A stretch of DNA of 64,000 nucleotides, taken from Escherichia coli (lineage in GTDB: Bacteria > Pseudomonadota > Gammaproteobacteria > Enterobacterales > Enterobacteriaceae). The notes under the pieces were generated by a model that was not told where the DNA came from, ran no database searches, and saw only the letters and a program-made list of their open reading frames with translations. The stretch is from NCBI RefSeq assembly GCF_003018255.1, contig NZ_CP027440.1; one strand, 5' to 3'. This document shows positions 1 to 64,000 of this stretch, one piece after another. The position numbers were made by a program, and so were the translations under genes. Positions within the stretch are counted from its first letter, which is position 1. The number at the start of each line of letters is the position of its first letter.

Positions 1-720
1 AGCTCCGCCATGGCGGGCGCGTATGTGGGTCTTGGGATCATCCTGATTTTCACGCTCGGTAATTTGCTCGACCCGTCCGTACGTCCTCTGGTGATGGGCG
101 CGACCTTTGGTATCGCCTTAACGCTGGTCATTATTGCTGGTTCTGAACTGTTCACCGGACACACCATGTTCCTCACCTTTGGAGTGAAAGCGGGCACTAT
201 CAGCCACGGGCAAATGTGGGCAATCCTGCCGCAAACCTGGCTGGGTAACCTGGTTGGTTCCGTCTTTGTTGCCATGCTCTATAGCTGGGGCGGCGGTAGC
301 CTGCTGCCGGTAGATACCAGCATCGTTCACTCCGTCGCGCTGGCTAAAACCACTGCACCGGCAATGGTACTGTTCTTCAAAGGTGCATTGTGTAACTGGC
401 TGGTTTGCCTGGCTATCTGGATGGCGCTGCGCACTGAAGGGGCGGCGAAATTTATCGCTATCTGGTGGTGTCTGCTGGCATTTATCGCGTCCGGCTACGA
501 GCACTCCATCGCTAACATGACGCTGTTCGCCCTCTCCTGGTTTGGCAACCACAGCGAAGCCTACACGCTGGCGGGTATTGGTCATAACCTGCTGTGGGTG
601 ACGCTGGGTAATACTTTATCAGGTGCCGTATTCATGGGATTGGGTTATTGGTATGCTACGCCGAAAGCGAATCGTCCGGTTGCGGACAAATTTAATCAAA
701 CTGAAACAGCTGCCGGTTAA
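1..720 (+). CDS. nirC: Nitrite transporter NirC (FNT family), 3' portion; gene starts upstream of window
   Basis: In-frame ORF from base 1 to stop at 718-720; hydrophobic formate/nitrite transporter-like sequence; position immediately upstream of cysG. Confidence 0.9.
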   Translation, partial: SSAMAGAYVGLGIILIFTLGNLLDPSVRPLVMGATFGIALTLVIIAGSELFTGHTMFLTFGVKAGTISHGQMWAILPQTWLGNLVGSVFVAMLYSWGGGSLLPVDTSIVHSVALAKTTAPAMVLFFKGALCNWLVCLAIWMALRTEGAAKFIAIWWCLLAFIASGYEHSIANMTLFALSWFGNHSEAYTLAGIGHNLLWVTLGNTLSGAVFMGLGYWYATPKANRPVADKFNQTETAAG

Positions 721-738
721 TTACTAAGGGGTTTTTAC

Positions 739-2112
739 GTGGATCATTTGCCTATATTTTGCCAATTACGCGATCGCGACTGTCTGATTGTCGGCGGTGG
801 TGATGTCGCGGAACGCAAAGCAAGGTTACTGTTAGACGCAGGCGCTCGCTTAACGGTGAATGCATTAGCGTTTATTCCACAGTTCACCGCATGGGCAGAT
901 GCAGGCATGTTAACCCTCGTCGAAGGGCCATTTGATGAAAGCCTTCTCGACACCTGCTGGCTGGCGATTGCTGCGACGGATGATGACGCGCTTAACCAGC
1001 GCGTCAGTGAAGCCGCTGAAGCTCGTCGCATCTTCTGTAACGTGGTCGATGCGCCGAAAGCCGCCAGCTTTATTATGCCGTCAATTATTGACCGCTCACC
1101 GCTAATGGTCGCGGTCTCCTCTGGCGGCACCTCTCCGGTTCTGGCGCGCCTGTTGCGCGAAAAACTCGAATCACTGCTGCCGCTGCATCTGGGCCAGGTA
1201 GCGAAATACGCCGGGCAATTACGCGGGCGAGTGAAACAACAGTTCGCCACGATGGGTGAGCGTCGCCGTTTCTGGGAGAAATTGTTCGTTAACGACCGCC
1301 TGGCGCAGTCGCTGGCAAACAACGATCAGAAAGCCATTACTGAAACCACCGAACAGTTAATCAACGAACCGCTCGACCATCGCGGTGAAGTGGTGCTGGT
1401 TGGTGCAGGTCCGGGCGATGCCGGGCTGCTGACACTGAAAGGTCTGCAACAAATTCAGCAGGCAGATGTGGTGGTCTACGACCGTCTGGTTTCTGACGAT
1501 ATTATGAATCTGGTACGCCGCGATGCTGATCGCGTTTTCGTCGGCAAACGCGCGGGATACCACTGCGTACCGCAGGAAGAGATAAACCAGATCCTGCTAC
1601 GGGAAGCGCAAAAAGGCAAACGCGTGGTGCGGCTGAAAGGCGGCGATCCGTTTATTTTTGGCCGTGGTGGCGAAGAGCTGGAAACACTGTGCAACGCGGG
1701 TATTCCGTTCTCGGTGGTTCCGGGTATTACCGCAGCTTCTGGTTGCTCTGCCTATTCGGGTATTCCGCTCACGCATCGCGATTATGCCCAGAGCGTACGC
1801 TTAATTACCGGACACTTAAAAACCGGTGGCGAACTGGACTGGGAAAACCTGGCGGCAGAAAAACAGACGCTGGTGTTCTATATGGGGTTGAATCAGGCCG
1901 CGACTATTCAGCAAAAGCTGATTGAACACGGTATGCCTGGCGAAATGCCGGTGGCAATTGTCGAAAACGGAACGGCAGTCACGCAGCGCGTGATTGACGG
2001 TACACTCTCGCAGCTGGGCGAACTGGCGCAGCAAATGAACAGTCCATCGCTAATTATTATTGGTCGGGTTGTTGGCCTGCGCGATAAATTGAACTGGTTC
2101 TCCAACCATTAA
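739..2112 (+). CDS. cysG: Siroheme synthase (uroporphyrinogen-III methyltransferase / precorrin-2 dehydrogenase / ferrochelatase)
   Basis: 457 aa ORF with GTG start, N-terminus [31 protein letters not shown]-binding VGAGPGD motif. Confidence 0.95.
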
Positions 2113-2120
2113 TTTAACCC

Positions 2121-2150
2121 GGGCCAGAGAATTCTGGCCTTCTTAATGAC
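2121..2150 (+). terminator. Putative hairpin after cysG (ggccagagaattctggcc followed by T-rich tract)
   Basis: Inverted repeat read directly in sequence; T tract is interrupted. Confidence 0.35.
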
Positions 2151-2358
2151 TCTTTTTATATATTCAGCAAATAAAACATAACCCCTTAATAAATATTATC
2201 TGCTAATGGGTTATATTCACCGTTACAGCGACTTACAAAATTAAGCCATTCACTCACTGACGCTAATTAAATATTCCTGTATCGTTCTTAATGAGCAGTC
2301 CGCTTATATTCATATAAACAATAAATATTAACCAATATATAATACATAGGGAATGTAA

Positions 2359-2526
2359 ATGAACAAATTTATTGAAGTTACACTGGTAGGTGCGGTACTG
2401 GCTACGTTAACTGCATGTACTGGTCATATTGAAAACCGTGATAAAAACTGCTCTTACGACTACCTGCTGCACCCGGCAATTTCTATTTCTAAAATCATTG
2501 GCGGTTGCGGTCCTACTGCACAGTAA
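2359..2526 (+). CDS. yhfL: Small lipoprotein YhfL (55 aa)
   Basis: ATG at 2359, translation MNKFIEVTLVGAVLATLTACTGH... with lipobox LTAC; below 60 aa so absent from ORF track. Confidence 0.8.
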   Translation: MNKFIEVTLVGAVLATLTACTGHIENRDKNCSYDYLLHPAISISKIIGGCGPTAQ

Positions 2527-2568
2527 GTCTCTGACTGAAAGCGGCTAACACCGGTTTAATTGCCTGAC

Positions 2569-2600
2569 GCCCTCGGGGTTACCCGAGGGCGTATTTATTT
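2569..2600. terminator. Rho-independent terminator between convergent yhfL and yhfS
   Basis: Stem gccctcggg / cccgagggc with 4-nt loop, followed by gtatttattt. Confidence 0.6.
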
Positions 2601-2632
2601 CTGCATTCTTTTCGAAAACATCATGCACAAGA

Positions 2633-3718
2633 TTAAATACTGGCAATACTCTCACGCAAAATCCGCAGCACCGTCTCTTCACCGCTGCGATTTGGGTTAA
2701 TACGAATCGCGTAATGTTCGAGTTGCGGATTCGCCTGGCGAAACGTTCCGGAAAGTCGATAAAAAAGTGGCGGAATTTCATATTTCGACTCTGCACCAAC
2801 CGGGTAAGGCAAGGCACCGCGCTTTTGCGCCTCTTCCAGCACTCTGGCGGCAATCGGCTGATGAAACTCGACAATCAACACTTTCGACTGCGCATTGGCA
2901 ATCACCGCGCTTTTCACTTCCGCCACTGCGCCACCGTTAAGTAAAGCCAGCAACCGTTCAGATACCCCCGCCTGCACCGCGTGCATCACTGGCGCAAACA
3001 CCAGCCCACGCAAGACTTCCAACGCCTGAGCGCCCTGAATCTGGCTGCCGCCGGAGTAGAGCGTGGCGCGAATACGGTTAATAACATCAGCATCGCCTAC
3101 CACCGCGCCAACACCCTCTGGCCCAAATAGCTTGAAGCAGGAAAATGTCGAGACATTCGCCCCGCATTCACAGCCGATTCGCGCTACCTTCATCACCGCA
3201 TAGTTGTCATCGGTTAACGCTGGAACACCTGCCGCGCGCAACGTTGCTAGCACGTCTGCCAGCACATAGCGGTCCTGCGGCTGCTGGCGCGTATGCTGCA
3301 CCAGCGCCGCATCCGGTTGTTGCGCTTCAATGATTTGTTTAAGCGCCGACAGATCATTGAAATCAGCCGTAATGAGCGTTAGCCCCATCTGCTCAATAAT
3401 AACCCGTGTCGTCGGGTAAACAGGCGCGTCATGCACCAGAAGACGCTGCCCCGGTATGAGCAAAGCTGCCAGCGCCGCACGGATCGCGCCAGTACCCGCG
3501 CCCTGTACCAGCGCCGCGGCCTGTGAGTGAAACGCGTCAGCCAGCACCTGTTCCACACGCTGGGTAATGCGCGGTTGATTCAGTCCCGGCGTTAATCCCA
3601 AATCACCGCAGGTAAGAAATTCGCTACCAGGAAAATGGCGGCAAATCGTGTCCACCAGCGCAAACTGCTTTTGCTGCGCCTCAATAATCGTCAGGCTTTG
3701 CAGAGGAAACGTCTTCAT
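2633..3718 (-). CDS. yhfS: Putative PLP-dependent aminotransferase-like protein YhfS
   Basis: 361 aa ORF; size and order match the K-12 yhfS-yhfZ cluster. Confidence 0.85.
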   Translation of the reverse strand: MKTFPLQSLTIIEAQQKQFALVDTICRHFPGSEFLTCGDLGLTPGLNQPRITQRVEQVLADAFHSQAAALVQGAGTGAIRAALAALLIPGQRLLVHDAPVYPTTRVIIEQMGLTLITADFNDLSALKQIIEAQQPDAALVQHTRQQPQDRYVLADVLATLRAAGVPALTDDNYAVMKVARIGCECGANVSTFSCFKLFGPEGVGAVVGDADVINRIRATLYSGGSQIQGAQALEVLRGLVFAPVMHAVQAGVSERLLALLNGGAVAEVKSAVIANAQSKVLIVEFHQPIAARVLEEAQKRGALPYPVGAESKYEIPPLFYRLSGTFRQANPQLEHYAIRINPNRSGEETVLRILRESIASI

Positions 3719-3729
3719 AGGTGCCTTCC

Positions 3730-5034
3730 TTAAGCCGGAACGAACAGGCCAAGCCAGTAAAGAACATTCAGCAGAATACCGGTGATCATTACTGCCACGA
3801 CCGGTGCCGCCATTTTCTGTACCGGACGGCCCAGGGATTCGTTGAGGAAGTAAATGGCAACTGCGATAGAAAATCCGGTATAACCCGCCATTTTAATTGC
3901 TGCGAAAATCGAACCGACCAGCAACGCCACTTCCATCAGCATATTCATGGCGTTACGGATGTTATCCGACGCATTACGCACCGACGGGTAGCGCCCCAGC
4001 CATTTGCCGATCGAACGAAGCAGCAGGACTTCCGCCGAAATAACCACTGCGCCTAATACCGCTGCAACCATCGGATTCGGCGAGAGATAGCCCACCGCAT
4101 AAACAAAGGTAAAGCCCGCAACTGCATACACACCCGTTGCTAACGCGGTGGTGGCAATCAACGGCACAAACCCCAGTCCGCGCATGAATTCTGCCAGAGC
4201 CGCCTGATTAATCAGCGTTTGCGATTGTTCCGGCGTTACGCCTGCGGAATATGCTTTCTCCAGTGTGAAGATCGAAACTTCGCTACCAGCAAAAATCTTC
4301 ATGCTGGCAACGGCGGCAATCAGCGCCCCGACAATAGCGATATACGGTAAGTTTTTGATAATCCGTGACGTGCGTTCTTCAAACACCGACATACCGCTGG
4401 CATCGATATCATTTTCATCACGATGACGCAGGTCATGAGTTATTGCGATCCCCAGCAGCATCACCATGCCAATAAAGATTTCGATGGATTCAGGGTTAAG
4501 ATGTGGGAAATAGCGCACGACGACCACACGGGTCATCAGTACCACCACGGCGGCGATCAGACTTTGCTTCCAGCCAAACTGGTAGAAAATCGCCACCAAC
4601 GGGAACAGTGCAAAAGCTGAAACCACCGGCGAGCTTAATTCCCCCAGGCTACCTAATACATCCACCGGTAGCGCGGTCAGCAGCTGGTTTACCGGTAACA
4701 GGCAAGTAAGGATCAACACGCCCCAGATAGCGCCAAGACCAAACGCCATCAGGCTGTTTATCGCCAGTACGCCGAGGATATCGGTAGGAAGAAAGAGTAA
4801 CCATGCGTTGAGCAGTCCGGTTTTCAGGGTAAAAGAGATCCCCACCGAAGCCACAAAACCAATGCTCAGACCAAAAGCGATACTCCCCGCCTCGCGACGG
4901 TTCATATAGCCTTCAATCAGTTGCGGCAGGATCGGGCGGATACCGTCATGAAAAACGGCCGCCGAGCGATGCGCCAGAAGCGATGTCATACCCGTCAGGC
5001 ACGCCACCACGATAATCTGAATATACAGATCCAT
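3730..5034 (-). CDS. yhfT: Inner membrane protein YhfT
   Basis: 434 aa strongly hydrophobic multi-TM ORF; position in yhf cluster. Confidence 0.85.
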   Translation of the reverse strand: MDLYIQIIVVACLTGMTSLLAHRSAAVFHDGIRPILPQLIEGYMNRREAGSIAFGLSIGFVASVGISFTLKTGLLNAWLLFLPTDILGVLAINSLMAFGLGAIWGVLILTCLLPVNQLLTALPVDVLGSLGELSSPVVSAFALFPLVAIFYQFGWKQSLIAAVVVLMTRVVVVRYFPHLNPESIEIFIGMVMLLGIAITHDLRHRDENDIDASGMSVFEERTSRIIKNLPYIAIVGALIAAVASMKIFAGSEVSIFTLEKAYSAGVTPEQSQTLINQAALAEFMRGLGFVPLIATTALATGVYAVAGFTFVYAVGYLSPNPMVAAVLGAVVISAEVLLLRSIGKWLGRYPSVRNASDNIRNAMNMLMEVALLVGSIFAAIKMAGYTGFSIAVAIYFLNESLGRPVQKMAAPVVAVMITGILLNVLYWLGLFVPA

Positions 5035-5045
5035 AGTCGTGCCTT

Positions 5046-5399
5046 TTATTTCAGATGGTTAATCAGCATCGGAATCGCGTGTTCGACGTGCTCAACGGAA
5101 AGCCCAAACGCCACTTTCCCTTCGGCGATCATTTTGGCGATATGTTCGTCTTTCGCTTTAATGCCTGGTTTGGCAATGGTGCAACTTTTGTTATAGCCAA
5201 TCACCGCGATGGCAATCGACAATGCCGCGCCCGCACCGGTATTACACGCGCCGATGTAGTAATCCAGTTGCCCGGATTTGACTTTCATTGCCGCTTCCAT
5301 GTCGTTGTGAATGAAAACTTCAAAACAGCCAGGAGCCGTCGCTTCAATGGTTTTTTTAATCTGCTCACGCTGTAAGCCTGCAACACCAATCTTTTTCAT
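5046..5399 (-). CDS. yhfU: Small protein YhfU (DUF2620-like), 117 aa
   Basis: ORF track gives 130 aa; start trimmed to MKKIGVAGL (ATG 5397-5399) to fit the known 117 aa size and avoid overlap with php. Confidence 0.75.
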   Translation of the reverse strand: MKKIGVAGLQREQIKKTIEATAPGCFEVFIHNDMEAAMKVKSGQLDYYIGACNTGAGAALSIAIAVIGYNKSCTIAKPGIKAKDEHIAKMIAEGKVAFGLSVEHVEHAIPMLINHLK

Positions 5400-5409
5400 G
5401 AGTCTGTCC

Positions 5410-6288
5410 TTATTGGAAAAATTGAGAGGGAGTTTCACGTAACATCACATCCACATCGGCCTGACTGAATCCTGACTGGCGCAATTGCGGAATAAAGGTG
5501 GTCAATAAATAGTCATAGCCATAACCACCGTTGGCTTTTAAATGGGAGCGGCGCGTAATATCCATCGACAGCATGACGCGGTTAAGCAAACCTCGGTCAC
5601 GTAGCGCGTGGAGCATCGCAATGCGCTTTTCGTCCGGGTAGTAACTGTTCTTACCGATGGTGTCGAACTGCACATACGCGCCGAGATCGATCATCTTCAC
5701 AATGTTGTCGAGGTTGTCTTTCAGATCGCAGTGACCAACGGTGACGCGCGAAAGATCAACTCCGTGGGCTTGCAGTAGCGCCAGTTGTTCCAGCCCCATG
5801 GTGCTAAAAGAGGTATGCGTGGAGATCGGGCGTCCGGTCTGGTTATGCGCCAGCGCGGCGGCAATAAATACCTTCTCTTCCAGCGGCGTGATTTTTCCTT
5901 CGCTGGAGCCTATCTCCGCGATGATCCCGGCTTTCAGCTCCGTGCCATCGATACCCTGTTCAATTTCATCGACCATCTCTTGCGCCAGTTCCTGCACGCT
6001 GCGGGTCGCCACATGTTCCGGGAAAAACGCGTCCTGGTAATAACCGGTACAGGCCACCACGTTGATCCCGGTTTCGCGCATTACATCGAGCATAAATTGC
6101 GCATTGCGCCCCATGTAACGGTTGGTCATCTCAATCACATTACGCACGCCCTGGGCCATCAGGTCGTTCATCTCCTGGCAAATGAACGCATACTGATCAA
6201 GGCGGCAGTCCACGTTGTTTTTAAAGCCGGAGAGATCAATATGCAGATGCTCATGGGCGAGGGTGTAGCCCGTCGGATCAAAACTCAT
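5410..6288 (-). CDS. php: Phosphotriesterase homology protein
   Basis: 292 aa, N-terminal HEHLHID metal-binding motif typical of amidohydrolase/PTE family. Confidence 0.9.
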
Positions 6289-7511
6289 AGGGTGTCTCCT
6301 GCAAACCGGAGGGAGGAAAGAAAAGAGCGACCATTTTGTGGCGGTGGCGCGCGGAAAAATTCACATACGGTAGCCCCCACATCAGAAAGCGTGGTGAGCA
6401 CACCAAGCTGCGTAGCGACCATCCCTTGCTGATAAACCAGCACTGGCACCACTTCGCGGGTATGGTGGCTGTGACCAATGGTCGGATCGTTACCGTGATC
6501 CGCCATCACGACCAGGCAATCATCTGGCTGCATCGCCTCAATAAGCCGGGCAAGGTTACGGTCAACGACCTGCAAACGTTCCGCATAACGTGCGACGTCT
6601 TCTGCATGACCAGCGAGGTCGGTTTCCTGGATATTGGTACAAATAAACGCCGTCGGATGGGTGTTAAATTCGTTGAAGGTGATATCCATAATCCGCTGGC
6701 TATCCACCAGGTTTTGCCAGCTCACGCCATAAGGATTACTGGCAATATCCGCCACTTTCCCCACCAGCACGGTTGGTACGCCCACTTCATACAGTTTTTG
6801 TGGCACCTGCACTTTTTCATCGACGCCGTAGCCCATATGCACGACCTGGAAGCCGTTGTCATAAGCGCCAGAACGCGGCGCATTGATGCCAATAAAGCGC
6901 CCTTCTTTGCTTTCTGCGGCATCGAGGATGCGCTGGCTGTCGGTTAACAGGCCACCAAATGTAATGACCCGACCGACCTGTACCTGCTCACGCACGATAC
7001 GACCAATTTTGATTGCGTCGTCAAAAGAGATCACAGAGAGATTGGCGGTGATGTTATAGACCTGACCTAAATCCGCCTCGAGATTATCGCCAATCGCAAC
7101 CGCCTGATTGACCCACAGAAATTGCAGATCATCGCCACGGCGCTCCACCTGCCAGTCAGCGTTAAGTAATGCTTGCTCAACACGGTCAATCACATCGCGA
7201 AAGGGCATCCGTAGCGGCGGTAACGGGCGCGTGCCTAAAATTTCCTGATGCCCCATAAAGGTATCGCCACCTTCATGTTGCAGCTCTGCCACGCCCCAGG
7301 TTGCGGAGTCTGACGGCTGCATATCTCCAGGCGCATAACCTAATGCGTTGATTAGCCCCATTTTCTCCAGCATTGGTAGCTGCAAATGCGGCAACTGGCT
7401 CAGGATGTGACCACAGGTATTTGCCCCGGCATCCTGCGGACGCACCAACGTGACATCTTTCATTGCCCCTACGCCAAAGCTATCAATCACTAACACCACA
7501 AATCGCGCCAT
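6285..7511 (-). CDS. yhfW: Phosphopentomutase-like metalloenzyme YhfW
   Basis: 408 aa ORF, 4-nt overlap with php start; position in yhf cluster. Confidence 0.85.
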
Positions 7512-8674
7512 TACGCCCCCAGAGAGTTTCCAAGACTGTCATAACGACCGACGATTTCTGGTTCGCCACGGTGAATACCGGACAGCAACACCACATCGCT
7601 ACGGGTGACAAAAATCTGCGTGCGAAAACAGAGCACTACTGCACTGCTTACCGGAAACTCGCCTGCCAGCGGCAGGGTGTAGTCGATACTGCTGTCATCC
7701 ACAGTTTTGAGATTGGTTTCAGTAATCTTTTGATTTTCTGGCGTAAACACCAGCGCATGTTGCGCGTGACCACGACGGTAGTAACCGCCGCCGTAGCAGT
7801 AGCTGTCGCCACGAAAATGATGGGAGATTTCACTTAACCAGAGCATCGCGATACGTTCAGGCTGATCGCCCTGCTGGTTTGCCGGAATCGTCCCCGTCAG
7901 CGCATGACCGGGTTCGGCATGAGTCACACCGTATTCCGCCAGCAATGGCAGCGAAGTGCAGCTGGTCGCAGAAGGTGCGTTCAGTTGCTCAATCGCAATA
8001 CCAGATTTCGCCAGTTGATCCCGTGCCTGTATCAGCGTGTGAAGATTCGGTGTCGGCAAAACTTTCCCGGCAGCCTCATCCCAAAGCAGGCAAGGGAAAT
8101 GGGTTAGTCCGGCTAAATGCAGCCCCGGCAGTTTCTTAATATCAGCAACCACCTCGTGCAGCGAATGCTGTACAAAACCGCTCTCCTGCCCCGGATAAAG
8201 AAAATCATCGTCGCTATAAACTTTGAGCAGCACAGACTGCACACGTCCGGCCTTCACCGCTGCTGCAGAAACTTCCCGCGCTTTATCGAGAGTAAACACG
8301 GTGATGACGTCAGTTCCCTGTGCAACGGCGTCAGAAACCTGGTGACAAGGGATTTGCACCAGATGCCCCTGATGCGCCAACGGCAGACCGGCGCGGCGCA
8401 TGACCCGCGCCTCTTTGTAATCCACCGCCACAATGCCGCTGTAGCCCAGTGCCAGAAGTTTTTCCGCCAGCCACGGATTACGGCCAAACTGCTTGGTCAT
8501 CAGATACAGTTCAATGCCGTAAAGTCGCGCCGTCTCAATCAGCCGCTTACCGTTTTCCAGTATCTGATCCACATCGATCACCCAGCTGTCCGGGGCGATC
8601 TTGCCCTGCTGCCACAAACTTAGTGCGGCGGAAATCAGCGCCGGGTTCTGGCGTTTCAATGCTTCTACAAACAT
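7511..8674 (-). CDS. yhfX: Alanine racemase-like (PLP barrel) protein YhfX
   Basis: 387 aa ORF, 1-nt overlap with yhfW; position in yhf cluster. Confidence 0.85.
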
Positions 8675-8757
8675 CTTGTTGCCTCGTTTCTGTTCCTTGA
8701 ATTAAATATTCATTTTTCTGAATATTTAGATTATGCGACGTGGATTTGTCGGGAGCT

Positions 8758-9120
8758 TCAAACCTCTTCGTTAGCAGCCATCCATAATCCATAAAGATTA
8801 GCCAGCAAATAGCCTTCTTCACACGGCTTAACTTCCAGTGCGAATTCCTTCAACAACACCTGATGCAATTGCACAACGGCTTGCCAGTGGCTGGATTGCG
8901 CCAGCTCTGCCAGCAATTCGTCATCCAGCGGCTCTATTTCTTCACCACGGCGACTGCGCATCAGTGCGCTCGCCATATGTGTCATCGCCATCATTCCTTG
9001 CTCGCTGCGCACCGGTAGATGACACTCTGTTTCCAGTACGTTGACGACCTGCATCATGCCTTTGCAGATGTCCTTATCAATAACGCCTGCCTCACAAAGC
9101 AGGTTGAGTCTGGTTTCCAT
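8758..9120 (-). CDS. yhfY: Protein YhfY, 120 aa
   Basis: ORF track 160 aa; start trimmed to METRLNLL (ATG 9118-9120) to fit known size and avoid overlap with yhfZ. Confidence 0.75.
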   Translation of the reverse strand: METRLNLLCEAGVIDKDICKGMMQVVNVLETECHLPVRSEQGMMAMTHMASALMRSRRGEEIEPLDDELLAELAQSSHWQAVVQLHQVLLKEFALEVKPCEEGYLLANLYGLWMAANEEV

Positions 9121-9136
9121 TTCAGATGCCTTTCGT

Positions 9137-10042
9137 TTAATAACTCGGTTCCTGTTCCCCACTGACCACTCGTTGTTGATGGGCAAGCAGGGCCTGTTTA
9201 TCAACAACTGCACGCAGCAATTGTTGCATTGGGTAATCATCGACTCGCGTCAAAACTACGGCTTCGGTGGCCTGTAAAAATCGCGGATCGTCTGTGAGCG
9301 GCGTCGCTTCTAATCCCAGCATGGTCAGTTCGTTTTCCGCCACCACGTTCCAGATCACCGCATCAACATCGCCTTTAACAATGCGTTGTAAACTCTCGTG
9401 ATAAGAGAGATCGACTCGTTCCACATCACTATCGCCAAAAAAGACATCGGTCATGATTTTCTGATCCGCCGAACGGTTATCCAGCCCCACGCGATTCACG
9501 TTTGCGGACTCGCCTTTACGGCAAATCAACTGGTGCTCGCCAACGTAGGTGTGCGGCCCCAACTCCAGCGCGAGGCATAACCCTTTTTGCGTGAGATAAC
9601 TTTCCGCCGCCAGTCGGGAAACAACCGCCATGTCATACACGCCGTTAAGTAAACACTCCACGCGAATATCCGCGCCGCGCATGTGCGCATAGTAAAAAGG
9701 AATACCATCAAACTGAGCTTTCAATCCGCTCGCCAGGCCTTCGTACAAACGGGTATAGGGCAAGGGCATCGCGCACACCACATTGTTGATATCCACATGA
9801 CTCAGCAATGCTTTGTTATCCATTTCCACCAGATAACTGCCATTACGCCCACGGCGTTCTATCCGTATCGCTCCGCTTGATTCCAGCGTTTTCAACGCGG
9901 CCTGCGTCAGGCCAACGGATGAACGGCATTCAGTTGCCAGTTCATCTATGGTTTTCAGTCGATTACCGCACTTTTCACCCAACAAATAACGGGCCAGTGT
10001 CGTGATGACGACGCCTTCTTTTTTGATAAACGTTCGACGCAT
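9137..10042 (-). CDS. yhfZ: Protein YhfZ (putative regulator of the yhf cluster)
   Basis: 301 aa ORF, first gene of the minus-strand cluster; position. Confidence 0.8.
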   Translation of the reverse strand: MRRTFIKKEGVVITTLARYLLGEKCGNRLKTIDELATECRSSVGLTQAALKTLESSGAIRIERRGRNGSYLVEMDNKALLSHVDINNVVCAMPLPYTRLYEGLASGLKAQFDGIPFYYAHMRGADIRVECLLNGVYDMAVVSRLAAESYLTQKGLCLALELGPHTYVGEHQLICRKGESANVNRVGLDNRSADQKIMTDVFFGDSDVERVDLSYHESLQRIVKGDVDAVIWNVVAENELTMLGLEATPLTDDPRFLQATEAVVLTRVDDYPMQQLLRAVVDKQALLAHQQRVVSGEQEPSY

Positions 10043-10208
10043 AATAAATTTTCAGTAAATTGAATATTTATATCTTCAGGAATTTGAAGATAAGGCGCAA
10101 CAGCGAGATGTGGAAACGGCGAGGCACTTCACATTTTTTCGGATTATTGCAAATGAGGATAAAAAAACCGGGTTTCCCCGGTTTCAGAGTGATGATAAAA
10201 GCAAAATT

Positions 10209-10301
10209 GCCTGATGCGCTACGCTTATCAGGCCTACATTTCCTTGCAATATGTGCATTACTTTGTAGGCCGGATAAGGCGTTCACGCCGCATCCGGCAT
10301 G
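10209..10301. repeat. REP/BIME element (two inverted REP units)
   Basis: gcctgatgcgctacgcttatcaggcctac and gtaggccggataaggcgttcacgccgcatccggca, matching E. coli REP consensus. Confidence 0.65.
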
Positions 10302-10331
10302 AACAAAGCGCAATTTGCCAGCAATAGTGAA

Positions 10332-11336
10332 TTACGGCTTCGCCACAAAACCAATCGCTTCGTACACCGCTTTCAGCGTACGAGAAGCGTGTGCACTGGC
10401 TTTTTCCGCGCCATCTTTCATCACCTGTTGCAGGAAGGCTTCGTCATTGCGGAAACGGTGATAGCGTTCCTGCAATTCAGTCAGCATACCGGAAACGGCA
10501 TCAGCCACTTCGCCTTTCAGATGACCATACATCTTGCCTTCGAACTGTTTTTCCAGTTCCGGGATGCTCTGGCCCGTTACCGCAGAAAGGATATCCAGCA
10601 GGTTGGAAACGCCCGCTTTGTTCTGCACATCGTAGCGAACTACCGGCGGCTCGTCGGAGTCAGTGACCGCACGTTTGATTTTCTTCACTACCGATTTCGG
10701 ATCTTCCAGCAGGCCGATAACGTTATTGCGGTTATCGTCAGACTTGGACATCTTTTTGGTCGGCTCCAGCAGCGACATTACGCGCGCGCCAGATTTCGGA
10801 ATAAACGGCTCCGGCACTTTAAAGATCTCGCCATACAGCGCGTTGAAACGCTGGGCGATATCGCGGCTCAGTTCCAGGTGCTGTTTCTGGTCTTCACCGA
10901 CCGGTACCAGATTAGTTTGATACAGCAGGATGTCCGCAGCCATCAGCACCGGATAGTCAAACAGACCAGCATTGATGTTCTCGGCATAACGCGCAGATTT
11001 ATCTTTAAACTGCGTCATGCGGCTCAGTTCGCCGAAGTAGGTATAGCAGTTCAGTGCCCAGCCTAACTGTGCATGTTCCGGCACGTGGGACTGAACAAAA
11101 ATGGTGCTTTTCTCAGGATCGATACCACAAGCCAGATACAAGGCCAGCGTATCCAGCGTCGCTTTACGCAGCTTCTGTGCATCCTGGCGCACGGTGATCG
11201 CGTGTTGGTCAACGATACAGTAAATGCAATGATAGTCATCCTGCATGTTTACCCACTGACGCAGCGCACCCATGTAGTTACCAATGGTCAATTCACCTGA
11301 GGGCTGTGCGCCACTAAAAACGATGGGCTTAGTCAT
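10332..11336 (-). CDS. trpS: Tryptophan--tRNA ligase
   Basis: 334 aa; class I aaRS motifs TIGNYMG (HIGH-like) and KMSKS. Confidence 0.95.
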
Positions 11337-12087
11337 TTTTCGATTCCTGATTTTCGCTATGCGGAAGCCCTAATGCGGGCAGAAGGTCATTTATAGACTG
11401 ATAAATTACATCAGGCTGGCTGAGATCGATAGCCTCGCCGTAGTTATATCCGTAGGTTAAGCCAACTGATGGGCAACCTGCCGCTTTTGCTGCCTGAATA
11501 TCATTGCGTGAGTCGCCAACAAACAGCATCTGTTGTGGGGCAATTCCCATCCGCTCAGCCACCAGTAACAGCGGGTCCGGATGCGGTTTTTTGTTTTGCA
11601 CATCATCACCGCCGATAACCACGCTGAAGTATTTGGCGATATCTAAGGCTTCGAGCAGCGGCGCGACGAACGGCGTCGGTTTGTTGGTGACCAGGCCTAG
11701 CGGCAGGCCTTTAGCCTGCAATGCGCCCAGCGTATCGGCAACGTGCGGGAACAAAAACGTCCCCTCTTCGGCAACCTCGCCATAGTAGCGATCGAACAGT
11801 TTACGCAGAATACGTACCTGTTCTTCTGCCGGAATGTCGTCATCAACGGGCGGTTTACCCATTGTTTTACGCAGAGTCGCACGTTCCTGACGCGCCCAGG
11901 TCAATGCGCGCTCCATCAGAATATCTGCGCCGTTACCAATCCAGGTAATAACGCGTTCTTCACCTGCGACAGGCAACTCCAGCGCATACAGCGCCATATC
12001 TACCGCAGCAGCAAGACCGGGTGCACTGTCAACCAGCGTACCGTCGAGATCAAAAGCGACGCCGCGAATATCTTCAAACTTATTCAT
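11329..12087 (-). CDS. gph: Phosphoglycolate phosphatase (HAD family)
   Basis: 252 aa; HAD motif FDLDGTL near N-terminus; 8-nt overlap with trpS. Confidence 0.95.
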
Positions 12088-12757
12088 GACTTACCTTTGC
12101 CAGTTCACTGCGCATTTCATCAATGACTTTTTTGTAGTCTGGCTGGTCGAAGATTGCCGAACCAGCAACAAACATATCCGCGCCCGCCGCAGCGATTTCG
12201 CCAATGTTGTTCACCTTCACGCCACCGTCCACTTCCAATCGAATGTCAAAGCCAGACTCGTCGATACGACGACGTACTTCGCGCAGTTTATCCAGTGTTT
12301 GAGGAATGAAAGACTGACCGCCGAAACCAGGATTGACGGACATCAGCAGGATCACATCCAGCTTATCCATCACGTAATCCAGATAACTCAGAGGTGTCGC
12401 CGGGTTAAATACCAGACCCGCTTTACAGCCATTTTCTTTAATCAGTTGCAGCGTGCGGTCAACATGCTCGGAGGCTTCTGGATGAAAGGTAATGATGCTG
12501 GCACCAGCGGCAGCGAAATCAGGCACAATGCGATCGACGGGTTTCACCATCAGGTGTACGTCGATAGGGGCGGTAATGCCGTAGTTACGCAAGGATTTCA
12601 GCACCATTGGCCCAATAGTCAGATTGGGAACATAGTGGTTATCCATGACGTCAAAATGCACGACATCAGCGCCAGCTGCCAGGGCTTTTGCGGTATCTTC
12701 ACCCAGGCGGGCAAAATCAGCCGACAGAATTGAGGGGGCAATCAAATACTGTTTCAT
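12080..12757 (-). CDS. rpe: Ribulose-phosphate 3-epimerase
   Basis: 225 aa; N-terminus [21 protein letters not shown]. Confidence 0.95.
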
Positions 12758-12774
12758 CCGCTTCTCCTTGAGAA

Positions 12775-13611
12775 TTATTTTTTCGCGGGTGAAACGACTC
12801 CTGGTTTGTACAAAGCCAGCAGTTCGTCCACCTTTTTACGTGTGCCGCCGTTGCTGCTTATACTGCGTCGAACTTTGACGACATGCAATTTTGCGCGCTG
12901 ATACCACTCACGCGTTAACATCGTATCGTGATTGGAGATCAGCACTGGAATATGGCGATCAACCAGACCTTCGGCGATCTCCGCCAGATGCGCTTGTTGT
13001 TCAAGCGTAAAACTGTTTGTGTGATACGCCGTAAAGTTGGCGGTCGCAGACAGCGGCGCATAAGGCGGATCGCAATAGACGACGGATGCATCATCTGCGC
13101 GCGCCATGCTATCGGCGTAAGACTCACAGTAGAAAAAGGCATTCTGCGCTTTTTCAGCGAAGTGATACAACTCTGCTTCCGGGAAATAGGGTTTTTTGTA
13201 GCGGCCAAACGGCACGTTAAACTCACCGCGCAGATTGTAACGACACAGACCGTTGTAACCGTAGCGGTTCAAATATAAAAACAGTACCGCCCGACGGAAC
13301 GGATCCTGGCTTTTGTTGAACTCTTCGCGGAACTGATAGTAAACCTCGGCGCAATTTGTTTCGGGAACAAACAGCTCGCGTGCGGCCTGTACGTACTCAT
13401 CAGTACGCATCTTCACAATGTTATAGAGACTGATCAGGTCGCTATTGATATCGGCAAGGATATAACGAGAAAAGTCGGTGTTGAGAAACACCGACCCGGC
13501 ACCTACAAAAGGCTCAACCAGACATTCGCCCTTGGGCAAATGCCGTTTAATATCATCAAGCAGGGGATACTTGCCCCCTGCCCACTTCAAAAAAGCGCGA
13601 TTTTTCTTCAT
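12775..13611 (-). CDS. dam: DNA adenine methyltransferase (GATC)
   Basis: 278 aa; DPPY catalytic motif, N-terminal WAGGK. Confidence 0.95.
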
Positions 13612-13717
13612 GCTGACTAACTAATTACACCTTCTCCGGCTGTGGAGAAAGCTCCGACAGCATCCAGCGCTTCAGGCAACTCCCGCGATGATAAACCATT
13701 GCGGGAGATAACCTTGA

Positions 13718-15004
13718 TTACTTCAGATCGGCCTGTACCTGACGCAGCGGTTTCGCCCACGGGTTTTTGGCCTGGACATCGGCTGGCAATGTAGATACCG
13801 CTTTTTTCGCCTCTTCTTTCGAAGCGTACACGCCAGAAACCAGGACATACCACGGCTGACCATTACGCGTCGTTTCATAGACAACGTAGTTTTTCAGATT
13901 CTCTTTCTTCGCCCAACCGTTCAGGTTGTCGTAGTTAGAGGAACTGCTCAGCTGCAGAGTGTAATGGCTGGACGGTGCCGATTTCAACGAACCAACATTA
14001 CCTGCGGTCTTCCCTCCAGCGGCTGGTGTTGCCGTGGTTTGCGCCGGGGATGCCGTCTGTACTGGAGCCGTAGTCGCCGTCTCTTTTGGTGCTGGCGTAG
14101 AAGTCGCAGCCGGTGCCTTCGTGCTTGCCACAGGAGCAGCTGGTTCAGTACGCTTCGGCGTCTGTGCTACCGGCTTCGGCTCCGTTTTCACGGTTGCTTG
14201 CGGTTTTTTCGGTTCAATCACCGCCTGCTGGCGAGCTGGACGCGTAGTGGCCGGACGTTCAGCGGTTTGCGTTTTCGCCGTGTCACGCGATGCATTGCCA
14301 TTGCGAACAGGCGCGACCGTCGCGGGTTCAGTCGGCAACGTGGAATTGACCGCCACATTATTCAACTGTTGCTGATTTTGTGGCTGGGTCAGCGCATTGT
14401 TCAGGTCACCCTGCACTTCAACACGTTGTTGACCATCCGTTGCCGCCGGGGTTTGCCCTTGAGTCGGCGTAGAAGAGATCGGCGGCAGAGAAACATCCTG
14501 CTGAGTATTTTCCGCAGACGTGGTTCCCGGCGCTGGCTGCACGCCATTCGCCTGATCGGTCGCATTGCCAGCAAGATCAATACTCTTCTCGCCAGACGCG
14601 GTTTGATCGCTGGAAGAGGTCGAGGGGGCTTTTAGCGCAGAACCGATACCGATGATCAACAGCAGGAGAACCAGAATGCCGACGCCCATCATCATATACT
14701 GACGAGAAGCGGGTTTACTGGCTGCTTTTTTGCGCTTACGTGGACGACGCTCTACGCGCTCTTCATCCACGGTTTCATCTTCGGATTCGTCAATTTCTTC
14801 TTCGAGTTCCGGTTCCTCATTGCGCTCTTTTTGCGCACGAGTCGGACGGCGATCGTCAGTGTCATCAAGTTCAATATCATCAAAATTGATCTGCGGTTCG
14901 CCACGTTCAGTACGCTCAGAACGTTCAGAAGATTGACGAGAACGACCAGTACGACGATCGCTGGGATCGGGTTTCAGCTCGTCTTCTGGTTTGAATTCAT
15001 CCAT
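13718..15004 (-). CDS. damX: Cell division protein DamX (SPOR domain, low-complexity linker)
   Basis: 428 aa; acidic N-terminus, single TM, long P/T/Q/A-rich region, C-terminal SPOR-like domain. Confidence 0.9.
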
Positions 15005-15095
15005 TTAACACCCCACTAAAAGGTTAATGCTTACCACGTTGCAATTAACCTGAAGCTAATAGACCGCTTGATAAGCGGCCTGACCTTTCTTGTTG

Positions 15096-16184
15096 TTACG
15101 CTGATTGACAATCGGCAATGGCGTTAAGAACAAGCTCGTGCGAAACGCCGCTGCGAACTTCACTCTTACCAATTGCCAACGGAAGAATTAAGCGCATCTC
15201 TCCCGCAAGGACTTTCTTGTCACGCAGCATATGCGGTAAATACGCCTGCGCAGACATTTCGCGCGGCCCATTGACCGGTAACCCAGCCCGCGTGAGCAGG
15301 GTTATAATACGCTGCGTTTCGGCAGAACTAAACTGCCCGAGACGTTCCGACGTCCGCGCCGCCATCACCATACCCGCAGCAACCGCTTCACCGTGTAACC
15401 AATTGCCATACCCCATTTCAGCTTCAATGGCATGACCAAAGGTGTGTCCCAGATTCAGTAAAGCACGTAACCCGGTTTCGCGCTCGTCGGCGGCGACAAC
15501 TTCTGCCTTCAGTTCACAACAACGGCGAATACAGTACGCCATTGCCGGACCGTCCAGACGCAACAACGCATCCAGATTCTCTTCCAGCCAGTTGAAAAAC
15601 GCACCGTCAAGAATAATGCCGTATTTGATGACTTCTGCCAGCCCCGACGCTAACTCACGCGGGGGAAGCGTTTTCAGACAGTCGAGATCCACCACCACTG
15701 AAGCAGGCTGGTAGAACGCGCCAATCATGTTTTTACCGAGGGGATGGTTGACCGCAGTTTTGCCGCCAACGGAGGAATCGACCTGCGACAGCAATGTCGT
15801 CGGGACTTGAATGAAACGTACACCGCGCTGATAACTCGCCGCCGCAAAGCCGGTCAGATCGCCCACTACGCCGCCGCCAAGCGCCACCAGCGTAGTATCG
15901 CGACCATGCGGCTTTTGTAACAACGCCGTAAAGACGGTATCGAGTACAGCCAGGCTTTTATACTGCTCGCCGTCAGGGAGGATAACGCTATCGACGTTAA
16001 CACCCGCCTGTTCAAGTACGCCGCGGACCTTATCGAGATACAGGGGAGCCAGGGTTTCGTTGGTAACCAACATGACCTGCTCGCCCGATTTCAGCGGTAA
16101 GAATGAAGCTGGTTCATTAAACAAACCAGATGCGATGGTAATTGGGTAACTACGTTCCCCGAGAGTAACGACAATCCTCTCCAT
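15096..16184 (-). CDS. aroB: 3-dehydroquinate synthase
   Basis: 362 aa; N-terminus [22 protein letters not shown]. Confidence 0.95.
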
Positions 16185-16240
16185 AACGCGACATCCACCT
16201 TAATTACTGTACCCGCAGACGAGTGTATATAAAGCCAGAA

Positions 16241-16762
16241 TTAGTTGCTTTCCAGCATGTGAATAATCTGGTTTGCAACCACTTTAGCGCTTTGATCATC
16301 AGTACGAATGGTCACGTCGGCAATCTCTTCATACAGCGGATTGCGTTCATTGGCCAACGCTTCCAGAACTTCACGCGGCGGTGTTTCAACGTGCAGCAAC
16401 GGGCGTTTTTTATCACGCTGCGTGCGTGCAAGTTGCTTTTCGATGGTCGTTTCAAGATAAACGACAACGCCACGAGCGGAAAGACGGTTACGCGTTTCAC
16501 GGGATTTCACAGAGCCGCCGCCAGTAGCCAGCACAATACCCTGTTTCTCGGTCAACTCATTGATGACCTTTTCTTCGCGATCGCGGAAGCCTTCTTCGCC
16601 TTCTAAATCGAAAACCCAGCCCACATCAGCTCCGGTTCGTTTCTCAATCTCTTGATCGGAATCGTAAAATTCCATATTGAGTTGTTGAGCTAACTGGCGC
16701 CCAATAGTGCTTTTTCCGGCACCCATAGGCCCAACCAGAAAGATATTGCGTTTCTCTGCCAT
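16241..16762 (-). CDS. aroK: Shikimate kinase I
   Basis: ORF track 240 aa; true start [19 protein letters not shown] (ATG 16760-16762), Walker A motif; 173 aa. Confidence 0.9.
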
Positions 16763-17162
16763 TTTTTCGGTACTACTAAGACTATTCGTTAATGATAAAC
16801 CCGCTTCGCTCAGAGAGCGCCGCAGGACATGAACTGAAACCTCATAAGATATTGCGAGAGTCAGACTGAAAATTATCTCAATACTCCAGCGGGTTTGGCA
16901 ACTGAATAAATCACCCATCCCTCTGCATATCTGGTCGCTGCAAGCGCGCTGCCTTGCTACCACCGCTCTGGCGATTAATCACCGGGTAAGATTAGCGTAA
17001 AAAAGACAGCAAAATGCCGCCTGAATGATAAATCATCATCATGGAACGCAGGCAGCGAAGAGCACCAACTCTCAAATCGGTACTCCTTGTATGCTAAATA
17101 CCTGCGCGCGTCAAATAGATGAAACACGTTCAGCGTAAAAACATTACCGCTTTTACGGCTGT

Positions 17163-18401
17163 TTACTCACTGGAAACCAGTCGTGGCGTGATAAACACCA
17201 CTAACTCGCGTCGTTCATCTTCTTTTCCGTCATGACGAAATAATTGCCCGAACCAGGGAATGTCGCCAAGCAACGGTACGCTATCCTGACCCGATTTATT
17301 TTTACGGGTAAAAATGCCGCCCAGCGCCAACGTTTCTCCGCTTTTGACCTCGACCTGCGTTTCGATCTCCTGCTTATCAATCGCCAACACTTCGCCATCG
17401 GCCTGCTGTAGCACCTGCCCCGGAACGTTCTGGCTGATGTGTAATTTCAGCCGGATGCGACCTTTTTGTAACACCGTGGGCGTAACTTCCATCCCCAGGA
17501 CGGCCTCTTTAAATTCCACCGACGTCGCGCCACTTTCCCCGCTGGAAACCTGATATGGAATTTCGCTCCCCTGTTTAATGCTGGCAGGCTGAAGATGTGA
17601 GGCCAGCAGACGCGGACTGGCGATAATATCCAGCTGCTGTTTTTGTTCGAGCGCGGAAAGCTCAAGATCCAGTAAACGTCCGTTGATGCGTCCAATGTTA
17701 AAACCGACATGCGTTGTCGCCGTCGCTACGGAGAGGTCGCTGCCAAGCGTGGTGACTTGCCCAACGCCACCAGCTTGCTGCGCATCAGCCAACGTCCATT
17801 TCACGCCTAACTCACGCAAACTTTTTTCATTAATGGTGACAATATGCGCCGACAGCTCAACCTGCCCGACCGGCAGATCCATTTGCGCTACCCACTGTTC
17901 AAGCGCGCTTAACGCCGTTTTGTTATCTCGCAGCAAAAGGCGATTGGTGCGTTTATCGACGGTCATACTCCCTTTGGCACTCAGTAGCTTCTCCCCGGCT
18001 TTCGCCAGTTCTCCCGCGTCGGCGTATTGCAGGGTTATACTGCGATTTTCCAGCGGCAGATTTGCCTGCGCCCGCGCCTGCTCCGCCTCCTGACGGGCGA
18101 TATTGTCATTCTGCCAGGCAACGGAATGCACCGAGAGAATGTTGCCCTCCTGGCGCGTTATCAATCCGGCGCTTTTCACTACAGTTTGTAGTGCCTGCTT
18201 CCAGGGAACGTCAGTTAAATGTAACGACACCGTACCGCTGACGTCTGGCGAAACCACCAGGTTCAACTTCTCCTGTTCAGCCAGCGCCTGCAACACCTGA
18301 GCTACCGGAACGTCATCCACCATCAGCGTCACTTTTTGCGGCTTTGCCGCCTGTACGCCGGGTATAAGCATCAACAGTAGTGCGGCTATCCATTGCTTCA
18401 T
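17163..18401 (-). CDS. hofQ: Secretin-family outer membrane protein HofQ (type IV pilus / DNA uptake)
   Basis: 412 aa; signal peptide MKQWIAALLLMLIPGVQA; secretin-like C-terminal region. Confidence 0.9.
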   Translation of the reverse strand: MKQWIAALLLMLIPGVQAAKPQKVTLMVDDVPVAQVLQALAEQEKLNLVVSPDVSGTVSLHLTDVPWKQALQTVVKSAGLITRQEGNILSVHSVAWQNDNIARQEAEQARAQANLPLENRSITLQYADAGELAKAGEKLLSAKGSMTVDKRTNRLLLRDNKTALSALEQWVAQMDLPVGQVELSAHIVTINEKSLRELGVKWTLADAQQAGGVGQVTTLGSDLSVATATTHVGFNIGRINGRLLDLELSALEQKQQLDIIASPRLLASHLQPASIKQGSEIPYQVSSGESGATSVEFKEAVLGMEVTPTVLQKGRIRLKLHISQNVPGQVLQQADGEVLAIDKQEIETQVEVKSGETLALGGIFTRKNKSGQDSVPLLGDIPWFGQLFRHDGKEDERRELVVFITPRLVSSE

Positions 18402-18717
18402 TTGTATCTCCTTGCCGTTGCCACAACCAGTGTGGCGGTTCGCAGTTTGTCCCGGTTCCCAGCGTTAGTGCGTCTGGCGTCAGCTGTAAAATTGTCCAGC
18501 CGTTTTCCAGCACGTCGTTTTGCTGCACCCGTCGCCATTTTTTTTGCCCGTCTTTTATTACACCGATGATGCGCTCACCTCGCCCTACCATCCCCTGATA
18601 GCGCCACTGGCTAAGTTCGCTAATCCGGCATAGATCTTCCGGCGGTTTAAAAGGGTCACGCATACCGGTTAAAAGGCACAATGTAATACCTGCCAACAAC
18701 CAGCGTTTAACCCTCAT
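18313..18717 (-). CDS. hofP: HofP (PilP-like pilus assembly protein)
   Basis: Start trimmed to MRVKRWLLAGITLCLL (lipoprotein-like signal); 134 aa; overlaps hofQ 5' end by about 89 nt. Confidence 0.7.
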   Translation of the reverse strand: MRVKRWLLAGITLCLLTGMRDPFKPPEDLCRISELSQWRYQGMVGRGERIIGVIKDGQKKWRRVQQNDVLENGWTILQLTPDALTLGTGTNCEPPHWLWQRQGDTNEAMDSRTTVDAYTRRTGGKAAKSDADGG

Positions 18718-19147
18718 GCGGCGTCTCCAGTTGTAGCGTGAACAAAAGGTCATCACCTTCCACGCTTAACGAAAAACGGCTCACGCTGACGTTGCGCTCT
18801 GCCAGCCGTGTAAATGCCGACGGCACTGCTTCCCACAGCGTTTTCAACGCCAACTCACCTCCCTGCGCGGATGGATGCCAGTAAACCAGTTGCGCGCCGG
18901 ATAACTGAAAATCCAGTGGCGAAAAGGGCAGCGTTTTTTCCTCGCTGAAGGGAGTGGTGTCAACCAGGCGATACAGTGCGGCCCACTGCTGGTGATGACT
19001 TGCCCGTAGTCGAATTAATGCGTCGCTCTCTTCATGGTGTGTCGATGACAGAAAAATGAGCGTAACTAACATCAGCAACCAGACTGCCCAGCAAAGCTGG
19101 CGGAGGCGGGGTGATGTGGCGAACCACCAGTCAAAGAGCATGTCCAT
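18707..19147 (-). CDS. hofO: HofO (PilO-like)
   Basis: 146 aa ORF with N-terminal TM segment; operon position. Confidence 0.8.
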   Translation of the reverse strand: MDMLFDWWFATSPRLRQLCWAVWLLMLVTLIFLSSTHHEESDALIRLRASHHQQWAALYRLVDTTPFSEEKTLPFSPLDFQLSGAQLVYWHPSAQGGELALKTLWEAVPSAFTRLAERNVSVSRFSLSVEGDDLLFTLQLETPHEG

Positions 19148-19670
19148 CGCTAACCTTCCTTGTTAACTGATACTCAAATTGCCAGCGTCCCTGCGCATCC
19201 TGCTGCGTGGCCCCCCGCTGATTGAGATGAAAAGATGCATCCTGGCGGAGTGACGTTTCCAGCGCGTTTAACGCGGTAATGCTTGTTGTCAGCCCCTTGA
19301 TCTCCAGCGTACCTTGCTGCCAGCTTATCGTTGTCAGCCAGGCATGTTCGGGTAAAAGCGCCGCCAGTGCTTCCAGCGCAGATTGCCAGTCACGGGTAAA
19401 TTGTCGCTGGAGCTGCCTTTGCAAACGCTGTTCGCGTAACTGCTGGCGTTCCAGCAAACGTGGTTTCGTTATCTGTAAGCTGCGGGCGAGTTGTTGTTCC
19501 GCCTGAAGCAAAACGGTGTCTACGCGTGCTTCGGCGTTGCTTGTCAGACGCAGTATTAGCGTTATCCCGACAGCCAGCAGCAGAGGCGCAACGAACATCA
19601 GCAACCAGAAACGCAGAAAAGCGGTCCGGCGTTGCTGTCGCCAGGGCAAAAAATTAATTGGCGGGTTCAT
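19131..19670 (-). CDS. hofN: HofN (PilN-like)
   Basis: 179 aa with N-terminal TM segment; operon position. Confidence 0.8.
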   Translation of the reverse strand: MNPPINFLPWRQQRRTAFLRFWLLMFVAPLLLAVGITLILRLTSNAEARVDTVLLQAEQQLARSLQITKPRLLERQQLREQRLQRQLQRQFTRDWQSALEALAALLPEHAWLTTISWQQGTLEIKGLTTSITALNALETSLRQDASFHLNQRGATQQDAQGRWQFEYQLTRKVSDGHAL

Positions 19671-20449
19671 CAGTACGCCTTCCCTAGCGCCAGCCCCAGC
19701 GCGATGGCAAAGTCTCCACCTGGCGGCGGTAGCGGCGGCTGACGAACAGAAACCGCCTCCCAGGGATCAAATCCGCCTTCGCCACATATCGCGACGCTTT
19801 CGGGATCAACGGATAACGCTGCCGCCAGCTCCTTCGCGCTAGTCATCCCCACCGCCAGTTTGCGCCCCCAGCGATAGCGCGTCGCCCACAGCCACTGTTC
19901 GTTATCACGCCAGGCCAGACATTGCTGATGAGAAGGTAAAAAAGGCAGGAATCGCTGTAATGCACTGGCATCCGGGGTGATCGCGCTAACATGAACACGC
20001 AACCTTTCTGCCAGAGTAAGCAGCGTTGCCAACTCTTTGCTTTGCGCGGCAGTCACGTTATAGGCGGGACTGAGTGAGTCTTCGCTGTAATCGAAGCGCA
20101 GGGAGTCCGGATCCATATCCAGCTCGCGGGCCATCGTCCCGGACAGCCAGGCCGTTTGCTCCCGCTCACCAAGGGACATCGACGGACGTGGAAATGACCG
20201 CTGTAATGTGCGACTGGCGGGAAACGCCAACATAATGTGATGACGCTGCGGCAGTTCGCGACTCCACGGTAACAACGTTTTAGCCAGCCGCTGCACATCA
20301 ACAATCCGCCCATCTTTGATAATGTCGTTCTCCAGCGGCAACCGCCACCAGCGTTGCAAAAAGCATTCTTTTGTGCCCCGCACGATCGCAACCGCTACCG
20401 CTTCTTGCTGTTGTAAATGCAAACCAATTTGCCAGATCTTAAATGCCAT
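19670..20449 (-). CDS. hofM: HofM (PilM-like, actin-like ATPase fold)
   Basis: Start trimmed to MAFKIWQIGLHL (ATG 20447-20449); 259 aa. Confidence 0.8.
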   Translation of the reverse strand: MAFKIWQIGLHLQQQEAVAVAIVRGTKECFLQRWWRLPLENDIIKDGRIVDVQRLAKTLLPWSRELPQRHHIMLAFPASRTLQRSFPRPSMSLGEREQTAWLSGTMARELDMDPDSLRFDYSEDSLSPAYNVTAAQSKELATLLTLAERLRVHVSAITPDASALQRFLPFLPSHQQCLAWRDNEQWLWATRYRWGRKLAVGMTSAKELAAALSVDPESVAICGEGGFDPWEAVSVRQPPLPPPGGDFAIALGLALGKAY

Positions 20450-20568
20450 TGTGATGATCTCCTTATCACCCGTCACTCTGACGGGTATATCAATGCGTCT
20501 GGCTTGCCTTTATACTACCGCGCGTTTGTTTATAAACTGCCCAAATGAAACTAAATGGGAAATTTCCA

Positions 20569-23121
20569 GTGAAGTTCGTAAAGTATTTTTTGATCCTTGC
20601 AGTCTGTTGCATTCTGCTGGGAGCAGGCTCGATTTATGGCCTATACCGCTACATCGAGCCACAACTGCCGGATGTGGCGACATTAAAAGATGTTCGCCTG
20701 CAAATTCCGATGCAGATTTACAGCGCCGATGGCGAGCTGATTGCTCAATACGGTGAGAAACGTCGTATTCCGGTTACGTTGGATCAAATCCCGCCGGAGA
20801 TGGTGAAAGCCTTTATCGCGACGGAAGACAGCCGCTTCTACGAGCATCACGGCGTTGACCCGGTGGGGATCTTCCGTGCGGCAAGTGTGGCGCTGTTCTC
20901 CGGCCACGCGTCACAAGGGGCGAGTACCATTACCCAGCAGCTGGCGAGAAACTTCTTCCTCAGTCCAGAACGCACGCTGATGCGTAAGATTAAGGAAGTC
21001 TTCCTCGCGATTCGCATTGAACAGTTGCTGACGAAAGACGAGATCCTCGAGCTTTATCTGAACAAGATTTACCTCGGTTACCGCGCCTATGGTGTCGGTG
21101 CTGCGGCACAAGTCTATTTCGGTAAAACGGTCGACCAACTGACGCTGAACGAAATGGCGGTGATAGCCGGGCTGCCGAAAGCGCCTTCCACCTTTAATCC
21201 GCTCTACTCAATGGATCGTGCCGTCGCGCGGCGTAACGTCGTACTGTCGCGGATGCTGGATGAAGGGTATATCACCCAACAACAGTTCGATCAGACACGC
21301 ACTGAGGCGATTAACGCTAACTATCACGCGCCGGAGATTGCTTTCTCTGCGCCGTACCTGAGCGAAATGGTGCGCCAGGAGATGTATAACCGTTATGGCG
21401 AAAGTGCCTATGAAGACGGTTATCGCATTTACACCACCATCACCCGCAAAGTGCAGCAGGCCGCACAGCAGGCGGTACGTAATAACGTGCTGGACTACGA
21501 CATGCGCCACGGCTATCGCGGCCCGGCAAATGTGCTGTGGAAAGTGGGCGAGTCGGCGTGGGATAACAACAAGATTACCGATACGCTGAAGGCGCTGCCG
21601 ACCTATGGTCCGCTGCTGCCTGCCGCAGTCACCAGCGCCAATCCTCAGGAAGCGACGGCGATGCTGGCGGACGGGTCGACCGTCGCATTGAGTATGGAAG
21701 GCGTTCGCTGGGCGCGTCCTTACCGTTCGGATACTCAGCAGGGACCGACGCCGCGTAAAGTGACCGATGTTCTGCAAACGGGTCAGCAAATCTGGGTTCG
21801 TCAGGTTGGCGATGCATGGTGGCTGGCGCAAGTGCCGGAAGTGAACTCGGCGCTGGTGTCGATCAATCCGCAAAACGGTGCCGTTATGGCGCTGGTCGGT
21901 GGCTTTGATTTCAATCAGAGCAAGTTTAACCGCGCCACCCAGGCACTGCGTCAGGTAGGTTCCAACATCAAACCGTTCCTCTACACCGCGGCGATGGATA
22001 AAGGTCTGACGCTGGCAAGTATGTTGAACGATGTGCCAATTTCCCGCTGGGATGCAGGTGCCGGTTCTGACTGGCAGCCGAAGAACTCACCACCGCAGTA
22101 TGCCGGTCCAATTCGCTTACGTCAGGGACTGGGCCAGTCGAAAAACGTGGTGATGGTACGCGCAATGCGGGCGATGGGCGTCGACTACGCTGCAGAATAT
22201 CTGCAACGCTTCGGCTTCCCGGCGCAAAACATTGTCCACACCGAATCGCTGGCGCTGGGTTCAGCGTCATTCACCCCAATGCAGGTGGCGCGCGGCTACG
22301 CGGTCATGGCGAACGGCGGCTTCCTGGTGGACCCGTGGTTTATCAGCAAAATTGAAAACGATCAGGGCGGCGTGATTTTCGAAGCGAAACCGAAAGTAGC
22401 CTGCCCGGAATGCGATATTCCGGTGATTTACGGTGATACGCAGAAATCGAACGTGCTGGAAAATAACGATGTTGAAGATGTCGCTATCTCCCGCGAGCAG
22501 CAGAATGTTTCTGTACCAATGCCGCAGCTGGAGCAGGCAAATCAGGCGTTAGTGGCGAAGACCGGCGCGCAGGAATACGCACCGCACGTCATCAACACTC
22601 CGCTGGCATTCCTGATTAAGAGTGCCTTGAACACCAATATTTTTGGTGAACCCGGCTGGCAGGGTACTGGCTGGCGAGCAGGTCGTGATTTACAACGGCA
22701 TGATATAGGCGGAAAAACGGGTACCACTAACAGTTCGAAAGATGCGTGGTTCTCGGGTTACGGTCCGGGCGTTGTGACCTCGGTCTGGATTGGCTTTGAT
22801 GATCACCGTCGTAATCTCGGTCATACAACAGCTTCCGGAGCGATTAAAGATCAGATCTCAGGTTACGAAGGCGGTGCCAAGAGTGCCCAACCTGCATGGG
22901 ACGCTTATATGAAAGCCGTTCTTGAAGGTGTGCCGGAGCAGCCGCTGACGCCGCCGCCGGGTATTGTGACGGTGAATATCGATCGCAGCACCGGGCAGTT
23001 AGCTAATGGTGGCAACAGCCGCGAAGAGTATTTCATCGAAGGTACGCAGCCGACACAACAGGCGGTGCACGAGGTGGGAACGACCATTATCGATAATGGC
23101 GAGGCACAGGAATTGTTCTGA
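20569..23121 (+). CDS. mrcA: Penicillin-binding protein 1A (glycosyltransferase/transpeptidase)
   Basis: GTG start at 20569 giving 850 aa beginning VKFVKYFLILAV; an alternative in-frame ATG at 20545 gives 858 aa. Confidence 0.95.
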   Translation: MKFVKYFLILAVCCILLGAGSIYGLYRYIEPQLPDVATLKDVRLQIPMQIYSADGELIAQYGEKRRIPVTLDQIPPEMVKAFIATEDSRFYEHHGVDPVGIFRAASVALFSGHASQGASTITQQLARNFFLSPERTLMRKIKEVFLAIRIEQLLTKDEILELYLNKIYLGYRAYGVGAAAQVYFGKTVDQLTLNEMAVIAGLPKAPSTFNPLYSMDRAVARRNVVLSRMLDEGYITQQQFDQTRTEAINANYHAPEIAFSAPYLSEMVRQEMYNRYGESAYEDGYRIYTTITRKVQQAAQQAVRNNVLDYDMRHGYRGPANVLWKVGESAWDNNKITDTLKALPTYGPLLPAAVTSANPQEATAMLADGSTVALSMEGVRWARPYRSDTQQGPTPRKVTDVLQTGQQIWVRQVGDAWWLAQVPEVNSALVSINPQNGAVMALVGGFDFNQSKFNRATQALRQVGSNIKPFLYTAAMDKGLTLASMLNDVPISRWDAGAGSDWQPKNSPPQYAGPIRLRQGLGQSKNVVMVRAMRAMGVDYAAEYLQRFGFPAQNIVHTESLALGSASFTPMQVARGYAVMANGGFLVDPWFISKIENDQGGVIFEAKPKVACPECDIPVIYGDTQKSNVLENNDVEDVAISREQQNVSVPMPQLEQANQALVAKTGAQEYAPHVINTPLAFLIKSALNTNIFGEPGWQGTGWRAGRDLQRHDIGGKTGTTNSSKDAWFSGYGPGVVTSVWIGFDDHRRNLGHTTASGAIKDQISGYEGGAKSAQPAWDAYMKAVLEGVPEQPLTPPPGIVTVNIDRSTGQLANGGNSREEYFIEGTQPTQQAVHEVGTTIIDNGEAQELF

Positions 23122-23125
23122 TTAA

Positions 23126-23148
23126 AAAGGCGCTTCAGCGCCTTTTTA
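23126..23148 (+). terminator. Rho-independent terminator after mrcA
   Basis: aaaaaggcgcttcagcgcctttttaa: perfect stem flanked by A and T tracts (potentially bidirectional). Confidence 0.7.
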
Positions 23149-23250
23149 AGTTTGCTGACAAAGTGCACTTTGTTTATACCGGATACGGCGTGAACACTTT
23201 ACCCGTCTAAAAACATCTAGAAAAATCAATATATTGCAGGAGCCACACAG

Positions 23251-23275
23251 GCCTGATAAGCATTATGCATCAGGC
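23251..23275. repeat. REP-like palindrome
   Basis: gcctgataagcattatgcatcaggc inverted repeat. Confidence 0.45.
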
Positions 23276-23288
23276 AAACTTCACGCAT

Positions 23289-23849
23289 TTACAACCGCCC
23301 CTGCCCCTTCAACCATTCGCGCACGAGGAAAAGCGCGCTGACATTACGCGCTTCGTTGAAGTCAGGGTCTTCCAGCAAATCCATCATATGCGCCAGCGGC
23401 CAGCGCACCTGTGGTAGCGGCTCTGGCTCATCGCCTTCCAGCGATTCCGGGTAGAGATCTTGCGCTACCACGATATTCATTTTGCTGGAAAAGTAAGACG
23501 GTGCCATGCTGAGCTTCTTCAAAAAAGTCAGATCGTTCGCACCAAATCCCACCTCTTCTTTTAGCTCGCGGTTCGCGGCTTCGAAGACGCTTTCACCCGG
23601 ATCAATTAATCCTTTCGAAAAACCTAATTCGTAGGATTCAGTTCCCACTGCGTATTCGCGGATCAGGATCAGGTGATCGTCCACAATCGGCACAATCATC
23701 ACTGCTTCCCGGTTGGTTGGACGCATTCGTTCATAAACACGCCGCACGCCATTGCTGAACTCCAGATCCACGCTTTCGACGGTAAACAGTCGGGAACGGG
23801 CTACAGTTTCAACATTCAGAATGGTGGGTTTTTGTAATGATTTGCTCAT
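23289..23849 (-). CDS. nudE: ADP compounds hydrolase NudE (Nudix)
   Basis: 186 aa; Nudix box GLIDPGESVFEAANRELKEEVGF. Confidence 0.9.
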   Translation of the reverse strand: MSKSLQKPTILNVETVARSRLFTVESVDLEFSNGVRRVYERMRPTNREAVMIVPIVDDHLILIREYAVGTESYELGFSKGLIDPGESVFEAANRELKEEVGFGANDLTFLKKLSMAPSYFSSKMNIVVAQDLYPESLEGDEPEPLPQVRWPLAHMMDLLEDPDFNEARNVSALFLVREWLKGQGRL

Positions 23850-24168
23850 CGTGGGATCTATGCTGTGAAATCAGCGGTTATTGTGCGATATCGGACACGC
23901 TTTCGGCAATGTGAATTGCATGTTATTTACATTTATGTAACTTAATAAATAATCGTCCTCAAATCAAATTAAAAGTCAATAGGTTGAAATAACTCCAGGA
24001 ATTTGCTGATATTCCGCCTTCAGAGGGTTTGCTATGATCAGCGGTTACTGTGATGTGCTTAATGATGCTCAAGTTAAACTCCACGCTTGCCGATAGCCAA
24101 CCGCAGAATCATGTTTTGTGTCCGGTGCGACTGACCACGCCTGACAGACTAAGTAAGATGGGGAAAGC

Positions 24169-26304
24169 ATGAGCACCATTGTGATTTTTTTAGCTGCTTT
24201 GCTGGCCTGCTCACTACTTGCGGGATGGCTGATAAAAGTGCGATCCAGACGGCGTCAGCTGCCCTGGACCAACGCCTTCGCGGATGCGCAAACGCGTAAA
24301 CTCACACCTGAAGAACGTAGCGCCGTTGAAAATTATCTTGAGAGCCTGACGCAGGTATTACAGGTGCCTGGCCCAACGGGAGCCAGCGCGGCACCGATTT
24401 CTCTGGCGCTGAATGCCGAAAGCAACAACGTCATGATGCTAACACACGCTATCACGCGTTACGGCATCTCTACCGACGATCCGAATAAATGGCGTTACTA
24501 CCTCGATTCGGTAGAAGTCCACCTGCCCCCTTTCTGGGAGCAGTACATCAACGATGAGAATACCGTTGAACTGATTCATACCGATTCGCTGCCGCTGGTT
24601 ATTTCACTCAACGGTCATACGCTGCAGGAGTACATGCAGGAAACTCGCGGCTATGCCTTGCAACCTGTTCCGTCAACACAGGCGTCGATTCGCGGGGAAG
24701 AGAGTGAGCAAATCGAGCTACTCAATATTCGCAAAGAAACGCACGAAGAGTATGCGCTAAGTCGTCCGCGCGGGCTGCGCGAAGCGTTGCTGATTGTCGC
24801 CTCCTTCCTGATGTTCTTTTTCTGCCTGATTACCCCGGATGTATTTGTTCCGTGGCTGGCAGGCGGCGCGTTACTGCTGCTGGGCGCAGGTCTGTGGGGG
24901 CTATTCGCGCCCCCGGCAAAATCCTCCCTGCGGGAAATTCATTGTCTGCGCGGTACACCCCGTCGTTGGGGATTGTTTGGCGAAAACGATCAGGAACAGA
25001 TCAACAATATTTCACTCGGTATTATCGACCTGGTCTACCCCGCACACTGGCAGCCCTACATTGCTCATGATCTCGGCCAACAAACCGATATCGATATCTA
25101 TCTCGACCGCCACGTAGTGCGTCAGGGGCGATATCTTTCGCTGCATGATGAAGTAAAAAACTTTCCGTTACAGCACTGGCTGCGCAGTACGATTATCGCT
25201 GCGGGTTCGCTGCTGGTGCTGTTTATGCTGTTATTCTGGATCCCGCTGGATATGCCGCTGAAATTCACTCTCTCATGGATGAAAGGCGCGCAGACCATTG
25301 AAGCCACCAGCGTGAAACAACTGGCTGACGCTGGCGTACGGGTTGGCGATACATTGCGTATTAGCGGTACGGGAATGTGTAATATTCGCACTTCCGGTAC
25401 CTGGAGCGCGAAAACCAACTCACCTTTTTTACCGTTTGACTGCTCGCAGATCATCTGGAATGACGCCCGCTCATTGCCATTACCAGAATCTGAATTGGTC
25501 AACAAAGCGACGGCATTGACCGAAGCAGTTAATCGCCAGCTGCACCCTAAACCGGAAGATGAATCTCGCGTCAGCGCCTCATTACGTTCAGCAATTCAAA
25601 AATCCGGCATGGTATTGCTTGATGATTTTGGCGACATAGTACTGAAGACAGCGGATCTGTGTTCTGCCAAAGATGACTGTGTGCGACTGAAAAATGCGCT
25701 GGTCAATCTCGGCAACAGTAAAGACTGGGACGCGCTGGTAAAACGCGCCAACGCCGGGAAACTCGATGGCGTGAATGTGTTATTACGCCCGGTGAGTGCG
25801 GAATCGCTGGATAACCTGGTGGCAACCTCCACCGCGCCGTTTATCACGCATGAAACGGCGCGAGCGGCACAATCACTAAACAGTCCGGCCCCCGGCGGAT
25901 TCCTGATTGTCAGCGACGAAGGCAGCGATTTTGTTGATCAGCCCTGGCCTTCGGCATCACTTTACGACTACCCGCCGCAAGAACAGTGGAACGCTTTCCA
26001 GAAACTGGCACAAATGCTGATGCATACGCCGTTTAACGCCGAGGGTATCGTCACAAAAATCTTCACTGACGCCAATGGTACGCAGCATATAGGCCTTCAT
26101 CCGATCCCGGATCGTTCCGGCCTGTGGCGCTATCTCAGCACCACGCTGCTGCTACTGACGATGCTGGGTAGCGCCATTTATAATGGCGTACAGGCCTGGC
26201 GGCGTTACCAGCGTCATCGTACTCGCATGATGAAGATTCAGGCCTATTATGAAAGCTGCCTGAACCCACAACTGATCACCCCTTCAGAAAGCCTTATCGA
26301 ATAA
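24169..26304 (+). CDS. igaA: Inner membrane protein IgaA/YrfF (Rcs phosphorelay attenuator)
   Basis: 711 aa with TM segments and large periplasmic region; position between nudE and yrfG. Confidence 0.9.
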   Translation: MSTIVIFLAALLACSLLAGWLIKVRSRRRQLPWTNAFADAQTRKLTPEERSAVENYLESLTQVLQVPGPTGASAAPISLALNAESNNVMMLTHAITRYGISTDDPNKWRYYLDSVEVHLPPFWEQYINDENTVELIHTDSLPLVISLNGHTLQEYMQETRGYALQPVPSTQASIRGEESEQIELLNIRKETHEEYALSRPRGLREALLIVASFLMFFFCLITPDVFVPWLAGGALLLLGAGLWGLFAPPAKSSLREIHCLRGTPRRWGLFGENDQEQINNISLGIIDLVYPAHWQPYIAHDLGQQTDIDIYLDRHVVRQGRYLSLHDEVKNFPLQHWLRSTIIAAGSLLVLFMLLFWIPLDMPLKFTLSWMKGAQTIEATSVKQLADAGVRVGDTLRISGTGMCNIRTSGTWSAKTNSPFLPFDCSQIIWNDARSLPLPESELVNKATALTEAVNRQLHPKPEDESRVSASLRSAIQKSGMVLLDDFGDIVLKTADLCSAKDDCVRLKNALVNLGNSKDWDALVKRANAGKLDGVNVLLRPVSAESLDNLVATSTAPFITHETARAAQSLNSPAPGGFLIVSDEGSDFVDQPWPSASLYDYPPQEQWNAFQKLAQMLMHTPFNAEGIVTKIFTDANGTQHIGLHPIPDRSGLWRYLSTTLLLLTMLGSAIYNGVQAWRRYQRHRTRMMKIQAYYESCLNPQLITPSESLIE

Positions 26305-26368
26305 CACGTTTGCGCGGCAGGTTATGCTACCCTGTCGCGCAAATTGCTTCACTCTGGAGATTTCCCTC

Positions 26369-27037
26369 ATGCATATCAACATTGCCTGGCAGGACGTAGA
26401 TACCGTTCTGCTGGATATGGACGGCACGTTGCTCGACCTCGCCTTCGATAACTATTTCTGGCAAAAGCTGGTGCCTGAAACATGGGGCGCGAAAAACGGG
26501 GTTACGCCACAGGAAGCGATGGAATATATGCGCCAGCAATATCACGACGTACAGCATACGCTAAACTGGTACTGTCTTGATTACTGGAGTGAGCAACTGG
26601 GTCTGGATATCTGTGCGATGACCACCGAGATGGGACCGCGCGCCGTACTGCGTGAAGATACCATTCCGTTTCTTGAGGCACTGAAAGCCAGCGGTAAGCA
26701 GCGAATTTTGCTCACCAATGCGCATCCGCACAACCTGGCGGTAAAACTTGAGCATACCGGTCTGGACGCACACCTTGATTTATTACTTTCCACCCACACA
26801 TTTGGTTATCCGAAAGAGGATCAGCGGTTATGGCATGCGGTGGCCGAAGCTACGGGTCTGAAAGCTGAAAGAACGCTGTTTATTGATGACAGCGAAGCGA
26901 TTCTCGATGCTGCCGCGCAATTTGGTATTCGTTACTGCCTCGGCGTGACTAATCCTGACTCCGGGATTGCCGAGAAACAGTATCAACGCCATCCGTCACT
27001 GAATGACTACCGCCGCCTGATCCCCTCGCTAATGTGA
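26369..27037 (+). CDS. yrfG: HAD-family nucleotidase YrfG
   Basis: Start trimmed to MHINIAWQDVDTVLLDMDGTLLD (ATG 26369); HAD DxDGT motif; 222 aa. Confidence 0.85.
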   Translation: MHINIAWQDVDTVLLDMDGTLLDLAFDNYFWQKLVPETWGAKNGVTPQEAMEYMRQQYHDVQHTLNWYCLDYWSEQLGLDICAMTTEMGPRAVLREDTIPFLEALKASGKQRILLTNAHPHNLAVKLEHTGLDAHLDLLLSTHTFGYPKEDQRLWHAVAEATGLKAERTLFIDDSEAILDAAAQFGIRYCLGVTNPDSGIAEKQYQRHPSLNDYRRLIPSLM

Positions 27038-27047
27038 AGGAGACGCC

Positions 27048-27449
27048 ATGAAAGAAAAACCTGCTGTTGAGGTTCGACTGGATAAATGGCTATGGGCTGC
27101 CCGTTTTTATAAAACCCGCGCGCTGGCCCGTGAAATGATTGAAGGCGGTAAGGTGCATTACAACGGGCAGCGCAGCAAGCCGAGCAAAATCGTCGAGCTG
27201 AATGCCACGCTCACTCTGCGCCAGGGAAATGACGAACGCACGGTGATTGTAAAGGCGATTACTGAACAGCGTCGCCCCGCCAGCGAGGCAGCCTTGCTGT
27301 ATGAAGAGACTGCGGAAAGTGTAGAGAAACGCGAAAAAATGGCGCTGGCACGTAAACTTAATGCCTTAACCATGCCGCACCCGGACCGACGCCCGGACAA
27401 AAAAGAGCGCCGCGACCTGTTACGATTTAAACACGGCGACAGTGAATAA
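27048..27449 (+). CDS. hslR: Heat shock protein 15 (ribosome-associated, S4-like RNA binding)
   Basis: 133 aa; basic S4-like N-terminus VRLDKWLWAARFYKTR. Confidence 0.9.
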   Translation: MKEKPAVEVRLDKWLWAARFYKTRALAREMIEGGKVHYNGQRSKPSKIVELNATLTLRQGNDERTVIVKAITEQRRPASEAALLYEETAESVEKREKMALARKLNALTMPHPDRRPDKKERRDLLRFKHGDSE

Positions 27450-27473
27450 CTGTCACCTGCAAGAGAGATGATT

Positions 27474-28352
27474 ATGCCGCAACATGACCAATTACATCGC
27501 TATCTGTTTGAAAACTTTGCCGTTCGCGGCGAACTGGTAACCGTTTCGGAAACCCTGCAACAGATCCTTGAGAACCACGATTATCCGCAGCCCGTTAAAA
27601 ACGTGCTGGCAGAACTGCTGGTTGCGACCAGCCTGTTAACCGCTACGCTGAAGTTTGATGGTGATATCACCGTACAGCTGCAAGGCGACGGTCCGATGAA
27701 TCTGGCGGTTATTAACGGTAACAACAACCAGCAGATGCGCGGTGTGGCGCGCGTGCAGGGCGAAATTCCAGAAAATGCCGACCTGAAAACGCTGGTCGGC
27801 AATGGTTACGTGGTGATCACCATCACCCCGAGCGAAGGTGAACGCTATCAGGGCGTGGTGGGTCTGGAAGGTGATACTCTGGCGGCCTGCCTGGAAGATT
27901 ACTTTATGCGTTCTGAACAGCTGCCGACGCGCCTGTTTATTCGCACCGGCGACGTAGACGGCAAACCGGCTGCAGGCGGTATGTTGTTGCAGGTAATGCC
28001 TGCGCAAAATGCCCAGCAGGACGACTTTGACCACCTGGCGACGCTAACCGAAACCATCAAAACCGAAGAACTGTTGACCTTACCGGCAAACGAAGTGTTG
28101 TGGCGTTTGTATCACGAAGAAGAGGTGACGGTTTATGATCCGCAGGATGTGGAGTTCAAATGCACCTGCTCGCGTGAACGTTGCGCCGACGCGCTAAAAA
28201 CGCTGCCGGATGAAGAAGTCGATAGCATCCTGGCGGAAGATGGCGAAATTGACATGCATTGTGATTACTGCGGTAACCACTATCTGTTCAATGCGATGGA
28301 TATTGCTGAAATCCGCAACAACGCGTCTCCGGCAGATCCGCAAGTTCATTAA
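27474..28352 (+). CDS. hslO: Redox-regulated chaperone Hsp33
   Basis: Start [16 protein letters not shown]-terminal zinc centre CTCSRERC ... CDYCG; 292 aa. Confidence 0.9.
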
Positions 28353-28360
28353 TGAGTATG

Positions 28361-28387
28361 TCCGGCAGAGAGGGCTCTGCCGGATTT
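28361..28387. terminator. Hairpin terminator between convergent hslO and yhgE
   Basis: tccggcagagagggctctgccgga stem-loop followed by ttttac. Confidence 0.6.
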
Positions 28388-28399
28388 TACGACGTAATG

Positions 28400-28423
28400 G
28401 CCTGATGCGCTTATCAGACCTAC
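28400..28423. repeat. REP-like element
   Basis: gcctgatgcgcttatcagacctac. Confidence 0.5.
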
Positions 28424-28489
28424 GGATTCAATGCAATTTATCGCAGGTAAGATAATGTGCCGAATCCAATAAAAATCAGATATGCGCTG

Positions 28490-30214
28490 TCATTCATTCA
28501 GATTCAAATCCAGTCTTTCGCCATCCACCGTAAGATCGCGCCACACTTTAGGCTTCGTCCCCAGTTTTCCATCCTCCGCAGCCATGAGTAATTTTTCTTT
28601 CGTTATTACAGCCGGGAGTGAATTCATCGTAATCTCTTTCCATTCTTTCCCAGCAGGATCAATACCATAGATAATGTATCTTTCATCATTAAAGGCAAAC
28701 AGGATCCGCTCTGCCCTGCCATCACTATTCAGATCTTGCTCTACCAGCACGCAGGCATCTTTTTCAATGCATATCATTGCGTTATAGCGATTTTTCATCA
28801 CTGCCGACCAGAATATCGTATCCGGTTTTCCAGAACCTGAGGCAATAAATACATTATCTGCTAATGCTTTTTCCGATATCTGCTGCTGAAGACGTTGTAC
28901 TCCATCAAATGCCATCAGCAGACCCCGCCTGCGTTTCGGGTCTTTCATATACTCGGCATCGCTTTTCAGCGACTCAAGCGCCGCACGTCCATAGCGACCG
29001 CTCTGTTCGAGCATATAGAGACTTACCTGGTCTGGCGTGTTTTTGCCGCTCTGATAACGCGCCATATGACTGTTCACGCTAATGCGCATACTGTCCAGCA
29101 CCGGAGAATTAAGAAGCACCAGTATTACCAACACCAATAACGAAACCGCAAGGTTCACTTTGCCCTGAAGAACAAGGGGGTTTTGCCCTTTACGCCAGAC
29201 GATACTGACAAAATACCCCAGCGACCATACCAGTAACACCAGCACCGCCAGCGCGCCCTGCAAGCGGTCGACAGTCCAGCCGTACTGAGCGACCCGCAGC
29301 CATAACGCCCAGGCGGCGACGAACACATACAGCGGAGCAACCAGCAAAGCGGTTTTAATCAGGCAACGCAACGGCCCCGTCCAGGGAAGAGACGCTTTTT
29401 GCGGATCGCGGACAATAGCCATTAAGATCAATTGCAAAAAGGCCAGCGTTAACAGCAACCCAGCGGCGGAGATGTGGCGAGAAATCGCGCTCAGGCCCGT
29501 AAACGGCAGGGTGATAATAAACATCAGGGTTAGCAATGATACTAACGGCAGCAACCCCGTGGCGATTAACGTGAACAACTTTTGAATAGAGTCGATTAAA
29601 CGTGACTGTGTACGCGCGAGGATCACCGCCAGTGCGGTAACCAGACCTAACGTGAGATAAATAAACCAGTCGGTTGCAAAAAAGAGCGTTTTGAAAAACG
29701 TGATGCCAACAAGTTTAAACAACTCTCCCCACAGTAAAAGTACCAGCCACGTCAGGCCATTGGCGAGAAAAATCACCAGTAATATAAGTACGTTATGCCA
29801 TACTGACTGGTAAAAATAGCGATAGCGGCTACTGTCATTGCGGATGCGAAGGCTTTGTTGTATCCACGGTAGCAACAACATTGCCATCAGCAGCAGATAG
29901 CAACCAAAATCCCAAAGCGCCTTTTCTGCTCTCCAGGGGTTCATGCCATCAATTTGCCACTTTAGCCAACCGCTCATCCCTAGCGTGGCAATAAACACCA
30001 GCGCCAGCCATCCCCAAAGGCGCTTCTGTTTAAAGGAGATCACGGAGAAGAGTAAAACGGATGAAAACGCGACGGTCGCAGGCACGCCATAAACAATCCA
30101 ACTGTGATTTTTTCCGGCAAGCCAGGCGATCAGCAGGTAGCAAACCAGACCCTGAAGTAATCCGGTAGCAATCATCCCCCAGCGTGTTGCCGGTGAAAGT
30201 TCAACGTTATCCAT
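28490..30214 (-). CDS. yhgE: Inner membrane protein YhgE
   Basis: 574 aa; many TM segments in N-terminal two thirds, soluble C-terminal domain. Confidence 0.85.
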
Positions 30215-30592
30215 GTTAGTTATCCAGAATCAAAAAGTGGGTTAATTATTGCATCCGGGCCGTAGTATTTTGCTTTTTTCAGAAAATAATCAAAAAAAGT
30301 TAGCGTGGTGAATCGATACTTTACCGATTGAATTTGCATCAATTTCATTCAGGAATGCGATTCCACTCACAATATTCCCGCCATATAAACCAAGATTTAA
30401 CCTTTTAAGAACATTTTCCACACCTAAAATGCTATTTCTGCGATAATAGCAACCGTTTCGTGACAGGAATCACGGAGTTTTTTGTCAAATATGAATTTCT
30501 CCAGATACGTAAATCTATGAGCCTTGTCGCGGTTAACACCCCCAAAAAGACTTTACTATTCAGGCAATACATATTGGCTAAGGAGCAGTGAA

Positions 30593-32215
30593 ATGCGCGT
30601 TAACAATGGTTTGACCCCGCAAGAACTCGAGGCTTATGGTATCAGTGACGTACATGATATCGTTTACAACCCAAGCTACGACCTGCTGTATCAGGAAGAG
30701 CTCGATCCGAGCCTGACAGGTTATGAGCGCGGGGTGTTAACTAATCTGGGTGCCGTTGCCGTCGATACCGGGATCTTCACCGGTCGTTCACCAAAAGATA
30801 AGTATATCGTCCGTGACGATACCACTCGCGATACTTTCTGGTGGGCAGACAAAGGCAAAGGTAAGAACGACAACAAACCTCTCTCTCCGGAAACCTGGCA
30901 GCATCTGAAAGGCCTGGTGACCAAACAGCTTTCCGGCAAACGTCTGTTCGTTGTCGACGCCTTCTGTGGTGCGAACCCGGATACTCGTCTTTCCGTCCGT
31001 TTCATCACCGAAGTGGCCTGGCAGGCGCATTTTGTCAAAAACATGTTTATTCGCCCGAGCGATGAAGAGCTGGCAGGTTTCAAACCAGACTTTATCGTTA
31101 TGAACGGCGCGAAGTGCACTAACCCGCAGTGGAAAGAACAGGGTCTGAACTCCGAAAACTTCGTGGCGTTTAACCTGACCGAGCGCATGCAGCTGATTGG
31201 CGGCACCTGGTACGGCGGCGAAATGAAGAAAGGGATGTTCTCAATGATGAACTACCTGCTGCCGCTGAAAGGTATCGCTTCTATGCACTGCTCCGCCAAC
31301 GTTGGCGAGAAAGGCGATGTTGCGGTGTTCTTCGGCCTTTCCGGCACCGGTAAAACCACCCTTTCCACCGACCCGAAACGTCGCCTGATTGGCGATGACG
31401 AGCACGGCTGGGACGATGACGGTGTGTTTAACTTTGAAGGCGGCTGCTACGCAAAAACTATCAAGCTGTCGAAAGAAGCGGAACCTGAAATCTACAACGC
31501 TATCCGTCGTGATGCGCTGCTGGAAAACGTCACCGTGCGTGAAGATGGCACTATCGACTTTGATGATGGTTCAAAAACCGAGAACACCCGCGTTTCTTAT
31601 CCGATCTATCACATCGAAAACATCGTTAAGCCGGTGTCCAAAGCGGGCCACGCAACTAAAGTTATCTTCCTGACCGCAGACGCCTTTGGTGTGCTGCCGC
31701 CGGTTTCTCGTCTGACTGCCGATCAAACCCAGTACCACTTCCTCTCTGGCTTCACCGCCAAACTGGCCGGTACAGAGCGCGGCATCACCGAACCGACGCC
31801 AACCTTCTCCGCCTGCTTCGGCGCGGCATTCCTGTCGCTGCACCCGACGCAGTACGCAGAAGTGCTGGTGAAACGTATGCAGGCGGCAGGCGCGCAGGCG
31901 TATCTGGTTAACACCGGCTGGAACGGCACTGGCAAACGTATCTCGATTAAAGATACCCGCGCCATTATCGACGCCATCCTCAACGGTTCGCTGGATAACG
32001 CAGAAACCTTCACTCTGCCGATGTTTAACCTGGCGATCCCAACCGAACTGCCGGGCGTAGACACGAAGATCCTCGATCCGCGTAACACCTACGCTTCTCC
32101 GGAACAGTGGCAGGAAAAAGCCGAAACGCTGGCGAAACTGTTTATCGACAACTTCGATAAATACACCGACACCCCTGCGGGTGCCGCGCTGGTAGAAGCA
32201 GGTCCGAAGCTGTAA
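30593..32215 (+). CDS. pck: Phosphoenolpyruvate carboxykinase (ATP)
   Basis: ATG 30593 preceded by aggag; [20 protein letters not shown]-binding GLSGTGKTT; 540 aa. Confidence 0.95.
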
Positions 32216-32260
32216 TGATTTGAAGCTGGAGAATATCTATCCAGTATCTTATAGAAAGCA

Positions 32261-32290
32261 AAACGGGAGGCACCTTCACCTCCCGTTTTA
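32261..32290. terminator. Bidirectional terminator between pck and envZ
   Basis: aacgggaggcaccttcacctcccgtttta. Confidence 0.65.
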
Positions 32291-32291
32291 T

Positions 32292-34360
<2,069 letters not shown>

Positions 34361-34587
34361 TGTTTGTACTCCCAAAGGTTCGCAACAATTTGTAAGCGTG
34401 TATTCTTAAAAAAGCTCACGTTCGTCACCAGCTAAATCTGGTATGAATTTCAGCCTAAATTGTTACAAAGCATATTAAACAGCAGCTTAAGTATACAATT
34501 TATTCGGCGAAACATTATTGATTCTGTTGATATGATCACGTTATACCCAATGTGCGCATTATCAAACAGACAAAGGGAATCAACGAG

Positions 34588-35064
34588 ATGAAAACGCCCC
34601 TGGTTACCCGGGAAGGGTATGAAAAACTCAAACAAGAGCTTAATTATCTCTGGCGTGAAGAACGCCCGGAGGTCACAAAAAAGGTGACCTGGGCCGCAAG
34701 TCTGGGCGACCGCAGCGAAAATGCTGACTATCAGTATAATAAAAAGCGCCTGCGTGAAATCGACCGTCGCGTGCGCTATCTCACTAAATGCATGGAAAAT
34801 CTCAAAATCGTCGATTACTCCCCGCAGCAGGAAGGCAAAGTCTTTTTTGGCGCGTGGGTGGAGATTGAAAACGACGATGGCGTGACTCACCGTTTCCGTA
34901 TTGTCGGCTACGATGAAATTTTTGGCCGTAAAGATTACATCTCTATCGATTCCCCGATGGCTCGCGCATTGCTGAAAAAAGAGGTGGGCGATTTGGCGGT
35001 GGTGAATACCCCTGCCGGGGAAGCGAGCTGGTATGTTAATGCTATCGAGTACGTGAAACCGTAA
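34588..35064 (+). CDS. greB: Transcription elongation factor GreB
   Basis: Start MKTPLVTREGYEKLKQEL (ATG 34588); 158 aa. Confidence 0.9.
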   Translation: MKTPLVTREGYEKLKQELNYLWREERPEVTKKVTWAASLGDRSENADYQYNKKRLREIDRRVRYLTKCMENLKIVDYSPQQEGKVFFGAWVEIENDDGVTHRFRIVGYDEIFGRKDYISIDSPMARALLKKEVGDLAVVNTPAGEASWYVNAIEYVKP

Positions 35065-35160
35065 GGAAGAGTCTTAACCTCCTGCCGATGGCTGGCATTT
35101 TTGCCAGCCAGTCCGTATAACTATCCCCTGATTTTTGATCCGAAAAGATGAACTCAAACC

Positions 35161-37482
35161 ATGATGAATGATTCGTTCTGCCGCATTATTGCGGGTGAAA
35201 TTCAGGCGCGCCCGGAACAGGTTGACGCTGCCGTTCGCCTGCTTGACGAAGGGAATACCGTGCCGTTTATCGCACGTTATCGTAAGGAAATCACCGGCGG
35301 TCTGGATGACACGCAGCTGCGTAATCTGGAAACGCGTCTGAGCTATCTGCGCGAGCTGGAAGAGAGACGTCAGGCGATCCTCAAGTCCATTTCCGAGCAA
35401 GGCAAACTCACTGACGAGCTGGCGAATGCCATCAACGCCACACTAAGCAAAACCGAACTCGAAGACCTCTACCTGCCCTACAAACCTAAACGCCGCACCC
35501 GCGGGCAAATCGCCATTGAAGCAGGGCTTGAGCCGTTGGCCGATCTGCTGTGGAGCGATCCGTCACACACGCCAGAAGTCGCCGCTGCACAATATGTTGA
35601 TGCCGATAAAGGCGTGGCAGATACCAAAGCCGCGCTGGACGGCGCACGCTATATCCTGATGGAACGGTTTGCCGAAGATGCCGCGCTGCTGGCAAAAGTG
35701 CGTGATTATCTGTGGAAGAACGCGCATTTGGTTTCGACGGTGGTGAGCGGTAAAGAAGAGGAAGGGGCGAAATTCCGCGACTATTTCGATCATCACGAAC
35801 CGCTATCAACGGTGCCTTCTCACCGCGCGCTGGCGATGTTCCGTGGTCGTAACGAAGGCATACTTCAGCTTTCGCTGAATGCCGATCCGCAGTTCGAAGA
35901 GCCGCCGAAAGAGAGCTATTGCGAGCAAATCATCATGGATCACCTTGGCCTGCGCCTGAACAATGCCCCGGCGGATAGCTGGCGCAAAGGCGTGGTGAGC
36001 TGGACGTGGCGCATCAAGGTGTTGATGCATCTGGAAACTGAACTGATGGGCACCGTGCGCGAACGCGCGGAAGATGAAGCAATCAACGTCTTTGCCCGTA
36101 ACCTGCACGATCTGCTGATGGCGGCCCCAGCCGGACTGCGTGCAACGATGGGCCTCGATCCGGGTCTGCGTACCGGGGTAAAAGTAGCGGTGGTCGATGC
36201 AACTGGCAAACTGGTGGCGACCGATACCATTTATCCACATACCGGACAAGCCGCAAAAGCAGCGATGACCGTTGCTGCCCTGTGTGAAAAGCATAATGTT
36301 GAACTGGTGGCGATCGGCAACGGTACAGCTTCCCGCGAAACCGAGCGTTTCTATCTCGACGTGCAGAAGCAGTTCCCGAAAGTGACCGCGCAGAAAGTGA
36401 TCGTCAGCGAAGCTGGCGCGTCGGTTTACTCGGCTTCCGAGCTGGCAGCACAGGAGTTCCCGGATCTCGACGTTTCGCTGCGTGGCGCGGTGTCTATCGC
36501 CCGCCGTTTGCAGGATCCGCTGGCGGAGCTGGTGAAAATCGATCCGAAATCTATCGGCGTAGGTCAGTATCAGCATGACGTCAGCCAGACGCAACTGGCC
36601 CGCAAACTGGACGCAGTAGTAGAAGACTGCGTAAACGCCGTTGGCGTCGATCTCAACACCGCTTCTGTTCCGCTGTTAACTCGCGTGGCGGGCCTGACGC
36701 GCATGATGGCGCAAAACATCGTTGCCTGGCGCGATGAGAACGGTCAGTTCCAGAACCGTCAGCAACTGCTGAAAGTGAGCCGTCTGGGGCCGAAAGCCTT
36801 CGAGCAGTGCGCGGGCTTCTTGCGCATTAACCATGGTGATAACCCGCTGGACGCGTCTACCGTTCACCCGGAAGCCTATCCGGTGGTGGAACGCATTCTG
36901 GCGGCGACGCAGCAGGCACTGAAAGATCTGATGGGTAACAGCAGCGAGCTGCGTAACCTGAAAGCGTCTGACTTTACTGATGAAAAATTCGGTGTACCGA
37001 CGGTAACTGACATCATCAAAGAGCTGGAAAAACCGGGTCGCGATCCGCGTCCGGAATTTAAAACCGCTCAGTTTGCCGATGGCGTCGAGACAATGAACGA
37101 CCTGCAACCGGGTATGATCCTCGAAGGTGCGGTGACCAACGTCACCAACTTTGGCGCGTTTGTCGATATTGGCGTTCATCAGGACGGCCTGGTTCACATC
37201 TCTTCATTGTCGAACAAGTTTGTGGAAGATCCGCATACCGTGGTGAAAGCGGGCGATATTGTGAAGGTGAAAGTGCTGGAAGTGGATCTTCAGCGCAAAC
37301 GTATCGCCCTGACTATGCGTCTGGACGAGCAGCCTGGCGAAACCAACGCTCGTCGCGGCGGCGGTAATGAACGTCCGCAGAACAACCGCCCGGCAGCCAA
37401 ACCGCGTGGGCGTGAAGCGCAGCCTGCCGGTAACAGCGCGATGATGGATGCGCTGGCGGCGGCAATGGGCAAAAAACGTTAA
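35161..37482 (+). CDS. tex: Transcription accessory protein Tex/YhgF (HhH, YqgF-like and S1 domains)
   Basis: 773 aa; C-terminal S1 domain [31 protein letters not shown]. Confidence 0.9.
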
Positions 37483-37563
37483 ACGCCCGGACTGGCCCCT
37501 AAACCTGCGCGATTAGGCGTTCACGCCACATCTGGCAACGAACGCCTTGCCTGACATAAAAGT

Positions 37564-37591
37564 GCCGGAGAATATCTCCGGCCTTTTTATT
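37564..37591 (+). terminator. Rho-independent terminator after tex
   Basis: gccggagaatatctccggcctttttatt. Confidence 0.7.
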
Positions 37592-37790
37592 CCACAAGCA
37601 AACTCATAATATATCCCGTTAATATTTATCACTTCATTAACAACTGAAACCTTAATTAAACATTAACCAGCCCTAATAATTCGTCATGCGAATTATATTT
37701 TCGCTGCGATATAACCTTGAGCCATATCAACATTGAGTCAGATTATTATTCAAACCAACATTCACACACATTTTAAGTATTGCTGATAGA

Positions 37791-37811
37791 AACCATTCTC
37801 ATTATCATTGT
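37791..37811. promoter_or_regulatory. Candidate Fur box in feoABC promoter region
   Basis: aaccattctcattatcattg resembles the Fur consensus gataatgataatcattatc; about 110 nt upstream of feoA. Confidence 0.35.
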
Positions 37812-37919
37812 ACTGTTGATTATTTAATCTCTCCTTCGTTGGCAAATCATCTGGTCTCATGTCGCTGTCAAACGCCCCATGAGGTAGTTATCCAGTTAAT
37901 GAGAAACAAGTAGGCACCT

Positions 37920-38147
37920 ATGCAATACACTCCAGATACTGCGTGGAAAATCACTGGCTTTTCCCGTGAAATCAGCCCGGCATATCGCCAAAAACTGCTT
38001 TCTCTAGGCATGTTACCTGGCTCCTCTTTTAATGTGGTGCGCGTCGCTCCACTCGGCGACCCCATTCATATCGAAACCCGTCGTGTGAGCCTGGTATTAC
38101 GCAAAAAAGATCTGGCCTTATTAGAAGTGGAAGCGGTTTCCTGTTAA
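37920..38147 (+). CDS. feoA: Ferrous iron transport protein A
   Basis: 75 aa; [14 protein letters not shown]. Confidence 0.9.
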
Positions 38148-38163
38148 TACGGTGATAACAACA

Positions 38164-40485
38164 ATGAAAAAATTAACCATTGGCTTAATTGGTAATCCAA
38201 ATTCTGGCAAGACAACCTTATTTAACCAGCTCACTGGCGCACGTCAGCGTGTAGGTAACTGGGCTGGCGTTACCGTCGAACGTAAAGAAGGGCAATTCTC
38301 CACCACCGATCATCAGGTCACGCTGGTGGACCTGCCCGGCACCTACTCTCTGACCACCATCTCATCGCAGACCTCGCTCGATGAGCAAATCGCCTGTCAC
38401 TATATTCTGAGTGGCGACGCCGACCTGCTGATTAACGTGGTGGATGCGTCTAACCTTGAGCGTAACCTGTACCTGACGCTGCAACTGCTGGAACTCGGCA
38501 TTCCCTGCATCGTGGCACTGAACATGCTCGACATTGCCGAGAAGCAAAATATTCGTATTGAAATTGATGCTCTGTCGGCACGTCTTGGCTGCCCGGTGAT
38601 CCCGCTGGTTTCAACCCGTGGTCGCGGTATTGAAGCGCTCAAGCTGGCGATTGATCGCTATAAAGCTAACGAGAATGTGGAACTGGTGCATTACGCACAG
38701 CCGCTACTCAACGAAGCAGATTCACTGGCAAAAGTGATGCCTTCCGACATCCCGCTGAAACAACGTCGCTGGCTGGGCCTGCAAATGCTGGAAGGCGATA
38801 TCTACAGCCGCGCCTACGCCGGTGAAGCGTCGCAGCATCTTGATGCCGCCCTCGCCCGTCTGCGTAATGAGATGGACGATCCGGCGCTGCACATTGCCGA
38901 TGCGCGTTACCAGTGCATTGCTGCTATTTGTGATGTGGTAAGCAACACCTTGACGGCAGAACCCAGCCGTTTCACCACTGCGGTAGATAAAATCGTGCTC
39001 AACCGTTTCCTCGGTCTGCCGATTTTCCTCTTTGTGATGTACCTGATGTTCCTGCTGGCTATCAACATCGGCGGGGCGTTACAGCCGCTGTTTGACGTCG
39101 GTTCCGTGGCACTTTTTGTGCATGGTATTCAATGGATTGGCTACACGCTCCACTTCCCGGACTGGCTGACTATCTTCCTCGCCCAGGGCCTGGGCGGTGG
39201 TATTAACACCGTTCTGCCACTGGTGCCGCAGATCGGCATGATGTACCTGTTCCTCTCCTTCCTCGAGGACTCCGGCTATATGGCGCGTGCGGCGTTTGTG
39301 ATGGACCGTCTGATGCAGGCGCTGGGCTTGCCGGGGAAATCCTTTGTACCGCTGATCGTTGGTTTCGGTTGTAACGTACCGTCGGTAATGGGTGCACGTA
39401 CGCTTGATGCACCGCGTGAACGTCTGATGACCATCATGATGGCACCGTTTATGTCCTGCGGCGCGCGTCTGGCTATCTTCGCAGTATTCGCGGCTGCCTT
39501 CTTCGGGCAGAACGGTGCGCTGGCGGTCTTCTCGCTGTATATGCTCGGTATTGTGATGGCGGTGCTGACTGGCCTGATGCTCAAGTACACCATCATGCGC
39601 GGTGAAGCGACGCCGTTTGTCATGGAGCTACCGGTCTACCATGTACCACACGTTAAAAGCCTGATTATCCAGACCTGGCAGCGTCTGAAAGGCTTCGTTC
39701 TGCGTGCTGGTAAAGTGATTATCATCGTCAGCATTTTCCTGAGTGCTTTCAACAGCTTCTCGCTGAGCGGGAAAATCGTCGATAACATCAACGACTCGGC
39801 GCTGGCTTCCGTCAGCCGGGTGATCACCCCAGTCTTCAAGCCGATTGGCGTGCATGAAGATAACTGGCAGGCAACGGTTGGCCTGTTTACAGGCGCAATG
39901 GCGAAAGAAGTGGTGGTGGGCACGCTCAACACCCTCTACACCGCAGAAAATATTCAGGACGAAGAGTTCAATCCGGCAGAATTTAACCTCGGTGAAGAGC
40001 TTTTCAGCGCGGTAGATGAAACCTGGCAGAGCCTGAAAGACACCTTCAGCCTTAGCGTACTGATGAACCCCATTGAAGCCAGCAAAGGCGACGGCGAAAT
40101 GGGTACCGGGGCGATGGGCGTGATGGATCAGAAATTCGGTAGCGCAGCAGCAGCTTACAGCTACCTGATTTTCGTCCTGCTGTATGTACCATGTATCTCG
40201 GTGATGGGAGCCATCGCCCGTGAATCAAGCCGTGGCTGGATGGGCTTCTCCATCCTGTGGGGGCTGAATATCGCTTACTCGCTGGCAACATTGTTCTATC
40301 AGGTCGCCAGCTACAGTCAGCACCCAACTTACAGCCTGGTGTGCATTCTGGCGGTTATCCTGTTTAACATTGTGGTTATCGGTTTGCTGCGTCGCGCGCG
40401 TAGCCGGGTGGATATCGAACTGCTGGCAACCCGCAAGTCGGTAAGCAGTTGCTGCGCAGCCAGCACCACCGGTGATTGCCATTAA
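38164..40485 (+). CDS. feoB: Ferrous iron transporter FeoB (GTPase plus permease)
   Basis: Start [21 protein letters not shown] (G1 motif); 773 aa; multi-TM C-terminal domain. Confidence 0.95.
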
Positions 40486-40721
40486 TGGCTTCACTTATTC
40501 AGGTGCGTGATTTGCTGGCGTTACGGGGCCGTATGGAAGCGGCCCAGATAAGCCAGACATTGAACACTCCGCAGCCAATGATTAACGCCATGCTGCAACA
40601 GCTGGAAAGCATGGGCAAAGCCGTGCGGATTCAGGAAGAACCTGACGGCTGCCTCTCTGGCAGTTGTAAAAGCTGCCCGGAAGGCAAAGCCTGTCTGCGC
40701 GAGTGGTGGGCGCTGCGTTAA
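40485..40721 (+). CDS. feoC: FeoC (winged helix, Cys-rich)
   Basis: Start [11 protein letters not shown] in a TAATG overlap with the feoB stop; CxxGxCKxCPxGxAC motif; 78 aa. Confidence 0.85.
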
Positions 40722-40923
40722 CCATACTCCATCGCCTGTTTTGAAAAGCCCGGTATGCGTTTGCATCCGGGCTTTTTTGCGTGCGGCTTTCCATAAAAAT
40801 GCAATTCTTGCAGCGCGACGTAAGTTCCTCTGAAAGCGTCTCGCAGGGATGAAAACTGGCTAATGCACAGGTGTGGAGTGGCGCGTAGAGTCGCGGCATT
40901 CAAACAACAGGTGAAGGAACGCC

Positions 40924-41805
40924 ATGAGCAAAAAGCAGAGTTCCACCCCACACGATGCGCTGTTCAAACTCTTTTTACGCCAACCGGAGACGGCACGCGA
41001 TTTTCTTGCGTTTCATTTACCGGCACCCATTCACGCGCTCTGTGATATGAAAACCCTCAAGCTGGAGTCGAGCAGCTTTATTGATGACGATCTGCGTGAA
41101 AGCTATTCCGACGTGCTGTGGTCGGTGAAAACGGAACAAGGACCAGGATACATCTATTGTCTGATTGAACATCAAAGCACCTCAAACAAACTGATCGCAT
41201 TTCGCATGATGCGTTACGCTATTGCCGCAATGCAAAATCACCTTGATGCCGGATACAAAACGTTGCCGATGGTGGTGCCATTGTTGTTTTACCACGGTAT
41301 TGAAAGCCCCTATCCCTATTCGCTGTGTTGGCTGGATTGTTTCGCCGATCCCAACCTGGCAAGGCAGCTCTATGCCTCTGCATTTCCGCTGATTGATGTC
41401 ACCGTCATGCCTGATGATGAAATCATGCAGCACCGACGTATGGCGCTGCTGGAGTTAATTCAAAAACATATTCGTCAACGCGATCTAATGGGGCTGGTAG
41501 AGCAAATGGCCTGCTTATTAAGTAGTGGATACGCTAATGACAGACAAATCAAAGGGCTGTTTAATTACATCTTGCAAACCGGCGATGCGGTACGTTTTAA
41601 CGATTTTATCGACGGCGTTGCCGAACATTCACCGAAACACAAGGAGAGCTTAATGACTATTGCGGAAAGATTGCGGCAAGAGGGGTTTCAGAAAGGTATA
41701 CGAGCTATCGCCAAAACCATGCTGGATGCCGGAGTCCCTCTTGAGGACGTTCTGCGATTTACCAGCCTGACGGTTGAAGACCTTGCTGAAATAAATCATC
41801 AATAA
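40924..41805 (+). CDS. rpnA: Recombination-promoting nuclease RpnA / YhgA (transposase_31, PD-(D/E)XK-like)
   Basis: 293 aa; N-terminus [17 protein letters not shown]; position between feoC and bioH. Confidence 0.85.
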
Positions 41806-41822
41806 CGTAAAGGATGGTTTTA

Positions 41823-41996
41823 ATGACAGATGCAGAAAGAGAATATCTTATTAGTTACCTGATTGGTTATTTATTGGGTCGACGCCTGGAAGCCCTGGAT
41901 ATCGCCAAAAGAATGCTGTAATCCGGAGTCCCTCTTGCAGACATCATGCGCTTTACCGGGGTGTCAGAAGAAGAGTTGGCTGCGGCGAGCCAGTAA
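41823..41996 (+). pseudogene. Degenerate duplicate of an rpn-family 3' end (interrupted by in-frame stop and frameshift)
   Basis: Translation IAKRML*/SGVPLADIMRFTGVSEEELAAASQ parallels the RpnA C-terminus [35 protein letters not shown] similarity visible by eye. Confidence 0.45.
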
Positions 41997-42024
41997 AGTT
42001 CTGTCTCGCCATTTCAAAAGCCAC

Positions 42025-43516
<1,492 letters not shown>

Positions 43517-43574
43517 AGCCTCGATGATGGGCGTATTATAACCAACTAAAATAGTCAACTATTAGGCCATTACT

Positions 43575-44150
43575 ATGATCCGTATTTCCGATGCTGCACA
43601 AGCGCACTTTGCCAAACTGCTGGCAAATCAGGAAGAAGGGACACAAATCCGCGTATTTGTGATTAACCCTGGCACGCCTAACGCTGAATGTGGCGTTTCT
43701 TATTGTCCGCCGGACGCTGTAGAAGCCACCGACACTGCCCTGAAATTTGACCTGCTGACCGCGTATGTTGATGAGTTAAGCGCTCCTTACCTGGAAGATG
43801 CAGAGATCGACTTTGTTACAGACCAGTTGGGTTCCCAGTTAACGCTGAAAGCGCCTAACGCCAAAATGCGTAAAGTCGCAGACGATGCACCGCTGATGGA
43901 GCGCGTGGAGTATATGCTGCAGTCGCAGATCAACCCACAGCTTGCTGGTCACGGTGGTCGCGTTTCGCTGATGGAAATCACCGAAGACGGTTACGCCATT
44001 CTGCAATTTGGCGGCGGCTGTAACGGTTGTTCTATGGTAGATGTGACGCTGAAAGAAGGGATCGAGAAGCAGCTGCTGAACGAATTCCCGGAGCTGAAAG
44101 GTGTGCGCGATCTCACCGAACACCAGCGCGGCGAGCACTCCTACTACTAA
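43575..44150 (+). CDS. nfuA: Fe/S biogenesis protein NfuA
   Basis: 191 aa; [12 protein letters not shown]; Nfu CxxC motif GGCNGCSM. Confidence 0.95.
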
Positions 44151-44208
<58 letters not shown>

Positions 44209-44510
44209 GTTGAACATGTGCCAGACGTTGGCGCAGCATTGCTTTGGCAAACCCCTCCCTTCGTTTCCCCGCGATAATATGACCAACCTCTCATAATTTA
44301 AATTTACCCCGCTCTGGTGATTCTCAAACGCCGGATGTTACCCGTATCATTCACGTGGGTACCAAACATACTCCTGACATCTGACTACAATAATTAGTTT
44401 TAGTGGGTATCAGTCGTGGTGCCGCAATATCTCTGTTCCCGATTGGGATAATTAGAGTTTGTCGTCAGAAAATTGACGTTACCCATAACAAATGAAAGGC
44501 CAGGTAAATC

Positions 44511-45827
44511 ATGCCATTAGTCATTGTTGCTATCGGTGTAATCTTGTTGTTGCTCCTGATGATCCGTTTCAAAATGAACGGCTTCATCGCTCTCGTCCTC
44601 GTGGCGCTTGCTGTTGGATTAATGCAAGGAATGCCGCTGGATAAAGTTATTGGCTCCATCAAAGCCGGTGTCGGCGGAACGCTCGGTAGCCTTGCCCTGA
44701 TCATGGGTTTTGGCGCGATGCTGGGCAAAATGCTGGCAGACTGCGGTGGCGCACAACGTATCGCCACCACGCTGATTGCCAAATTTGGTAAAAAACACAT
44801 CCAGTGGGCGGTGGTACTGACTGGTTTTACCGTTGGTTTTGCCCTGTTCTATGAAGTGGGCTTTGTGCTGATGCTGCCGCTGGTGTTTACCATCGCGGCT
44901 TCCGCGAATATTCCACTGCTGTATGTTGGTGTACCAATGGCGGCTGCACTGTCTGTGACCCACGGCTTCCTGCCACCGCATCCGGGTCCGACTGCGATTG
45001 CCACCATTTTCAATGCCGATATGGGTAAAACTCTGCTGTACGGGACTATTCTGGCAATTCCGACCGTGATTCTCGCCGGTCCGGTTTACGCTCGCGTGTT
45101 GAAAGGTATCGATAAGCCGATCCCGGAAGGTCTGTACAGCGCGAAAACCTTCAGCGAAGAAGAGATGCCGAGCTTTGGCGTCAGCGTCTGGACCTCTCTG
45201 GTGCCGGTAGTGCTGATGGCGATGCGTGCGATTGCCGAAATGATCCTGCCGAAAGGTCACGCTTTCCTGCCGGTAGCGGAGTTCCTCGGTGACCCGGTAA
45301 TGGCTACGCTGATTGCCGTACTGATTGCGATGTTCACCTTTGGTCTGAACCGTGGTCGTTCAATGGATCAGATTAACGACACGCTGGTTTCTTCCATCAA
45401 AATCATTGCGATGATGCTGTTGATTATCGGTGGTGGCGGTGCGTTCAAGCAGGTGCTGGTAGACAGCGGCGTGGATAAATACATTGCTTCCATGATGCAC
45501 GAAACCAACATTTCTCCGCTGCTGATGGCCTGGTCGATTGCTGCCGTACTGCGTATCGCGCTGGGTTCTGCAACCGTTGCGGCAATCACTGCAGGTGGTA
45601 TCGCGGCACCGCTGATTGCAACGACGGGTGTTAGCCCGGAGCTGATGGTTATTGCGGTTGGTTCCGGTAGTGTGATTTTCTCTCACGTGAACGATCCGGG
45701 CTTCTGGTTGTTCAAAGAGTACTTTAACCTGACTATCGGCGAGACCATCAAATCCTGGTCGATGCTGGAAACCATTATCTCGGTGTGCGGTCTGGTAGGC
45801 TGTCTGCTGCTGAATATGGTGATTTGA
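44511..45827 (+). CDS. gntT: High-affinity gluconate permease (GntP family)
   Basis: 438 aa polytopic membrane protein; MPLVIVAIGVILLL. Confidence 0.9.
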   Translation: MPLVIVAIGVILLLLLMIRFKMNGFIALVLVALAVGLMQGMPLDKVIGSIKAGVGGTLGSLALIMGFGAMLGKMLADCGGAQRIATTLIAKFGKKHIQWAVVLTGFTVGFALFYEVGFVLMLPLVFTIAASANIPLLYVGVPMAAALSVTHGFLPPHPGPTAIATIFNADMGKTLLYGTILAIPTVILAGPVYARVLKGIDKPIPEGLYSAKTFSEEEMPSFGVSVWTSLVPVVLMAMRAIAEMILPKGHAFLPVAEFLGDPVMATLIAVLIAMFTFGLNRGRSMDQINDTLVSSIKIIAMMLLIIGGGGAFKQVLVDSGVDKYIASMMHETNISPLLMAWSIAAVLRIALGSATVAAITAGGIAAPLIATTGVSPELMVIAVGSGSVIFSHVNDPGFWLFKEYFNLTIGETIKSWSMLETIISVCGLVGCLLLNMVI

Positions 45828-45838
45828 TAACACTGACT

Positions 45839-45859
45839 GCCGGATGCATCGCATCCGGC
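45839..45859. terminator. Bidirectional hairpin between gntT and malQ
   Basis: gccggatgcatcgcatccggc. Confidence 0.6.
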
Positions 45860-45871
45860 ATCAACCGCACT

Positions 45872-47956
45872 CTACTTCTTCTTCGCTGCCGCTCTGCGCC
45901 GTCTGTCCAAATCCTTCAGCAACTTGTTCACGCCATCATCGGCAAACATCGCCTCAAGCGTTGCGGAGAGCTTGCGCCGCCAGTTTTTATACTGGTAACT
46001 GGTGCCGGGAATATTTACCGGATCTGCCATATCCAGCCAGTCTTCCGGCTGTAACCCTAACAGGGCGCTGTTGCTATCGGCGATGTAGCGCTGTAAGCCA
46101 CGATTCAGCGTCGGTGTCATCGACATCAACGATGCCTTATGCCCGGCACGTTTTGGCAGGCAACCATATTTATGCAGAGCATCCAGCAGCCCTTGCTTCG
46201 CCAGTTCGCGATCCTGATACAGACCGCGCAGTACCACTTCATCCGGATACAGCCCCAGCGTTTTGCCCAGCGTTAAATCCCCGCTCTCCCAGTAGCCGCG
46301 TAGCGTAGGCAGGTCGTGTGTCGCCGCAACCGCCATCGACTGCTCTGGGTACGCTTTCGGTGCGCGGAATGTCTTCTCGTGGTCGTTTTCGAAATAGAGC
46401 ACTTTGTAGGAGTACACACCGCTGCTGCGCAGCTTACCGACAATCTCTACCGGTACGGTACCGAGATCTTCACCAATCACCATACAGCGATGACGTTTAC
46501 TTTCGAGTGCCAGAATCGAGAGCAGATCATCCACCGGATAGTGAACATACGCGCCCTGATCTGCCGTCTCGCCATACGGTATCCACCACAAACGCAGCAT
46601 CGACATCACGTGATCAATTCGTAATGCGCCGCAGTTTTGCATATTGGCACGCAACAGCTCGATAAACGGTTCATAGGCACGCGCGGTGATAATATGCGGG
46701 TCCATTGGCGGCAATCCCCAGTTCTGCCCCAACGGGCCGAGGATATCCGGCGGCGCGCCAACCGACGCTTTCAGGCAATACAGTTCACGGTCACACCAGG
46801 TTTCCGCCCCACCTTCCGCTACACCAACGGCCAGATCACGATACAAGCCAATCGGCATTTCATAGCCCTGGCTTATCTCCCAGCAGGCGGCAAACTGGCT
46901 GTAAGCCAGCCACTGCAACCAGAGATAAAAATCGACGTCATCACGATGTTCTTCGCAGAACTGGCGCACTTCTGGTGAATCCACGTTCTGATACATCTCT
47001 GGCCATGCTGGCCAGCCCCAGCGCATTTCGTCCTCTTTCACTTGCTGGGCATGTAGCGCATCAAAGGCTGCCTGCCAGAACAGGCTGTCGCCCTGCTCTG
47101 CAACAAACTGGCGAAACGCGGTCATCTGCTCATCATCACGTTGCGCGAAACCTTTCCACGCCATTCGTAATGCTGTCATTTTTAGGGCGGTAACCGTGGA
47201 GTAATCAACCCAGTCGGCATCCCGCGCCTGTTGCAGCGTCTGTTGCGTGGTCGGCAACTGCCACCAGGCCTGAGCCTCTTCGCTAAGATGGAAATCTTCA
47301 ACTGCGTTAACGTCGATATAAATCACATTCAGCCAACGGCGAGAAGACGGGCTATACGGGCTGGCACTTTCCGGATTTGCCGGATAGAGCGCATGAATCG
47401 GGTTCAGACCGATGAACGACCCGCCACGTTTTGCCACATCCACCAGCATCGCTTTGAGATCGCCAAAATCCCCAATACCCCAGTTTTTTTCCGATCGCAG
47501 CGTATAAAGCTGAACGCAGGCACCCCACAACTTTTGTTTATTCAGCAACGCCTGCGGTTCGTAACAGCGTTTCGGGGCGACAATCACCCGGCAATGCGCG
47601 CGCTGGTCGTCCTGGGTGAGTGTCAGCGTGTGATAACCTTCCGGCAGCTTCGTCGGTAGATTGAACGCTTTGCCCCCCGTTACATGGCCTTTGTACTGCG
47701 TTCCTTCTTCGGTGGTCAGCAGCCAGCTATATTCGCCGCTGCCCTCCACCACCATCGGCATTTTTTTGCCGCTGGTATAAACCATGACATTCGGGACTGG
47801 CGTTACCGCCACTTTCGTGGCGGTACGTTGATGCATCGCGTCAAGCAAACGCCGTTTGGTTTCGGCGCTAATCGACTGCGGTTTACCGTGGGCATTGATG
47901 TAATTGGGGCTAATCCCCGCCGCCAGCGCGGCATTATCCAGACGTTTGCTTTCCAT
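45872..47956 (-). CDS. malQ: 4-alpha-glucanotransferase (amylomaltase)
   Basis: 694 aa; MESKRLDNAALAAGISPNYINAHGK. Confidence 0.95.
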   Translation of the reverse strand: MESKRLDNAALAAGISPNYINAHGKPQSISAETKRRLLDAMHQRTATKVAVTPVPNVMVYTSGKKMPMVVEGSGEYSWLLTTEEGTQYKGHVTGGKAFNLPTKLPEGYHTLTLTQDDQRAHCRVIVAPKRCYEPQALLNKQKLWGACVQLYTLRSEKNWGIGDFGDLKAMLVDVAKRGGSFIGLNPIHALYPANPESASPYSPSSRRWLNVIYIDVNAVEDFHLSEEAQAWWQLPTTQQTLQQARDADWVDYSTVTALKMTALRMAWKGFAQRDDEQMTAFRQFVAEQGDSLFWQAAFDALHAQQVKEDEMRWGWPAWPEMYQNVDSPEVRQFCEEHRDDVDFYLWLQWLAYSQFAACWEISQGYEMPIGLYRDLAVGVAEGGAETWCDRELYCLKASVGAPPDILGPLGQNWGLPPMDPHIITARAYEPFIELLRANMQNCGALRIDHVMSMLRLWWIPYGETADQGAYVHYPVDDLLSILALESKRHRCMVIGEDLGTVPVEIVGKLRSSGVYSYKVLYFENDHEKTFRAPKAYPEQSMAVAATHDLPTLRGYWESGDLTLGKTLGLYPDEVVLRGLYQDRELAKQGLLDALHKYGCLPKRAGHKASLMSMTPTLNRGLQRYIADSNSALLGLQPEDWLDMADPVNIPGTSYQYKNWRRKLSATLEAMFADDGVNKLLKDLDRRRRAAAKKK

Positions 47957-47965
47957 CGAGCTTCC

Positions 47966-50383
<2,418 letters not shown>

Positions 50384-50426
50384 TCAACACAACGTTATCG
50401 CTAGTTTGCCAGGCTCGATGTTGACC

Positions 50427-50475
50427 TTCCTCATCCTGCGGGGGATTAGGCAGGGAGGAGTTGCGGGGATGAGCA
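50427..50475 (-). promoter_or_regulatory. MalT boxes of the malPQ promoter
   Basis: ggggatgag (50465-50473) and reverse-complement ggatgagg (50429-50436) match the MalT box GGGGA(T/G)GAGG, 70-115 nt upstream of malP. Confidence 0.5.
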
Positions 50476-50975
50476 AGGAAATGTGATCTCGACCACTTAA
50501 AGCTAGTGCAAACCACAGGATTAGCAGCAAATCAATGCCATACAGCGCAGAAAATCTGTATCAAAGTGCAAAAAATGGCCGTTGCGTATTTTCAAAAAGC
50601 GGAAGGTAACTCTATAAATTAAGTAAAGGAGTGAAACAGTTTCACAAGTAAAATATCCAGTGTGCTCCATCTCATTCTTAATAGATTTATTAAGATCATC
50701 TTTTTAGATGGCACTTTCATCAGAAATGAAGAAGAAACCCTTGCTTAAATGAAACTGATGAACATAAGGAAAATACCGTACAACCCAGTATTCACGCTGG
50801 ATCAGCGTCGTTTTAGGTGAGTTGTTAATAAACATTTGGAATTGTGACACAGTGCAAATTCAGACACATAAAAAAACGTCATCGCTTGCATTAGAAAGGT
50901 TTCTGGCCGACCTTATAACCATTAATTACGAAGCGCAAAAAAAATAATATTTCCTCATTTTCCACAGTGAAGTGA

Positions 50976-53687
<2,712 letters not shown>

Positions 53688-53692
53688 GTTTA

Positions 53693-53716
53693 GCCGGATA
53701 ATACGTCGGATCCGGC
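53693..53716. terminator. Hairpin between malT and rtcA (convergent)
   Basis: gccggataatacgtcggatccggc. Confidence 0.55.
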
Positions 53717-53729
53717 TTACATCTTTATA

Positions 53730-54749
<1,020 letters not shown>

Positions 54750-55976
54750 TTATCCTTTTACGCACACCACCTGACGCAGGGTATAGATAACTTCCACCAG
54801 ATCGCTTTGTGCCGCCATCACCGCATCAATATCTTTATACGCCATCGGGATTTCGTCGATCACTTCGGCATCTTTACGGCATTCCACATGCGCGGTGGCA
54901 CGAATTTGATCTTCCACGCTGAACATTTTTTTCGCTTTAGTACGGCTCATAACCCGCCCGGCACCGTGGCTGCACGAACAGAACGACTCTTCATTTCCCA
55001 GCCCACGGACGATAAAGCTTTTCGCTCCCATCGACCCTGGAATAATTCCATATTGACCAGCACGCGCAGACACCGCGCCTTTACGCGTCACGTAGATCTC
55101 TTCACCAAAGTGCTGTTCTTTTTGCACATAGTTGTGGTGACAGTTGATCTCTTCCATCGCCAGCGTTTGTGGCTGTCTGACCGTTTTCTGCGTAATGCTC
55201 TGCAACGCCGTTACCACGTTTTCCATCATCGCATCGCGGTTAAGGCTGGCAAAAAGCTGCGCCCAGGCCACGGCTTTCAGGTAATCATCAAAGTATTCCG
55301 TACCTTCCATAAAGTACGCCAGATCACGCGACGGCAATGTTTCAAGCGTTTCCTGCATCTCTTTTTGCGCCAGATCGATAAAGTAAGTCCCGATGGCGTT
55401 ACCAATTCCGCGTGAACCGGAGTGCAGCATAATCCACACCTGGTCCGACTCATCAAGGCAGATTTCAATAAAGTGGTTACCCGTTCCCAGCGTTCCCAGG
55501 TGTTTATAGTTGTTAGTGTTAAGGAAACGGGGATATTTTTGCGTTAACCACTGATAACCGGCTTCCAGCTCAGCCCATTTCGCATCGACGTTAACAGGCG
55601 GATTTTCCCATGCGCCTTTATCACGTTTACAACGTCCGGTAGTACGTCCGTGCGGCACGGCTGTTTCAATCGCCTGACGCAGCTCCGCCAGGTTTTCCGG
55701 CAGGTCTGCCGCCGTTAACGCGGTACGCAGCGCGTTCATTCCACAACCGATATCCACGCCCACCGCCGCCGGAATAATCGCCCCTTTGGTCGGGATCACG
55801 CTACCAATGGTGGAACCTTTACCCAGGTGTACATCCGGCATTACCGCAATATGTTTGAAAATAAACGGCATCTTCGCCGTATTAATAAGTTGCTGACGCG
55901 CATCGGCCTCTACCGGCACGCCTTTGGTCCACATTTTTACCGGGGCATTTTCAGTGGTCAGTAATTCGTAATTCAT
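54750..55976 (-). CDS. rtcB: RNA-splicing ligase RtcB
   Basis: 408 aa; MNYELLTTENAPVKMWTKGVP; His-rich metal site. Confidence 0.95.
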   Translation of the reverse strand: MNYELLTTENAPVKMWTKGVPVEADARQQLINTAKMPFIFKHIAVMPDVHLGKGSTIGSVIPTKGAIIPAAVGVDIGCGMNALRTALTAADLPENLAELRQAIETAVPHGRTTGRCKRDKGAWENPPVNVDAKWAELEAGYQWLTQKYPRFLNTNNYKHLGTLGTGNHFIEICLDESDQVWIMLHSGSRGIGNAIGTYFIDLAQKEMQETLETLPSRDLAYFMEGTEYFDDYLKAVAWAQLFASLNRDAMMENVVTALQSITQKTVRQPQTLAMEEINCHHNYVQKEQHFGEEIYVTRKGAVSARAGQYGIIPGSMGAKSFIVRGLGNEESFCSCSHGAGRVMSRTKAKKMFSVEDQIRATAHVECRKDAEVIDEIPMAYKDIDAVMAAQSDLVEVIYTLRQVVCVKG

Positions 55977-56013
55977 TTTGTTTTTCTCTTTTCGTTGTTT
56001 GCTGTCCTGATAA

Positions 56014-56031
56014 TTGCAACCGTCGTGCCAG
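56014..56031 (-). promoter_or_regulatory. Sigma-54 (-24/-12) promoter of rtcBA
   Basis: Minus-strand sequence ctGGCACGacggTTGCAa matches TGGCACG-N4-TTGCA; about 40 nt upstream of rtcB ATG; cognate bEBP gene rtcR is divergent. Confidence 0.8.
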
Positions 56032-56164
56032 AAAATTAAATAAGCAGCTTAATTTTTTTATTTATTGTTTTTAAAAAGATTATATCTTTACGTCCGTAAC
56101 CGGAGATTTCCCGCAAAGCCGATTTACCGATAATGAAATCTCGTCTTTTATAAGGATATCTAAG

Positions 56165-64000: not shown

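Follow-up and report, generated by a model that had tools for sequence, protein, structure and literature searches.

The use of fructoselysine and psicoselysine, Amadori compounds from heated food, is a trait already tied to phylogroup and gut niche in Escherichia coli. Strains of phylogroup B2 have been described as lacking the fructoselysine transporter and the frl operon, with a predicted growth of 0-3% in B2 versus 69-91% in other groups (Fang et al. 2018, PMC5996543), and a 2025-26 study presents the loss of fructoselysine/psicoselysine catabolism as a hallmark of B2 (10.1101/2025.09.14.675865). The operon is also missing from a B1 gut isolate (PMC12021133), and frl is among the clusters that are variably present in B1 and were gained convergently in B1 EHEC strains (Didelot et al. 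2012). A statement in a pangenome paper that the fructoselysine degradation genes are exclusive to B2/D-type 'lower phylons' was set aside, being contradicted by the genome counts given below and by the other papers. A paper on frl regulation (10.1101/2020.01.13.904318) contains nothing on distribution or neighbouring genes.

In K-12 MG1655 the annotated gene order is yhfL-frlA-frlB-frlC-frlD-frlR-yhfS, as given in a first reading of our DNA made from its letters (the sequence-only reading). Here we analysed the corresponding locus in a stretch of 64,000 nucleotides of E. coli DNA (the window; contig NZ_CP027440.1 of assembly GCF_003018255.1), in which the frl genes are absent between yhfL and yhfS. 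On the structure of the site, the population frequencies of its states, the outgroup state and the identical insertion junctions of three diverged frl haplotypes, the window very probably carries the ancestral, never-interrupted yhfL-yhfS allele, frlABCDR having inserted once in an early E. coli lineage. The empty site itself is a real, common and previously described strain polymorphism and reveals no new element or mechanism. The sequence-only reading had likewise announced a known difference and no novel element, which the reports of frl absence cited above bear out (PMC5996543, 10.1101/2025.09.14.675865, PMC12021133, Didelot et al. 2012). What is added here is polarity, i.e. an old single insertion in other lineages and no loss in this allele, which bears on how gain and loss of the Frl pathway are scored in pangenome studies.

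The yhfL-yhfS locus of the window

The relevant features are as follows.

Start of the window, before cysG and within the first 6.3 kb: nirC (partial)
739..2112, + strand: cysG (siroheme synthase), upstream conserved flank; 457-aa ORF, 99.6% identity to K-12 CysG, same name in matching genomes
2359..2526, + strand: yhfL, small lipoprotein-like gene of the DUF4223 family, on the left of the site; 55-aa ORF, Pfam DUF4223 E 4.8e-37
2527..2632, no strand: yhfL-yhfS spacer of 106 bp, unoccupied frl insertion site of ancestral type; collinear with the spacers of other Escherichia
2567..2592, + strand: predicted intrinsic terminator hairpin of yhfL, 11-bp stem, GTTA loop; T-tract at 2593-2602
2603..2631, no strand: 29-nt segment GCATTCTTTTCGAAAACATCATGCACAAG, in whose place K-12 has the frlABCDR cassette (5,242 bp), as delimited by the BLAST breakpoints against MG1655
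2609-2618: palindrome TTTTCGAAAA, inside the 29-nt segment
2633..3718, - strand: yhfS, encoding a PLP-dependent aminotransferase-fold enzyme, right neighbour of the site and first gene of the yhfS-yhfZ cluster; 361-aa ORF

After yhfS along the window come yhfT, yhfU and php, on the strand opposite to yhfL and within the first 6.3 kb, a region whose encoded proteins share 96-100% identity with those of K-12. YhfL and YhfS each show ~96% identity to the K-12 proteins (95.8% for YhfS, which matches the Pfam families YhfS-like_C and Aminotran_1_2), and the two genes carry identical RefSeq names in matching genomes. They are adjacent and convergent. Their stop codons, at 2524-2526 for yhfL and 2633-2635 for yhfS, put the spacer at exactly 106 bp (2527-2632), where the sequence-only reading had given about 106 bp. 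None of the five K-12 Frl proteins (FrlA, FrlB, FrlC, FrlD and FrlR) gave a tblastn match in the 64-kb window, so that the absence of the operon claimed from the sequence holds. The spacer is identical to those of E. coli JNE23-011 and WP4-S18-ESBL-07; a literature search returned no match for the names of these closest strains or of JNE112863, another of them.

YhfL differs from its K-12 counterpart by two residue changes, K6E and A8T (window positions 2374 and 2380; yhfL codons 6 and 8), which fall in the signal-peptide region and both lie within a patch, 1974-2445, that is considered below. The protein WP_001031834.1 is the YhfL of every annotated E. coli locus inspected.

A single perfect 11-bp inverted repeat was found in the spacer, at 2567-2577 and 2582-2592, with a 4-nt GTTA loop and followed on the + strand by ATTTATTTCT. 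Nine of the 11 bp of the stem are GC pairs, and the stem is continued by a U-tract (ATTTATTTCT), as in an intrinsic terminator of yhfL; a terminator scan accordingly returned the site on the + strand only. The spacer RNA folds with -36.5 kcal/mol (z = -3.3). Over nine Escherichia sequences the stem is paired in 97% of cells, with compensatory GC to AU/UA changes at one stem pair, and in K-12 the hairpin remains on the yhfL side, upstream of the frl cassette. The sequence-only reading had seen one hairpin terminator shared by the two genes. The single hairpin and its role for yhfL stand; the sharing with yhfS finds no support, since the hairpin is followed on the - strand by CAGGCAATTAAACC, with no T-run, and the scan gave no - strand site. 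By sequence criteria the hairpin is a conserved, one-directional yhfL terminator. Repeat searches of the junction region of the window returned this hairpin alone. Rfam gave no match for the whole window at gathering thresholds or for 2200-2900 at E <= 1, which indicates that the spacer contains no known RNA family.

Comparison with K-12 and with other Escherichia species

Alignment to MG1655, by which the sequence-only reading proposed to check its claim, showed homology over window positions 1-2602 (97.3% identity), ending just after the terminator T-tract, and again over 2632-6389 (95.8% identity), beginning at the yhfS stop codon. Between these breakpoints K-12 has 5,242 bp and the window 29 nt (GCATTCTTTTCGAAAACATCATGCACAAG). 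The two loci have the flanking genes and the yhfL terminator in common; they differ by a divergence of 2.7% in the left flank and 4.2% in the right flank, and by the cassette that K-12 has in place of the 29 nt. Besides frlABCDR, the K-12 cassette comprises the frlA promoter region, a REP element and a boxC-like repeat, and its G+C content of 53.8% equals that of the flanks. Its annotation lists frlABCDR only, with no IS, transposase, integrase or tRNA. Neither direct nor inverted repeats stand at the cassette ends, no repeat family links one boundary with the other, and the junction sequences show no target duplication, so that the cassette does not qualify as a mobile element. A transposon-like or precise-excision model was dropped, as no repeats pair the cassette boundaries.

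The left junction is common to K-12, O157:H7 and 042 (...GTATTTGTTTCT followed by A[TC][GA]TCCTTCTTGC...), and the right junction to K-12 and 042 (...CTATCCAGC followed by ATTAAATA). The cassettes of O157:H7 and 042 diverge from that of K-12 by 2.5% and 3.1%, respectively, which is about the genome-wide distance between phylogroups. Common junctions together with divergence at the level of phylogroups point to an insertion that is old and single, and the cassette data fit one old insertion that was afterwards inherited mostly vertically.

The boxC-like repeat (CCCTCACCCTAACCCTCTCCCC...GGGGCGAGGGG) lies 3' of frlR in K-12 (locus L001, 14445-14495) and in O157:H7. Strain 042 (locus L094, 36051-36165) is without it between frlR and the next gene, and the repeat hence came later, inside the 3' end of the cassette.

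The state of the site outside E. coli was read from yhfS loci with flanks of 10 kb, recovered from a single genome of each species, in which the K-12 proteins were located; no locus of E. fergusonii was recovered. yhfS stands directly beside yhfL in E. albertii, E. whittamii, Escherichia sp. MOD1-EC7003 and SCPM-O-B-8794, the last with 91.5% identity to the window and hence outside E. coli proper. It stands beside yhfL or cysG in several Citrobacter, an Enterobacter and Buttiauxella. No frl genes were found at the yhfS locus in any of the recovered Escherichia, Citrobacter, Enterobacter and Buttiauxella outgroups. The whole spacer of the window, including the 29-mer, aligns base for base with those of the four non-coli Escherichia, and the 29-nt segment is conserved in the other Escherichia species and in all sampled empty-site E. 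coli. The other Escherichia (E. albertii, E. whittamii and the cryptic clades) thus have the same arrangement, collinear spacer, hairpin and 29-mer, and differ by 8-11% nucleotide divergence overall. The gene order of the outgroups and the collinearity of the spacer make the empty site the ancestral state and frl the insertion. On these alignments, 'absent' is to be read as never inserted in this allele, rather than as 'deleted'. The DNA identity of the GTDB 'E. coli E69' (~91%, with proteins at 96-100%) was left out, its alignments being gap-rich.

A course of events that accounts for these data would be the following. The 5.2-kb frlABCDR cassette would have entered once, in an early E. coli lineage, at an exact point just downstream of the yhfL terminator, replacing about 29 nt of the spacer. 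The lineages of K-12 (phylogroup A), 042 (D) and O157:H7 (E) would have kept it, those of CFT073 (B2), IAI39 (F) and the window being without it, and both states would later have been redistributed by homologous recombination in the flanks.

Distribution of the two states and recombination around the site

A 601-bp probe over the junction of the window was searched in 5,426 complete E. coli genomes, a genome being counted as empty when at least 80% of the probe was covered in one piece. The empty junction was found in 2,105 of them (39%) and the K-12 yhfL-frlA junction in 3,293 (61%), which makes the presence/absence polymorphism named by the sequence-only reading a common one; in about 0.5% of the genomes the locus is in some other state. 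The K-12 cassette is covered to at least 80% in 3,297/5,426 genomes. The closeness of this number to the 3,293 genomes with the junction indicates that frl is essentially confined to the yhfL-yhfS site, and from these counts we infer that frl is absent from the remainder of the window strain's genome as well. The strain is probably unable to use fructoselysine or psicoselysine via the Frl pathway, a prediction from gene content and from the model-based and experimental reports. The main use of the empty site is as a strain marker, of a strain that is not K-12 and probably makes no use of these compounds.

On direct inspection the site was empty in CFT073 (B2), IAI39 (F), JNE23-011, WP4-S18-ESBL-07, E22, ATCC BAA-2469 and Ec1119, and occupied in K-12 (A), 042 (D) and O157:H7 (E). 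The frl-negative B2 type, represented by CFT073, resembles the window in its convergent yhfL and yhfS ~106-107 bp apart, the lack of frl and the same hairpin layout; it differs in having only 91-92% identity to the window across the junction segment. The empty state extends beyond B2, to IAI39 and to K-12-like backgrounds such as that of Ec1119. O157:H7 agrees with K-12 on the yhfL side and at the left junction of the insertion. In O157:H7 strain 2159 (locus L089, 9520-14530) frl is kept, with frlD as a pseudogene (internal stop), but the whole yhfS-yhfZ cluster is gone and frlR abuts trpS, which constitutes a third structural state. A yhfS-php probe had no match in about 350 of the 5,426 genomes.

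The non-K-12 background proposed from the sequence is borne out by a divergence of 2.8% (2.78%) from MG1655 over 42 kb. The window diverges by 2.65% from CFT073, 2.3% (2.33%) from IAI39 and 2.7% from 042, and lies about equally far, at 2.3-3.0%, from the references of phylogroups A, B2, D and F. It does not carry a close B2 haplotype, CFT073 (2.65% over ~41 kb) being no nearer than K-12 or IAI39; the window does not reach the Clermont marker genes, and this comparison concerns the local haplotype only.

JNE23-011 is nearly clonal with the window, with a single difference over 4523-31944. The other differences between the two are clustered in dense patches at 72-543, 1974-2445 and 2840-4522, and over 2446-2839, which includes the junction, they are identical. 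These patches, two of which stand on either side of the junction, look like recombination imports. They left the empty state unchanged, as JNE23-011 is empty too. Window 2840-4530 has at most 94.7% identity to every haplotype sampled.

Occupancy and flanks are dissociated in Ec1119 (locus L088, 2727-3880), which is empty, with the ancestral-type 29-mer, and whose left flank equals that of K-12 over 574 bp and its right flank over 550 bp. An empty site within K-12-type flanks indicates that recombination has uncoupled occupancy from the flank haplotype. With states exchanged between backgrounds in this way, the state of a strain need not mirror its clonal ancestry. The Ec1119 allele is hard to explain otherwise than by crossovers very near the cassette ends or by a long-segregating polymorphism.

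Pairwise comparison of nine E. coli haplotypes gave a diversity maximum of 6-7% from ~2100 to 3600 (yhfL, spacer and yhfS), against 1-3% on either side, the absolute values being biased upward because the haplotypes were chosen to span the identity range. Mean dS is 0.24 in yhfS versus 0.085 in cysG, with a dN/dS of 0.08 that denotes purifying selection, and the yhfS-php allele of the window (2633-6300) has a best match of 98.3% in the 5,426 complete genomes. Selection might have kept an old presence/absence polymorphism in the species, with the junction at its core, or the junction might be a local hotspot for the import of diverged DNA; we put this forward tentatively, as the less likely case. 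If true, balancing selection on fructoselysine use or on yhfS-yhfZ would provide a small, testable case of a niche-linked polymorphism in E. coli.

Recombination at this place also raises the alternative that the lineage of the window once carried frl and lost it when DNA from an empty-site donor replaced the region by homologous recombination, the allele being ancestral in type and its absence secondary. The patches at 1974-2445 and 2840-4522, which immediately flank the junction, are what such an event could leave behind; the empty spacer of Ec1119 within K-12-type flanks, the diversity peak around the junction and the convergent gain of frl in B1 EHEC (Didelot et al. 2012) would go along with it. 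However, JNE23-011 has an empty site too and does not differ from the window over 2446-2839, so that the patches did not change occupancy, and nothing sets the lineage of the window inside an frl-positive clade. We regard this replacement as unlikely.

A simple deletion of the operon from this allele, by illegitimate recombination or excision, is permitted by the word 'absent', and catabolic operons are commonly lost in E. coli. The 106-bp spacer, however, has neither a scar nor an frl remnant, and the K-12 cassette lacks flanking repeats through which it could be excised precisely. Moreover, the 29-nt segment is missing in K-12 and present in other Escherichia; deletion of the K-12 cassette could not recreate it, and the spacer is hence not a deletion product. 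This makes a deletion highly improbable. An assembly artefact, i.e. a collapsed or mis-joined contig, can practically be dismissed, the same junction recurring in 2,105 complete genomes, CFT073 and IAI39 among them, and in identical sequence in JNE23-011. The never-interrupted ancestral allele is thus the reading that we retain.

Other differences along the window

Two further segments of the window differ in gene content between strains. In the pckA-envZ gap (window positions 32216-32260), JNE23-011, CFT073 and IAI39 have ~790 bp with a pair resembling a RelE/ParE toxin and a NadS antitoxin, in place of which the window has 43 nt. This RelE/ParE-NadS-like pair is also missing from K-12, and the toxin gene of CFT073 has an internal stop.

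Downstream of glpD, the segment 61417-64000 has no counterpart in MG1655. Three ORFs of 201, 258 and 236 aa lie there on one strand, none of them with a Pfam match, followed by a 68-aa ORF (63741-63947) whose match to the Pfam family Fimbrial is confined to the C-terminal part of that family. The segment is found with 100% identity in JNE23-011, is covered to at least 80% in 2,268/5,426 genomes, and appears to be a common accessory segment with no assigned function.

Finally, four 500-bp bins (8001-8500, 28501-29000, 41501-42000 and 53501-54000) show 10-16% mismatch to K-12, against a background of ~2-3%, and small indels relative to K-12 are present near 28412-28482, 41788-41890 and 45847.

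Follow-up and report, generated by a model that had tools for sequence, protein, structure and literature searches.

The canonical PTS carries sugars, and the dga system of Salmonella relies on a mannose-family EIIABCD of canonical type, together with a PLP ammonia-lyase of the SelA family and an aldolase of the KDPG type. The TIGRFAMs descriptions give the EF_0829/AHA_3910 cluster a PLP enzyme and an amidohydrolase, along with membrane proteins whose function is not assigned and a small Cys-containing protein rich in glycine; no literature on this cluster was found. The dgaABCDEF operon reportedly constitutes a D-glucosaminate PTS pathway, as Miller et al. are said to have described in J Bacteriol in 2013. 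The DgaE enzyme is covered in a further paper (PMC9529869). The fructoselysine operon frlABCDR, which serves the catabolism of a sugar-amino-acid conjugate, lies directly beside yhfS in K-12.

The locus analysed here has long been catalogued as yhfZYXW-php-yhfUTS; new leads include a link to the PTS, a YhfU-YhfT module and a palindrome. Neither the PTS link nor the module appeared in the earlier note on this DNA. We hypothesize from sequence comparison that the eight genes make up an inducible locus, repressed by YhfZ and linked to the PTS, for the catabolism of a phosphorylated amino-sugar-like compound, and we give this reading an even chance. The earlier note had called the function still unassigned and had named a published biochemical assignment as what would contradict it. 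A full-text literature search by gene names, b-numbers and family names found no paper assigning a function and no biochemical assignment. RefSeq labels all eight K-12 genes putative, uncharacterized or domain-containing (record as of 30 Sept 2026), NCBIfam (June 2026) gives only family-level names for the cluster proteins, and the PDB titles for YhfS (4J8L) and YhfX (4KBX) read "Uncharacterized protein"; the Php entries (1BF6, 4LEF) likewise carry no more than a putative or uncharacterized label. In a January 2026 paper, yhfW was still listed among uncharacterized genes.

Gene content and conservation of the cluster

The eight genes are intact, lie on the minus strand and fill exactly positions 2633 to 10042 of the window (the whole 64-kb stretch of DNA that was analysed), as shown by both the open reading frame list and the closest genome's RefSeq annotation (Table 1). 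All protein lengths are identical to those in K-12, and seven proteins match a Pfam family of their own (E-values of 1e-19 to 1e-181), YhfY being the exception. The overlaps of 1-4 nt previously ascribed to the genes were found at two of the seven junctions (php/yhfW, 4 nt; yhfW/yhfX, 1 nt); at the remaining five, the genes are separated by 11, 11, 10, 83 and 16 nt, the 83-nt gap lying between yhfY and yhfX. A hairpin between yhfS and the convergent yhfL likely marks the 3' boundary of the operon.

That the cluster is conserved, as proposed before, was borne out. Of 5426 complete E. coli genomes, 5083 contain the 7.4-kb stretch, and 5061 of these retain 80% or more of its length at a nucleotide identity of 90-99%. 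A syntenic cluster was observed in 80 loci from genome assemblies of other genera and phyla, plus metagenomic contigs; the hosts beyond E. coli belong to Enterobacterales, Vibrionaceae, Fusobacteriota and Firmicutes. When only loci flanked by 6.5 kb or more on each side were counted (56 loci, with one locus entered in two groups), all contained yhfT, yhfU and yhfX; php and yhfZ were found in 54, yhfW in 49 and yhfS in about 23. In Yersinia, Vibrionaceae and Clostridia the loci lack yhfS, which is accessory to the cluster. The cluster is led by yhfZ in nearly all loci, and yhfU lies directly upstream of yhfT in every locus (more than 85), however the other genes are ordered; this adjacency also holds in six distant metagenomic contexts.

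Table 1. Features of the yhf cluster and their positions in the window
Feature	Position	Strand	Length	Description
Hairpin, G+C-rich, with T-run	2567-2592	scored on +		11 base pairs (9 G-C) in a terminator scan; between convergent yhfL and yhfS
yhfS	2633-3718	-	361 aa	Fold-type I PLP enzyme; Pfam YhfS-like_C 152 bits, Aminotran_1_2 38 bits
yhfT	3730-5034	-	434 aa	Polytopic membrane protein, YhfT family; presumed permease
yhfU	5046-5399	-	117 aa	DUF2620; RpiB/LacAB-like fold; conserved Cys52-x-Thr54, then glycine-rich loop
php	5410-6288	-	292 aa	Phosphotriesterase-homology protein, binuclear-metal amidohydrolase; Pfam PTE 483 bits
yhfW	6285-7511	-	408 aa	Phosphopentomutase-like metalloenzyme, alkaline-phosphatase superfamily; Pfam Metalloenzyme 180 bits
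yhfX	7511-8674	-	387 aa	Fold-type III (alanine-racemase-fold) PLP enzyme; Pfam Ala_racemase_N 77.7 bits, plus YhfX-like_C
AAATATTCA-N6-TGAATATTT	8704-8727			Perfect palindrome in the gap between yhfY and yhfX; 30 nt before the start codon of yhfX
yhfY	8758-9120	-	120 aa	Small protein, single PRD-like domain; weak PRD match, E 0.007
yhfZ	9137-10042	-	301 aa	Transcription regulator, HTH_41 and YhfZ_C domains; Pfam HTH_41 67 bits, YhfZ_C 282 bits
Two adjacent palindromes	10046-10092			Just upstream of the yhfZ start codon; candidate YhfZ operators
AAATTTTCA-N6-TGAATATTT	10046-10069			Palindrome upstream of yhfZ
TATCTTCA-N6-TGAAGATA	10071-10092			Palindrome upstream of yhfZ

Enzymes and candidate regulatory elements

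Residues H12, H14, E125, H158, H186 and D243 of Php, for which PDB structures are available (1BF6, 4LEF), were invariant in 22 orthologues, and a phosphate is presumably bound in the active site of 4LEF. With this fold and these residues, Php would open or deacylate a phosphorylated lactone, ester or amide. YhfW scored 140 against the DeoB model TIGR01696 (cut-off, 341), was matched by phosphopentomutases in the PDB at E 4e-29 and kept D10, the motif D83-T/S84-x-x-G-H-x-E, D298, H302, D338, H339 and H350 invariant; judged by its fold and active site, it may move a phosphate group. YhfX is highly divergent from the characterised members of its fold type. In a profile search, alanine racemase, YggS and D-threonine aldolase matched only weakly (E 1e-3 or worse), the best named NCBIfam match was ornithine racemase, and Lys61 was invariant. 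YhfS, in which K196 and D170 were invariant, is a PLP enzyme, as the earlier note had it, but its likeness to Cys/Met gamma-lyases and to C-S lyases is greater than that to the aminotransferases named there; in the profile search it matched methionine gamma-lyases and the aluminium-resistance/YnbB family, at E about 1e-10. YhfX, together with YhfS where it is encoded, is predicted to carry out PLP chemistry at an amino-bearing carbon.

YhfZ scored 373.5 against the NCBIfam model YhfZ_full (cut-off, 260), and YhfZ_C is presumed to be its ligand-sensing part. Palindromes with the consensus TTCA-N6-TGAA precede yhfX and yhfZ and are conserved across phyla (Enterobacterales, Vibrionaceae, Sebaldella); none was seen in loci of Bacillales or Clostridia. 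Within the 64 kb, the palindrome is confined to the promoter regions of yhfX and yhfZ; the perfect copy before yhfX belongs to a total of two matches, against a chance expectation of 0.00. Upstream of yhfZ, the positions at about -22 and -46 are kept in Enterobacterales, and a single palindrome is present in Vibrionaceae, Yersinia and Sebaldella. The yhfX palindrome is kept at about -48 in Escherichia, Citrobacter, Klebsiella, Trabulsiella and Pluralibacter and is taken to be the putative operator and promoter region for the structural genes. YhfZ would most likely repress its own gene and the yhfXW-php-yhfUTS unit, acting through the palindromes over both promoter and 5' regions.

The start of yhfY at 9120 is backed by the aligned N-termini of its homologues, in which His48 and Arg55 are invariant within the motif T-H-x-A-x-A-x-x-R. 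YhfY, which consists of a PRD-like domain by itself and has a single conserved histidine, would most likely couple the locus to the phosphorylation state of the PTS. The earlier note, which offered likely roles for six genes, mentioned neither YhfY (PRD-like) nor YhfU (DUF2620).

Proposed transport, phosphorylation and substrate

PTS genes were observed in or beside the cluster in several lineages. An Enzyme I gene lies directly downstream of it in a Clostridiales locus (L071), an HPr-EI fusion is its last gene in the metagenomic locus L084, and in L089 and L090 an HPr gene extends over the start codon of DUF2620. In L093, EIIC and EIIB genes adjoin a second DUF2620. A Lac/Cel-type EIIA/B/C set and DUF7916 stand beside the cluster, in varying arrangement, in 6-8 Vibrionaceae loci. 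The E. coli cluster itself contains no PTS gene. No kinase family was found among the eight proteins of the window (Pfam, NCBIfam) or the scanned neighbour genes of other clusters. Since no kinase turned up in the scanned clusters and EI or HPr genes lie in or beside the cluster in several lineages, the substrate would most likely be phosphorylated via the PTS, possibly through Cys52 of YhfU. YhfT, an orphan fold that matched no solved membrane fold, may work with the small soluble YhfU in uptake.

In a more conventional arrangement, YhfT would be an ion-coupled secondary permease and YhfU a cytoplasmic RpiB/LacAB-type aldose-ketose isomerase acting on a sugar-phosphate intermediate; an unlinked kinase or PTS permease would phosphorylate, and the nearby PTS genes would reflect PRD regulation or the usual LacAB-like placement. 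Cys52 and Thr54 of YhfU do align with the catalytic Cys66 and Thr68 of RpiB, and LacAB_rpiB is the only other Pfam match of YhfU, although its score of 13.6 is below the cut-off of 24.7. However, Asp9 and His10 near the N terminus of RpiB have no aligned residues in YhfU, which at 117 aa also lacks the C-terminal segment of the roughly 150-aa isomerases (149 aa in the alignment). In RpiB structures, this segment carries the phosphate-binding arginines. The EIIC and EIIB beside the second DUF2620 of L093 are canonical and already supply an EIIB, and L101 encodes a separate CUT2-type sugar ABC transporter alongside YhfU-YhfT, which sits oddly with YhfT as an importer. Against this, yhfU differs from the RpiB/LacAB genes in being always paired with a membrane-protein gene, an arrangement with no obvious reason for an isomerase in more than 85 loci, and a kinase was seen in none of the clusters examined. 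We consider the conventional arrangement rather unlikely.

Concerning the substrate, the cross-genome comparison suggests uptake and breakdown of an amino-sugar-like compound, with a transport module possibly tied to the PTS. In four related Bacillales loci, the cluster is followed after 19-58 nt, on its own strand, by a true nagB (above the TIGR00502 cut-off), and the one metagenomic contig that extends this association, L084, encodes a SIS protein whose best matches are NagB-II and GlmS, its NagB-II score of 158 being under the cut-off of 430. In these lineages, nagB or the NagB-II-like gene is the last of the operon. In L101, the sugar ABC transporter is accompanied by sugar-phosphate epimerase-like genes under a divergent YhfZ. 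These contexts support the proposal, made before, of amino-sugar or amino-acid-like catabolism. The E. coli cluster itself has no nagB, and we assume the nagB of this species to be unlinked. The end product in the nagB and NagB-II lineages would probably be a hexosamine-6-phosphate that is deaminated to a ketose-6-phosphate, and E. coli would rely on its unlinked nagB for this deamination.

Alternatively, the substrate could be a cyclic or modified amino acid (a homoserine-, lysine- or ornithine-type lactone or lactam, or a D- or N-methyl amino acid), with Php as lactonase or lactamase, YhfX as racemase, YhfS as gamma- or beta-lyase and YhfW as phosphatase or phosphotransferase on a phospho-amino-acid intermediate. 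This would agree with the two PLP enzymes: YhfX has ornithine racemase as its best named match in NCBIfam and matches racemases and D-amino-acid aldolases in PDB profiles, and the closest relatives of YhfS are methionine gamma-lyase, cystathionine gamma-synthase and C-S lyases, yet YhfS is dispensable in many lineages. The nearest solved relatives of Php after its own entries are named aryldialkylphosphatase (4KEV, 2VC5 and others), which we take to be SsoPox-type phosphotriesterase-like lactonases. Locus L086, where DUF2620, YhfT, YhfX and YhfS are joined with an MttB methyltransferase and corrinoid proteins, points to methylated amines rather than sugars. The nagB or NagB-II-like gene within the operon, the intact active site of the phosphopentomutase-like YhfW, the sugar-type genes of L101 and the linkage to PTS genes all argue for a sugar, and a non-sugar substrate seems improbable to us. 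A silent evolutionary remnant or a detoxification locus (e.g., for organophosphate hydrolysis by Php) with no coherent pathway would fit the absence of phenotype reports and the match of Php to the OPH model (E 7e-29), but it is already disfavoured and hardly credible, given the far too low OPH score (101; cut-off, 500), the eight full-length frames and their wide retention in E. coli, the catalytic residues invariant across phyla, and the synteny and regulatory palindrome kept from Escherichia to Vibrio and Sebaldella.

Comparison with described systems

The neighbouring frlABCDR has no gene family in common with the yhf cluster and is an independent unit; the window and 2107 of 5426 E. coli genomes lack it but retain the yhf cluster. 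The likeness to the EF_0829/AHA_3910 cluster lies in its family of small PRD proteins, TIGR03582, the best NCBIfam match of YhfY (E 5e-6); the score of 26.8 is under the cut-off of 69.35, as the PRD match is under its own curated cut-off, and the other components are alike by description only. Php has the Pfam PTE family and the metal-ligand set in common with the cog1735 phospho-sugar lactonases (Lmo2620/Bh0225; "phospho-furanose lactonase" in NCBIfam), and 3PNZ, presumably Lmo2620, matched it at E 1.2e-32. Php reached 97.7 against the 630-bit cut-off of the lactonase model and is therefore not equivalent to these enzymes, whose genomic partners also differ.

The reading of the locus as a PTS-linked catabolic unit finds parallels in the canonical PTS permeases (EIIA/EIIB/EIIC, especially of the Lac/Cel type), in which a conserved Cys on a small alpha/beta protein is likewise encoded beside a polytopic membrane protein, as in YhfU-YhfT; the EI and HPr genes and the PRD-type YhfY add to this likeness. 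The dga operon is similar in being PTS-linked, in acting on an amino-sugar-type compound and in having a phosphorylated substrate handled by a PLP enzyme. The yhf cluster, in contrast, has no mannose-family EIIABCD, SelA-family ammonia-lyase or KDPG-type aldolase and instead comprises a membrane protein of orphan fold, a DUF2620 protein, a hydrolase of the PTE family, a phosphomutase and PLP enzymes that belong to other families.

Organization and conservation of the yhf cluster

Eight consecutive minus-strand genes filled positions 2633-10042 in the ORF listing and matched E. coli yhfS, yhfT, yhfU, php, yhfW, yhfX, yhfY and yhfZ one-for-one, with identical lengths. To the left lie cysG and yhfL, to the right trpS-gph-rpe-dam. 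Of 5426 complete E. coli genomes, 5083 carried the 7.4-kb stretch, for the most part at 95 to 99% identity. The earlier note had described tight packing with overlaps of 1 to 4 nt; this holds for php/yhfW (4 nt) and yhfW/yhfX (1 nt), but the remaining junctions are gaps, 83 nt long between yhfY and yhfX and 10 to 16 nt long elsewhere. The fructoselysine operon frlABCDR, which sits between yhfL and yhfS in K-12, is missing from the window. Its absence is a common polymorphism, with the frl-less yhfL-yhfS junction present in 2107 of the 5426 genomes (39%). Since frl is absent from the window and from this share of E. coli genomes, it was set aside as a functional partner of the cluster. Identity to other Escherichia genomes (loci L001, L002 and L003) was mosaic. 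YhfT and YhfU were 100% identical to their counterparts in Escherichia sp. E1V33 and E. coli SCPM-O-B-8794, but YhfX, YhfW, YhfY and YhfS only 91 to 95% identical; compared with E. coli JNE23-011, every cluster protein was 100% identical except YhfS (97%). This mosaic pattern suggests recombination inside the cluster.

Features in and around the yhf cluster (window coordinates)
Feature	Position	Location or remark
yhfL-yhfS junction	2528-2632	from the stop codon of yhfL to that of yhfS; about 100 nt, including a hairpin
G+C-rich hairpin	2567-2592	between convergent yhfL and yhfS
Palindrome copy 1	8704-8727	30 nt before the yhfX start codon
Palindrome copy 2	10046-10069	4 nt before the yhfZ start codon
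Third palindrome, common TTCA-N6-TGAA core	10071-10092	adjoins copy 2
trpS-yhfZ intergenic region	10164-10331	
Strong trpS terminator hairpin	10164-10185	trpS-yhfZ intergenic region
REP/BIME-type repeats	about 10200-10300	trpS-yhfZ intergenic region, upstream of yhfZ

Relatives of YhfT were scanned in one genome per species; 188 were found and 80 loci were kept (L numbers denote loci from other genomes or metagenomic contigs). The gene order was yhfZ-Y-X-W-php-U-T(-S) in Enterobacterales, yhfZ-Y-php-U-T-X-W in Vibrionaceae and, with variants, yhfZ-(Y)-U-T-php-(S)-X-W in Sebaldella, Bacillales and Clostridia. Gene presence was counted at those 56 loci where 6.5 kb or more was available in each direction, one of them entering two groups. 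All 56 carried yhfT, yhfU and yhfX, whereas php and yhfZ were present in 54, yhfW in 49 and yhfS in about 23; the last was missing from Yersinia, Vibrionaceae and Clostridia loci. At every locus, and likewise in six distant metagenomic contexts of representatives of DUF2620 (the YhfU family), yhfT lay directly downstream of yhfU, and a YhfY-like protein with a PTS regulation domain (PRD) was usually encoded upstream of the pair. Individual loci carried additional hydrolase genes within the cluster or immediately behind it: an amidase-signature ORF between yhfT and yhfS in Sebaldella (L057, 11347-12378) and an acetamidase/formamidase-family gene after yhfW in Vibrio ezurae (L068, 14131-15009). 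A 396-amino-acid ORF upstream of the cluster in Yersinia, which looks like a flavohemoglobin by sequence, was treated as a neighbor by descent because it is conserved within that genus only. The acid phosphatase gene downstream of the cluster in Pluralibacter was treated likewise.

Enzymes, regulator and candidate operator

Php had been called a phosphotriesterase-homology amidohydrolase. It proved to be a binuclear-metal hydrolase of the PTE family within the amidohydrolase superfamily, with a whole-protein match to Pfam PF02126 (483.1 bits versus a gathering cut-off of 22.4) and six intact metal ligands (H12, H14, E125, H158, H186 and D243) that did not vary across 22 orthologues (four phyla, Escherichia to Bacillales). 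The bridging ligand is Glu125, not a carbamylated Lys, and the protein is near-identical to PDB entries 1BF6 and 4LEF. Php scored far below the cut-offs of the specific NCBIfam models for organophosphate hydrolase (OPH model, 101 versus 500) and phospho-furanose lactonase (97.7 versus 630). The phosphopentomutase likeness proposed for YhfW also stood: the protein is a phosphopentomutase relative whose metal ligands and motif are intact, and residues D10, D83-T/S84, H88, E90, D298, H302, D338, H339 and H350 were invariant in 22 sequences. We take its D-T/S-x-x-G-H-x-E motif to be the DeoB nucleophile motif of alkaline-phosphatase-type mutases. YhfW was nevertheless rejected as a DeoB equivalent (TIGR01696, 140.1 versus 341.2; NF003766, 178 versus 256), and the only NCBIfam model that it passed was the YhfW-specific PRK12383. 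The alanine-racemase fold of YhfX was confirmed by PF01168 (77.7 bits versus 24.1), and its PLP lysine, K61, was invariant in 23 sequences. It passed no specific racemase model of NCBIfam (ornithine racemase, 29.8 versus 480), and profile searches reached alanine racemase, YggS and D-threonine aldolase only at E values of 1e-3 or worse; YhfX is a very divergent PLP enzyme of this fold. YhfS, described as aminotransferase-like, is indeed a fold-type I PLP enzyme (PF00155, 38 bits versus 19.7) in which K196 (the Schiff-base Lys, in S-x-F-K) and D170 (which binds the pyridine nitrogen) were invariant, but the characterized enzymes closest to it are lyases and not transaminases. They comprise methionine gamma-lyase, cystathionine gamma-synthase, YnbB-type C-S lyases and cysteine desulfurases, and the label "aminotransferase" therefore applies just to the fold. 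Several of these enzymes come from families acting on phosphorylated substrates, although none of the eight cluster proteins, and none of the scanned neighboring genes of other clusters, matched a kinase family.

YhfZ, the putative regulator, passed NCBIfam YhfZ_full (373.5 bits versus a cut-off of 260) and consists of HTH_41 and YhfZ_C domains; the classical GntR Pfam model did not match the YhfZ of the window but matched distant orthologues. A 24-bp palindrome, AAATATTCA-N6-TGAATATTT, had just two copies in the 64-kb window at up to two mismatches, and none was expected by chance. The motif was kept at equivalent relative positions in Escherichia, Citrobacter, Klebsiella, Buttiauxella, Cedecea and Yersinia. 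A TTCA-N6-TGAA motif also precedes yhfZ in Vibrio and Photobacterium, and three copies surround yhfZ in Sebaldella; it was not seen in the examined Bacillales or Clostridia loci. The conserved palindrome constitutes a phylogenetic footprint of a predicted operator, with YhfZ as the obvious candidate binder. In three Enterovibrio loci (L060, L066 and L067), the cluster has shrunk to yhfU-yhfT-yhfX-yhfW, with php and yhfZ missing nearby, and a TTCA-N6-TGAA palindrome is nevertheless found about 220 nt upstream of yhfU, pointing to a regulator gene located elsewhere. A sigma-70 scan returned fewer promoter-like sites than were found in shuffled sequence; therefore, we claim no promoter. An "attenuator" of yhfZ has been reported (PMC2965389). 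We rejected it as a riboswitch, the element being the BIME repeat upstream of yhfZ.

The YhfU-YhfT pair, YhfY and neighboring PTS genes

The structure of YhfU (117 amino acids) was modelled at high confidence (pLDDT of 96.8). The model and hhalign revealed an RpiB fold that keeps the catalytic Cys-x-Thr loop: Cys52 and Thr54, both conserved, align with the catalytic Cys66 and Thr68 of RpiB. The sole weak sequence matches were of the RpiB type as well: 13.6 bits against Pfam PF02502 (E value of 0.065), below the gathering score of 24.7, and RpiB entries at E values of only 0.4 to 1 in a PDB profile search. In the hhalign alignment, YhfU lacked the N-terminal Asp/His of RpiB (gap at RpiB "CDHVG") and the C-terminal phosphate-binding segment, ending about 30 residues short of RpiB. 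For the polytopic membrane protein YhfT, Foldseek returned no match in the PDB, and hhalign detected no internal repeat of N-terminal and C-terminal halves (probability of 3%). YhfY is a 120-residue PRD-like domain that scored below the cut-offs of PF00874 (17 bits versus 23) and TIGR03582 (26.8 versus 69.35); its relatives carry PRD or "PRD (weak)" matches in precomputed tables. His48, presumably the phosphorylatable histidine, and Arg55 were invariant in 15 sequences within T-H-x-A-x-A-x-x-R, presumably a typical PRD motif as in the LicT/BglG PRDs, and the second PRD histidine position is occupied by Asn in E. coli and by His in some Firmicutes.

Genes of the sugar phosphotransferase system (PTS) adjoined the cluster in several lineages. 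Enzyme I (EI) follows it in a Clostridiales genome (L071), an HPr-EI fusion lies at its end on contig L084, an HPr gene overlaps the DUF2620 start codon at L089 and L090, and a second DUF2620 gene adjoins canonical EIIC and EIIB genes at L093. Lac/Cel-type EIIA/B/C and DUF7916 genes adjoin the cluster at six to eight Vibrionaceae loci, in varying position and orientation. This four-gene module, in which DUF7916 has 296 amino acids, lies at 4258-7153 of L048 and was also seen at L049, L052, L056, L058, L059, L068 and L069; it may be functionally linked to the yhf cluster.

YhfU has two features expected of an EIIB phosphocarrier, the conserved C52 and a gene linked to those for EI, HPr and a membrane protein. 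We tentatively propose, as a possibility rather than an expectation, that YhfY, YhfU and YhfT form a previously unrecognized type of PTS permease. HPr, or an HPr paralogue encoded in the cluster, would pass phosphate to Cys52 of YhfU, and His48 of the PRD-like YhfY would possibly relay it in place of EIIA. YhfU would act as an EIIB-like carrier built on the RpiB isomerase fold and would phosphorylate the substrate during its passage through YhfT, a membrane protein with a predicted fold unlike any solved transporter. The phosphorylated, amino-sugar-like product would then be metabolized by the cluster's enzymes. The main rival keeps the pathway but takes YhfU as an ordinary RpiB-like isomerase and YhfT as a secondary carrier. 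The Cys-x-Thr loop of YhfU is in place for such an isomerase, and the Asp/His and phosphate-binding segments of RpiB are absent; we regard this reading as doubtful.

Proposed pathway and comparison with known systems

The end-point of the pathway is hinted at by neighboring genes. At four Bacillales loci, the next gene is nagB (glucosamine-6-phosphate deaminase), on the same strand and 19 to 58 nt downstream, with 262 to 310 bits against the TIGR00502 equivalog cut-off of 236.9. L084 carries in its place a NagB-II-like SIS protein with best matches to NagB-II (158, below the cut-off of 430) and the GlmS isomerase domain. The E. coli cluster itself contains no hexosamine-6-phosphate deaminase gene. 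At L101, the genes transcribed divergently under YhfZ encode a CUT2-type sugar ABC transporter, a PTE homologue and two TIM-barrel proteins resembling xylose isomerase. We consider the chances evenly balanced that the cluster encodes YhfZ-repressed, PTS-linked catabolism of an amino-sugar-like compound. YhfZ would keep both transcription units repressed until it binds its ligand, and YhfY would couple the system to PTS phosphorylation. The substrate would be taken up by YhfT with YhfU and phosphorylated through the PTS; Php would hydrolyze a lactone, ester or amide of the phosphorylated compound, YhfW would move the phosphate, and the amino-bearing carbon would be the site of action of YhfX and, where present, of YhfS. 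The product, hexosamine-6-phosphate or similar, would enter glycolysis via NagB-type enzymes. Sequence alone did not yield a name for the substrate. A pathway for a non-sugar amino acid would fit the two PLP enzymes of the cluster and the context of metagenomic contig L086 (1028-7501), in which DUF2620, YhfT, YhfX-like, YhfS-like and PRD proteins accompany an MttB-family methyltransferase and two corrinoid-binding proteins, and appears improbable. The same contig suggests that the transport module may also serve methylated-amine substrates in some anaerobes.

The function of the cluster had been described as still unassigned, and searches of about 8 million freely accessible full texts with gene names, b-numbers and family names agreed, returning no published function. 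Matches to the yhf names were tables, screens or same-named unrelated Bacillus genes, and the literature on related topics (phospho-sugar lactonases, D-glucosaminate, SFCGS, DUF431x and DUF7916) assigned no function to yhf genes. A 2026 paper still counts yhfW among uncharacterized genes, and a 2025 paper lists YhfZ as a putative transcription factor. Products in the K-12 RefSeq record (copy of September 2026) are solely "putative", "uncharacterized" or "domain-containing", and NCBIfam (June 2026) holds family-level names only. The locus has been catalogued since K-12 was sequenced, and the finding as first stated is not new because that account is essentially the database view. New leads are the predicted operator, the candidate phospho-acceptor cysteine, the nagB end-point and a defined core gene set. 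The cluster ranks with the larger groups of functionally unassigned genes that nearly all E. coli carry; structural genomics has solved three of its proteins (YhfS, 4J8L; YhfX, 4KBX; Php, 1BF6 and 4LEF), yet none has been assigned a function. If the proposed picture is true, gut, marine and soil bacteria would have an extra catabolic route for an amino-sugar-like nutrient, and the PTS might gain a new permease family.

The closest analogues are the D-glucosaminate PTS operon of Salmonella, cog1735 phospho-sugar lactonase clusters, the RpiB/LacAB isomerases, canonical Lac/Cel PTS permeases and the uncharacterized EF_0829/AHA_3910 cluster (compared via the TIGR03582 match of YhfY). The yhf cluster belongs to no characterized pathway, and its transport module and enzyme set are both unlike those of known amino-sugar operons.

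Follow-up and report, generated by a model that had tools for sequence, protein, structure and literature searches.

The genes hofP and hofQ share 89 nt, read from the same strand in two different frames; the overlap is real and is already present in the public annotation. It is explained by the geometry of the two reading frames, by the composition of the HofQ signal peptide and by a dispensable HofP tail, and it is in this sense an ordinary one. We consider it likely that both annotated boundaries are right and that the overlap is merely tolerated, as a by-product that serves no evident purpose in itself. The genes lie in a window of 64,000 nucleotides, the whole stretch of DNA that was analysed, from Escherichia coli contig NZ_CP027440.1 (assembly GCF_003018255.1), and the relevant features are as follows.

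17163–18401, minus strand: hofQ coding sequence, 412 aa, beginning MKQWIAALLLMLIPGVQA...; outer-membrane secretin (from ORF, Pfam and phmmer)
18313–18717, minus strand: hofP coding sequence, 134 aa and a TGA stop; PilP-like part of the Hof/type IV pilus DNA-uptake machine (from ORF, Pfam and RefSeq)
18313–18401, minus strand: two-frame region of 89 nt; hofQ codons 1–30 (signal peptide and first N0 residues) and hofP codons 106–134 with the stop
18313–18315, minus strand: hofP stop TGA, formed across hofQ codons D29 (GAT) and D30 (GAC), with T from the former and GA from the latter; part of the conserved VDDVP motif
18316–18402, minus strand: HofP C-terminal tail, residues 106–134 (NEAMDSRTTVDAYTRRTGGKAAKSDADGG); judged a non-functional extension
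18348–18401, minus strand: hofQ signal-peptide codons 1–18 (MKQWIAALLLMLIPGVQA); cleavage predicted after VQA
18408–18413, minus strand: hofQ Shine–Dalgarno sequence AAGGAG, 6-nt spacer to the ATG; within hofP codons Q102-G103-D104
18707–18717, minus strand: hofO–hofP overlap, 11 nt
19131–19147, minus strand: hofN–hofO overlap, 17 nt
19670, minus strand: hofM–hofN overlap, 1 nt

The coding overlap in different frames that the first-pass annotation had described proved exact at 18313–18401: the hofP frame, entered at the ATG at 18717 to give a HofP of 134 aa (MRVKRW...), is open to 18313, and the RefSeq (PGAP) boundaries of both genes in E. coli are identical to those based on the ORFs. Across the shared 89 nt the second codon position of hofP is the first codon position of hofQ. 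Within positions 1–50000 of the window (the annotated 50 kb) this is the longest same-strand overlap, the remaining ones measuring 1, 1, 1, 4, 4, 8, 8, 11 and 17 nt. The accompanying statement that it exceeds a usual range of 1–8 nt holds in that 89 nt is the local maximum, although the range itself was drawn too narrowly, since two other hof junctions reach 11 and 17 nt; all the junctions of the hof operon (hofM–hofN, hofN–hofO, hofO–hofP and hofP–hofQ) overlap. The operon is induced by Sxy (PMC3330819, PMC1635313) and hofQ is required for Sxy-dependent DNA uptake (PMC3330819). A search of the literature found no paper discussing the hofP–hofQ overlap and no ribosome-profiling or proteomic report on the junction.

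A frameshift late in hofP or the loss of a stop there, whether a mutation of this strain or a sequencing error, could also have extended the ORF and would correspond to class iii of a published survey of overlaps (PMC2478687); indels at the A-rich junction do occur in some assemblies, among them a fused HofP–HofQ ORF of 517 aa (29 sequences) and C. koseri NCTC10786. Of 5426 complete E. coli genomes, however, 5423 carry the hofP–hofQ region with an identity of 95 % or higher and those listed are annotated in the same way, the 134-aa HofP forms the dominant cluster (2466 member sequences), and the arrangement occurs in dozens of genera, all of which leaves an accident of this strain with practically no chance of being the explanation. 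The HofP variants of 127 aa in E. coli and 126 aa in Cronobacter differ at the N-terminus, where alternative starts have been called, and not in the tail.

The comparative set consisted of 80 Enterobacteriaceae loci, collected by a scan with one genome per species, and ten more distant loci, which were reached through a HofP profile search followed by contig look-ups; a search with the HofQ protein gave close relatives only. The HofP family is a small one, comprising 184 clusters at E ≤ 0.001. An overlap of 38–140 nt is present in 77 of the 79 Enterobacteriaceae species, and the lengths seen among these non-redundant species are 4, 38, 59, 62, 77, 80, 83, 86, 89, 92, 98, 122 and 140 nt. It measures 80 nt in Pantoea, 92 nt in Cronobacter, 74 nt in Atlantibacter and 62 nt in Buttiauxella. 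The arrangements found among the relatives thus run from a 1-nt gap, in Mixta calida, through a 4-nt overlap of the ATGA form, in loci L049, L052 and L092, to the 140-nt overlap, and HofP itself is correspondingly 130–138 aa long in most orthologues and 103–110 aa in a minority (L049, L052, Mixta and L092). The hofP stop falls at the junction of hofQ codons D29 and D30 in 58 of 79 species and at the adjacent V28|D29 site (GTT GAT) in six more. Nine distinct stop sites were counted in all. Parsimony on a neighbour-joining tree requires the site to have changed at least 16 times and places D29|D30 at the root, which suggests that the long form of the overlap is ancestral and has been kept in most lineages. 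A recent 3′ extension of hofP by frameshift or stop mutation was also considered and was rejected, most orthologues being as long as the E. coli protein; the extension is old and shared.

The reading favoured by the first-pass annotation was that the start of hofQ is a different one in vivo. HofQ could then begin downstream, for example at M27 (ATG 18323–18321) or at the GTG codons of V24 or V28, which would reduce the overlap to about 11 nt or remove it. There is some precedent for this, since a survey of 338 genomes blamed most same-strand overlaps longer than 60 bp on mispredicted starts (PMC2478687), hofQ has in-frame ATG or GTG codons at positions 11, 24, 27 and 28, and automatic callers sometimes pick such starts in relatives, as in Buttiauxella izardii, where the called HofQ is 390 aa rather than 415 aa long, and in locus L093, where a gene of 379 aa is called from an internal start. 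The signals that surround the start at 18401 nevertheless argue against it. At the aligned position the 86 readable loci have ATG (79), GTG (6) or TTG (1), and 85 of 87 loci have a Shine–Dalgarno match of 4 nt or more ahead of the start, in most cases at a spacing of 6–10 nt. A secretin requires a Sec signal peptide, which only the 18401 start provides, and every HofQ homologue (86/86) opens with the layout of one, a basic n-region followed by a hydrophobic core and an end resembling A-x-A. Start, Shine–Dalgarno sequence and signal peptide are conserved across the 86–87 loci; the cleavage site was placed by the AXA rule and not by a predictor. The homology of HofQ to PilQ secretins of solved structure sets in at residue 22–23, directly past the predicted cleavage site (for 6w6m the phmmer E-value is 1e-74 and the alignment runs from residue 23), and Pfam recognizes STN, Secretin_N and Secretin domains. 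HofQ residues 22–28 align to the first N0 strand of the solved PilQ, and initiation at M27 would drop this strand along with the signal peptide and so truncate the domain; no Shine–Dalgarno sequence was seen before M27, which is the nearest downstream ATG. In L093 the real start is an ATG further upstream, at 2811, which opens an unmistakable signal peptide that the internal call cuts off; counted from this ATG the overlap is 98 nt. Misannotation of the hofQ start is therefore not supported by the comparative evidence, and we regard it as very improbable. Class i of PMC2478687, a misannotated start of the downstream gene, was ruled out for this junction on the grounds that the orthologues share the hofQ start and that there is no better-supported start downstream.

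HofP matches the Pfam family HofP (PF10748) over its full length (E-value, 7e-78), and a Foldseek search with its AlphaFold model recovers the PilP structures 3jc8 (chain Pa), 2ivw and 2lc4, as well as 4av2_M and the HR domain of GspC (3oss_C). In an alignment of 78 HofP sequences the last invariant or near-invariant columns are C92, P94, W97, W99 and G103, and no column after G103 is invariant or nearly so; the G103 codon (GGA, 18409–18411) lies within the hofQ Shine–Dalgarno sequence. In the AlphaFold model the pLDDT is 86–94 over residues 31–100, with a last strand at 96–101, and falls below 50 for residues 109–128 and 131–134, where there is no secondary structure. Mean pairwise identity is 0.475 in the HofP domain and 0.26–0.36 in the tail, while in the other frame it is 0.26–0.33 in the HofQ signal peptide and 0.74 in mature HofQ. 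The conserved PilP-like fold of HofP is thus predicted to end at G103 and to be followed by a disordered tail of 29 residues, which we infer to be without function.

The existence of the overlap can be understood from the relationship of the two frames. The spacer between the hofQ Shine–Dalgarno sequence and its ATG sets the ATG on positions 2-3-1 of the hofP frame (aAT Gaa), so that no hofP stop arises at the junction. Further on, a stop in the hofP phase needs a hofQ codon that ends in T, followed by one that starts with AA, AG or GA (K, N, S, R, D or E), and the hydrophobic core of the HofQ signal peptide contains no codon pair able to give one. In E. coli there are three candidate sites before hofQ codon 31 (A19|K20, V28|D29 and D29|D30), of which the third forms the stop (gaT GAc). 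HofP in this way gains its 29-residue disordered tail past the PilP-like domain, and the overlap brings together the signal peptide and the tail; these being the least constrained segments of the two proteins, it is of low cost and drifts in length. In its alternative phase hofQ begins with ATGA, and a change of 1 nt in the spacer would switch hofP–hofQ to the canonical 4-nt overlap.

The length of 89 nt is not beyond chance expectation. When the HofQ protein of the window was held fixed and its synonymous codons were redrawn from the usage of hofQ itself, an overlap of at least 80 nt resulted in 89 % of trials, with a median of 89 nt, and the length therefore needs no special explanation. In the hofP phase the 1239 nt of hofQ are interrupted by 24 stops, which leave stop-free runs averaging 51 nt; of these 24 runs, 4 extend to 89 nt or beyond.

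Conservation of both frames had been proposed as a check, and we approached it through codon-position variability and synonymous diversity as proxies for an overlap-aware dN/dS, since nearly every change that is synonymous in hofQ is non-synonymous in hofP here and the alignment of the signal peptides is gappy. Variability at codon positions 1, 2 and 3 is 0.40, 0.35 and 0.60 in the HofP domain, which is the usual coding pattern, 0.49, 0.48 and 0.39 in the HofP tail, and 0.50, 0.40 and 0.52 when the overlap is read in the hofQ frame. The coding signature within the overlap is that of the hofQ frame only. By these measures no purifying selection on hofP was detected inside the overlap: the tail has no conserved residue, its codon-position variability follows the hofQ frame and its stop has moved at least 16 times, against which stands only the slight drop in hofQ synonymous diversity given below.

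Several measures do deviate slightly in the direction expected if the overlap were maintained. The frame is open for at least 80 nt in 86 % of species as compared to 61 % under a synonymous-codon null, and 3.1 candidate stop sites are passed before stopping where 2.3 are expected, both figures being uncorrected for shared ancestry; a candidate site turns out to be a stop with a probability of 0.24 inside the overlap and of 0.30 further downstream. Synonymous diversity of hofQ is 0.45 in the overlap as against 0.52 downstream (bootstrap interval 0.46–0.58), again with shared ancestry uncorrected, and the reduction is driven by the three columns I5 (ATA), L26 and D29 (GAT). The D29 codon is GAT in 73 of 79 species where 65 % are expected (shared ancestry uncorrected), and I5 is encoded by the rare codon ATA in 56 of 60.

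These figures could reflect selected dual coding or regulation, in which either the HofP tail does some work, for example by contacting HofQ or HofO, or hofP ribosomes, running for 89 nt through the region where hofQ is initiated, cover or expose the hofQ start and so set the ratio of HofP to HofQ. Most Enterobacteriaceae, and Pantoea as well, have the long form, which appears to be ancestral, and in homologous systems HofP/PilP proteins and secretin N0 domains are physical partners (GspC–GspD in 3oss and PilP–PilQ in 4av2, both of which were matched by the model). The tail is, however, predicted to be disordered, varies from absent to 46 residues and has changed its stop independently at least 16 times, several relatives being free of it altogether. 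The codon periodicity follows hofQ alone, and the excesses are small and uncorrected for phylogeny. Among 18 species with an earlier hofP stop, 15 retain GAT at D29. The ATA/NGG pattern of hofQ codons 3–5 persists in L049 and L092, where hofP does not reach it, and this suggests that the constraint acts on the start of the hofQ mRNA rather than on the HofP tail. That the overlap itself is selected, for dual coding or for regulation, is thus in our view unlikely.

A milder form of selection deserves mention, in which the overlap would be weakly kept because hofP ribosomes that cross the hofQ Shine–Dalgarno sequence, the ATG and the first 29 codons modulate synthesis of the secretin. We give this marginally less credence still. 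Were it true, HofQ initiation might, for example, be limited to gaps in the hofP traffic, or the start region might be kept unfolded, and HofQ output would be tied to that of HofP without termination–reinitiation; the claim that same-strand overlaps longer than 60 bp are never genuine (PMC2478687) would then have a conserved exception in this junction.

As to how hofQ is translated, the other suggestion of the first-pass annotation, an unusual translational coupling, is a reasonable candidate: the hofP stop (18313–18315) lies 89 nt past the beginning of the hofQ ATG (18401), a distance that does not fit classical termination and reinitiation, and coupling of that kind is therefore not expected. 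In the minimum free energy fold of 18300–18470 the hofQ Shine–Dalgarno sequence and ATG are unpaired (z = −1.4), which makes independent initiation the simplest expectation; hofQ probably initiates from its own strong, unpaired Shine–Dalgarno sequence and ATG while hofP ribosomes pass through. The same fold offers no support for the idea that folding of the mRNA ties hofQ initiation to translation of hofP.

Long phase-1 same-strand overlaps, produced when the upstream gene is lengthened at its 3′ end, are predicted by neutral models (Fonseca et al., 2013, PMC3887535; Sabath et al., 2008, PMC2542354). The hofP–hofQ pair resembles the overlaps of these models in that the genes lie head to tail in one operon, hofP reads past the hofQ start to the next in-frame stop, composition and codon content account for the length with no need of selection, and the tail is variable and unconserved. 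It differs from most of them in being longer, at 89 nt, and it is unlike an event confined to a single genome, since the overlap persists in at least two families (Enterobacteriaceae and Erwiniaceae). The pair nevertheless fits the models of neutral 3′ elongation; it is not dual-coding in the selective sense, nor does it belong to either of the misannotation classes tested.

In PMC2478687 no same-strand overlap longer than 60 bp was found to be genuine, the longest real one being holD–rimI (32–56 bp); hofP and hofQ are absent from the main text of that paper and from its four text-format supplementary files. Like holD–rimI, hofP–hofQ is a same-strand overlap that is conserved among enterobacterial orthologues and has a length specific to the genus. 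Unlike it, hofP–hofQ is longer, mostly 62–101 nt and thus beyond the 60-bp limit, and whereas both protein ends of holD–rimI are reported to be well conserved, the HofP tail is not. The canonical 4-nt and 1-nt overlaps of the ATGA and TGATG types, with coupling by termination–reinitiation (PMC10666635), share with hofP–hofQ a setting in an operon for subunits of one envelope complex; they differ from it in that the terminating hofP ribosome is far (89 nt) from the hofQ ATG. The short canonical type is itself seen at hofM–hofN (1 nt), and its ATGA form in the orthologues L049, L052 and L092.

The junction also has counterparts in pilP–pilQ and comD–comE, the gene pairs of type IV pilus and competence systems, with which it shares the PilP β-domain fold of HofP, the PilQ-type secretin HofQ and the gene order M-N-O-P-Q. 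PilP lipoproteins carry a lipobox cysteine, and HofP departs from them in having the consensus L-T-G-M, with methionine at the position of that cysteine.

The annotation of hofP and hofQ should therefore stay unchanged. Gene callers with a penalty on long overlaps put the start of hofQ in the wrong place in some relatives (L093 and Buttiauxella izardii), and the signal peptide is then lost. The pair is a counter-example to the rule that same-strand overlaps of more than 60 bp are always errors, and it shows that a long overlap can persist neutrally when a signal peptide is paired with a disordered tail. hofQ contains the final 29 codons of hofP, and hofP in turn contains the Shine–Dalgarno sequence, start and signal peptide of hofQ. 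Because these 89 nt are shared, a clean deletion of hofP removes the hofQ start, and a deletion or N-terminal tag of hofQ alters the C-terminus of HofP.

The hofMNOPQ operon has an overlap at every one of its junctions, the lengths in gene order being 1 nt, 17 nt, 11 nt and 89 nt, and the 17 nt and 11 nt overlaps, like the last, exceed the usual 1-4 nt. The first three are positioned as follows.

19670, minus strand: hofM-hofN overlap, 1 nt
19131-19147, minus strand: hofN-hofO overlap, 17 nt
18707-18717, minus strand: hofO-hofP overlap, 11 nt

The 5′ end of hofQ, which lies within the 89 nt overlap, carries a distinctive codon pattern that recurs across species.

18387-18395, minus strand: hofQ codons 3-5

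The rare codon ATA is used for Ile5 in 56 of the 60 species that have isoleucine at this position, and yet it makes up only 7 % of the isoleucine codons in the remainder of hofQ. In approximately 68 of 79 species the third base of codon 3 is A, and in 67 of 79 codon 4 has the form NGG (TGG, AGG, CGG or GGG). Two related loci (L049 and L092), in which the overlap with hofP is only 4 nt, retain the pattern, and this suggests a constraint that acts on the hofQ mRNA at its 5′ end (A-rich, with rare codons and little structure) rather than on the tail of HofP.

The hofQ start is not always placed correctly by gene callers. In locus L093 (2811-2919) the automatic call begins at an internal ATG and yields a protein of 379 aa as against about 415, and an internal-ATG call in the Buttiauxella izardii HofQ cluster similarly gives 390 rather than 415 aa. 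Both calls sidestep the long overlap at the cost of the signal peptide; the misannotation is systematic and arises from the penalties set on overlaps.

Several sequenced copies of these genes appear disrupted. In the type-strain assembly of Escherichia albertii (NBRC 107761; L007) hofP codon 34 (E34) is replaced by an in-frame stop, and the gene may be a pseudogene. In Citrobacter koseri NCTC10786 (L039, about 2900-2962) an indel within an A-rich run places the hofQ signal-peptide segment in a different frame from the remainder of the gene; as other HofQ sequences from C. koseri are complete (412 aa), the shift must be an error of assembly or else a frameshift peculiar to this strain. A cluster of 29 member sequences (P0076) is represented by a 517 aa ORF joining HofP residues 1-126 to HofQ residues 22-412, in which a frameshift within the overlap links the two frames and destroys the hofQ signal peptide.

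HofP itself has a nearly invariant N-terminal motif, LLTGMRDPF.

18661-18672: L-T-G-M, HofP residues 16-19

PilP lipoproteins have a lipobox with a cysteine, whereas HofP has methionine at that position and, judged from this substitution, is probably not lipidated, in contrast to classical PilP.

Elsewhere in the window, an otherwise core region contains what looks like a small toxin-antitoxin-like insertion, its genes being those given in the matching RefSeq record.

32330-33002: RelE/ParE-family toxin gene and nadS gene, between pckA and envZ

Follow-up and report, generated by a model that had tools for sequence, protein, structure and literature searches.

The AT-rich DNA in front of feoA in the stretch analysed here is, with a probability of about 0.93, the E. 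coli feoABC regulatory region, in which a weak sigma-70 promoter is covered by Fur sites and accompanied by sites for upstream activators. In the oxygen-poor gut, enteric bacteria import ferrous iron mainly through Feo, and the feo promoter is a textbook case of a promoter joining an iron signal (Fur) to oxygen signals (FNR, ArcA), the logic of which is already known. The whole stretch, in the following named the window, comprises 64,000 nt of the E. coli chromosome with the gene order greB-yhgF-feoABC-rpnA. Our own analysis provides the sequence matches with their ranks and chance levels, the conservation and the identity with K-12, and the K-12 literature, for identical sequence, provides the in vivo occupancy by Fur, FNR and ArcA as well as the OmpR gel shift. 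A preliminary description of this DNA had read a Fur box from the letters alone, which is correct and ordinary, and its central content is already published for K-12; a moderate Fur operator was thereby located by eye and a strong FNR site deviating from the consensus at one position was missed.

As the Fur sites cover the promoter, Fe2+-Fur bound to two overlapping sites would block RNA polymerase at high iron supply. Since the -35 element is poor, transcription would depend on upstream activators, which signal low oxygen or the state of the envelope. FNR would act from a class I-like position about 90 bp upstream of the start, and ArcA-P and OmpR bind at 37623-37669. Any role of the upstream Fur box at 37732-37750 and of a NagC-like palindrome can be regarded as putative.

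Layout of the yhgF-feoA intergenic region

The yhgF gene (tex) ends with its stop codon at 37482 and feoA starts at 37920, which leaves a non-coding gap of 437 bp (37483-37919); the open reading frames of the window agree with the annotation. Of 5,426 complete E. coli genomes, 5,425 have a match to these 437 bp, which in some of them is 100% identical, and yhgF on one side and feoA on the other, followed by feoB, feoC and rpnA, is the gene order in K-12 and in those genomes. About 330 bp of AT-rich non-coding DNA had been described upstream of feoA, and this holds for 37592-37919, which has 35.1% G+C compared to 52.3% in the whole window, an AT-richness equalled in only 0.5% of all 328-bp windows, and contains no plausible open reading frame. 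The whole non-coding gap is longer, beginning at 37483. The first approximately 110 bp of the gap (37483-37591) have 55% G+C and consist of a REP-like element and then the yhgF terminator hairpin, which delimits the feo control region on its upstream side. Likewise, the designation “long leader” is appropriate only for the approximately 106 nt that are probably transcribed (37814-37919), while the other approximately 220 bp are upstream regulatory DNA. The features are as follows:

37564-37590, plus strand: intrinsic terminator of yhgF (tex), hairpin GCCGGAGAATATCTCCGGC (37564-37582) and T-run, from a terminator scan
37626-37643 (in block 37623-37669), minus strand: ArcA box TTGTTAATGAAGTGATAA, 15.8 bits, third-best ArcA match of the window, published box in K-12
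37626-37642, overlapping the ArcA box: OmpR-shifted motif TTATCACTTCATTAACA, EMSA in K-12
37646-37669, minus strand: additional ArcA-like direct repeats, two 18-mers with 11.4 and 11.8 bits, adjoining the published box
37675-37697, no strand assigned: predicted NagC-like palindrome AATAATTCGTCATGCGAATTATA with 8-bp arms, between the ArcA and FNR sites
37717-37730, no strand assigned: FNR site TTGAGCCATATCAA, best FNR matrix match of the window, 15.3 bits
37732-37750, no strand assigned: weak upstream Fur-like box ATTGAGTCAGATTATTATT, 6.5 bits, rank 7 in the window, abutting the FNR site
37780-37785, plus strand: putative -35 element TTGCTG, weak (3/6), 17 bp from the -10 element, read from the sequence
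37785-37809, no strand assigned: main Fur operator of two overlapping 19-bp sites (37785-37803 and 37791-37809) 6 bp apart, with the segments GATAGAAAC (37785-37793) and ATTATCATT (37801-37809)
37803-37808, plus strand: putative -10 element TATCAT inside the Fur operator, conserved in the alignment, 6 nt upstream of the implied start
37814-37919, plus strand: feoABC 5' UTR of about 106 nt from the implied start, with the Shine-Dalgarno sequence AAGTAGG at 37908-37914
37920-38147, plus strand: feoA, open reading frame and RefSeq annotation of K-12 and of a strain with an identical intergenic region
38164-40485, plus strand: feoB, open reading frame and the same RefSeq annotations
40485-40721, plus strand: feoC, open reading frame and the same RefSeq annotations

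The hairpin at 37564-37582 has a terminator score on both strands. The REP-like element 3' of yhgF (37497-37590) is variable by indels and is 19 bp shorter than that of K-12. Two Rfam matches in this part were rejected: the STnc390 match is the yhgF terminator hairpin and spurious, with 29.6 bits compared to a gathering score of 50 and no match in the orthologous Salmonella region, and the naRNA4 match is sub-threshold and due to the REP-like element.

The locus is the same as the K-12 feoABC promoter described by Kammler, Schon and Hantke (1993) and in later Fur, FNR and ArcA studies. Published K-12 positions were converted by subtracting 3,500,265 from the U00096.2 coordinate, and this conversion was verified with the FNR site and nine gene-start anchors. 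Five positions between 37698 and the feoA ATG differ from K-12 MG1655; both sequences agree in the Fur boxes, in the -35 and -10 elements and in the FNR half-sites. At the start region the window has AC for GT in K-12.

Fur operator, FNR site and core promoter

For Fur we used a symmetric matrix of 19 bp, made from 16 K-12 sites for which Table 4 of Chen et al. (2007) indicates a footprint or a gel shift and that were placed by their stated distance to the annotated gene start. Among 63,982 window positions the top match is 37785-37803 with 11.6 bits, and the overlapping box 37791-37809 ranks fourth with 7.5 bits. The latter is the Fur-box-like sequence that had been noticed near 37791, AACCATTCTCATTATCATTG being exactly 37791-37810, so that this suggestion is confirmed by the matrix scan as well as by the characterised feo promoter, since it is a K-12 site of Chen et al. 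(2007) with identical sequence in the window and lies inside a ChIP-exo peak. The centres of both sites, 37794 and 37800, are 6 bp apart, in agreement with the phasing of 3 or 6 bp given for overlapping Fur sites (Chen et al., 2007). Apart from these two and 37732-37750, no further Fur match scoring above 0 was found in the gap. Chen et al. (2007) list the K-12 feo Fur sites with 10.9, 13.4, and 10.5 bits and centres corresponding to 37794, 37800, and 37741 of the window, respectively, the 13.4-bit site being centred at 3538065 of K-12 version 2. Their sites cover both boxes that Kammler et al. (1993) had marked, of which the upstream one is covered by the 10.5-bit site that has the same centre as 37732-37750. 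This upstream Fur-like box is weakly conserved in other genera. By the time of that study no DNase footprint of Fur on the feo promoter had been published (Chen et al., 2007). In K-12, a Fur ChIP-exo peak is located at 3538047-3538080, corresponding to 37782-37815, under iron-replete conditions only (Gao et al., 2023). Moreover, a feoA-lacZ fusion is repressed by Fur, which is visible under anaerobiosis, and activated by ArcA and FNR (Beauchene et al., 2015).

The 16 training sites have leave-one-out scores of 16.6-28.6 bits, and all three Fur matches here stay below that range with 6.5-11.6 bits; therefore the operator is to be regarded as moderate and not as strong. Like the classical Fur promoters (fhuA, fepA-fes, cirA, ryhB, sodA), feo has its operator over the -35/-10 region with overlapping sites spaced by 6 bp, but the match is much weaker, with about 8-12 bits compared to 17-27 bits. 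Unlike them, the feo promoter needs anaerobic activators, and therefore repression by Fur is mainly seen without oxygen.

The feo promoter was located manually, guided by the implied start and by conservation. Since the feoA ArcA box 3537888-3537908 is given as -191 to -171 (Park et al., 2013), the start is implied to be 3538079, which is 37814 in the window. Taken from one paper's table, the feoA start would thus be near 37814, to within about 2 nt, where the base is a T. Searches of the literature and its supplements yielded no directly documented start site for E. coli feoA. A generic sigma-70 scan found no promoter here, as it needs 4/6 at the -35 element and only 3/6 are present; the TTG of the -35 element is shared by 20 of 21 aligned genomes. 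The Fur operator overlaps the edge of the -35 element (37780-85) and the -10 element (37803-08) of this putative promoter, and relative to the implied start the Fur sites cover -29 to -5.

The preliminary description had been unable to place an FNR site with confidence. However, such a site is present at 37717-37730, reading TTGAG-CCAT-ATCAA with one mismatch to TTGAT-N4-ATCAA. With a matrix of 62 ChIP-seq-associated sites from Table S6 of Myers et al. (2013), from which feoA was left out, its score is close to the median of the training sites (15.3 vs. 15.4 bits), the next best match of the window has 11.7 bits, and such a score is reached in 0.7% of shuffles. In K-12 the FNR site TTGAGCCACATCAA at 3537982 is predicted and found at a ChIP-seq peak (Myers et al., 2013), with summits corresponding to 37731 and 37785, and the window differs from it by T for C in the spacer alone (15.3 vs. 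15.7 bits). Activation of feo by FNR is attributed to Kammler (1993) in later papers. The half-sites are near-invariant in the 21 aligned genomes, the final ATCAA being invariant. With its centre at 37723.5 the site is at -90.5 from the implied start. Class II FNR sites are reportedly centred at -41.5 and class I sites at about -61.5, -71.5, -82.5, and -92.5, the last of which is 1-2 bp away from the position found here.

A DNA-pattern scan for a conserved FeoA peptide yielded 120 loci, among them 41 enterobacterial feoA genes with enough upstream DNA, which together with the window make 42. The Fur/-10 core ([CT]ATT[CA]TCATTA..AT) is present in all 42 and is the best or near-best Fur match in each, with scores of 18-21 bits there in many genera. 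Measured from the Fur-site centre, the best FNR site begins 76-77 bp upstream in 30 of the 42 loci, and this spacing is fixed despite a promoter-to-ATG distance of 38 to 125 nt, which supports the view that the spacing of FNR to the core promoter may be a functional geometry. Cedecea, Buttiauxella and a Klebsiella-like group instead have strong FNR sites further upstream, about 130 or 240-260 bp from the core. The alignment of 21 Escherichia-like regions has four conserved blocks with variable spacers between them, namely the ArcA/OmpR region, the FNR half-sites, the -35/Fur/-10 core and AAGTAGG before the ATG. In two Salmonella subspecies the Fur/-10 core, the FNR site and the ArcA block are conserved as in the window, and Salmonella and Shigella feo promoters are under the control of RstA, ArcA, and FNR.

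Upstream ArcA, OmpR, and NagC-like sites

The ArcA box at 37626-37643 has TGTTAA-like direct repeats about 11 bp apart, and it differs from K-12 by G for A, with 15.8 vs. 17.4 bits. For K-12 a published box, a ChIP peak and a 3.7-fold drop in an arcA mutant are on record. The sign of ArcA at feo is disputed, as it is given as repressor in some database-derived secondary tables and as activator elsewhere (e.g., Beauchene et al., 2015). The block 37623-37666 is conserved across genera and, together with the repeats adjoining the box, the sequence suggests that the ArcA site may be a multi-repeat site longer than the published 21 bp. The best ArcA match of the window is located elsewhere, namely AAGTTACATAAATGTAAA at 23926-23943 on the minus strand with 19.1 bits, which by K-12 coordinates is intergenic between nudE and igaA; it is absent from the 114 ArcA boxes read from Table S3 of Park et al. 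(2013), the title of which says 128 boxes and the text of which lists 115 including feoA.

OmpR shifts a feo fragment in EMSA, and the motif distinguishing this fragment is at -294 to -278 from the ATG, which corresponds to 37626-37642 (Gerken et al., 2020). The fragment with an RstA-type motif was not shifted by OmpR in E. coli (Gerken et al., 2020). This TACA-N6-TACA motif is GTACATTCCGTCACA at 37755-37770 in Salmonella and Citrobacter and CCAACATTCACACACA in the window, with an A/G polymorphism at 37764.

The NagC-like palindrome is the top NagC matrix match of the window with 20.0 bits, the ten training operators scoring 17-25, and a FITBAR prediction in K-12 is at the same place. NagC is listed among the feoABC regulators in later papers, apparently from databases, and a binding experiment for NagC at feoABC was not found in the literature. 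The site is polymorphic within E. coli, with three alleles seen that differ in the left arm and the centre: in the allele of the window, which scores 20.0 vs. 18.8 bits in K-12, the 8-bp arms are perfect, as they are in E. albertii, whereas K-12 and two other strains have different left arms and centres. It is an unlikely, speculative idea that the predicted palindrome is a working operator linking ferrous-iron uptake to amino-sugar availability or, as a second and weaker possibility, that the leader segment of about 70 nt, which only Escherichia, Salmonella, Citrobacter and some relatives have, is a post-transcriptional control module. If this applied to the palindrome, its polymorphism would let strains differ in feo regulation.

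Alternative readings and the transcribed leader

The Fur-like sequence could be a chance product of an AT-rich promoter, the block being conserved only as -35/-10 promoter and not for Fur. A count of agreements with the classical consensus of 19 bp, GATAATGATAATCATTATC, would be in line with this, as the box noticed at first reaches 13/19 and so do 12 window positions, some of them coding; the count was therefore rejected as not discriminating and replaced by the matrix. Also by the matrix a single match as good was found in 4.6% of 5000 dinucleotide shuffles of 37592-37919, and the scores are under those of all training sites. However, a pair spaced by 6 bp as good as the one here was found in only 0.26% of these shuffles, and the matches of rank 1, 4, and 7 in 64 kb are all within 78 bp. 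Together with the 18-21 bits at the same position in many genera, the K-12 ChIP-exo peak exactly here under iron-replete conditions only, and the repression of feoA-lacZ by Fur, this makes a chance origin barely credible. A different arrangement has been considered for FNR, which might drive a separate, closer promoter from a class II position (-41.5) with a start near 37765. The non-canonical position of -90.5 and the indirect derivation of the start at 37814 are in favour of it, as are the two promoters proposed for Yersinia pestis feo, but the Y. pestis promoter has no detectable sequence similarity to that of E. coli. Moreover, the sequence at 37753-37758 is AACCAA, with no -10-like hexamer there, the sole nearby -10-like sequence TATTAT (37744-49) would place FNR at about -32, and the spacing of 76-77 bp between FNR and the core in 30 loci points to an action on the core promoter. 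We rejected the class II arrangement, as it has no -10 element at the right distance, and consider it very improbable.

In a further reading, the leader RNA would carry a control element, a hairpin CUCAUG...CAUGAG (37853-37880) closed by a helix of UUCGUUGGC and GUUAAUGAG, that would tune the translation of feoA or the stability of its mRNA. Among Escherichia, Salmonella, and Citrobacter the leader shows high sequence conservation, most long leaders have some central hairpin, and precisely this highly conserved segment of about 70 nt is missing in Enterobacter and Leclercia. However, the leader is predicted to fold no more stably than its shuffles (z = +0.10 over its full length, z = -1.0 for the hairpin, mean z = 0.04 for 23 species), RNAalifold gave no consensus structure on 22 leaders, and two helices proposed by eye have no covariation beyond column shuffles (81.6% vs. 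80.3% paired). Rfam found no family in the leader, the sub-threshold matches all being outside of it, and nothing on control by the E. coli feoA mRNA leader was found in the literature. Hence, there is no evidence for leader-RNA control, and a functional hairpin of this kind is quite improbable. A seven-codon open reading frame (37859-37882; ATG TCG CTG TCA AAC GCC CCA TGA) is located inside the leader hairpin region; as an upstream open reading frame it was rejected, having no Shine-Dalgarno sequence and no conserved frame. The AAGTAGG in front of feoA is near-invariant, GTAGG being invariant and one A varying in one genome. Within the Enterobacteriaceae, feoA leaders are between 38 and 228 nt long.

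The reading as Fur-covered promoter with upstream activators can also be compared with Y. pestis, the feoABC of which is, like that of E. coli, a Fur-regulated operon with putative FNR and ArcA sites. It shows no aerobic iron repression, whereas the E. coli promoter is iron-repressed even in Y. pestis. Within E. coli, 37700-37830 has at least 95% identity in 99% of the genomes, and the adjoining 131 bp (37569-37699) have 80-95% identity in 79% of the genomes. The upstream differences are concentrated at two places, directly behind the terminator and within the NagC-like palindrome, in its left arm and its centre. This hypervariable upstream segment, the polymorphic NagC-like site and the rigid spacing of FNR to the promoter are minor leads of the analysis.

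What the first reader, a model, noticed from the sequence alone, without database searches (positions are those of the whole stretch)
41823..41996. Decayed duplicate of the rpnA 3' end between rpnA and bioH
Directly after rpnA/yhgA, a 174-bp stretch repeats the last part of the gene at DNA level (atcgccaaaaGAatgctg...ggagtccctcttg...) but carries an in-frame TAA and a frameshift. Translation gives IAKRML* then SGVPLADIMRFTGVSEEELAAASQ, against [32 protein letters not shown] for RpnA. It looks like a footprint of recombination between Rpn paralogues, or a remnant of a separately encoded C-terminal small Rpn domain. My recollection is that such C-terminal domains have been reported to be expressed independently and to modulate the full-length protein; I cannot verify that here.
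Basis: partly seen in the sequence, partly recalled or inferred. Interest (0 to 1): 0.55.

Follow-up and report, generated by a model that had tools for sequence, protein, structure and literature searches.

The report
Truncated spare RpnA antitoxin gene
The stretch after rpnA is a second, free-standing copy of the gene's small C-terminal "antitoxin" module; it is an intact 57-codon gene in related Escherichia lineages but is cut short by a stop codon in this strain, so it is a lineage-specific broken copy of a gene type described in 2023.

Summary
The repeat is real: a local DNA alignment of the intergenic region against rpnA scores z = 19 against shuffles. The window is E. coli O127:H6 E2348/69, not K-12. 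Positions 41823-41996 form one colinear 57-codon reading frame with its own Shine-Dalgarno sequence and ATG. These copy the internal start site of rpnA's small protein RpnA_S. A single in-frame TAA (41919-41921) interrupts the frame; there is no frameshift. Intact 57-aa versions (Pfam HTH_Rpn_C) sit at the same feoC-rpnA-[gene]-bioH position in E. ruysiae and other Escherichia lineages, with CAA, GAA or TAT where the window has TAA. Of 5,426 complete E. coli genomes, 853 carry this two-copy form; every copy checked keeps the TAA. Most others, including K-12-like strains, have one fused gene whose 3' end is orthologous to the window's "decayed copy". That allele equals a two-copy locus minus one 206-nt deletion. 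The fragment is therefore a nonsense-truncated "rpnA_Ss", the same kind as ypaA (rpnE_Ss) and rpnC_Ss of Zhong et al. 2023. The truncated product would keep only helix 1. Whether that peptide does anything is untested. Low-to-moderate interest.

The parts
40924..41805 (+). rpnA, full-length nuclease/toxin RpnA_L, 293 aa, intact
   Evidence: ORF list. NCBIfam RpnA equivalog NF007361 scores 674 bits against a cut-off of 583. RefSeq annotation of E2348/69.
41641..41805 (+). Internal rpnA_S cassette: RBS AAGGAG at 41641-41646, internal start ATG at 41653 (codon M244), 50-aa RpnA_S. This is the upstream copy of the repeat.
   Evidence: Sequence. Positions correspond to the K240/E241/M244 RBS and internal start site shown experimentally for K-12 rpnA in PMC10400941.
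41806..41822 (+). 17-nt spacer with a retained Shine-Dalgarno sequence (AAGGA, 41810-41814), 8 nt before the ATG at 41823
   Evidence: Sequence. Aligns to the RBS of the internal cassette: AAGGAGAGCTTAATGAC versus AAGGATGGTTTTAATGAC. ypaA in K-12 has the same layout.
41823..41921 (+). Truncated rpnA_Ss reading frame: 32 codons ([32 protein letters not shown]) plus a premature TAA at 41919-41921. It corresponds to helix 1 only.
   Evidence: Translation. Intact homologues have CAA, GAA or TAT at this codon. The AlphaFold2 model of the read-through has helices at 3-17, 21-33, 38-45 and 49-55.
41847..41882 (+). Three tandem 12-nt (four-amino-acid) repeats, CTTATTAGTTAC / CTGATTGGTTAT / TTATTGGGTCGA, encoding LISY-LIGY-LLGR
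   Evidence: One variant has an extra repeat (P0022). E. albertii has 2-4 repeats (P0012 and P0014). Dodecamer repeat variation of RpnS is described in PMC10400941.
41922..41996 (+). The part of rpnA_Ss after the premature TAA, presumably not translated: 24 codons (SGVPLADIMRFTGVSEEELAAASQ) plus the original stop at 41994-41996. It would encode helices 2-3. It is orthologous to the last 24 codons of K-12 rpnA.
   Evidence: Read-through residues 19-57 match 7TH0 RpnA_S residues 11-49 with E = 1e-13. One strain has a second stop here (L112).
42025..42795 (-). bioH, convergent neighbour that bounds the locus; not part of the system

Best explanation
The fragment is a nonsense-inactivated rpnA_Ss, a second free-standing copy of the RpnS antitoxin cassette lying 17 nt downstream of rpnA.

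Shown:
- The copy covers the whole cassette: Shine-Dalgarno sequence, ATG, helix 1 with dodecamer repeats, and helices 2-3.
- It is an intact 57-codon gene in E. ruysiae and several other Escherichia lineages at the same locus.
- In the E. coli lineage that includes E2348/69, one substitution changed codon 33 from a sense codon (CAA, GAA or TAT in the intact relatives) to TAA. Every two-copy E. coli genome examined carries this TAA.
- Most other E. coli carry a single fused gene, which equals a two-copy locus minus one 206-nt deletion.

Inferred:
- The intact protein is made from its own RBS, probably on the rpnA/rpnA_S transcript. I infer it folds as the RpnS helical bundle and pairs through helix 1 with RpnA proteins.
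- In this strain translation would stop after helix 1. The remaining 32-aa peptide lacks the helix-turn-helix part and most likely has no antitoxin function.
- The working antitoxin here is then the internal RpnA_S (41653-41805).
- The two diverged copies act as substrates for unequal recombination, which produces fused or mosaic rpnA tails.
For: - Repeat significance.
- Single colinear frame with one TAA.
- Intact 57-aa homologues P0001-P0010, 88-96% identical, Pfam PF27070 HTH_Rpn_C.
- Their synteny feoC-rpnA-[57 aa]-bioH in E. ruysiae, cryptic 'E. coli' and metagenomic contigs.
- CAA, GAA or TAT at the stop position.
- Read-through matches the crystallised RpnA_S 7TH0 (E = 1e-13; top Foldseek hit, probability 1.0).
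- AlphaFold2 helices at 3-17, 21-33, 38-45 and 49-55, pLDDT 87. The TAA falls at the end of helix 1.
- 853 of 5,426 complete genomes have the two-copy form. 827 have the exact 30-mer around the TAA and the other 26 have one mismatch. Two of those 26 were read and both keep the TAA.
- No genome has a CAA or TAT version.
- One genome has a second stop after the TAA (L112), as expected for untranslated sequence.
- PGAP annotates the piece as a pseudogene with an internal stop in some genomes.
- Same layout as rpnE-ypaA.
- The K-12 allele equals L101 minus 206 nt, with 3 mismatches in 210 nt.
- Mosaic alleles: O145 (L008; 44 genomes) and P0016.
- Published framework, PMC10400941.
Against: - No expression data exist for this strain.
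- The RBS, ATG and 32-codon frame are undamaged in all 14 two-copy E. coli genomes read. All 60 sampled hits had the same 191-nt length. A functional short peptide is therefore not excluded.
- Substitution counts among TAA alleles are too few to show relaxed constraint: 2 non-synonymous and 2 synonymous before the TAA, 3 and 3 after it.
- Rare metagenomic alleles with TAT at the stop codon (P0003, P0004, L100) could be revertants. That would hint the full-length protein still has value.
- No experiment has shown any rpnSs product to be an antitoxin. Zhong et al. showed only that YpaA is synthesised.
- The Pfam-A scan available here gave no hit for the read-through. The PF27070 assignment comes from precomputed annotation of the homologues.
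Confidence: 0.75

Rival explanations
1. The truncated 32-aa reading frame (41823-41921) is a functional micro-protein. As a helix-1-only peptide it would insert into the RpnA_L/RpnA_S helix-1 dimer interface and tune release of the toxin.
For: - The RBS, ATG and frame are intact in every two-copy E. coli genome read.
- There was no length change in 60 sampled genomes.
- Helix 1 is the dimerisation surface and sets the specificity in RpnS (PMC10400941).
- The TAA allele has persisted in 16% of complete genomes, including strains UTI89, ATCC 11775 and 042.
Against: - The post-TAA part is equally free of indels, so intactness before the TAA may only reflect a young lineage.
- The 2:2 versus 3:3 substitution counts show no difference.
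- Its helix 1 (EYLISYLIGYLLGRRLE) differs in length and composition from the resident RpnA helix 1 ([13 protein letters not shown]). Zhong et al. found that a single repeat difference abolishes cross-inhibition.
- A lone 32-aa helix lacks the bundle that would stabilise it.
Confidence: 0.12
2. The K-12-type single gene is ancestral. The window's arrangement then arose by insertion or tandem duplication of a roughly 200-nt cassette, so the fragment is the displaced original 3' end of rpnA rather than a former independent gene.
For: - The fragment from 41890 onward is about 94% identical to the K-12-type rpnA 3' end.
- E. whittamii has the K-12-type fusion.
- 3,552 of 5,426 genomes have the K-12 junction.
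- A single 206-nt event relates the two states and works in either direction.
Against: - The two-copy state occurs in E. ruysiae with the locus about 96% identical and the flanks about 91-93% identical. That fits old vertical descent.
- E. albertii retains the YLI-repeat segment that is specific to the downstream copy.
- The two copies are only 75% identical, far more diverged than the orthologues between species.
- The downstream copy has a complete RBS, ATG and helix 1, and is an open 57-codon gene in several lineages.
Confidence: 0.2
3. The fragment is a footprint of recombination with another Rpn paralogue (rpnB-E or a plasmid rpn).
For: Rpn C-terminal tails share a common motif (IAxxMLxxG...). 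The upstream and downstream copies are only 75% identical, which could suggest a foreign origin for one of them.
Against: - The best protein match is RpnA (82% to the K-12 tail). RpnB-like scores 43%, RpnE 33% and RpnC 24%.
- The word-based protein search returned only RpnA-locus proteins.
- Megablast of the spacer matched the genomes at a median of one place each (5,386 places in 5,384 genomes), the listed matches all lying at the rpnA-bioH locus.
- A distant-mode search with 41686-41899 matched only chromosomes, all listed matches lying in rpnA.
Confidence: 0.03

Closest known systems
ypaA (rpnE_Ss) downstream of rpnE in E. coli K-12, and rpnC_Ss in some strains (Zhong et al. 2023, PNAS, PMC10400941)
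   Same: - A second copy of the small C-terminal Rpn domain lies on the same strand just after the cognate rpn gene's stop codon (directly after it at rpnE, 17 nt after it at rpnA).
- It starts with a copy of the internal RBS and ATG (AAGGAGAGATTAATGAC for ypaA, AAGGATGGTTTTAATGAC here).
- It is closest in sequence to the cognate rpn gene's own tail.
- It varies by dodecamer repeats.
- It can be lost by deletion or fused to the N-terminal domain.
   Different: - It sits at rpnA, which the main text of that paper does not list as having an Ss copy.
- It is interrupted by a TAA at codon 33 in this strain, whereas ypaA is intact and its protein has been detected.
- Its helix 1 is unusually hydrophobic (YLIS/YLIG/YLLG), whereas Zhong et al. 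describe repeats of one hydrophobic residue plus three charged or glycine residues.
RpnA_S, the internal antitoxin of K-12 rpnA (PDB 7TH0)
   Same: Residues 19-57 of the read-through align to residues 11-49 of 7TH0 at 82% identity. It is the top structural match. The post-TAA part is orthologous to the K-12 sequence.
   Different: RpnA_S is translated from inside rpnA. This copy is free-standing, has a helix 1 that is 8 residues longer and different in sequence, and is truncated here.
Displaced or orphan C-terminal cassettes downstream of polymorphic toxin genes such as rhs and cdiA (analogy from general knowledge, not tested)
   Same: A diverged spare copy of the variable 3' module lies directly downstream of the main gene. 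Recombination between the copies yields new chimeric tails; mosaic alleles are seen.
   Different: The proteins are unrelated. Here the variable module is the antitoxin and oligomerisation domain, not a toxin tip. No associated immunity gene is present.

Membership tests
RpnS / HTH_Rpn_C domain (PF27070; small C-terminal domain of Rpn nucleases) | Significant sequence similarity to a characterised RpnS | tested here: met
   phmmer against the PDB: 7TH0 RpnA_S, E = 1.1e-13. NCBIfam RpnA equivalog, C-terminal positions 254-292, E = 2.9e-12. BLASTP against the K-12 RpnA tail: 82% over 39 aa.
RpnS / HTH_Rpn_C domain (PF27070; small C-terminal domain of Rpn nucleases) | Profile match to the Pfam family | tested here: inconclusive
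   The intact 57-aa homologues carry a precomputed PF27070 hit. The Pfam-A scan of the read-through run here returned no significant family.
RpnS / HTH_Rpn_C domain (PF27070; small C-terminal domain of Rpn nucleases) | Complete helical bundle: a long helix 1 plus helices 2-3 | tested here: not met
   The read-through model has all the helices. The window's reading frame stops at codon 33, at the end of helix 1, so the encoded product lacks helices 2-3.
rpnSs (second, free-standing rpnS gene downstream of an rpn gene; Zhong et al. 2023) | Lies directly downstream of the cognate rpn gene on the same strand | tested here: met
   The gap after the rpnA stop codon is 17 nt. The position is the same in E. 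ruysiae and other lineages.
rpnSs (second, free-standing rpnS gene downstream of an rpn gene; Zhong et al. 2023) | Own RBS and start codon homologous to the internal start site | tested here: met
   AAGGA at 41810-41814 and ATG at 41823 align with AAGGAG and ATG(M244) of rpnA.
rpnSs (second, free-standing rpnS gene downstream of an rpn gene; Zhong et al. 2023) | Clusters with the tail of its own upstream rpn gene rather than with other paralogues | tested here: met
   RpnA 82% (K-12 tail) and 59% (E2348/69 tail), against 43% for RpnB-like, 33% for RpnE and 24% for RpnC.
rpnSs (second, free-standing rpnS gene downstream of an rpn gene; Zhong et al. 2023) | Open reading frame encoding the whole small protein | tested here: not met
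   There is an in-frame TAA at 41919-41921. The feature is met in orthologues P0001-P0010. The window copy is therefore a pseudogene or truncated allele of the family.
rpnSs (second, free-standing rpnS gene downstream of an rpn gene; Zhong et al. 2023) | The protein is synthesised | not testable with these tools
   This needs ribosome profiling or epitope tagging in E2348/69.
Rpn toxin-antitoxin pair (RpnL inhibited by RpnS) | The small protein blocks the nuclease, SOS induction or toxicity of the cognate RpnL | not testable with these tools
   The literature shows this only for RpnA_S, RpnB_S, RpnC_S and RpnP2_S. It has not been shown for any Ss copy.

The most novel reading that the evidence does not exclude
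The rpnA locus may be a two-cassette diversity system. The downstream copy, even when truncated, would be kept as a recombination partner. Unequal exchange at different points of the two diverged cassettes would generate new RpnA tails, and therefore new toxin-antitoxin pairing specificities. The K-12 fusion, the O145 mosaic and the P0016 mosaic would be examples. In addition or instead, the helix-1-only peptide would modulate RpnA oligomerisation.
Probability: 0.15. Interest if true: 0.55.

Novelty: new member of a known kind. Interest (0 to 1): 0.3.

Why it matters
The Rpn nucleases are a recently recognised antiphage toxin-antitoxin family whose antitoxin is encoded inside the toxin gene. 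How their hypervariable tails diversify is an open question raised by Zhong et al. This locus adds three things:

- It gives rpnA, the structurally and biochemically best-studied member, a downstream spare copy like those of rpnE and rpnC.
- It shows that the crystallised K-12 RpnA_S tail is one deletion away from a two-copy ancestor-like allele.
- It supplies natural mosaic alleles with which to test how helix-1 length and sequence set toxin-antitoxin specificity.

For genome annotation, it explains why PGAP sometimes calls a "transposase" pseudogene between rpnA and bioH. For the window itself, the element is probably an inert remnant.

Tried and rejected
- **Non-coding RNA:** Rfam (E up to 1) found nothing in 41400-42200. 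The RNA fold of 41780-42030 is no more stable than shuffles, z = -0.63.
- **Promoters and terminators:** there is no sigma-70-like promoter and no convincing terminator between rpnA and the copy. One weak minus-strand hairpin is within chance expectation. I therefore assume co-transcription with rpnA.
- **Pfam-A scan of the read-through:** no significant hit. I relied instead on the PDB and NCBIfam matches and on the precomputed PF27070 annotation.
- **Genome-contig scan with RpnA:** this returned mostly distant paralogues from Photorhabdus, Xenorhabdus and similar genera. Only two Escherichia loci came back: E. whittamii, interrupted by an insertion, and an RpnB-like gene next to hisP. It gave little outgroup information. 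The protein-word search plus contig look-ups were far more useful.
- **Sense-codon alleles in complete E. coli genomes:** k-mer queries for CAA and TAT versions gave no match.
- **Pre-TAA versus post-TAA substitution counts as a test of constraint:** too few events, 4 against 6.
- **Minus-strand ORFs in the fragment:** two ORFs of 26 aa and 23 aa are listed; I did not search them for homologues and pursued them no further.
- **Inverted repeat 41790-41810 / 41855-41875** (81% complementary): judged a chance match.
- **Supplementary files of Zhong et al.:** not held. I could not check whether an rpnA_Ss is already listed there.

Full report
**1. What is in the sequence**

rpnA occupies 40924-41805 (+, 293 aa) and bioH 42025-42795 (-). 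The 219-bp spacer between them repeats the 3' part of rpnA.
- 41900-41982 matches 41706-41788 at 75% over 83 nt without gaps.
- 41820-41840 matches 41650-41670 at 81%.
- A local alignment of the spacer against rpnA scores 61. One thousand dinucleotide-preserving shuffles give 19.2 +/- 2.2, with a maximum of 30, so z = 19.
- The encoded peptides match with BLASTP E = 8e-11.

The repeat is therefore real.

Translating 41814-41996 gives a single frame: [59 protein letters not shown]. There is one in-frame TAA (41919-41921) and no frameshift. The copy is out of frame only relative to rpnA, because the spacer is 17 nt.

The repeat unit includes the translation signals. The rpnA internal cassette reads AAGGAGAGCTTAATGAC (RBS 41641-41646, ATG 41653, codon M244). 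The downstream copy reads AAGGATGGTTTTAATGAC (AAGGA 41810-41814, ATG 41823).

The downstream copy is 24 nt longer than the upstream one. The extra length lies in a zone of three tandem dodecamers (41847-41882) that encode LISY-LIGY-LLGR.

**2. Identity of the window and the comparison with K-12**

The spacer is 100% identical to E. coli O127:H6 E2348/69. RefSeq annotates nothing between rpnA and bioH in that genome.

In a K-12-like genome (L002), rpnA is 292 aa and only 28 bp separate it from bioH. Its tail (ALHIAKIMLESGVPLADIMRFTGLSEEELAAASQ) aligns at about 94% nucleotide identity with the window's "decayed copy" from 41890 onward, not with the window's own rpnA tail. The window has about 200 extra nucleotides after CAAGAGGGG (ending at 41685).

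The fragment is orthologous to the end of the K-12 gene.

**3. Published framework**

Zhong et al. 2023 (PMC10400941) made several relevant findings:
- All five K-12 rpn genes have an internal promoter and start site that produce a small C-terminal protein, RpnS.
- For rpnA the RBS lies at K240/E241 and the start codon is M244.
- RpnS blocks the toxic full-length nuclease.
- RpnA_S is a dimeric three-helix bundle whose long first helix carries four-amino-acid (dodecamer) repeats. These repeats set the pairing specificity.
- Some rpn genes have a second copy downstream, called rpnSs. ypaA after rpnE is one, and its protein was detected. rpnC_Ss occurs in some strains.

The main text does not name an rpnA_Ss. 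The supplementary files are not held.

**4. Intact relatives**

A word-based protein search with the read-through peptide found ten clusters of free-standing 57-aa proteins, P0001-P0010. They are 88-96% identical to the query and carry Pfam PF27070 HTH_Rpn_C.

Contig look-ups place them at feoB-feoC-rpnA-[57 aa]-bioH-gntX in three groups of genomes:
- E. ruysiae (L090-L092);
- assemblies labelled E. coli whose flanks diverge by about 8-9% (L093-L098);
- metagenomic E. coli-like contigs (L099-L101).

The loci align without indels. At the window's TAA they carry CAA (Gln), GAA (Glu) or TAT (Tyr).

E. albertii has a heavily deleted rpnA remnant fused in frame to the YLI-repeat zone of this downstream copy, with variable repeat number (P0012 and P0014). 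E. whittamii has the K-12-type fusion, with an insertion in the gene body.

Between the window and E. ruysiae the flanks are 91-93% identical, and rpnA and the Ss copy are about 96% identical. That fits an old two-copy locus rather than a recent transfer.

**5. Structure**

The read-through matches PDB 7TH0 (RpnA_S) over residues 19-57 with E = 1.1e-13. It also matches the C-terminal end of the NCBIfam RpnA model.

An AlphaFold2 model built from the alignment (pLDDT 87) has helices at 3-17, 21-33, 38-45 and 49-55. Its best PDB match by Foldseek is 7TH0, probability 1.0.

Codon 33, the TAA, lies at the end of helix 1. The window's product would therefore be a 32-aa helix lacking the two helices that complete the bundle.

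**6. Population picture**

Counts among 5,426 complete E. coli genomes:

| Allele state | Genomes |
|---|---|
| Any match to the spacer | 5,384 |
| Two-copy form | 853 |
| K-12-type junction (exact k-mer) | 3,552 |
| O145-type mosaic junction | 44 |

- The two-copy genomes include strains ATCC 11775, UM146, UTI89 and 042.
- All 853 match the 30-mer around the TAA with at most one mismatch; 827 match it exactly.
- Two of the 26 inexact genomes were read. One has a synonymous CTG to CTT change. The other has an additional TGA two codons after the TAA. Both keep the TAA.
- Queries for CAA or TAT versions found nothing.
- All 60 sampled hits span exactly 191 nt.
- Some RefSeq genomes annotate the piece as a pseudogene: "transposase; internal stop; missing N-terminus".
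- Among the TAA haplotypes read, substitutions are 2 non-synonymous and 2 synonymous before the stop, and 3 and 3 after it. This is too few to judge constraint.

**7. Relation between alleles**

- The K-12-like allele equals the two-copy locus L101 minus a single 206-nt deletion, with 3 mismatches in 210 aligned nucleotides. The junction lies in a short G run. Because 206 = 2 mod 3, the deletion exactly compensates for the frame offset between rpnA and the Ss copy.
- The O145:H28 allele (L008) carries the upstream-type sequence up to RFT and the downstream-type tail GLSEEELAAASQ. That is the product expected from recombination within the 83-nt repeat.
- P0016 is another mosaic, with its crossover near IAK.

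These alleles show that the two cassettes recombine to give new RpnA tails. The direction of the K-12 event (deletion versus insertion) is not proven. The genus distribution in section 4 makes deletion from a two-copy ancestor the more likely direction, at roughly two to one.

**8. Paralogue test**

The read-through is 82% identical to the K-12 RpnA tail, 59% to the E2348/69 RpnA tail, 43% to an RpnB-like tail, 33% to RpnE and 24% to RpnC. The rpnE-ypaA junction in a K-12-like genome has the same layout: a stop codon followed by AAGGAGAGATTAATGAC. Recombination with another paralogue is not needed to explain the fragment.

**9. Other checks**

There is no Rfam family, no unusual RNA stability, and no promoter or terminator signal in or around the fragment. 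Two short minus-strand ORFs (26 and 23 aa) lie in the fragment; I did not follow them up.

**10. Verdict**

The fragment is a nonsense-truncated rpnA_Ss, a member of the rpnSs class already described for rpnE and rpnC. In this strain it is most probably non-functional, and the internal RpnA_S serves as the antitoxin.

The points of interest are modest:
- rpnA also has, or had, a spare cassette.
- The K-12 RpnA tail is a fusion allele of that cassette.
- Natural mosaics exist.

A functional helix-1 peptide or a cassette-reservoir role cannot be excluded and would need experiments.

Noticed in passing
L008 1389-2020 (E. coli O145:H28 RM12581, between rpnA and bioH): A MazE-like antitoxin (89 aa; weak, below-cut-off NCBIfam MazE/AbrB hits) and a gene RefSeq annotates as a PemK/MazF family toxin are inserted between rpnA and bioH. 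This is exactly where the window has the Ss copy. The same strain carries the mosaic rpnA tail.
   Followed up: partly
L012 2260-3390 (E. whittamii): rpnA is interrupted after about codon 215 by an insertion carrying a 376-aa ORF. From memory it looks like an IS200/IS605-family TnpB/OrfB. The rpnA 3' end resumes after the insertion with the K-12-type tail.
   Followed up: no
L102 1501-1737 (E. albertii); P0012 versus P0014: rpnA is reduced to codons 42-69 fused in frame to the YLI-repeat zone of the Ss copy. The nuclease core is lost but the chimeric frame stays open. The number of YLISYLLDR-type repeats differs between isolates.
   Followed up: partly
L006 and L007 933-1307 (E. coli KUEC74 and p4A): The N-terminal two thirds of rpnA are deleted. 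Only the 3' 375 bp remain, including the RpnA_S cassette, and PGAP annotates this as a pseudogene. This may be an antitoxin-only remnant.
   Followed up: no
window 41690-41710 versus L003-L005 and L009-L011: E2348/69 rpnA (293 aa) lacks one 12-nt unit (TNAL in FQKGIRTNALNIAK) that is present in most two-copy strains (297 aa). This is the four-amino-acid repeat variation in helix 1 described by Zhong et al.
   Followed up: partly
L092 1089-1983 (E. ruysiae, SRR11484490): rpnA is called as two ORFs (200 and 109 aa), so it is apparently disrupted, while the downstream 57-aa Ss gene is intact.
   Followed up: no
P0022 (36 aa, Logan assembly) and L100/P0003/P0004 (metagenomes): One truncated allele carries an extra YLIS repeat. 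Rare alleles have TAT (Tyr) at the stop position on a TAA-lineage-like background, which may represent reversion.
   Followed up: partly
window 41790-41810 / 41855-41875: A 21-nt inverted repeat, 81% complementary, spans the rpnA stop codon and the start of the Ss repeats. The regional RNA fold is not unusually stable, so this is probably chance.
   Followed up: partly

Follow-up and report, generated by a model that had tools for sequence, protein, structure and literature searches.

The element at 56014-56031 on the minus strand is, with a probability of about 97%, the sigma-54 (RpoN) dependent promoter of the Escherichia coli rtcBA RNA-repair operon. It is found in a window of 64 kb (the whole stretch of DNA that was analysed, 64,000 nucleotides), where it lies in the gap between rtcB on the minus strand and rtcR on the plus strand and is oriented towards rtcB. 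The promoter is already known: reportedly described for E. coli K-12 by Genschik et al. in 1998 and later mapped by ChIP-seq, it is re-identified here. Nothing was found that contradicts this reading. The features of the locus are as follows.

56014..56031, minus strand: sigma-54 (-24/-12) promoter of rtcBA, ctGGCACGacggTTGCAa, recognised from its sequence, its identity to the K-12 site OS35 and its invariance among enterobacteria
56004, minus strand: predicted transcription start, a C with A at -1 (56005), placed by the rule of 19 bp from the motif centre and by the fit of an ApC primer
55977..56003, minus strand: 5' leader of rtcB, with the conserved block AACAACGAAAAGAG and a Shine-Dalgarno-like AAGAG at 55990-55986
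56050-56062, minus strand: IHF-like site AATAAAAAAATTA, one mismatch to WATCAANNNNTTR, centred at about -52 from the predicted start
56128-56143, no strand assigned: candidate RtcR enhancer (UAS), palindrome CGAgATTTCATTATCG, a conserved island in the enterobacterial alignment A1, centred at about -131
54750-55976, minus strand: rtcB, RNA ligase of 408 aa (Pfam PF01139, E 8e-134; RefSeq annotation of near-identical strains)
53730-54746, minus strand: rtcA, RNA 3'-terminal phosphate cyclase (NCBIfam NF003247 equivalog, 774.7 bits against a cut-off of 333)
56165-57763, plus strand: rtcR, sigma-54 activator (NCBIfam equivalog NF038308, 843.9 bits against a cut-off of 650)

When both strands are read between 55700 and 56400, the minus strand at 56031..56014 is CTGGCACGACGGTTGCAA. 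The core TGGCAC-N5-TTGCW is present as TGGCACGACGGTTGCA at 56030..56015 on that strand without a mismatch, and the GG of the -24 element (56029-56028) and the GC of the -12 element (56017-56016) are exactly 10 bp apart. The exact match to the -24/-12 consensus claimed in the preliminary description is thus borne out, and the word textbook that was used for the promoter suits the core. It does not suit the five bases 5' of TGG, which depart from the weakly conserved positions of the extended sigma-54 consensus. Nor does it suit the activity of the native promoter, which was very weak in vitro, so weak a template that it was replaced by one with the nifH -24/-12 element in the study concerned (PMC9650030).

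The minus-strand 17-mer at 56031..56015 is identical to the motif CTGGCACGACGGTTGCA of OS35, a peak in ChIP-seq data for sigma-54 from E. coli MG1655 (Bonocora et al. 2015, PMC4591121). In the available part of Table 1 of that paper, OS35 is placed on the minus strand with b3421 rtcB as the downstream gene, has a fold-above-threshold (FAT) value of 17, a PSSM score of 11.161 and a predicted distance of 28 bp between start and gene, and carries the flag 'C', which denotes experimental confirmation in EcoCyc. The score of 11.16 sits inside the range of 4.5-14.1 given by the rows in that part of the table. A comparison with the published rtcBA promoter had been proposed as a check, and it gives identity in both the 17-mer and the predicted start distance of 28 nt. 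K-12 and the window are also alike in the 188-bp gap, in the divergent rtcR and in the flanking malT and glpR. Their intergenic sequences differ by five single bases (56059, 56063, 56072, 56121 and 56140), none of them in the -24/-12 core and one of them in the candidate enhancer palindrome.

The promoter upstream of rsr-yrlBA-rtcBA in Salmonella, TGGCACGCTGGTTGCAAT, is bound by sigma-54, and in the presence of the DctD250 activator the operon is up 71-fold in microarrays and a promoter-lacZ fusion 16-fold (PMC3844500). This promoter of Salmonella Typhimurium rsr is an orthologous RtcR-dependent sigma-54 promoter with a divergent rtcR, the same core and the same flanking AAT, and it differs from that of the window in two spacer bases. 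In Salmonella, rsr and the Y-RNA-like yrlBA come first downstream (PMC3844500, PMC9879122, PMC7790460), whereas they are absent from E. coli and from the window. Occupancy of the promoter and transcription dependent on rpoN and an activator are known from the identical K-12 sequence and from Salmonella (PMC4591121, PMC5175333, PMC3844500). Dependence of rtcBA on RtcR and sigma-54 and repression by the CARF domain have been reported (PMC5175333, PMC9650030, PMC7790460). The earlier judgement that the promoter is known biology is therefore right, with an identical site in K-12 (PMC4591121) and a Salmonella orthologue two spacer bases away (PMC3844500).

The genes on both sides fit this assignment. 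The promoter points at rtcB (PF01139) and rtcA (NF003247 equivalog), as was stated before, and the divergent gene, previously described as encoding a bEBP with a GAFTGA motif, is rtcR by NF038308 and by the Pfam families RtcR and Sigma54_activat. Its product has an N-terminal domain of the CARF-type RtcR family, an AAA+ domain (Sigma54_activat, E 1.1e-50) and, at the C terminus, a region for DNA binding. A Walker A motif, GPTGAGKS, is found at residue 215 and GAFTGA spans residues 265-270, and the protein differs from K-12 RtcR at 12 amino acids. RtcB, RtcA and RtcR of the RNA repair locus are encoded in the layout of the RefSeq annotations, with rtcR divergent from rtcBA, and 134 bp separate the -24/-12 element from the start codon of rtcR. 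The gene order malT-rtcA-rtcB/rtcR-glpR-glpG, followed by glpE/glpD, is the same as in K-12, and together with the identities of the three proteins it confirms the annotation of the rtc locus that the preliminary description had given. The stop codon of rtcB is at 54752-54750, and rtcA starts either at the ATG at 54749 (an ORF of 339 aa) or at 54746 as annotated in RefSeq (338 aa); the two genes are tightly coupled with either start.

In a search with the rtc region, the closest relative of the window was JNE23-011. A probe of 601 bp that spans the promoter matches JNE23-011 at 100% identity and K-12 derivatives at about 97%, and the identity of the whole window to JNE23-011 is 99.3-99.5%. The two are not fully collinear, and the coordinates of JNE23-011 were used directly from 32260 onwards only. 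A module of about 740 bp that holds a RelE/ParE toxin and NadS in JNE23-011 is missing from the window between pckA and envZ, at about 32216-32260. Downstream of glpD, the region 61470-64000, which presumably differs from the K-12 layout, contains three minus-strand ORFs of 201, 258 and 236 aa that gave no Pfam match. A near-identical strain has the annotations hypothetical, hypothetical and YbbD family for these three ORFs, and after them comes the 3' end of a "fimbrial protein" gene. No RNA families were found in the window in an Rfam scan at gathering thresholds.

Transcription of rtcBA is predicted to start at about C56004. By the rule used for sigma-54 sites, transcription begins 19 bp downstream from the centre of the motif (PMC4591121), here 56023, and the resulting start leaves a leader of 28 nt before the rtcB ATG at 55976. 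Kotta-Loizou et al. 2022 (PMC9650030) used ApC as a dinucleotide primer at -1/+1 for transcription from native PrtcBA, and A56005 and C56004 fit these two positions. No sigma-70-like promoter for rtcB or rtcR was found in the rtcB-rtcR gap in a scan of 53600-56300, and this is consistent with a tight dependence of rtcBA on sigma-54.

A scan of a genome collection for RtcR gave 21 loci, 20 of which were scanned for -24/-12 sites defined as GG-N10-GC with at most two mismatches to TGGCAC-N5-TTGCW. Eighteen of the 20 loci carry such an element on the opposite strand, 127-161 bp upstream of the start of rtcR; they come from Escherichia species, Klebsiella oxytoca, Intestinirhabdus, Superficieibacter, Iodobacter, Accumulibacter, Pseudomonas, Desulfobulbus, Desulfogranum and Desulfovibrionaceae. 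A nineteenth locus (L013) has the near-match TGGCACGCCAATTGAT. When nine enterobacterial intergenic regions are aligned, the core is the same in all, in contrast to the divergent AT-rich spacer that flanks it, and three conserved islands stand out: the palindrome beside rtcR, the segment TCTGGCACG..GGTTGCAA, and a block AACAACGRAA in the leader.

The 61 bp that surround the promoter are variable within E. coli, and most of the changes in five variant strains spare the core. The TGGCACA of strain LWY6 still conforms to the consensus, FDAARGOS_1276 (L029) has TGGTAC together with a truncated rtcR, and in E. coli A30 (L030, 2420-2648) an IS1 is inserted exactly between -24 and -12 (TGGCACGACGG|IS1) and rtcB has lost its 5' end through a deletion. 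No match to the rtc promoter region is found in about 570 of 5426 complete E. coli genomes. Because some strains of E. coli have lost or disrupted it, the rtc locus is dispensable and decays occasionally.

The genes downstream of the promoter are not the same in all loci. In Pseudomonas sp. GD03944 and Accumulibacter, a tRNA gene instead of rtcB follows the sigma-54 promoter (L010 2137-2209 and L009 1784-1851, both on the minus strand), and the leaders of these two share a conserved non-coding block, CGACCGCATC...GGGCAGGG. Intestinirhabdus (L007 433-674), Superficieibacter (L019 343-716) and a Calditrichia MAG (L013 12-322) have YrlA (Y-RNA-like) genes in tandem further down the operon strand. 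The first two of these loci have an Rsr/YrlA-type layout like that of Salmonella.

The palindrome at 56128-56143 corresponds to CGATA-N6-TATCG in K-12 and other enterics, is the best-conserved upstream block among the nine enterobacterial sequences, and is followed at a distance of 10 bp by a degenerate half-site extending to 56152. In 14 non-redundant RtcR loci, three of which are non-Escherichia enteric loci related by descent, GATA-N6-TATC is found in four loci and TATC-N6-GATA in four, which makes seven different loci, L010 having both. In shuffles the means are 0.04-0.07 loci per pattern, and the observed count was reached in none of 500 shuffles, in a test that is partly post hoc because the motif was first spotted in enterics and then tried on the other loci. 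Enrichment among spacings of 0-12 is confined to 6 bp, and adjacent half-sites repeat in steps of 10 bp. Along with a phased IHF site, this array appears to be conserved in a range that extends from Enterobacteriaceae to Pseudomonas and Accumulibacter.

With the 175 nt upstream of the rtcB ATG, Engl et al. saw reporter activity that depended on RtcR (PMC5175333); these 175 nt correspond to 55977-56151 here and include the palindrome. The enhancer of RtcR was listed as not known ('NK') in a review from 2016 (PMC4987338). The odds are about even, in our view, that the 10-bp-phased GATA/TATC array at 56128-56152 is the RtcR enhancer. It may also be an autoregulatory operator of rtcR, because no more than about 40 bp separate it from the rtcR ATG, the palindrome itself being 22-37 bp upstream of that codon.

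An inverted repeat was considered for the enhancer before it was dropped in favour of CGATA-N6-TATCG. It consists of the 8-nt arms GAGATTTC and GAAATCTC at 56103-56110 and 56135-56142, 24 nt apart, which pair perfectly solely through the single-base difference of the window at 56140 and match at 7 of 8 positions in K-12. Its left arm, GGGAAATCTCCG, is conserved within Escherichia and not in Klebsiella, Intestinirhabdus or Superficieibacter.

The control region of rtc is said to contain a UAS for RtcR and an IHF site, and neither the text nor the supplements of that paper give a sequence for them (PMC9650030). Of the 14 non-redundant RtcR loci, 6 have WATCAANNNNTTR without a mismatch at an equivalent position on the operon strand, compared with a mean of 0.22 and a maximum of 3 in 500 shuffles; the site in Escherichia carries one mismatch. 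When exact and one-mismatch sites nearest the promoter are counted, the centre of the IHF site is 23-26 nt upstream of TGGCAC in the enterics and one Desulfovibrio locus (mostly one-mismatch sites) and 35-36 nt upstream in Pseudomonas, Iodobacter and Accumulibacter. The two positions differ by one helical turn.

Of the five bases that separate the window from K-12, the one at 56140 is in the palindrome. The window has G where the other sequences have T on the minus strand (C instead of the A of K-12 on the plus strand), which makes the left half-site GAGA rather than GATA. This raises the question of whether the promoter is intact while the system around it is impaired in this lineage, through the change from T to G at 56140 and the 12 amino-acid changes in RtcR. 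T is present in all eight other aligned enterobacterial sequences and in all six other aligned E. coli sequences, so the window stands alone among nine and seven sequences respectively, and it does so in the best-conserved upstream block. Decay is moreover seen in other strains, as IS1 in the promoter, as truncated rtcR and as absence from about 10% of the genomes. However, a 39-mer with the G allele has exact matches in 517 of 5426 complete E. coli genomes (about 10%), including ATCC 11775 and Nissle 1917, and is thus a common polymorphism and not a lesion. Furthermore, rtcR, rtcB and rtcA are all full-length, with equivalog or full-length Pfam matches, and the part ascribed to the palindrome is itself conjectural. 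An impaired system is for these reasons improbable.

The first steps of the mechanism at the rtcBA promoter are established in the literature for the identical K-12 sequence and the Salmonella orthologue. RNA polymerase with sigma-54 binds the GG at -24 and the GC at -12 (56029-56016) as a closed complex that is unable to open alone. RtcR, encoded divergently, is held off by its N-terminal CARF-like domain until there are signals of RNA damage, for which tRNA fragments with 2',3'-cyclic phosphate ends, acting together with RtcA and RtcB, have been proposed. Activated RtcR then oligomerises and, by hydrolysis of ATP and through its GAFTGA loop, remodels the closed complex. The inducing signals of RtcR activation have been documented (PMC5175333, PMC9650030, PMC7790460, PMC9879122). 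In the literature on the identical or orthologous sequence, removal of the CARF domain makes RtcR constitutive, and tRNA damage as well as RtcA and RtcB feed into activation; an interaction of RtcA and RtcB with RtcR has been reported (PMC9650030). To this the present analysis would add that RtcR may bind the upstream DNA at the GATA/TATC palindrome at 56128-56143 (about -131), in an array reaching to 56152, and that an IHF-type bend at about -52 (56050-56062) may bring the bound RtcR to the polymerase. Transcription would start at about C56004 and give an rtcB-rtcA mRNA with a 28-nt leader, and rtcR could be autoregulated.

The bound closed complex could instead be mainly poised or repressive, damping the divergent rtcR besides or instead of driving rtcBA. 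Sigma-54 holoenzyme binds in an inactive form and is expected on its sites whenever it is expressed (PMC4591121), repressive effects of sigma-54 are found at some genes (PMC4551910), and the weakness of the native promoter in vitro points in the same direction (PMC9650030). But the element is 134 bp from the start codon of rtcR, and the promoter region of rtcR is likely to be nearer to that gene, clear of the -24/-12 footprint. Activation of the rtcBA promoter by RtcR is also well documented (PMC9650030, PMC5175333, PMC3844500), and a chiefly repressive role is therefore very improbable.

The promoter of pspABCDE in E. coli, with pspF, offers a likeness in mechanism and not in family. There, too, a bEBP gene diverges from the sigma-54 target operon. 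Its upstream activator sites beside the bEBP gene, and the IHF site that lies between these and the -24/-12 element, have candidate counterparts at rtc. In both loci, the activator is subject to feedback from the operon's products. PspF has no regulatory N-domain and is controlled by PspA. RtcR, unlike PspF, is controlled through its CARF-like domain, and an RtcR site that overlaps the rtcR promoter is a supposition here.

Counting of the motif alone says little about the rtcBA promoter. The pattern TGGCACNNNNNTTGCW has a single exact match in the 64 kb window, at 56015-56030 on the minus strand. In 100 dinucleotide-preserving shuffles of the window, the mean number of exact matches was 0.15 per 64 kb and 14 of the shuffles had at least one; with one mismatch allowed there are seven sites in the window compared with 3.16 expected. 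By its count the match is thus only weakly significant. The expectation by chance is about 2e-4, by our own arithmetic, for a match in the 188-bp rtcB-rtcR gap in the useful orientation. Chance is negligible because the match is in this divergent gap, in the sole useful orientation and pointing at rtcB, and because it is identical to a site bound in K-12 ChIP-seq and is retained at the corresponding position in distant RtcR loci.

Six one-mismatch sites, mostly intragenic, are present in the window outside the rtcBA promoter. One of them, TGGCACTGAACATGCT at 38513-38528 on the plus strand in feoB, is the weak intragenic K-12 ChIP-seq site IS42 (FAT 1; PMC4591121). The others are at 29871 (minus strand), 34958 (plus strand, greB), 39107 (plus strand, feoB), 43110 (plus strand, gntX) and 56506 (plus strand, rtcR). 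A search of PMC4591121 by gene name did not find greB, yhgE, gntX or rtcR.

That the match is a non-functional chance occurrence, with rtcBA transcribed from another promoter, is hardly credible: the exact matches in 14 of 100 shuffles, the six near-matches elsewhere in the window and the RtcR-independent expression of rtcBA that is mentioned along with 'alternative promoters' (PMC9650030) are outweighed by a site in the right gap and orientation with its predicted start 28 nt before the ATG, by its identity to a ChIP-seq-bound and EcoCyc-confirmed site (PMC4591121), by an element beside rtcR in 18-19 of 20 loci across several phyla, by an invariant core between variable flanks in nine enterobacterial sequences, and by a gap with no sigma-70-like candidate in the scan of 53600-56300.

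By itself, the sigma-54 promoter of rtcBA does no more than confirm how the locus is annotated. The added value is modest and comparative, in that the palindrome, the IHF site, the -24/-12 element and the short leader appear to be conserved beside rtcR across distant bacteria. This conserved architecture gives a testable candidate for the DNA-binding site of RtcR, and with the difference at 56140 a natural allele for testing it.
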